Of a stretch of 9,709 bases of DNA, positions 1 through 9,709 are shown piece by piece. The stretch lies in IMG/VR virus record IMGVR_UViG_2671181064_000002; one strand, written 5' to 3'. Numbering within the stretch: position 1 is the first letter of the stretch; every line of letters starts with the position of its first letter. Both the position numbers and the translations under genes were made by a program. The stretch is from a virus. Its lineage: Duplodnaviria; Heunggongvirae; Uroviricota; Caudoviricetes. Below the pieces are notes generated by a model, which was not told the DNA's origin, ran no database searches, and was given only the letters and a program-made list of their open reading frames with translations.

Positions 1-184
1 TCGCCACGGGAATATCTACGGCAGCAAGCCAGTAATGGGTTAAGTGATAACAGGTGTCTGGAAATATAGGGGCAAATCCAGCGTTCATCAGCCCCCGCAT
101 TGCCGACAGGATCACAGACGGGGGGCGCAACTGGTTGTCGTTCAACTGGCCCAGCTACCGTTCTTGTATCAGAGGTGTGGCTGC

Positions 185-1576
185 ATGACAACACCAGTCT
201 GGCGTAATGATGACCTGGAAGGCGCTGTCATTGGCGCATTCTTTCTGCGTGGGGCAGATCATGAAGTGATGGATATTCTGATCACACTACCGGCGGACAT
301 TTTTTCTGTACGAGCGTATCGGGATATCTACACAGGCATCTGCAGACAGGCCCGTGTTTCAGGAGTGATTGACCCCGTGCTGTTGTGTAATGAGATGCCG
401 GAACTTGCCCCGGTGATTACTGATACCGGGCGTAAAACCTGGGTGAAGTCTTCACTGGAGCACTATGTTGCAGCGTTGCGGCGCAATGCCGCACTGCGCG
501 ATGCAGAAAAAACACTGAATGAGGCGCTGCAGAAATTACGTGATGCGCATACCTGTGAAGCAGCTGAAGATGCCCTGAAGGATGCGCAGAACATGATGGT
601 CACACTGTCGACAGGAAAGGGCGTCATTCAGCCGGTACATATTGATGATGTGCTTCCGGAAGTGGTTGAGCGTGTTGAATGCCGGAATCAGGGGCTGGAG
701 AAATCCAGGACGTTGATGACCGGTATTGATGAACTGGACGCAAAAACAGGCGGTATGGAGCCCGGAGACCTGGTATTCATTGCCGCCCGTCCTTCGATGG
801 GGAAAACCGAACTTGCGCTGGACATCATCGACAAGGTGACTGAGCAGGGGCATGGTGTGCTTCTGTTCACCATGGAGATGGCGAACATCCAGATTGGTGA
901 ACGTATGGTGTCTGCGGCTGGAGGGATGCCAGTATCACGCCTGAAATCTGTGGCTCACTTTGAAGATGAAGACTGGGCGCGTTTCTCACAAGGGGTGGGG
1001 CGGATGACCGGGCGCAATATCTGGATGGTGGACCAGGCGAACCTGACCATTGATGAGATATGCGCAACAACGAAACACCATCTGATTAAACATCCGGAAA
1101 CGGCGCTGGTGGTGGTTGATTATCTCGGGCTGATAAAAACCCGAACCACGGGGCGTCATGACCTTGCCGTGGGTGAAATCTCAAAGGGGCTTAAAGGCCT
1201 GGCAAAATCCGGTGGTTTTCCGTTGATTGCGCTGAGCCAGCTCTCCCGCGGTGTGGAGTCCAGACCCAATAAACGTCCCATGAACTCAGACCTGAAAAAT
1301 TCCGGAGAAATAGAGGCGGATGCAGACATCATTCTGATGCTTTACAGGGATGAAGTGTACAACCCGGATACACAGGCTACAGGCATAGCAGAAATTAATA
1401 TCACGAAACAACGTAACGGTTCTCTGGGGACGATTTACCGGCGTTTTTATAACGGACATTTTCTGCCTGTGGACCAGGAAAGCGCACAGGTTCTTTCCAC
1501 CCCAATGCGGCAGCCCCAGCCGCGCAGATACAGCAATACACGTACCGACAGCAGTAAGATGGAGCGTTTCTTTTGA
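185..1576 (+). CDS. Replicative DNA helicase, DnaB family
   Basis: Walker A ARPSMGKT and Walker B-like VVVDYLGL; DnaB C-terminal signature SQLSRGVESRPNKRPMNSDLKNSGEIEADADIILMLYRDEVYN. ATG at 185 preceded by GAGGTG (172-177) and gives 463 aa, typical DnaB length. The ORF is open in frame back to GTG 44, so the start is uncertain. Confidence 0.85.
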   Translation: MTTPVWRNDDLEGAVIGAFFLRGADHEVMDILITLPADIFSVRAYRDIYTGICRQARVSGVIDPVLLCNEMPELAPVITDTGRKTWVKSSLEHYVAALRRNAALRDAEKTLNEALQKLRDAHTCEAAEDALKDAQNMMVTLSTGKGVIQPVHIDDVLPEVVERVECRNQGLEKSRTLMTGIDELDAKTGGMEPGDLVFIAARPSMGKTELALDIIDKVTEQGHGVLLFTMEMANIQIGERMVSAAGGMPVSRLKSVAHFEDEDWARFSQGVGRMTGRNIWMVDQANLTIDEICATTKHHLIKHPETALVVVDYLGLIKTRTTGRHDLAVGEISKGLKGLAKSGGFPLIALSQLSRGVESRPNKRPMNSDLKNSGEIEADADIILMLYRDEVYNPDTQATGIAEINITKQRNGSLGTIYRRFYNGHFLPVDQESAQVLSTPMRQPQPRRYSNTRTDSSKMERFF

Positions 1577-1830
1577 ACAACCAGACAATGACTTTTACCT
1601 CTGAACAATTGCGTAAACACGCGCAGGAAATGTTGCGACAGGCGGAACAACTGGAAAAAACAGGTGTAACAAAAGATGCCATTCGTCGGGATATGGTGCC
1701 AGCGCTCAGGGAACTGATGCAGGCGAAACATCGCGCACAAAAAGCGGTGGATGAGCTCGTTGATTGTGTGGCAGAGCTGGAAACCAAAGTTGGAAAGTTT
1801 GAAAAAATGGTGCAGGAGGTGCTGCGCTGA
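1573..1830 (+). CDS. Hypothetical small protein (85 aa from TTG 1573; 80 aa if ATG 1588), predicted helical/coiled-coil
   Basis: ORF wedged between helicase and rusA with overlaps at both ends (helicase stop 1574-1576; TGA 1828-1830 overlaps rusA ATG 1830). GGAG at 1561-1564 precedes TTG 1573. Charged, heptad-like sequence; no motif I recognise. Confidence 0.5.
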   Translation: MNNQTMTFTSEQLRKHAQEMLRQAEQLEKTGVTKDAIRRDMVPALRELMQAKHRAQKAVDELVDCVAELETKVGKFEKMVQEVLR

Positions 1831-2201
1831 TGCGCCATGAGTTTATTTTACCTTATCCGCCGACGGTGAATACTTACTGGCGACGTCGTGGCAGCACATA
1901 TTTTGTATCAAAAGTTGGTGAGCGTTATCGCCGTGATGTGACGCTAATTGTTCGCCAGCAGCGGCTGAAATTAAACCTGTCCGGAAGGCTGGCGATAAAG
2001 ATTATTGCAGAGCCACCGGATAAGCGCCGTCGTGACCTGGACAATATCCTGAAAGCACCACTGGATGCGCTGACGCATGCCGGACTACTCATAGACGACG
2101 AGCAGTTTGATGAAATCAATATTGTGCGCGGTCAGCTCGTTCCTGGTGGGCGACTGGGCGTGAAGATTTATGAAATCACAGGTGATAACGATGGCGCGTG
2201 A
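1830..2201 (+). CDS. rusA: Crossover junction endodeoxyribonuclease RusA (Holliday junction resolvase)
   Basis: Motifs [45 protein letters not shown] and GGRL align with my recollection of E. coli RusA. AGGAGG at 1814-1819 precedes ATG 1830. Confidence 0.9.
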
Positions 2202-2577
2202 TATTCAGCAGGTTATGGAACGGTGGGGGGCTTGGGCTGCAAACACTCATGAAGATGTATCCTGGGCGTCGATCGCTGCTGGTTTTAAAGGGTTAATTCC
2301 GTCGAAAGTGAAATCACGCCCTCAGTGTTCTGATGATGATGCAATGATAATTTGTGGCTGTATGGCCCGGTTGAACAAGAAAAATCAGGATTTGCACGAT
2401 TTGCTGGTGGATTATTACGTAGGTGGAATGACTTTTATGAGTCTGGCACGGAAACATGGGTGTTCGGATACCTGTATTGGCAAGCGCCTGCAGAAAGCGG
2501 AAGGGGTTATTGATGGCATGTTGATGATGCTTGATATCCGGCTGGAGATGGACAGATACGTAGAACGAATTATGTAG
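2191..2577 (+). CDS. Late-gene antitermination protein Q (Phage_antitermQ / QuuD-like family)
   Basis: [23 protein letters not shown]...[24 protein letters not shown]...[24 protein letters not shown] matches my recollection of DLP12 QuuD-type Q proteins. ATG 2191 preceded by AGGTGA; overlaps rusA stop (2199-2201). An in-frame ATG at 2170 is the alternative start. Confidence 0.85.
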
Positions 2578-2581
2578 GTGC

Positions 2582-2611
2582 TTGACCAGACACATTGTCC
2601 GGGGCTATATT
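2582..2611 (+). promoter_or_regulatory. Candidate late promoter pR' (TTGACC - 18 nt - TATATT), 5 nt after the Q stop
   Basis: -35 TTGACC 2582-2587 and -10 TATATT 2606-2611. Position immediately downstream of Q matches lambdoid late-promoter architecture. A perfect 6-bp hairpin CGCCAG-CAAAAT-CTGGCG at 2619-2636 lies in the predicted initial transcript. Confidence 0.5.
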
Positions 2612-2670
2612 CCTCACGCGCCAGCAAAATCTGGCGTCGGGATTGGAACCCCGGATAGAGACCGCGACAG

Positions 2671-2697
2671 ACACACGCCGCGAGCGTGTTTTTTATT
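2671..2697 (+). terminator. Candidate tR' intrinsic terminator (short pR' transcript of about 75-80 nt)
   Basis: Stem ACACGC (2673-2678) / GCGTGT (2684-2689), loop CGCGA, followed by TTTTTTATT. Confidence 0.55.
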
Positions 2698-2822
2698 GTC
2701 GTATGCACGCGCACATCTGAATTATGGTGGGGCGCATGGGGGAGCTGAAAAGCTCGCCGGTCGGTTTCCCGGTAGTTCCAACCCTGTGCGTCTCACCACC
2801 CGATGATTGGAACCTGACGGTG

Positions 2823-2851
2823 TTGACAGTTTCAGGTTTGCAGTTTACATT
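2823..2851 (+). promoter_or_regulatory. Candidate sigma70 promoter (TTGACA - 17 nt - TACATT) upstream of the ORF6N gene
   Basis: -35 TTGACA 2823-2828 and -10 TACATT 2846-2851. It sits about 200 nt upstream of the chosen start codon and is sequence-only, so it is weakly supported. Confidence 0.3.
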
Positions 2852-3057
2852 TCCCCGCGGTGCTCAAAACACCTCGAAAGCGGTATCCACACCCGATAGC
2901 CATGTGGTTTTTTTGTGTCCAGAATTCTTGGTTTATGACCGGGTGTGCGGCTAATACAATACCAGCAATGGAAATACGCCCGCCGACTTTCGACGGTTTT
3001 GAGCGCCCGGTCACCCTCTCAAAAGGGGTAAATCAAAATATTCGAAAGGACATGTCT

Positions 3058-3621
3058 ATGAATCGCACGTCTATTGAAAAACTCCCGTCACTTACGCATA
3101 ACCATCTTCCTGTCATGACAACAGAGCTGCTGGCTGATTTGTACGGAACAGAGCGCCAGCGTTTGACAAACAATTTCAATCGAAACAAAGAACGGTTTAT
3201 AGAAGGTAAACATTTTTTCCTGATAGAAGGTGATGCGTTACGAGAGTTGAAGAACGAAAACTCTTTAAGAGTTTCTGTGAAAATTGCCCGTAACGTTCGC
3301 TCCCTCATCCTCTGGACAGAACGTGGCGCAGCCCGTCACGCCAAAATGCTCGAAACCGATCAGGCGTGGGAAGTGTTCGAAAAACTGGAAGACTGTTATT
3401 TCAACCAGAAACAGCCACCAGCGGCACAAAACACATCTATCGAAAATGATGGATGCGCATTACTGAGCCACTTCGATAAACACGGTCAGGTTGAGTTCAC
3501 GGAAAAGGTACCCGCCGATGCGATGGTATGTACTCTGGAACGGTTTAAATTTTATCTGGAGCAACACGGGTGGATCGTTGCCCGTAAAGAGCAACTGGTG
3601 GAGCGGTTGATGCGGTTTTAA
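3058..3621 (+). CDS. ORF6N-domain (KilA-N/antirepressor-like) protein with an uncharacterised C-terminal region; cargo gene
   Basis: N-terminal motifs LPVMTTELLADLYGTERQRLTNNFNRNKERFIEGKHFFL and SLILWTERGAARHAKML resemble the ORF6N domain. ATG 3058 lies 7 nt after AAAGGA (3045-3050); ATG 3052 is too close to that SD. The ORF is open in frame back to GTG 2860, but that extension has no domain support. Confidence 0.75.
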   Translation: MNRTSIEKLPSLTHNHLPVMTTELLADLYGTERQRLTNNFNRNKERFIEGKHFFLIEGDALRELKNENSLRVSVKIARNVRSLILWTERGAARHAKMLETDQAWEVFEKLEDCYFNQKQPPAAQNTSIENDGCALLSHFDKHGQVEFTEKVPADAMVCTLERFKFYLEQHGWIVARKEQLVERLMRF

Positions 3622-3696
3622 AAATTTTTTCCGAAAACTTTACGATCGTAAAAAGTTGAATATCCTGTTAAGAGTGGTTACTACGCCACACAGCTT

Positions 3697-3722
3697 AAAC
3701 CCGCCGATGAGCGGGTTTTTTT
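3697..3722 (+). terminator. Intrinsic terminator downstream of the ORF6N gene
   Basis: Stem AAACCCGC (3697-3704) / GCGGGTTT (3711-3718), loop CGATGA, T-run 3716-3722. Confidence 0.7.
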
Positions 3723-3772
3723 ATACCTGAAAAACGGCACAGGACGTTAAACGTGCTGGTGGTCAGATGAGT

Positions 3773-3801
3773 TTGCAGATGTGATGACATATGGTTATTA
3801 T
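3773..3801 (+). promoter_or_regulatory. Candidate sigma70 promoter for the tRNA array (TTGCAG - 17 nt - TATTAT)
   Basis: -35 TTGCAG 3773-3778 and -10 TATTAT 3796-3801; the first tRNA begins at 3811. Confidence 0.4.
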
Positions 3802-3810
3802 TCTGCCTCC

Positions 3811-3887
3811 GGCCCTTTAGCTCAGTTGGTCAGAGCGAGCGACTCATAATCGCCAGGTCGCTGGTTCAAGTCCAGCAAGGGCCACCA
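3811..3887 (+). tRNA. tRNA, anticodon CAU; probably tRNA-Ile2 (lysidine, reads AUA), tRNA-Met not excluded
   Basis: Cloverleaf folded by hand: acceptor GGCCCTT/AAGGGCC, D-stem GCTC/GAGC, anticodon loop CTCATAA, T-arm GCTGG-TTCAAGT-CCAGC, encoded CCA. Closely resembles my recollection of E. coli tRNA-Ile2. Confidence 0.85.
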
Positions 3888-3888
3888 A

Positions 3889-3965
3889 CCACCACTAGCT
3901 CATCCGGATAGAGCATCAACCTTCTAAGTTGACGGTGCGAGGTTCGAGTCCTCGGTGGTGGGCCA
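3889..3965 (+). tRNA. tRNA-Arg (anticodon UCU, reads AGA)
   Basis: Acceptor CCACCAC/GTGGTGG (unusual C1-G72 pair), D-stem GCTC/GAGC, anticodon stem TCAAC/GTTGA with loop CTTCTAA, T-arm CGAGG-TTCGAGT-CCTCG, encoded CCA. Confidence 0.8.
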
Positions 3966-3967
3966 GC

Positions 3968-4043
<76 letters not shown>

Positions 4044-4046
4044 TAT

Positions 4047-4121
<75 letters not shown>

Positions 4122-4262
4122 GCGAGATTTGAGACGAAGGTTGTTATTTGCACTGACACAATATTGTGTGGGAATGTCTGACTCCTTACCATCTCCTGTT
4201 CTGTGATGTTGTTTTGTTGCAGTTCCAGTGCTCTTTTTTCAGCACCAGAATGGTGCATTGTC

Positions 4263-4482
4263 NNNNNNNNNNNNNNNNNNNNNNNNNNNNNNNNNNNNNN
4301 NNNNNNNNNNNNNNNNNNNNNNNNNNNNNNNNNNNNNNNNNNNNNNNNNNNNNNNNNNNNNNNNNNNNNNNNNNNNNNNNNNNNNNNNNNNNNNNNNNNN
4401 NNNNNNNNNNNNNNNNNNNNNNNNNNNNNNNNNNNNNNNNNNNNNNNNNNNNNNNNNNNNNNNNNNNNNNNNNNNNNNNNNN
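4263..4482. other. Assembly gap (220 N)
   Basis: Uninterrupted run of n. True length and content are unknown. Every six-frame ORF crossing it is an artefact. Confidence 1.
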
Positions 4483-4584
4483 ATTGGTGTGCTGGGAAGT
4501 CTGCTTCTGGGGCTTCTGACTTATCTGACAAATCTGTATTTCAAAATAAGAGAAGACAAGCGTAAGGCTGCGAGAGGTGAATAA
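4483..4584 (+). CDS. Holin, 3' fragment (S21-like pinholin C-terminus); 5' end lost in the gap
   Basis: Translation [33 protein letters not shown] matches my recollection of phage 21 / DLP12 EssD-type holin C-termini. Stop TAA 4582-4584 overlaps the endolysin ATG. Confidence 0.7.
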
Positions 4585-5081
4585 TGTCGCCATCATTACG
4601 CAAGGCTGTTGCAGCTGCTATTGGTGGTGGGGCTGTTGCTATAGCATCTGTGTTAATCACTGGCCCAGGTGGTAACGATGGTCTGGAAGGTGTCAGCTAC
4701 ATACCATACAAAGATATCATTGGTGTATGGACTGTATGTCACGGACACACCGGAAAAGACATCATGCTCGGTAAAACGTATACCGAAGCAGAATGCAAAG
4801 CCCTCCTGAATAAAGACCTTGCCACTGTCGCCAGACAAATTAACCCGTACATCAAAGTCGATATACCGGAAACAACGCGCGGCGCTCTTTACTCGTTCGT
4901 TTACAACGTGGGCGCTGGCAATTTCAGAACATCGACGCTTCTTCGCAAAATAAACCAGGGCGATATCAAAGGCGCATGTGACCAGCTACGTCGCTGGACA
5001 TATGCTGGCGGTAAGCAATGGAAAGGGCTGATGACCCGTCGTGAGATTGAGCGTGAAGTCTGTTTGTGGGGGCAGCAATGA
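4584..5081 (+). CDS. SAR endolysin (signal-anchor-release lysozyme, R21 / T4-lysozyme-like)
   Basis: N-terminal Gly/Ala-rich weakly hydrophobic segment [20 protein letters not shown] typical of a SAR domain; catalytic E-x8-D-x5-T pattern in [17 protein letters not shown]. Lies directly after the holin. Confidence 0.9.
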
Positions 5082-5542
5082 GCAGAGTCACCGCGATTAT
5101 CTCCGCTCTGGTTATCTGCATCATCGTCCGCCTGTCATGGGCTGTTAATCATTACCGTGATAACGCCATTACCTACAAAGAGCAGCGCGACAAAAACGCA
5201 AGAGAACTGAAGCTGGCGAACGCAACCATTACTGACATGCAGCAGAGACAGCGTGATGTTAATGCACTCGATGCTAAATACACGAAGGAGTTAGCTGATG
5301 CGAAAGCTGAAAATGAAACTCTGCGCGCTGATGTTGCCGCTGGTCGTCGTCGGTTGCACATCAAAGCAGTCTGTCAGTCAGTGCGTGAAGCCACCACCGC
5401 CTCCGGCGTGGATAATGCAACCAGCCCCCGACTGGCAGACACCGCTGAACGGGATTATTTCACCCTCAGAGAGCGGCTGATGACGATGCAGATGCAACTG
5501 GAAGGGGCACAGGAGTATATCCGCACTCAGTGCATTAAGTAG
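5078..5542 (+). CDS. Rz: Rz-like inner-membrane spanin
   Basis: ATG 5078 overlaps the endolysin stop (ATGA). N-terminal TM segment [14 protein letters not shown] followed by a charged coiled-coil periplasmic domain. Position after the endolysin and the embedded Rz1 frame support the call. Confidence 0.8.
5298..5480 (+). CDS. Rz1: Rz1-like outer-membrane lipoprotein spanin, embedded in the +1 frame of Rz
   Basis: AAGGAG (5285-5290) 7 nt before ATG 5298. Signal peptide with lipobox-like LVVVGC, then a proline-rich mature peptide (KPPPPPAW...PAPDW), about 41 aa. Confidence 0.75.
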
Positions 5543-5584
5543 CCTTTTTATCGTGGTAAACATTTCGCAGGGTATGAGGTATTT

Positions 5585-5935
5585 ATGCCATCACTAATCC
5601 CACGTGCCTGCCGTAAGCGTGGATGTGCAGGTACAACCACAGACAGTTCGGGTTACTGCGATAAACATCGCGGTGAAGGCTGGGTGCAGCACCAGCGCGG
5701 ACTGAGCCGCCACCAGCGTGGCTATGGCTCAAAATGGACGGTGATTCGTGCCCGTATTCTGAAGCGCGATAAAGGTCTGTGTCAGTTGTGTCTGCGTGTC
5801 GGTGTGGTGAGCGAGGCGAAAACCGTCGACCACATCATCCCGAAAGCGCATGGCGGAACAGACGCAGACAGCAACCTGCAGAGTCTGTGCTGGCCCTGCC
5901 ATAAAGCGAAAACAGCGCGCGAACGAATCCGGTGA
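5585..5935 (+). CDS. HNH endonuclease (packaging-associated, HK97 gp74-like)
   Basis: HNH motif CQLC...DHIIPKAHGGTDADSNLQSLCWPCHKAKT. GAGG at 5576-5579 precedes ATG 5585. Sits directly upstream of the terminase genes. Confidence 0.9.
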   Translation: MPSLIPRACRKRGCAGTTTDSSGYCDKHRGEGWVQHQRGLSRHQRGYGSKWTVIRARILKRDKGLCQLCLRVGVVSEAKTVDHIIPKAHGGTDADSNLQSLCWPCHKAKTARERIR

Positions 5936-5957
5936 TAATTATTCTCACTTGTAGGGA

Positions 5958-6017
5958 GGGGCGGGGCAAATCCCTGTGACCTGACGTCTTCCGGACTGCC
6001 CGCCCCATCGTTTTTTT
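5958..6017 (+). other. GC-rich imperfect hairpin followed by a T7 run; candidate terminator and/or cos-associated element
   Basis: Arms GGGGCGGGGCA (5958-5968) and TGCCCGCCCC (5997-6006) pair over 10 bp with a one-nt bulge and a 28-nt loop; TTTTTTT at 6011-6017. Located in the HNH-to-TerS intergenic region. Confidence 0.4.
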
Positions 6018-6056
6018 ATACCCGCGAAAAATGAAATTTAACCAGGAGTGCCGCAT

Positions 6057-6551
6057 ATGGCTGGAACGGCGGGGCGTTCCGGGCGTCGCCCCAAGCCAAC
6101 GGCGCGCAAGGCGCTGGCCGGAAACCCCGGCAAGCGAGCCCTGAACAAAGATGAACCTGTTTTTACGCCCATCAAAGGTGTTGAGCCACCAGAGTGGTTC
6201 GCTGAAGAAGATCTCCCTCTCGCCACGATCATGTGGCAACTGACAACCAAAGAACTCTGCGGTCAGGGCCTGCTGTGCGTGACTGACCTGGCGGTACTTG
6301 AGCGGTGGTGCGTGGCCTATGAGTTCTGGCGACGTGCCGTGAAAAATATTGCCATACAGGGCAACACCATCACCGGTGCAATGGGCGGCAGGGTCAAAAA
6401 TCCGGAGCTGACCGCCAAAAAAGAACAGGAGTCCGAGATGAGCAGCACGGGGGCAATGCTCGGACTCGACCCCAGCAGCCGCCAGCGTCTGATTGGCCTG
6501 GCGGGGCAGAAGAAAGCCACTAACCCGTTTCTGAAAATTATCGAATCATGA
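6057..6551 (+). CDS. terS: Terminase small subunit, P27 family
   Basis: N-terminal [29 protein letters not shown] is characteristic of the P27 family. AGGAG (6044-6048) lies 8 nt before ATG 6057. Stop overlaps the terL start (ATGA). Confidence 0.85.
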
Positions 6552-8281
6552 GCCGGAAATCTTACCCCAACGTAAATGCTGCAAATCAGTATGCCCGGGA
6601 TGTCGTGCGCGGAAAGATTGTTGCCTGCCAGTTTGTGATTCAGGCCTGCCAGCGCCATCTTGATGACCTGATGGCGGAAAAAAGTAAGTCGTTTCGTTAC
6701 CGCTTCGACAAGGACCTGGCTGAACGGGCCGCGAAATTTATTCAGCTGTTGCCGCACACCAAGGGGGAGTGGGCATTCAAACGGATGCCCATCACGCTGG
6801 AGCCGTGGCAGCTATTTGTGATCTGCTGTGCGTTTGGCTGGGTCAATAAAGGCACCCGGTTGCGCCGCTTCCGGGAGGTGTACACCGAAATCCCCCGTAA
6901 GAACGGCAAATCAGCAATCTCTGCCGGTGTTGCCCTGTATTGTTTTGCCTGTGATAACGAGTTTGGCGCGGAAGTGTATTCCGGTGCCACGACAGAGAAA
7001 CAGGCGTGGGAAGTCTTTCGCCCGGCGCGACTGATGTGTAAACGCACACCCATGCTGACGGAAGCGTTCGGGATTGAGGTTAACGCCTCAAACATGAACC
7101 GTCCGGAGGATGGCGCGCGGTTTGAACCGCTGATCGGCAACCCAGGTGATGGTTCATCACCCCACTGTGCCGTGGTTGATGAATATCACGAGCATGCCAC
7201 CGATGCGCTTTATACCACAATGCTTACCGGGATGGGGGCGCGACGTCAGCCACTGATGTGGGCCATCACCACCGCCGGGTACAACATTGAGGGGCCGTGC
7301 TACGACAAGCGGCGGGAAGTCATCGAGATGCTCAACGGCTCGGTGCCTAACGATGAACTGTTCGGGATCATCTATACCGTTGATGAAGGTGACGACTGGA
7401 CCGGCCCGCAGGTGCTGGAAAAAGCCAATCCAAATATTGGCGTGTCGGTTTATCGCGAATTTTTGTTAAGTCAGCAGCAGCGTGCGAAAAATAACGCCCG
7501 TCTGGCAAACGTCTTTAAAACAAAACACCTCAATATCTGGGTGTCGGCGCGTTCGGCGTATTTCAACTTGGTGAGCTGGCAGAGCTGCGAGGATAAATCA
7601 CTGACCCTTGAGCAGTTCGAGGGGCAGCCGTGCATTCTGGCCTTTGACCTGGCGCGTAAGCTGGATATGAACAGCATGGCGCGACTTTATACCCGCGAGA
7701 TTGACGGTAAAACGCATTACTACAGTGTGGCCCCGCGTTTCTGGGTACCGTATGACACGGTGTACAGCGTCGAGAAAAATGAAGATCGACGGACAGCCGA
7801 ACGCTTTCAGAAATGGGTGGAAATGGGCGTTCTGACCGTTACCGATGGTGCGGAGGTGGATTATCGCTACATCCTCGAGGAGGCCAAAGCGGCGAACAAA
7901 ATCAGCCCGGTCAGTGAGTCACCCATCGACCCCTTCGGGGCGACCGGGTTGTCACATGACCTTGCTGATGAAGACCTGAATCCCGTCACTATCGTCCAGA
8001 ACTTCACCAATATGTCCGATCCGATGAAAGAGCTGGAAGCAGCGATTGAATCGGGACGTTTTCATCATGACGGCAATCCCATCATGACCTGGTGTATCGG
8101 CAACGTGGTCGGCAAAAACATGCCGGGTAACGATGATGTGGTGAAACCCGTCAAAGAGCAGGCGGAAAACAAAATCGATGGTGCAGTTGCGCTGATTATG
8201 GCGGTTGGCAGAGCCATGCTGTACGAGAAAGAAGACACGCTGTCTGACCACATTGAGTCCTACGGGATCCGCTCGCTTTAA
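6548..8281 (+). CDS. terL: Terminase large subunit (ATPase/nuclease, HK97-like Terminase_1 type)
   Basis: 577-aa ORF with Walker A-like PRKNGKS and Walker B-like AVVDEYHE; translationally coupled to terS. Confidence 0.95.
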
Positions 8282-8292
8282 CTGAGGTAATT

Positions 8293-8475
8293 ATGATCAT
8301 GCTGATTCTCGCGCCTCTGGTGGGCGTGCTGGGTGCGCTTTTGCTGGCGTATGGTGCCTGGCTGATTTATCCCCCGGCGGGTTTTGTTGTTGCCGGGGCG
8401 CTGTGCCTGTTCTGGTCGTGGCTGGTGGCGCGATATCTCGACCGTACACGGCAGTCTGTCGGCGGAGGTAAATAG
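8293..8475 (+). CDS. Hypothetical small membrane protein (60 aa, two predicted TM helices)
   Basis: GAGGT (8284-8288) before ATG 8293. Two hydrophobic stretches ([23 protein letters not shown] and [19 protein letters not shown]). Stop TAG 8473-8475 overlaps the candidate portal start GTG 8475. Confidence 0.5.
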
Positions 8476-9631
8476 TGTTCTTTTCGGGATTATTTCAACG
8501 AAAAAGCGATGTGCCGGTGACCACGCCAGCAGAACTGCTGATGCTATCGGGCTGTCATACGACACCTATACCGGAAAGCGGATCAGTAGCCAGCGGGCCA
8601 TGCGCCTGACGGCGGTCTATTCTTGCGTCAGGGTGCTGGCAGAGTCTGTTGGTATGCTGCCCTGCAGTCTCTACAAAATCAGCGGTACCCTGAAAACACG
8701 GGCGGTGGATGAACGACTGCATAAGTTGGTTTCGGCAAAACCTAATGGCTACATGACACCGCAGGAATTCTGGGAGCTGGTTATTGTCTGCCTGTGTCTA
8801 CGGGGGAATTTTTACGCCTACAAGGTAAAGGCACTGGGAGAAGTGGTGGAGCTTCTTCCGATAGATCCGGGCTGTGTGGAACCGAAGCTGAACAGCCAGT
8901 GGCAGCCGGTTTATCAGGTGACGTTTCCGGATGGTTCCGTGGATGTGTTGACCCAGAATGAAATCTGGCATGTGCGCACCCTGACGCTGGATGGACTTGT
9001 CGGGCTGAATCCCATTGCGTATGCGCGTGAGGCCATTTCACTGGCAGCGGCAACCGAGGAGCACGGTGCCAGGTTGTTTAGTAATGGTGCGGTGACATCC
9101 GGTGTGTTGCGTACGGAACAAAAGCTCACGCCGGATGCTTACGAGCGTCTGAAGAAAGATTTTGAGGAGTGTCACACGGGGCTTGGCAATGCTCACCGCC
9201 CGATGATTCTGGAAATGGGGCTGGACTGGAAGTCGATGGCGCTGAACGCCGAGGACAGTCAGTTCCTGGAAACCCGCAAGTTTCAGCTGGAAGAAATCTG
9301 TCGTCTGTTCCGGGTGCCGTTGCACATGGTGCAGAACACCGATCGCGCCACCTTCAACAATATCGAAGAGCTGGGGCTGGGATTTATCAACTATTCACTG
9401 GTGCCGTATCTGACCCGCATCGAACAGCGGATCAACACCGGACTGGTACGAAAAAGTAAGCAGGGCGTTTATTACGCCAAATTTAACGCCGGGGCGTTAC
9501 TGCGCGGGGATATGAAGTCCCGTTTTGAAGCCTACGCCACCGGGATCAACTGGGGAATTTACTCTTCCAATGACTGCCGCGACCTGGAAGATATGAATCC
9601 GCGTCCCGGTGGTGTAATGCCGATCAGTTAA
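8475..9631 (+). CDS. Portal protein, HK97 family; apparent frameshift near the 5' end (possible pseudogene or sequence error)
   Basis: Main body is the frame-2 ORF 8384-9631 with portal-like sequence (TGKRISSQRAMRLTAVYSCVRVLAE...). The best start, GTG 8475 with GGAGG 6 nt upstream, opens frame 0 ([26 protein letters not shown]...), which stops at 8607-8609. The two frames are both open only across 8475-8606. Confidence 0.8.
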
Positions 9632-9663
9632 GGATCAGTTGACCGATCCAGTGGCTGTGTAAG

Positions 9664-9699
9664 AATCCGGAAACGCTCACTTGTTTCCGGATTTTTTTA
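9664..9699 (+). terminator. Strong intrinsic terminator immediately downstream of the portal gene
   Basis: Perfect 10-bp stem ATCCGGAAAC (9665-9674) / GTTTCCGGAT (9683-9692), 8-nt loop, then a T-run to 9698. Confidence 0.7.
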
Positions 9700-9709
9700 T
9701 GCACATTGG

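Follow-up and report, generated by a model that had tools for sequence, protein, structure and literature searches.

Antirepressors set the timing of prophage awakening and are able to work in trans on neighbouring prophages, which bears on the induction of Shiga-toxin and Salmonella prophages. A closely comparable system is the immI operon of phages P1 and P7 (c4-icd-ant), reportedly described by Citron and Schuster in 1990. In the P1 layout, which we took from the annotation of NC_005856, a promoter and a leader with sites a1 and b1 come first, followed by the gene of a processed C4-family antisense RNA, which precedes that of the antirepressor, and then by sites a2 and b2, the latter overlapping the Shine-Dalgarno (SD) sequence of the first downstream gene. 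The complementary segments of the RNA are a', in its linker, and b', in the loop of its second hairpin, and the output of the operon is an antirepressor.

The RNA sRNA-Xcc1 (RF02221), from Xanthomonas campestris integron cassettes, is said to be trans-acting and controlled by HrpG/HrpX. In Xanthomonas it lies directly 5' of symE, a harmful gene, in the same orientation (bioRxiv 10.1101/2025.06.18.660453), and in an APSE phage an sRNA-Xcc1 upstream of an ORF6N gene has been pointed out (PMC7313666). In the searchable literature we found no statement that sRNA-Xcc1 acts in a C4-like manner on the SD of the adjacent gene.

The isrK-orf45-anrP-isrJ locus of Gifsy-1, a prophage of Salmonella Typhimurium, is known from genetic work (Hershko-Shalev et al. 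2016). Expression of anrP raised antQ and SL2581 mRNA and induced Gifsy-1, an effect worded as "activated transcription activity", and IsrK supplied in trans increased anrP translation 140-fold (PMC4825925). The published model relies on coupling of anrP to orf45 and does not recognise a C4 RNA in the orf45/STnc1160 region (PMC4825925). We compare these systems with a locus in a 9,709-nt stretch of DNA (the window), in which an ORF6N gene lies between Q and a four-tRNA array.

Results

An earlier note on this DNA had placed a cargo cassette with its own promoter and intrinsic terminator in the slot between Q and the lysis genes. Promoter, ORF6N gene and terminator were all found between Q and the four-tRNA array (Table 1), and the gene, flanked by a promoter and a terminator of its own, has the anatomy of a moron. 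It lies 3' of Q and an IsrK/C4 leader and 5' of the tRNA and lysis genes, which can be reached only if Q-modified polymerase passes the terminator at the cassette end. Lambdoid phages otherwise run from Q into the lysis genes without such a gene, and in other lambdoid phages the same slot is occupied by stx and nmpC. GC content is 46.3% in the ORF6N gene, 46.6% in the neighbouring Q gene and 52.3% in the window.

Four RNA elements scored by Rfam (IsrK, c4-a1b1, C4 and sRNA-Xcc1) lie in the 480-nt interval from Q to the ORF6N gene, and all four matches, within 2605-3020, exceed their gathering thresholds. What the earlier note had read as pR'/tR' consists of an IsrK/c4-a1b1 leader RNA and, after it, the gene of a C4 RNA; the note had overlooked the leader's two small antisense RNA genes.

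Table 1. Features of the cassette, in window coordinates.
Feature	Position	Strand	Remarks
Promoter 1, TTGACC-18-TATATT	2582-2611	+	5 nt past Q stop
Leader RNA 1	2605-2694	+	c4-a1b1 motif (2605-2657) overlapping IsrK-family RNA (2618-2694)
a1 site GAUUGGAAC	2641-2649	+	in leader RNA 1
b1 site GAGACCG	2658-2664	+	in leader RNA 1
Leader RNA 1 terminator	2673-2694	+	part of IsrK-family RNA
C4-type antisense RNA gene	2720-2803	+	Rfam C4, 71 bits (gathering 45)
C4 b' loop CGGUUUC	2762-2768	+	second-hairpin loop
C4 a' linker GUUCCAAC	2775-2782	+	linker of C4 RNA
a2 site GAUUGGAAC for C4 linker	2805-2813	+	just 3' of C4 RNA
Promoter 2, TTGACA-17-TACATT	2823-2851	+	candidate promoter of the earlier note
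Leader RNA 2	2859-2914	+	hairpin, b1, terminator
Leader 2 hairpin GGUG-CUCAAAA-CACC	2859-2873	+	carries a1 GCUCAAAA (2862-2869)
Leader 2 b1 UCGAAAG	2874-2880	+	after hairpin
Leader 2 terminator hairpin CCACA...UGUGG	2887-2907	+	then U7 (2908-2914)
sRNA-Xcc1-type RNA gene	2937-3020	+	C4-like architecture; Rfam 77.4 bits (gathering 53)
Xcc1-type b' CUUUCGA	2987-2993	+	hairpin-2 loop
Xcc1-type a' UUUUGAGC	2997-3004	+	linker
a2 site CUCAAAA	3018-3024	+	complements Xcc1-type linker
b2 site UCGAAAG	3042-3048	+	overlaps ORF6N-gene SD AAGGA (3046-3050)
CDS, AnrP-family antirepressor-type protein	3058-3621	+	187 aa
Intrinsic terminator at cassette end	3697-3722	+	precedes tRNAs and lysis genes

In module 1, promoter 1 takes the position that pR' has in lambdoid phages and the isrK promoter in Gifsy-1; its -10 region (CCGGGGCTATATT) is identical in 4/4 aligned loci, and the isrK match begins downstream of it, at 2618. 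Leader RNA 1 scored 77.5 bits with isrK (gathering 50) and 50.1 bits with c4-a1b1 (gathering 46.7). The minimum free energy fold of the C4 RNA (-44.9 kcal/mol) has the shape of the family, and a covariance model from these loci (R2) finds the annotated c4 gene of P1 with 47.5 bits, the two elements being homologous. Sites a1 and b1 of this module covary across loci with the C4 linker and loop. The b2/SD site of Gifsy-1-type loci is missing, with module 2 in its place from the junction of CTGACGGTG with TTGACAG onwards; the C4 RNA here has only a1, b1 and a2 as targets, its SD-proximal target having been lost.

In module 2, the SD-proximal RNA is a member of the sRNA-Xcc1 family by covariance model. 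Unlike the Xanthomonas copies, it lies in a prophage, in tandem with a C4 RNA, and it has the full set of a1, b1, a2 and b2 targets, with b2 at the SD. Among 34 distinct Xcc1-type modules, promoter 2, which is of the sigma-70 type, is kept in position and with a score of at least 9/12 in 30, and a T-run lies 25-54 nt 5' of the RNA in 32. The leader 2 stem shows compensatory changes relative to EC12, and in the consensus fold of the Xcc1-type RNA (10 sequences) 10/21 pairs have such changes. No icd-like coupled ORF is conserved between this RNA and the ORF6N gene. The equivalent of orf45 varies from 31 to 76 aa across loci, and here it has 76 aa and ends 100 nt 5' of the ORF6N gene; because the ORF is not conserved and ends that far upstream, we rejected translational coupling of the orf45 type, which, unlike in Gifsy-1, is impossible at this locus. 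We likewise rejected an SOS (LexA)-controlled antirepressor such as Gifsy GfoA/GftA, 186 Tum or N15 AntC, since the sole LexA-box candidate at the promoter (2814-2829; one mismatch, GC-rich spacer) is not conserved in EC12 and the count of such boxes is not above chance.

Second-hairpin loops (24 distinct Xcc1-type, and 15 C4 from other loci) complement a site abutting the SD as well as a site in the upstream leader. Across these loci, which share ancestry, complementarity between loop and SD site averaged 7.2 nt for cognate and 4.5 nt for non-cognate pairs, and 0/20,000 permutations reached the observed sums, for b2 and b1 sites alike and for both RNA types. The b2 site covaries with the loop over the 24 distinct Xcc1-type variants, and its end lies 5-13 nt 5' of the start codon in the 22 loci, out of 25, with assignable SD and start. 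Judged by duplex energy within the window alone, the sites in the leaders are exceptional (p about 0.01-0.02), but the 7-nt duplexes at b2 and a2 do not surpass shuffled controls, so that the pairing claim rests on the covariation across loci.

The association of these RNAs with ORF6N genes is widespread. Model R1 (Xcc1-type) found 52 copies, every one on the + strand, and outside the window 51/51 end about 35-85 nt ahead of the start of the mapped ORF6N-protein match. A C4- or Xcc1-type RNA lies just 5' of the ORF6N gene in 76/76 viral loci with upstream sequence and in about 52/80 genome loci. E. coli loci carry all of isrK, c4-a1b1, C4 and sRNA-Xcc1, and Gifsy-1 carries isrK and C4.

The ORF6N domain recognised by the earlier note at the N-terminus is borne out by PF10543 (74.4 bits against a gathering score of 27.8), the sole Pfam family in the protein. 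Residues 1-117 comprise this domain and a conserved helix, 114-130 a disordered linker and 131-187 a ββαα module. Residues 2-187 align with 3-187 (of 187) of phrog_2379, "anti-repressor" (E 4.4e-85), and full-length relatives number in the thousands; among the roles that the earlier note had offered, antirepressor thus agrees with both PHROG 2379 and AnrP homology. The C-terminal half, which it had called unassigned, indeed found no family in Pfam and NCBIfam searches and no fold match when the C-module was compared with the PDB by Foldseek (best E 0.65, TM at most 0.27), but the gene is not an orphan, as the homology to AnrP and PHROG 2379 is full-length and AnrP-type relatives of the C-module are 36-38% identical. 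The gene, once put forward as the window's best candidate for uncharacterised biology, does not represent a new class and has a genetically studied homolog. By its own terms, the earlier view would fall if the protein were homologous from end to end to a characterised antirepressor with a known C-terminal domain; this is half the case, since AnrP is such a homolog of antirepressor type but its C-terminal domain is itself uncharacterised. Nor is the C-module (~60 aa) tied to ORF6N, being joined also to Rha and to Ash+AntA domains. When the C-terminal half was used as query, word-indexed matches were mostly gene fragments, and an exhaustive search gave 11 representative clusters.

AntB (phage 2851, Nil2) shares the N-terminal 117 aa with 54% identity, and here too an Xcc1-type RNA lies ahead of the gene, with a loop that fits the AntB SD region. 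Past the junction, however, AntB continues with P22_AR_C, as in the P22 antirepressor, whereas the window protein has the unrelated 60-aa ββαα module; moreover, AntB is encoded in the nin region and not after Q. As BLASTP and hhalign end the homology at residue 117, before P22_AR_C, we rejected a diverged P22_AR_C as the identity of the C-module. Neither P22_AR_N nor P22_AR_C gave a Pfam match in the 187-aa protein.

STM2616 of Gifsy-1, which matches anrP (SL2578) of PMC4825925 by position and product, is 49.5% identical to the 187-aa protein over 97% of its length and occupies the same slot between Q and tRNA. Both loci have, in this order, Q, a promoter, an IsrK-family leader with terminator, a C4-type RNA, the ORF6N protein, a terminator and tRNA; homology extends to the IsrK/a1b1 and C4 elements and to the C-module, with conserved GW-V and L-E-L positions. 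About 214 nt between C4 and the gene, comprising promoter 2, leader 2 and the Xcc1-type RNA, have no counterpart in Gifsy-1, and thus it is the Xcc1-type RNA, not C4, that has its target next to the SD. Downstream of the ORF6N gene isrJ gave no Rfam match, and in the 3' UTR the terminator alone aligns. STM2616 was rejected as one of the LexA-controlled Gifsy antirepressors, which are small proteins beside dinI and unrelated to the 187-aa protein.

Discussion

We read the cassette as an RNA-gated antirepressor module of the immI type that opens the late operon of a lambdoid prophage, by now defective, and put the probability of this reading at roughly two in three. Transcripts from promoter 1 (pR'/IsrK type) and promoter 2 would mostly end at the leader terminators, and those that read through would contain two structured RNAs, one of C4 type and one of sRNA-Xcc1 type. 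Presumably after processing, the b' loop of the Xcc1-type RNA would pair in vivo with UCGAAAG (b2) across the SD and its a' linker with CUCAAAA (a2), 25 nt upstream of b2, the two pairings together blocking translation, as P1 C4 does on icd-ant. The terminated short leader RNAs, which carry the same a1/b1 sites, may serve as decoys that titrate the antisense RNA and so turn translation on, in the way envisaged for IsrK and anrP. Q-modified polymerase would pass all three terminators, so that the ORF6N gene would also be part of the late transcript. The AnrP-family product combines the ORF6N domain at its N-terminus with a junction helix that is invariant and a ββαα C-module that can be exchanged; by analogy with Gifsy-1 AnrP, it may promote derepression of prophage early/Q operons, in its own phage or in trans in co-resident prophages. 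Several points count against this reading: the trans-acting mode described for sRNA-Xcc1 in Xanthomonas, the orf45 coupling of the published anrP model, for which the ORF is not conserved here, the lost SD-proximal target of C4 and, as set out below, the failure to find an immunity region.

This logic is that of P1 immI (c4-ant), carried out by another RNA family and another protein. The window repeats the order of sites, the placement of a' and b' and the position of the RNA gene set out above for P1, and an antirepressor-type protein stands at the output. Unlike P1, it has no icd gene, its SD-proximal RNA belongs to the sRNA-Xcc1 family, outside the C4 clan, and its two RNA systems stand in tandem, after Q, in a late operon of lambdoid type. 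The proteins are unrelated, P1 Ant1 having PF03374 (ANT/KilAC) only and the window protein PF10543 only. Since the antisense RNAs in the leader appear to mask the ribosome-binding site, the cassette looks like a regulatory switch and not like unknown cargo. Thus, the earlier label of cargo or moron fits the anatomy of the gene but not its likely role, which is in an immunity-type module gated by C4-type RNA.

RNA gating would still apply if the protein were a transcription factor whose ORF6N domain binds phage or host DNA and activates or derepresses early/Q-operon promoters directly. Neither AnrP nor any ORF6N protein of its family is known to bind a repressor. However, AntB of phage 2851 joins this N-terminal module to the C-terminal domain of the archetypal P22 antirepressor, the cassette repeats the regulatory layout of P1 ant, and structural matches are weak, which makes a transcription factor rather unlikely. 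A true moron, that is, cargo that benefits the lysogen, for instance through superinfection exclusion or (anti-)defence, and is expressed there from its own promoter irrespective of phage development, would account for the promoter and terminator of its own, the somewhat lower GC content, the slot shared with stx and nmpC, and the gene and RNAs kept intact in a defective prophage present in thousands of assemblies. Such intactness may, however, reflect a clonal host, and the weak PADLOC matches to the candidate defence family PDC-S05 (E 1.4e-7) arise through the shared ORF6N domain only. Stx phages carry the module in their nin region and early-left operon as well, it turns up at non-Q sites, it is coupled to immunity-type antisense RNAs proposed to hold the gene untranslated, and the studied homolog AnrP induces its prophage instead of protecting the host; we therefore consider a moron very improbable.

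The state of the prophage bears on whether the proposed antirepressor module still has a function. The prophage is interrupted by IS1, IS3-family and IS4 elements, so that the cognate target may be gone; no immunity region was found in the window or its chromosomal context, with no cI/cro-type genes within 10 kb upstream; some copies have a truncated portal, and the C4 RNA of module 1 is without its b2 site. On the other hand, the ORF is intact, as are both promoters, the three terminators, the two RNAs and every pairing site of module 2, and the target need not be local, as the antirepressors of Gifsy and Fels prophages act on other prophages in trans (PMC3121763). That the cassette is a functionless relic with no target left thus has only a very slim chance.

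The odds seem to us even that sRNA-Xcc1-type RNAs make up a further, widespread class of "immunity" RNAs that work like C4, encoded in leaders, masking the SD of a dangerous gene via a hypervariable loop and switched by decoy leaders. If so, one device would gate both the ORF6N antirepressors of phages from many Proteobacteria and the SymE toxins of Xanthomonas integrons, with the antisense RNA set free from the very transcript that carries the gene it masks; the IsrK/orf45 mechanism could be reread as C4 titration; and the window would hold, where the late operon opens, one antirepressor under two tandem heterologous locks. sRNA-Xcc1, now an orphan "virulence-associated" sRNA, would gain a concrete, testable target. 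Many genes annotated as "ORF6N domain-containing" or "hypothetical", and small ORFs mis-called over the RNAs, would gain a regulatory explanation if the gating is general. The loop/SD pairs would amount to a natural specificity code readable from sequence, an RNA-level heteroimmunity like that of P1 versus P7. Additional loop variants from Stx phages follow the same loop/SD pattern.

Results

The gene between Q and the tRNA array is a member of the AnrP family occupying the AnrP slot, and its leader encodes two structured RNAs, a C4 RNA and one of the sRNA-Xcc1 type (hereafter Xcc1-type), as well as two terminator-bearing leader RNAs. A mechanical ORF call begins at 2860, but the true start is ATG 3058, because this codon lies 7 nt past AAGGA and matches the start of all close homologs. 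The 187-aa product carries the ORF6N domain that the earlier note had recognized at its N-terminus (Pfam, residues 13-97, E 8.8e-21). The gene, whose C-terminal half that note could match to nothing, is not an orphan, since the 187-position PHROG 2379 profile 'anti-repressor' spans residues 2-187 (E 4e-85). A search of 5.8 billion proteins returned 4,661 relatives, the closest cluster being 99% identical and named from Shigella sonnei, and 3,937 indexed blocks of the assembly collection contain the identical protein. Among phage-collection proteins with annotated context, STM2616 of Gifsy-1 is the best full-length match (49.5% identity, 97% of the query); it is flanked by Q (STM2617) and tRNA-Arg. 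In slot, between Q and isrJ, and in its antirepressor-like product, STM2616 corresponds to anrP (SL2578) as studied by Hershko-Shalev et al. 2016 (PMC4825925), and the window system is homologous to the Gifsy-1 isrK-anrP locus. There, an isrK-orf45-anrP-isrJ operon is located 3' of the Q-like antQ, expression of anrP raises antQ and SL2581 mRNA and induces Gifsy-1, and short IsrK RNA supplied in trans raises anrP translation about 140-fold (PMC4825925). We rejected an identification of STM2616 with the LexA-controlled Gifsy antirepressors GfoA/GftA, which are different, small proteins. The window protein also lies outside the P1 Ant and P22 Ant families. Judged by homology alone, it would antagonise a prophage repressor.

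AlphaFold2 with 52 homologs models the N-terminal domain confidently (pLDDT 78-89), followed by a linker predicted to be disordered (114-130) and a small C-terminal module; modelled alone with 36 sequences, this module is predicted to form a β-hairpin followed by two helices (core pLDDT 87-94). In alignments, the N- and C-modules recombine independently at an invariant junction, SLILWTERGAARHAKMLETDQAWEVFEKLEDCYFSQK. Homology to AntB of phage 2851 is 54% through residue 117 and then ends; past the junction, AntB carries the C-terminal domain of the P22 antirepressor. When residues 127-187 were searched exhaustively against 1.84 billion representatives, just 11 clusters emerged, among them proteins whose C-module, as in the alignments, follows ORF6N, Rha or Ash+AntA domains. 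The module does travel with ORF6N, a question raised in the earlier note, but not with ORF6N only; it moves within the set of antirepressor-type N-terminal domains. It might serve in target recognition or in oligomerisation. PADLOC gave weak matches to a candidate defence family via the ORF6N domain alone.

Features of the window, the right half of a lambdoid prophage
Feature	Position	Strand	Remarks
DnaB-type helicase	44-1576		
RusA	1830-2201		
Q antiterminator	2170-2577		Pfam PF06530
Promoter 1	2582-2611		TTGACC-18-TATATT
c4-a1b1	2605-2657	+	Rfam 50.1 bits, gathering 46.7
isrK	2618-2694	+	Rfam 77.5 bits, gathering 50
Terminator of IsrK-family leader	2673-2694		
C4 antisense RNA	2720-2803	+	Rfam 71 bits, gathering 45
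ORF at orf45 position	2724-2954		76 aa
LexA-box-like site	2814-2829		CTGACGGTGTTGACAG
Promoter 2	2823-2851		TTGACA-17-TACATT
a1	2862-2869		GCUCAAAA; loop of leader hairpin
b1	2874-2880		UCGAAAG
sRNA-Xcc1	2937-3020	+	Rfam 77.4 bits, gathering 53
b'	2987-2993		CUUUCGA; RNA hairpin-2 loop
a'	2997-3004		UUUUGAGC; RNA linker
a2	3018-3024		CUCAAAA
b2	3042-3048		UCGAAAG; extends into SD AAGGA (3046-3050)
ORF6N protein gene	3058-3621	+	
Promoter-like sequence	3772-3801		TTTGCA-18-TATTAT
tRNA-Met(CAT), -Arg(TCT), -Thr(TGT), -Gly(TCC)	3811-4121		
Masked N run	4263-4482		
Lysozyme, Rz, HNH, P27-type small terminase, large terminase, portal	4584 onward		

Scanned against Rfam, the window gave four non-tRNA matches above gathering scores, RNA elements that the earlier note had missed; all are on the + strand and between Q and the gene. 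With the promoter and terminator layout, they establish that the locus is two tandem units of one design, a promoter, a leader with a terminator and a structured RNA: module 1 with the IsrK-type leader and the C4 RNA, and module 2 with a second leader and the Xcc1-type RNA. What had been taken for pR'/tR' is, by Rfam, the IsrK-family leader with its own terminator, driven by promoter 1. Promoter 2, proposed from the sequence, fared better: it scores 10/12 and its position is conserved among Xcc1-type modules. A sigma-70 match of at least 9/12, with the -10 hexamer ending 82-117 nt upstream of the RNA, occurs in 30 of 34 distinct modules, and in 32 of 34 a T-run precedes the RNA by 25-54 nt; conservation thus backs this promoter beyond its score alone. 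The proposed terminator of the gene has an 8-bp GC-rich stem and a T-run, and is kept in the E. coli and Gifsy-1 relatives. The gene is AT-rich relative to the window (46.3% versus 52.3% GC), but the compositional argument is weak because the adjacent Q is itself at 46.6%. The LexA-box-like site, which has one mismatch and a GC-rich spacer, overlaps the -35 of promoter 2. LexA control was rejected: the site is unconserved in EC12, a comparison locus aligned to the window, and such matches are no commoner than chance in the window. The ORF at the Gifsy-1 'orf45' position starts at an AUG within the 5' end of the C4 RNA. Since neither the length (31-76 aa) nor the sequence of ORFs at this position is conserved, the conservation there is explained by the RNA.

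The reference geometry is that annotated for P1 immI, the c4-icd-ant operon, in the order promoter, a1, b1, C4 RNA, a2, b2 and icd-ant; the C4 linker pairs with the a sites, the second hairpin loop pairs with the b sites, and b2 overlaps the icd SD. Module 2 has an identical geometry, and the window system would operate like P1 immI, but it has no icd. In EC12, the loop is CUACUGA and b1 and b2 are both UCAGUAG. To test the pairing past one sequence pair, 160 loci encoding relatives of the protein were fetched, and a covariance model of the Xcc1-type RNA was constructed. The model finds 52 copies, all on the + strand, and its consensus fold has compensatory changes in 10 of 21 pairs. For each of the 51 copies outside the window, about 35-85 nt separate the end of the RNA from the mapped start of the match to the ORF6N protein, which follows it. 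For 24 distinct Xcc1-type loops, the exact complement averages 7.2 nt in the cognate downstream region versus 4.5 nt in non-cognate ones, and none of 20,000 loop-versus-locus permutations attains the observed sums, the loci compared being of common ancestry. In the 22 of 25 loci that allowed an SD and a start codon to be assigned, the complement stops 5-13 nt short of the start codon, usually reaching into the SD, and loop-complementary sequence is also present in the upstream leader. The same loop/target match holds for 15 distinct C4 loops in Gifsy-1-type loci, and our C4 model detects the c4 gene annotated in P1, with a score of 47.5 bits. In Gifsy-1 itself, the loop CGGUGA is predicted to pair with UCACCG, which abuts the anrP SD GGAGG. 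Loop and target sequences thus covary across loci. Within the window alone, the leader sites rise above shuffled controls, but the 7-nt SD-side duplexes do no better than these. The window C4 RNA retains a1, a2 and, with one G·U pair, b1; the b2 near the SD has been replaced by module 2, at a joint where ...CTGACGGTG runs into TTGACAG. Hairpin 1 of all Xcc1-type RNAs (alignment A6), including that of the window, has a nearly invariant internal loop, AAUACAAYACC...GGGRAAUA, which the a'/b' pairing does not require.

C4- and/or Xcc1-type RNAs are present in all 76 viral-contig loci having upstream sequence and, among the 80 loci from diverse genomes, in about 52. The immediate upstream neighbour is a Q-like gene in at least 59 of 80 viral loci and in at least 12 of the 80 genome loci; in eight of these loci the Xcc1-type module is immediately 3' of Q, so that its promoter, leader and terminator fill the pR'-tR' place. 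The Q-to-lysis slot noticed earlier is therefore common but not obligatory, as copies sit in the nin region of phage 2851 and the early-left operon of the O104:H4 Stx phage P13374 (NC_018846). In P13374, an ORF6N 'anti-repressor' is preceded by an Xcc1-type RNA (loop CUACUUG, leader site CAAGUAG, RBS region CAAGUAGGA). A small annotated CDS, 'antB2 anti-repressor' (L165 2344-2490), overlaps this RNA (2379-2462), which precedes the real ORF6N gene; the small CDS is probably a false ORF call. Phage 2851 carries two antirepressor genes that are served by different types of antisense RNA (L166, 38-121 and 2379-2462): antA follows a C4 RNA, and antB, located in the nin region, follows an Xcc1-type RNA. 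Entomohabitans teleogrylli (L009 2637-3921) has two tandem units of Xcc1-type RNA and ORF6N gene, the first ORF being just 125 aa and apparently truncated.

Discussion

By analogy with the P1 c4 and IsrK experiments, the structured RNAs would be freed from read-through transcripts and mask the SD, and abundant short leader RNAs carrying a1/b1 would titrate them and turn translation on. Q-modified polymerase would presumably pass all three terminators, so that the antirepressor would take part in a feed-forward loop as late transcription begins. This reading would also account for the activation of anrP by IsrK in trans, and for an 'orf45' that is conserved in nucleotides but not in protein. 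The RNA layer contributes something concrete and testable beyond the gene itself.

In the literature that could be searched, sRNA-Xcc1-type RNAs are nowhere interpreted as C4-like guards of a neighbouring gene's SD, and the tandem arrangement of C4 and Xcc1 does not appear. Rfam does not include sRNA-Xcc1 in the C4 clan, an APSE phage paper records only its position beside an ORF6N gene (PMC7313666), and a 2025 review handles IsrK and c4 as separate subjects. A 2025 preprint describes sRNA-Xcc1 5' of, and co-oriented with, the toxin gene symE in Xanthomonas integron cassettes, and terms its mechanism divergent (bioRxiv 10.1101/2025.06.18.660453). By analogy, the SD-masking logic might extend to these cassettes.

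In contigs with the identical protein (L167-L170), the prophage is decayed or defective: it is flanked or interrupted by an integrase, a DUF5508 protein and elements of the IS1, IS3-family and IS4 types, some copies have a truncated portal, and there are no cI/cro-type genes within 10 kb upstream. Any activity of the protein in its present host would need to be in trans, or may be vestigial; Gifsy and Fels antirepressors have been described as acting in trans (PMC3121763). Downstream of the gene, the four tRNA genes are spaced by just 1-3 nt, with the promoter-like sequence immediately 5', in an array like the ileZ-argN-argO slot of Stx phages. The 220 N hide the interval between this array and the lysis genes; in identical contigs the interval encodes a 98-aa ORF, and a class II holin gene starts shortly beyond its end. 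The HNH endonuclease, P27-family small terminase and large terminase (5585-8281) form an ordinary HK97-like packaging set.

Follow-up and report, generated by a model that had tools for sequence, protein, structure and literature searches.

The window, a stretch of 9,709 nucleotides (nt), almost certainly carries part of a degraded prophage of the phiP27/SfIV/e14 type in Shigella sonnei, and in it the portal gene is a pseudogene with two independent lesions. One is a single-base deletion at positions 8536/8537, and the other is an insertion of IS4 after position 9614, by which the last 33 portal codons (381-413) were replaced. Both lesions are present in the DNA and are common to all the S. 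sonnei-type sequences examined, as expected for a mutation fixed in the ancestor of a young clone.

The loci used for comparison were chosen by an exact lookup of the large terminase protein (6548-8281), which is listed in 4305 assembly-collection blocks. Ten loci were fetched. Three are independent draft contigs and seven are complete chromosomes, one of which is S. sonnei Ss046 (CP000038.1, Yang et al. 2005; PMC5447701). On both sides of the run of N in the window, the identity with these loci is 99.96-100%, except for L008 (98.5%), whose differences fall in the lysis cassette.

The two frames of the portal gene and the single-base deletion

The portal gene is preceded by a ymfR-like gene for a 60-aa membrane protein, taken from the list of open reading frames (ORFs; 8293-8475, plus strand). 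The gene in the same position is annotated as 'protein YmfR' or 'membrane protein' in E. coli A36, phiP27 and the e14 element of E. coli K-12. Its stop codon, TAG at 8473-8475, overlaps the GTG codon at 8475 by 1 nt (the shared G). A ribosome-binding site GGAGG, read from the sequence at 8464-8468 (plus strand), lies 6 nt before this GTG and is invariant in the alignment with phiP27, A36 and SfIV, and the equivalent start is annotated in phiP27, SfIV, A36 and the K-12 gene beeE. A 95-codon ORF on the minus strand (8278-8565) runs antisense to the ymfR-like gene and the portal 5' end; it is called in none of the related loci, and nothing marks it as a gene.

The frame opened by GTG 8475 has 44 codons (MFFSGLFQRKSDVPVTTPAELLMLSGCHTTPIPESGSVASGPCA) and closes with the TGA at 8607-8609. 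Its first 21 residues (8475-8537, plus strand) are identical to residues 1-21 of the phiP27 portal at 20 of 21 positions (BLASTP, E = 1e-12), and on this protein match they represent the authentic 5' end of the portal gene, codons 1-21, in its original frame. When the 44-aa peptide is aligned with the phiP27 portal by BLASTP, the match extends no further than residue 21, and a Pfam search with the peptide gave no match. The rest of this ORF, the out-of-frame tail LMLSGCHTTPIPESGSVASGPCA with the TGA that follows it (8538-8609, plus strand), arose through the deletion and is no conserved peptide.

The body of the portal is encoded in another frame, in a long ORF that spans 8384-9631. The part from 8537 to 9614 (plus strand) corresponds to residues 22-380 of the 413-aa phiP27-type portal; when the frame is read from 8537, 350 of 359 residues (97%) are identical to those of phiP27. 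Gene callers start this ORF at ATG 8600, which gives 343 aa, or further upstream (L004-L013). The 343-aa product matches the Pfam family Phage_portal (PF04860) with 359.8 bits (cut-off 39.1; E = 1.7e-107) over profile positions 2-321 of 321, and for comparison the phiP27 portal scores 364.8 bits against the same family. The remnant is thus without 41 N-terminal and 33 C-terminal residues, and the whole Pfam portal domain is kept. By its sequence the gene is an HK97-type portal of the phiP27/SfIV/ST64B/e14 group, as a pseudogene and not a functional member: in place of an uninterrupted frame of ~413 codons, there is one that is broken at 8537 and truncated at 9614.

Residues 1-21 in the original frame and 22-380 in the shifted frame abut, and no residue is missing at the join. 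Such a two-frame match to the phiP27 portal lies far beyond chance. The four-way DNA alignment of the window with phiP27, E. coli A36 and SfIV has a single gap column, and the gap is in the window (relatives GA[G]CTGGC, window GAACT-GC). At this 1-bp deletion site (8536-8537, plus strand) the codons CTG GCT (Leu-Ala) are reduced to CTGCT at 8535-8539. Two related loci, L014 and the metagenomic L021, carry the intact allele GAACTGGCTGATGCT with exactly the flanking bases of the window; therefore CTG GCT is the ancestral state, and one G of the GG pair was lost. The ancestral GAA CTG GCT GAT has become GAACTGCTGAT in the window, with the downstream codons displaced by -1. When one G is inserted after 8536, a single open frame extends from 8475 to 9631, and the repaired N-terminus is that of SfIV, L021 and BeeE of the K-12 element e14, except for V13 in the window. 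The site itself is a GG dinucleotide, with no long homopolymer.

An earlier reading of the window, made from the sequence alone (the sequence-only reading), had proposed the GTG 8475 start with its GGAGG 6 nt upstream and its 1-nt overlap, a portal-like N-terminus in frame 0 ending at a stop at 8607-8609, and a conserved portal body in the other frame. All of these were confirmed: the start on the sequence, the stop as a TGA after 44 codons, the N-terminus by its match to phiP27 residues 1-21, and the body by PF04860 and phiP27 residues 22-380. That reading had also reconciled the two frames by a single-base deletion or a 2-base insertion, probably within about 8541-8570. The deletion stands, as the alignment gap, but the interval does not, as aligning both frames to portal homologues placed the shift a few bases further 5', at 8536/8537.

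The IS4 insertion and the fate of the head and tail genes

At the 3' end of the gene, homology with phage portals stops at 9614. The match to IS4 is at 100% from about 9610 (query position 1331), and positions 9615-9709 (plus strand), beginning TAATGCCGATCAGTTAAGG, are the left end of IS4, with a 100% match to annotated IS4 (InsG transposase). The 12 bp before it, GTCCCGGTGGTG (9603-9614, plus strand), are the left copy of the IS4 target sequence, which recurs after the right IS4 end in L020. There, the junction reads GGCATTA joined to GTCCCGGTGGTGATGTC, with the 12-bp GTCCCGGTGGTG followed by the missing portal 3' end (ATGTCTATCTCACACCGATG...). In SfIV this 12-bp sequence is present once, and its occurrence at both junctions is the target-site duplication of one insertion event. 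The IS4 junction is marked by the k-mer GTCCCGGTGGTGTAATGCC, and the right-hand junction by GGCATTAGTCCCGGTGGTGATG.

IS4 is 1426 bp long and has terminal inverted repeats of ~18 bp, a DDE transposase and a target duplication of 11-13 bp. The element at the portal gene agrees in length, inverted repeats, transposase and target duplication: its complete copy in L007 (9068-10493) has 1426 bp, matches at 16/18 positions in the terminal inverted repeats and encodes a 442-aa transposase with Nterm_IS4 and DDE_Tnp_1 domains. In the window, the end of IS4 supplies the codons VMPIS and the stop at 9629-9631, and the hairpin with a T-run at about 9661-9699 also belongs to it. What looks like a natural stop with a terminator hairpin is, on this match, the end of IS4 and not phage sequence. 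This second lesion is absent from the sequence-only reading.

Upstream of the portal gene, the HNH, TerS, TerL and ymfR-like context is present, as for phiP27-type portals. To the right of IS4, the complete genomes have chromosomal genes and no prohead protease or capsid genes; therefore, the morphogenesis module was deleted or moved by an IS-mediated rearrangement. Downstream of IS4 in L004-L010 (locus coordinates about 10200-13700), bamE and recN come next in five loci and raiA-pheL-pheA-tyrA in two. In Ss046 at least, IS4 itself carries an IS3-family element, about 1.33 kb in size. The varying right flank suggests that the locus has undergone an inversion or a deletion mediated by IS elements.

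L020 (2790-4260), an IMG/VR scaffold, is the only locus in which the genes for protease, capsid and tail proteins adjoin the right IS4 junction. One half of this scaffold is a portal-plus-protease stretch without IS4, which is joined through an N, with the hairpin loop of IS4 in an inverted copy, to IS4 bases 69-1426; after IS4 come the portal 3' end, the protease and capsid genes and an ORF of 1081 aa, probably the tape-measure protein. Thus at least one genome still keeps the head and tail module at the right IS4 junction; L020 as a scaffold may be chimeric. L020 was considered as evidence for the order of the lesions, as the only locus to combine the deletion with an uninterrupted 3' end, and was rejected on account of its N joint, the inverted IS4 loop there and halves that possibly come from two copies. 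Dating the deletion by L008, L015 and L017 was also rejected, given that these loci vary only in the lysis cassette (about 4600-5510) and show no change across TerS, TerL and the portal gene.

Distribution of the deletion and competing explanations

The deleted allele (k-mer GAACTGCTGATGC) is present in 10/10 terminase-identical loci and the intact allele (k-mer GAACTGGCTGATGC) in 0/10. Six IMG/VR contigs also have the deleted allele, which brings the total to 16/16 related S. sonnei-type loci. The exact 343-aa product from ATG 8600 occurs on at least 1000 contigs, and a 336-aa partial product, cut at the contig end, on at least 1000 further contigs; every name among the listed cluster members of these two products is Shigella sonnei. 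A megablast search of 5426 complete E. coli genomes, apparently without Shigella, gave no match above about 94% over the portal gene, and found the intact comparators. Exact-pattern scans of genome_contigs for the deleted allele, and for either G or GG at the site, returned nothing and are uninformative on allele frequency; our guess is that S. sonnei is perhaps absent from the species representatives behind that scan.

On these matches the window comes from S. sonnei, and the deletion is a real and fixed feature of the chromosome, because the same allele is found in all loci, the GG pair is not a homopolymer and the run of N (4263-4482) lies ~4 kb away. The sequence-only reading had weighed an assembly or sequencing error, with the nearby N gap as a ground for suspicion, against a real inactivating mutation in a cryptic prophage. 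The 16/16 loci show the latter to be right, no observation contradicts a real deletion, and the N gap is unrelated to the site. An error, with a G that the genome itself has and that the sequencing chemistry or the assembler left out, is a practically negligible explanation. It could draw on the window being a scaffolded draft, with 220 N standing for 653 bp in complete genomes, and on one private base difference in the window, at 5129. However, the 2005 reference Ss046 and six further complete chromosomes, three other draft contigs and the six IMG/VR contigs would all have to share one identical error, at a GG pair that is no homopolymer run and lies 4 kb from the N gap, and the ORF that the deletion creates is the one carried by at least 1000 contigs.

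The two frames might still be joined in expression, by a programmed -1 ribosomal frameshift or by transcriptional slippage, so that the full N-terminus is made. The shift needed is indeed -1 (CTG at 8535-8537 is read, and G 8537 is re-read in GCT), and the authentic start and its Shine-Dalgarno sequence are intact. Yet there is no X XXY YYZ heptamer in 8475-8609, where the junction is GAACTGCTG; a homopolymer scan gave TTTT at 8481 and AAAAA at 8501 as the only runs, both far from the junction; and the minimum free energy of 8538-8630 (93 nt) is -29.2 kcal/mol, where shuffled sequences average -28.8 (z = -0.12), so that the stretch folds no better than they do. The intact relatives all have one frame, and the two-frame layout is confined to S. 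sonnei-type sequences; therefore this arrangement is a derived mutation, and there is no conserved recoding site. In addition, IS4 interrupts the gene, and the locus has lost its capsid genes. With 0/3 of the marks of a programmed -1 frameshift found (heptamer, downstream structure, conserved layout), we regard recoding as scarcely credible. Slightly less remote, and still highly improbable, is a true start within the shifted frame, for example at ATG 8600, with the frame-0 peptide being a coincidence and no frameshift having occurred. A 343-aa 'portal protein' is annotated from this ATG in most S. sonnei assemblies, and the product holds the full Pfam domain. In every intact homologue, however, the start corresponds to GTG 8475 and follows the same GGAGG, and a single frame encodes the 41 residues that precede the Met of ATG 8600; in the window, residues 1-21 are conserved in frame 0 and residues 22-41 in the shifted frame. 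For the ancestral gene, a start at ATG 8600 is thereby refuted. By eye, no good Shine-Dalgarno sequence precedes ATG 8600. Intact portals that start at the equivalent of ATG 8600, named by the sequence-only reading as the observation that would speak against a frameshift, number 0 among phiP27, SfIV, E. coli A36, K-12 BeeE and L021, and all five begin with the frame-0 peptide joined directly to A[DE]AIGLSYD.

The explanation that we favor is the loss of the gene by the two lesions. One lesion is the loss of a G of the GG pair at 8536/8537, and ribosomes starting at GTG 8475 would translate 21 correct and 23 wrong codons before stopping at the TGA at 8607. The other is IS4, inserted after 9614 with a 12-bp duplication, which removes the last 33 codons and parts the portal gene from the genes for prohead protease, capsid and tail that lie downstream of it in intact relatives. 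No full-length portal would be made, and the changes would represent neutral decay in a prophage unable to build particles. We infer the functional death of the locus; against it stands that the 343-aa ORF still has the whole Pfam portal domain and might be translated to some degree. The remnant translated from ATG 8600 could conceivably serve as a dominant-negative portal subunit in superinfection exclusion, a very unlikely role; if true, it would poison the head assembly of superinfecting SfIV/SfII/phiP27-like phages. This idea could draw on the intact domain and on the universal retention of the remnant in S. sonnei, and a young clone would explain the retention equally well. Because S. sonnei is so clonal, the agreement among its assemblies is uninformative on selection for or against the remnant; outside the lysis cassette, the window does not vary between strains.

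The remaining prophage genes, known relatives and meaning for annotation

As to whether other prophage genes are also disrupted, a check raised by the sequence-only reading, the remaining phage genes of the window look intact and are identical across strains. They encode a DnaB-type helicase, RusA, a Q antiterminator, an ORF6N-domain protein, lysozyme, Rz, Rz1, an HNH endonuclease, TerS, TerL (577 aa, as in SfIV) and the ymfR-like protein. Within the window, the damage is limited to the portal gene and to whatever ought to lie downstream of it. The 220-N run is a nominal scaffold gap; the 653 bp found there in complete genomes (L010, 3283-3935) are mostly non-coding and include the start of the holin gene. 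Four tRNA genes (Met-CAT, Arg-TCT, Thr-TGT and Gly-TCC) are located at 3811-4121, between the ORF6N-domain gene and the lysis cassette, a place where lambdoid and Stx-type phages carry tRNAs.

The lysozyme/Rz cassette (about 4600-5510) is the sole variable part among the S. sonnei-type assemblies, with 15-77 differences in L008, L015 and L017, which suggests recombination or assembly mixing with other lambdoid lysis cassettes in the same genome. Across 4483-9709 the window departs from Ss046 at a single base, 5129, where the other related loci also disagree with it. The C in the window makes residue 22 of the Rz-like spanin Arg, and the T in the others makes it Cys; the difference is either a SNP of this strain or a wrong base call. 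A 60-codon ORF with a lipoprotein-like signal (…LVVVGC…) lies out of frame at 5298-5480, inside the Rz-like gene (5066-5542); an embedded out-of-frame ORF is the usual Rz/Rz1 spanin arrangement.

The order of HNH, TerS, TerL, 60-aa membrane protein and portal genes is shared with phiP27 (Stx2e phage; portal NP_543090.1, L38), SfIV, SfII, SfI and Salmonella phage ST64B, and the phages of the phiP27 group have the same GTG start, 1-nt overlap and GGAGG. In this stretch, the nucleotide identity to the window is 93.7% for phiP27, 93.6% for E. coli A36 and 88.7% for SfIV (megablast). The portals of these three are intact, with 413 codons, and in the phiP27 group the genes for the prohead protease and the major capsid protein come after the portal gene; in the window copy, by contrast, a G is missing at codon 21/22 and IS4 has taken the place of codons 381-413. 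Among described genes, the closest analogue is the beeE (b1151) portal fragment of e14 in E. coli K-12. The ymfR-portal junction has the same 1-nt overlap, the BeeE N-terminus equals the repaired window sequence apart from A13/V13, and both are decayed portal genes in defective prophages of one family. However, BeeE stays in the original frame over about 135 residues before its sequence diverges from that of the SfIV portal, whereas the 1-bp deletion at codon 21/22 and IS4 close to the 3' end break the S. sonnei copy, in which the whole central domain is retained.

Frameshifts, IS disruption and IS-mediated rearrangement are a documented mode of genome decay in Shigella (PMC8072062 and works cited there), and PHASTER-type analyses already list phiP27-like prophage regions in S. 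sonnei (PMC5447701). The case described here is of an ordinary, already known kind, one more example of decay by frameshift and IS in Shigella prophages, and it poses no new question. Regarding annotation, it means that a doubly disrupted pseudogene is often deposited as a 343-aa or 414-aa 'portal protein' in S. sonnei genomes. The 1-bp deletion and the IS4 junction (…GTCCCGGTGGTG joined to TAATGCC…) are fixed markers of the S. sonnei prophage remnant, and prophage-prediction tools should not rate the region as packaging-competent.

Follow-up and report, generated by a model that had tools for sequence, protein, structure and literature searches.

The Escherichia coli K-12 gene ymfR lies in the e14 prophage remnant of strain MG1655, where it is flanked by truncated terL and truncated portal pseudogenes and overlaps the latter by one base. 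The gene is named in 1362 of the 5426 complete E. coli genomes in RefSeq, and a 183-nt gene occupies the same place between terL and portal in a group of phages comprising phiP27, ST64B, SfI, SfII, SfIV and 118970_sal3, where it is annotated as a membrane protein or putative integral membrane protein (the counterparts being L37 in phiP27, Sb3 in ST64B and SfII_03 in SfII). ymfR has been listed as part of e14 (PMC11541549) and among the clones of unknown membrane proteins in a first-round screen (PMC10299036), and, in an LP-600 experiment in which the lexA (SOS) regulon was likewise induced, its mRNA rose by log2 4.5 along with the remainder of e14 (PMC10012262). Our search of the literature on ymfR, DUF1056, ST64B sb3 and phiP27 L37 returned gene lists or unrelated holin text only.

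Four other described systems resemble YmfR in one respect or another. ORF23 of Streptococcus thermophilus phage 7201, which belongs to PHROG 1142 (Pfam DUF1056, PF06341), is a 59-aa two-helix protein encoded in the terL-portal slot of an HK97-type head module. In phage lambda, a small gene flanked by A (large terminase) and B (portal) encodes gpW, which is a soluble protein. Class II holins, such as S21 of phage 21, are small proteins with two transmembrane helices, an N-in/C-in topology and a charged C-terminus. Finally, phage T4 provides a precedent for portal assembly at the membrane: its gp40-dependent, membrane-bound gp20 portal initiator contacts host YidC (PMC9958956).

The window analyzed here, a 9,709-nt stretch of Caudoviricetes DNA (IMG/VR record IMGVR_UViG_2671181064_000002), contains a 60-codon ORF at 8293..8475 (+ strand) that, judged by its sequence, is a member of the ymfR/PHROG 502 family; the gene is thus one already named and not a new one. 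The encoded protein is identical to K-12 YmfR (WP_000605606) at 58 of 60 positions (97%) and matches PHROG 502 ("membrane protein") with E=2.8e-28, residues 1-55 aligning to positions 3-57 of the 58 in the profile. The full-length profile match, the hairpin of ~60 aa with the family motif and the position between terL and portal are all present, and we found essentially no difference in length, slot or overlap from the K-12, phiP27, ST64B and SfII genes. Searches of Pfam, NCBIfam and PADLOC with YmfR gave only weak, sub-threshold matches to unrelated membrane families. A small-protein family (350024) from a human-microbiome survey proved to be unrelated to YmfR.

Identity to phiP27, ST64B, SfI, SfII, SfIV and 118970_sal3 at the DNA level is ~88-90%, and the window is a typical lambdoid/HK97-type late region. 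Its 5' part contains ORFs resembling a replicative helicase, RusA and Q, along with four tRNA genes and a run of N, and is followed by a lysis cassette (~4228-5542) of three ORFs that resemble a holin (ending at 4584), an endolysin (4584-5081) and a spanin (5066-5542), the names of all these ORFs being read from their translations. Downstream lie genes for an HNH endonuclease (5585-5935) and for a small terminase of the P27 family (6048-6551), and then terL at 6548..8281 on the + strand, whose product, the 577-aa large terminase subunit (Pfam TerL_ATPase 8e-26, TerL_nuclease 4e-33), is 98-99% identical to the terL of SfIV and SfV.

ymfR is packed tightly between terL and portal. The terL stop codon TAA occupies 8279-8281 and is followed by a Shine-Dalgarno sequence, GAGG, at 8284..8287 (+ strand), 5 nt before the ymfR ATG; the ORF then runs to a TAG at 8473-8475, the final G of which is also the first base of the portal GTG start at 8475. 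A second Shine-Dalgarno sequence, GGAGG, serves portal and lies within the 3' end of ymfR (8464..8468, + strand). Both were read from the sequence and both are invariant in an alignment with phiP27, ST64B and SfII. The portal start matches that of phiP27 L38 and SfII_04, the one-base overlap is likewise annotated in phiP27, SfII and E. coli K-12, and overlap of the ymfR stop with the portal start is found in most homologs. The first-pass annotation had described an ORF with its own Shine-Dalgarno sequence and a stop overlapping the portal start, and both features stand. An Rfam scan of the ymfR locus found no RNA family. We conclude that ymfR is a protein-coding late gene within a terS-terL-ymfR-portal operon, and the overlapping arrangement of stop, start and Shine-Dalgarno sequence, as read from the DNA, is the classic layout for translational coupling.

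The prophage in the window is defective through a portal frameshift and an IS4 insertion. Compared with phiP27, ST64B and SfII, portal has lost 1 bp at 8536/8537, a deletion that breaks its frame ~60 nt past the start, so that the gene is split into an N-terminal part in frame 3 (8475..8609, + strand, GTG start) and a remainder in frame 2 (8537..9631, + strand) that is of the HK97 family (Pfam Phage_portal 3e-107). Otherwise the deletion was found in only one IMG/VR locus (L004). Homology to the phiP27 portal ends at ~9612, IS4 sequence begins at about 9613-9625, and the terminal segment 9620..9709 is 100% identical to IS4 (insG) ends and cuts off the 3' end of portal; a single E. coli genome can carry as many as 32 copies of such ends. 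The window thus resembles e14 in that the portal gene next to ymfR has been inactivated. ymfR itself is intact in this dead prophage and may play no current role here, and the survival of a 183-nt gene in a decaying prophage, as in e14, can be a matter of chance.

Several lines of sequence evidence indicate that the ORF is a real protein-coding gene under purifying selection. Across the 46-codon helical core, dN/dS was 0.10-0.30 at dS of 0.7-1.7 in comparisons with homologs from Mangrovibacter, Klebsiella, Scandinavium and Citrobacter, whose proteins are 60-65% identical. The annotated frame (+1) was the sole one free of stops in all homologs; PY54 was left out of both the dN/dS values and the frame-stop table. 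Two antisense ORFs, 8278..8565 and 8297..8449, were considered as candidates and rejected, as they are interrupted by stops in homologs. It had been proposed that the ORF might be a spurious one in a non-coding spacer, and its shortness, its GC-rich composition and the overlap in the window with antisense ORFs of 95 and 50 aa would fit such a reading. The full-length match to PHROG 502, the purifying selection, the stops in the antisense frames of homologs and the 406 family representatives described below all speak against it, and we regard a spurious ORF as having a negligible chance of being correct. The first-pass annotation had also named lack of conservation as the result that would undermine the gene; this objection clearly fails, the ORF having been found in 83/83 IMG/VR loci with a near-identical terL, in addition to the E. 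coli genomes counted above.

Our analysis bore out the earlier description of a 60-aa two-helix protein, on the evidence of sequence, hydropathy and an AlphaFold2 model. The hydropathy profile of YmfR has two hydrophobic segments (~residues 1-25 and 29-46), and the model, calculated from a 40-sequence family alignment, places helices at 2-25 and 27-56 with a mean pLDDT of 78.6. The first predicted transmembrane helix (residues ~2-25, 8296..8367, + strand) carries the conserved residues G11, G14, G21 and W23; the turn, Y26-P-P-A-G30 (8368..8382, + strand), coincides with a hydropathy dip and a helix break and is predicted to be periplasmic; and the second helix (residues ~31-46, 8383..8430, + strand) carries conserved G35, C38, W41 and S42. 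The chain closes with a basic tail, R47 to K60 (8431..8472, + strand; basic residues R47, R51, R53 and K60), predicted to be cytoplasmic, the last codons of which, G-G-G-K, form the portal ribosome-binding site. As modeled, YmfR is a 60-aa helical hairpin almost wholly within the membrane, and by the positive-inside rule its topology would be N-in/C-in with the turn in the periplasm. Neither Foldseek, run with the AlphaFold2 model, nor a sequence-profile search of the PDB found a relative; the best fold match in Foldseek was V-ATPase subunit e, a generic hairpin (E=4.4).

Conservation is concentrated in the two helices, where the conserved residues (G11, G14, G21, W23, G35, W41 and S42) are small or aromatic. 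The enterobacterial alignment has a near-invariant core of P8, G11, G14, G21, W23, Y26-P-P-A-G30, G35, C38 and W41-S42-W43. Of the turn residues, two (Y26 and G30) never vary in this alignment and three (P27, P28 and A29) hardly do, whereas none of the five reaches 90% in the broad alignment. Remote profile matches keep G11, G14, G21, G35 and S42 together with a pattern of the type [YF]IV.G...WS. Residues 50-57 are variable in the enterobacterial alignment, and the terminal G-G-[E/D/K] is invariant because the portal Shine-Dalgarno sequence is embedded there. Four profile matches are tandem-duplicated hairpins, that is, four-helix versions, which hints that the functional unit may be at least a dimer. 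These duplicates and the zipper-like glycine faces formed by G11/G14/G21 and G35/S42 suggest that YmfR probably self-associates in the inner membrane.

The family extends well beyond the enterobacterial phages. A profile search of 1.84 billion representative proteins gave 406 matches at E<=1e-3, nearly all of them of 45-90 aa, which is unlike the outcome to be expected of an artefact of composition among generic membrane proteins. We checked the genomic context of six remote matches, which gave seven contigs, six of these with enough flank. The small gene lay directly upstream of Phage_portal in 6/6 of these contigs, usually with overlapping stop and start, and terL lay directly upstream of it in 4/6, these being the four with a recognizable upstream gene. 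No fusion of the hairpin to portal or to terL was present among the best 150 profile matches.

The first-pass annotation had treated the ORF as inserted and unexpected between terL and portal, on the premise that HK97-type packaging modules run terL directly into portal. We therefore examined this junction in 22 HK97-type lineages, which were hand-picked and not random, covering the spread of tblastn matches to the window terL with SfV and HK97 added by accession. In twelve of the 22, drawn from Proteobacteria, Firmicutes and Actinobacteria, portal is immediately preceded by a small two-helix ORF, and neither "inserted" nor "unexpected" is borne out. These are the group of the window and SfII; Klebsiella Kp4873-4; Ralstonia YO151_1; Burkholderia phi644-2 (gp3); SfV (an unannotated 53-aa ORF at 2289-2450); Yersinia PY54 and Lactobacillus A2 (both unannotated); Vibrio PhiPS02; Vibrio VaK (VaK_0063, whose real start is upstream of the annotated one); S. 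thermophilus 7201 (ORF23); Gordonia Zirinka (gp3); and Geobacillus PT9.1 (gp04). The ORF is lacking in HK97, Staphylococcus 3A, Bacillus Gamma, Caulobacter TMCBR2, Paenibacillus Jacopo, Serratia BUCT805 and Arthrobacter Eileen; in Moraxella Mcat23 the junction is occupied by a methylase, in a Streptococcus suis phage by Phd/Doc and in Mycobacterium Bench by a small, non-membrane ORF. The presumed norm of terL leading directly into portal is thus correct for some of the sampled lineages and gives only about half the picture. We saw no feature of the portal N-terminus by which carriers of the small ORF could be told from non-carriers.

The small ORFs at this junction are of several sequence types. 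Those of PY54 and phi644-2 were assigned to PHROG 502, the SfV type to PHROG 7105 and those of VaK and Zirinka to PHROG 4810. In hhalign comparisons with the YmfR family, the Lactobacillus A2 ORF scored a probability of 95%, the SfV type 73%, Zirinka gp3 3.6% and DUF1056 (7201 ORF23) 0.3%. These profile comparisons delineate one broad YmfR family, which extends from Enterobacterales as far as at least one Firmicutes phage, and the small ORFs beyond it are positional and architectural analogues without demonstrable homology. The SfV type (SfV, Kp4873-4 and YO151_1) resembles YmfR in being a 52-53-aa hairpin with a basic tail and a stop overlapping the portal start, but it lacks the YGAW...PPAG...WSW motif and accompanies a portal subfamily only 28% identical to that of the window; it gives a weak cross-match to PHROG 502 (6e-6), and its homology to YmfR is only probable. 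VaK_0063, Zirinka gp3 and PT9.1 gp04 are likewise small, hydrophobic and hairpin-like and lie directly upstream of portal, and the VaK ORF shows only weak PHROG cross-matches. YmfR had no match to Pfam DUF1056 at E<=1, and DUF1056 is a positional and architectural analogue of YmfR only.

Three natural recombinants agree that the small gene is inherited with the type of portal and not with the type of terL, as far as sequence comparison can tell. The window and SfV have terL proteins that are 98% identical, yet their small ORFs belong to different families and their portals are only 28% identical. Conversely, the window and Klebsiella michiganensis L103 share 37% identity in terL, 63% in the small ORF and 85% in portal, and the corresponding values for SfV and Ralstonia YO151_1 are 35%, 62% and 56%. 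Part of this co-inheritance could reflect plain physical linkage, since the overlapping genes offer no site for a crossover between them.

What the hairpin does can be approached by setting its neighborhood and conservation against three other functions. The first-pass annotation had suggested a cargo or superinfection-exclusion gene, and YmfR could indeed be a host-directed inner-membrane effector that blocks superinfection or alters membrane physiology and has no role in head assembly. PHROG 502 is filed under "moron, auxiliary metabolic gene and host takeover"; every conserved residue lies within the membrane and the soluble tail is variable, as would suit a membrane target; true morons occupy the terL-portal junction elsewhere (the Phd/Doc and methylase genes mentioned above); and ymfR has stayed intact in two decayed prophages, e14 and the window. 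The PHROG category, however, merely follows the wording "membrane protein", and chance would be expected to leave an ORF of 183 nt intact in a decayed prophage. Morons are typically patchy in distribution, odd in composition and transcribed from their own signals, and ymfR shows none of these traits. A consensus scan of the + strand from 7780 to 8790 found no promoter-like or terminator-like site; GC3 is 0.67 in ymfR against 0.65 for terL and portal; none of the 83 IMG/VR loci whose terL is 99-100% identical lacks the gene; and, whereas morons are sporadic, its position is kept in remote relatives across phyla. (A "putative rho-independent terminator" annotated in the SfII homolog was discounted, as the terminator scan of the window lacked it.) There is no PADLOC match, and the K-12 mRNA rises with the rest of e14 (PMC10012262), unlike that of an exclusion gene expressed in the lysogen. 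Together with the tight packing of the operon and inheritance with portal, these observations leave the cargo reading poorly supported, and we consider a host effector unlikely.

Two further functions appear more remote. One is a lysis-related role, in which YmfR would act like a class II holin, pinholin or antiholin and adjust membrane potential or the timing of lysis. YmfR shares with these proteins its small size, two transmembrane helices, predicted N-in/C-in topology and charged C-terminal tail, and it is co-transcribed with the late genes. Unlike holins, however, it is flanked by terL and portal and lies outside the lysis cassette, which is already complete upstream in the window (by names read from translations); it matches no holin family in Pfam or PHROGs; in the loci examined it always adjoins portal and never endolysin; and a collapse of membrane potential during DNA packaging would harm the phage. 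A role in lysis is, in our estimation, very improbable. Equally improbable, we think, is that ymfR is mainly a cis-acting translation device that passes ribosomes from terL to the GTG start of portal at a set ratio, with the peptide of minor importance. The overlap of stop and start with the portal Shine-Dalgarno sequence inside the ORF, its recurrence in most homologs and the invariant GG[E/D/K], which is explained by the Shine-Dalgarno sequence rather than by the protein, are all as such a device would require. Coupling alone, though, leaves the dN/dS of 0.1-0.3 in the helices unexplained, as it does the conservation of Gly, Trp and Ser positions across members that are only 30-40% identical and the recurrence of a two-helix hairpin in unrelated sequence families, and in many relatives terL is coupled to portal with no spacer ORF in between.

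The explanation that we favor overall, and to which we would give about an even chance, is that ymfR is a translationally coupled gene of the late operon whose product, a membrane hairpin, serves the head/portal module and not the lysogen. YmfR would be synthesized late in infection at a level tied to that of portal, and its hairpins would associate with one another in the inner membrane. A more specific step, which we suggest tentatively and with low confidence, is that the resulting cluster may help to nucleate or hold the portal ring, or an early prohead, at the cytoplasmic membrane. By analogy, YmfR might then be a functional counterpart of T4 gp40 that helps portal or prohead assembly at the membrane. 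The support for such a role is indirect and comes from the linkage of ymfR to portal and the arrangement for translational coupling. The likeness is a speculative one between phage factors tying portal-ring assembly to the inner membrane, and it has its limits: no sequence relationship between the two is expected, T4 lacks an HK97-type module, and its gene 40 does not stand in a comparable upstream position relative to gene 20. The poor conservation of the exposed tail argues against a specific contact with the soluble portal protein, and the conserved intramembrane surface would fit binding to a host membrane protein equally well. The search for support for a tie to portal yielded neither a portal fusion among the best 150 matches nor a relative among solved structures. 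YmfR is also not a universal requirement, since about half of the sampled HK97-type modules assemble without such an ORF.

The finding in the window is itself ordinary, a copy of a named and widespread prophage gene. The wider pattern is that, in three bacterial phyla, about half of the HK97-type modules in the sample have a gene for a membrane hairpin coupled to portal. It is doubtful, but conceivable by the same analogy, that YmfR and the analogous hairpins together constitute a widespread and overlooked head-assembly factor, an oligomeric ring or cluster synthesized in step with portal by translational coupling, that nucleates or tethers the portal dodecamer at the membrane. If this were true, many HK97-type phages would, like T4, begin to assemble their proheads, and perhaps to package DNA, at the membrane. 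Plaque-forming carriers with simple genetics, namely SfI, SfII, phiP27 and PY54, make the involvement of the membrane in HK97-type assembly testable.

The comparison also bears on annotation. The hairpin ORF is often unannotated, as in SfV, PY54 and Lactobacillus A2, or mislabeled as gpW: some automatic annotations give YmfR homologs the name "head-tail joining protein W". This name follows the position of the gene and is wrong, as YmfR is a predicted membrane hairpin and has no match to the gpW family in Pfam. This position-based label should be dropped and the missing small ORFs called. In SfV, portal is annotated as starting too far upstream, at 2392; the true start is the GTG at 2440, and the annotation should be shifted to it.

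YmfR, the 60-amino-acid membrane hairpin encoded at 8293-8475 between the large terminase gene (terL) and the portal gene, is nearly invariant among loci whose terL genes are 99-100% identical, apart from residue 54 (window 8452-8454), which is hypervariable and occurs as S, M, L, P, T or Q. The corresponding codons (TCG, ATG, TTG, CCG, ACG and CAG) were deduced from the residues and not from the DNA. Residue 54 falls within the variable tail of the protein. The second copy of the locus in Shigella flexneri CP182557 (2501-2716) carries a frameshift in ymfR near residue 27, in the Y-P-P turn, resulting in an aberrant 71-amino-acid product, and thus exemplifies a decayed copy. Four of the proteins matched in the YmfR profile search (P0153, P0172, P0182 and P0189) are naturally occurring tandem duplicates of this hairpin, with four helices in 102-122 amino acids, and these duplicates suggest that the single hairpin functions as a dimer or higher oligomer.

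The portal gene of the window (8475-9631) is itself damaged. Comparison with phiP27, ST64B and SfII identifies a 1-bp deletion at 8536/8537, and the N-terminus of the portal is read in frame 3 (8475-8609) with the remainder in frame 2. The deletion recurs in just one of 83 related loci, L004, an IMG/VR locus with a near-identical terL. Portal homology stops at about 9613, and the final 90 bases of the window are the end of IS4 (insG) at 100% identity, a sequence of which a single E. coli genome can carry as many as 32 copies. The portal 3' end has been removed by an IS4 insertion, and the prophage is therefore defective.

The enterobacterial terL-ymfR-portal segment was also detected at 94-97% identity in three records with unexpected organism names: a metagenome-assembled genome named 'Bacillota bacterium' (JAEWTL010000102), a 1764-bp record named 'Enterococcus phage Efm 3-10' (OR844959), and Edwardsiella hoshinae NBRC 105699. 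For the Bacillota and Enterococcus records, the name is apparently a product of faulty binning or labelling.

In some phages the terL-portal junction is also occupied by true cargo genes, namely a Phd/Doc toxin-antitoxin pair in a Streptococcus suis phage (L120, 3419-4044) and, in Moraxella Mcat23 (L088, 4273-5035), a DNA methylase that is apparently split and was named from its translations. The terL-portal gap of phage SfV (NC_003444) contains an unannotated 53-amino-acid two-helix ORF at 2289-2450; the SfV portal is annotated at 2392-3666, with the start at 2392 over-extended into this small ORF, and GTG 2440 is identified as the true start by alignment to a Ralstonia portal. Small two-helix ORFs that are unannotated, or N-terminally truncated in the annotation, are likewise found in the terL-portal gaps of PY54 (about 2296-2493), Lactobacillus phage A2 (2303-2494) and Vibrio VaK (about 4210-4413). 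The ORF of Lactobacillus phage A2 matched the YmfR profile with 95% match probability.

Upstream in the window, Rfam matches, all above gathering score, were obtained for c4-a1b1 (2605-2657), isrK (2618-2694), C4 antisense RNA (2720-2803) and sRNA-Xcc1 (2937-3020), and these adjoin a KilAC/Ant-like ORF (2860-3621) named from its translation alone. Together, the 2605-3020 region and this ORF resemble a module of the P1/P7 type for C4 antisense immunity and antirepression. Four consecutive phage-borne tRNA genes follow at 3811-4121, in the order Met(cat), Arg(tct), Thr(tgt) and Gly(tcc). A stretch of N, which is either masked or unresolved sequence, extends over about 4260-4500 and gives rise to long X runs in the ORF translations there; it lies directly upstream of the end of a holin-like ORF and an endolysin-like ORF.
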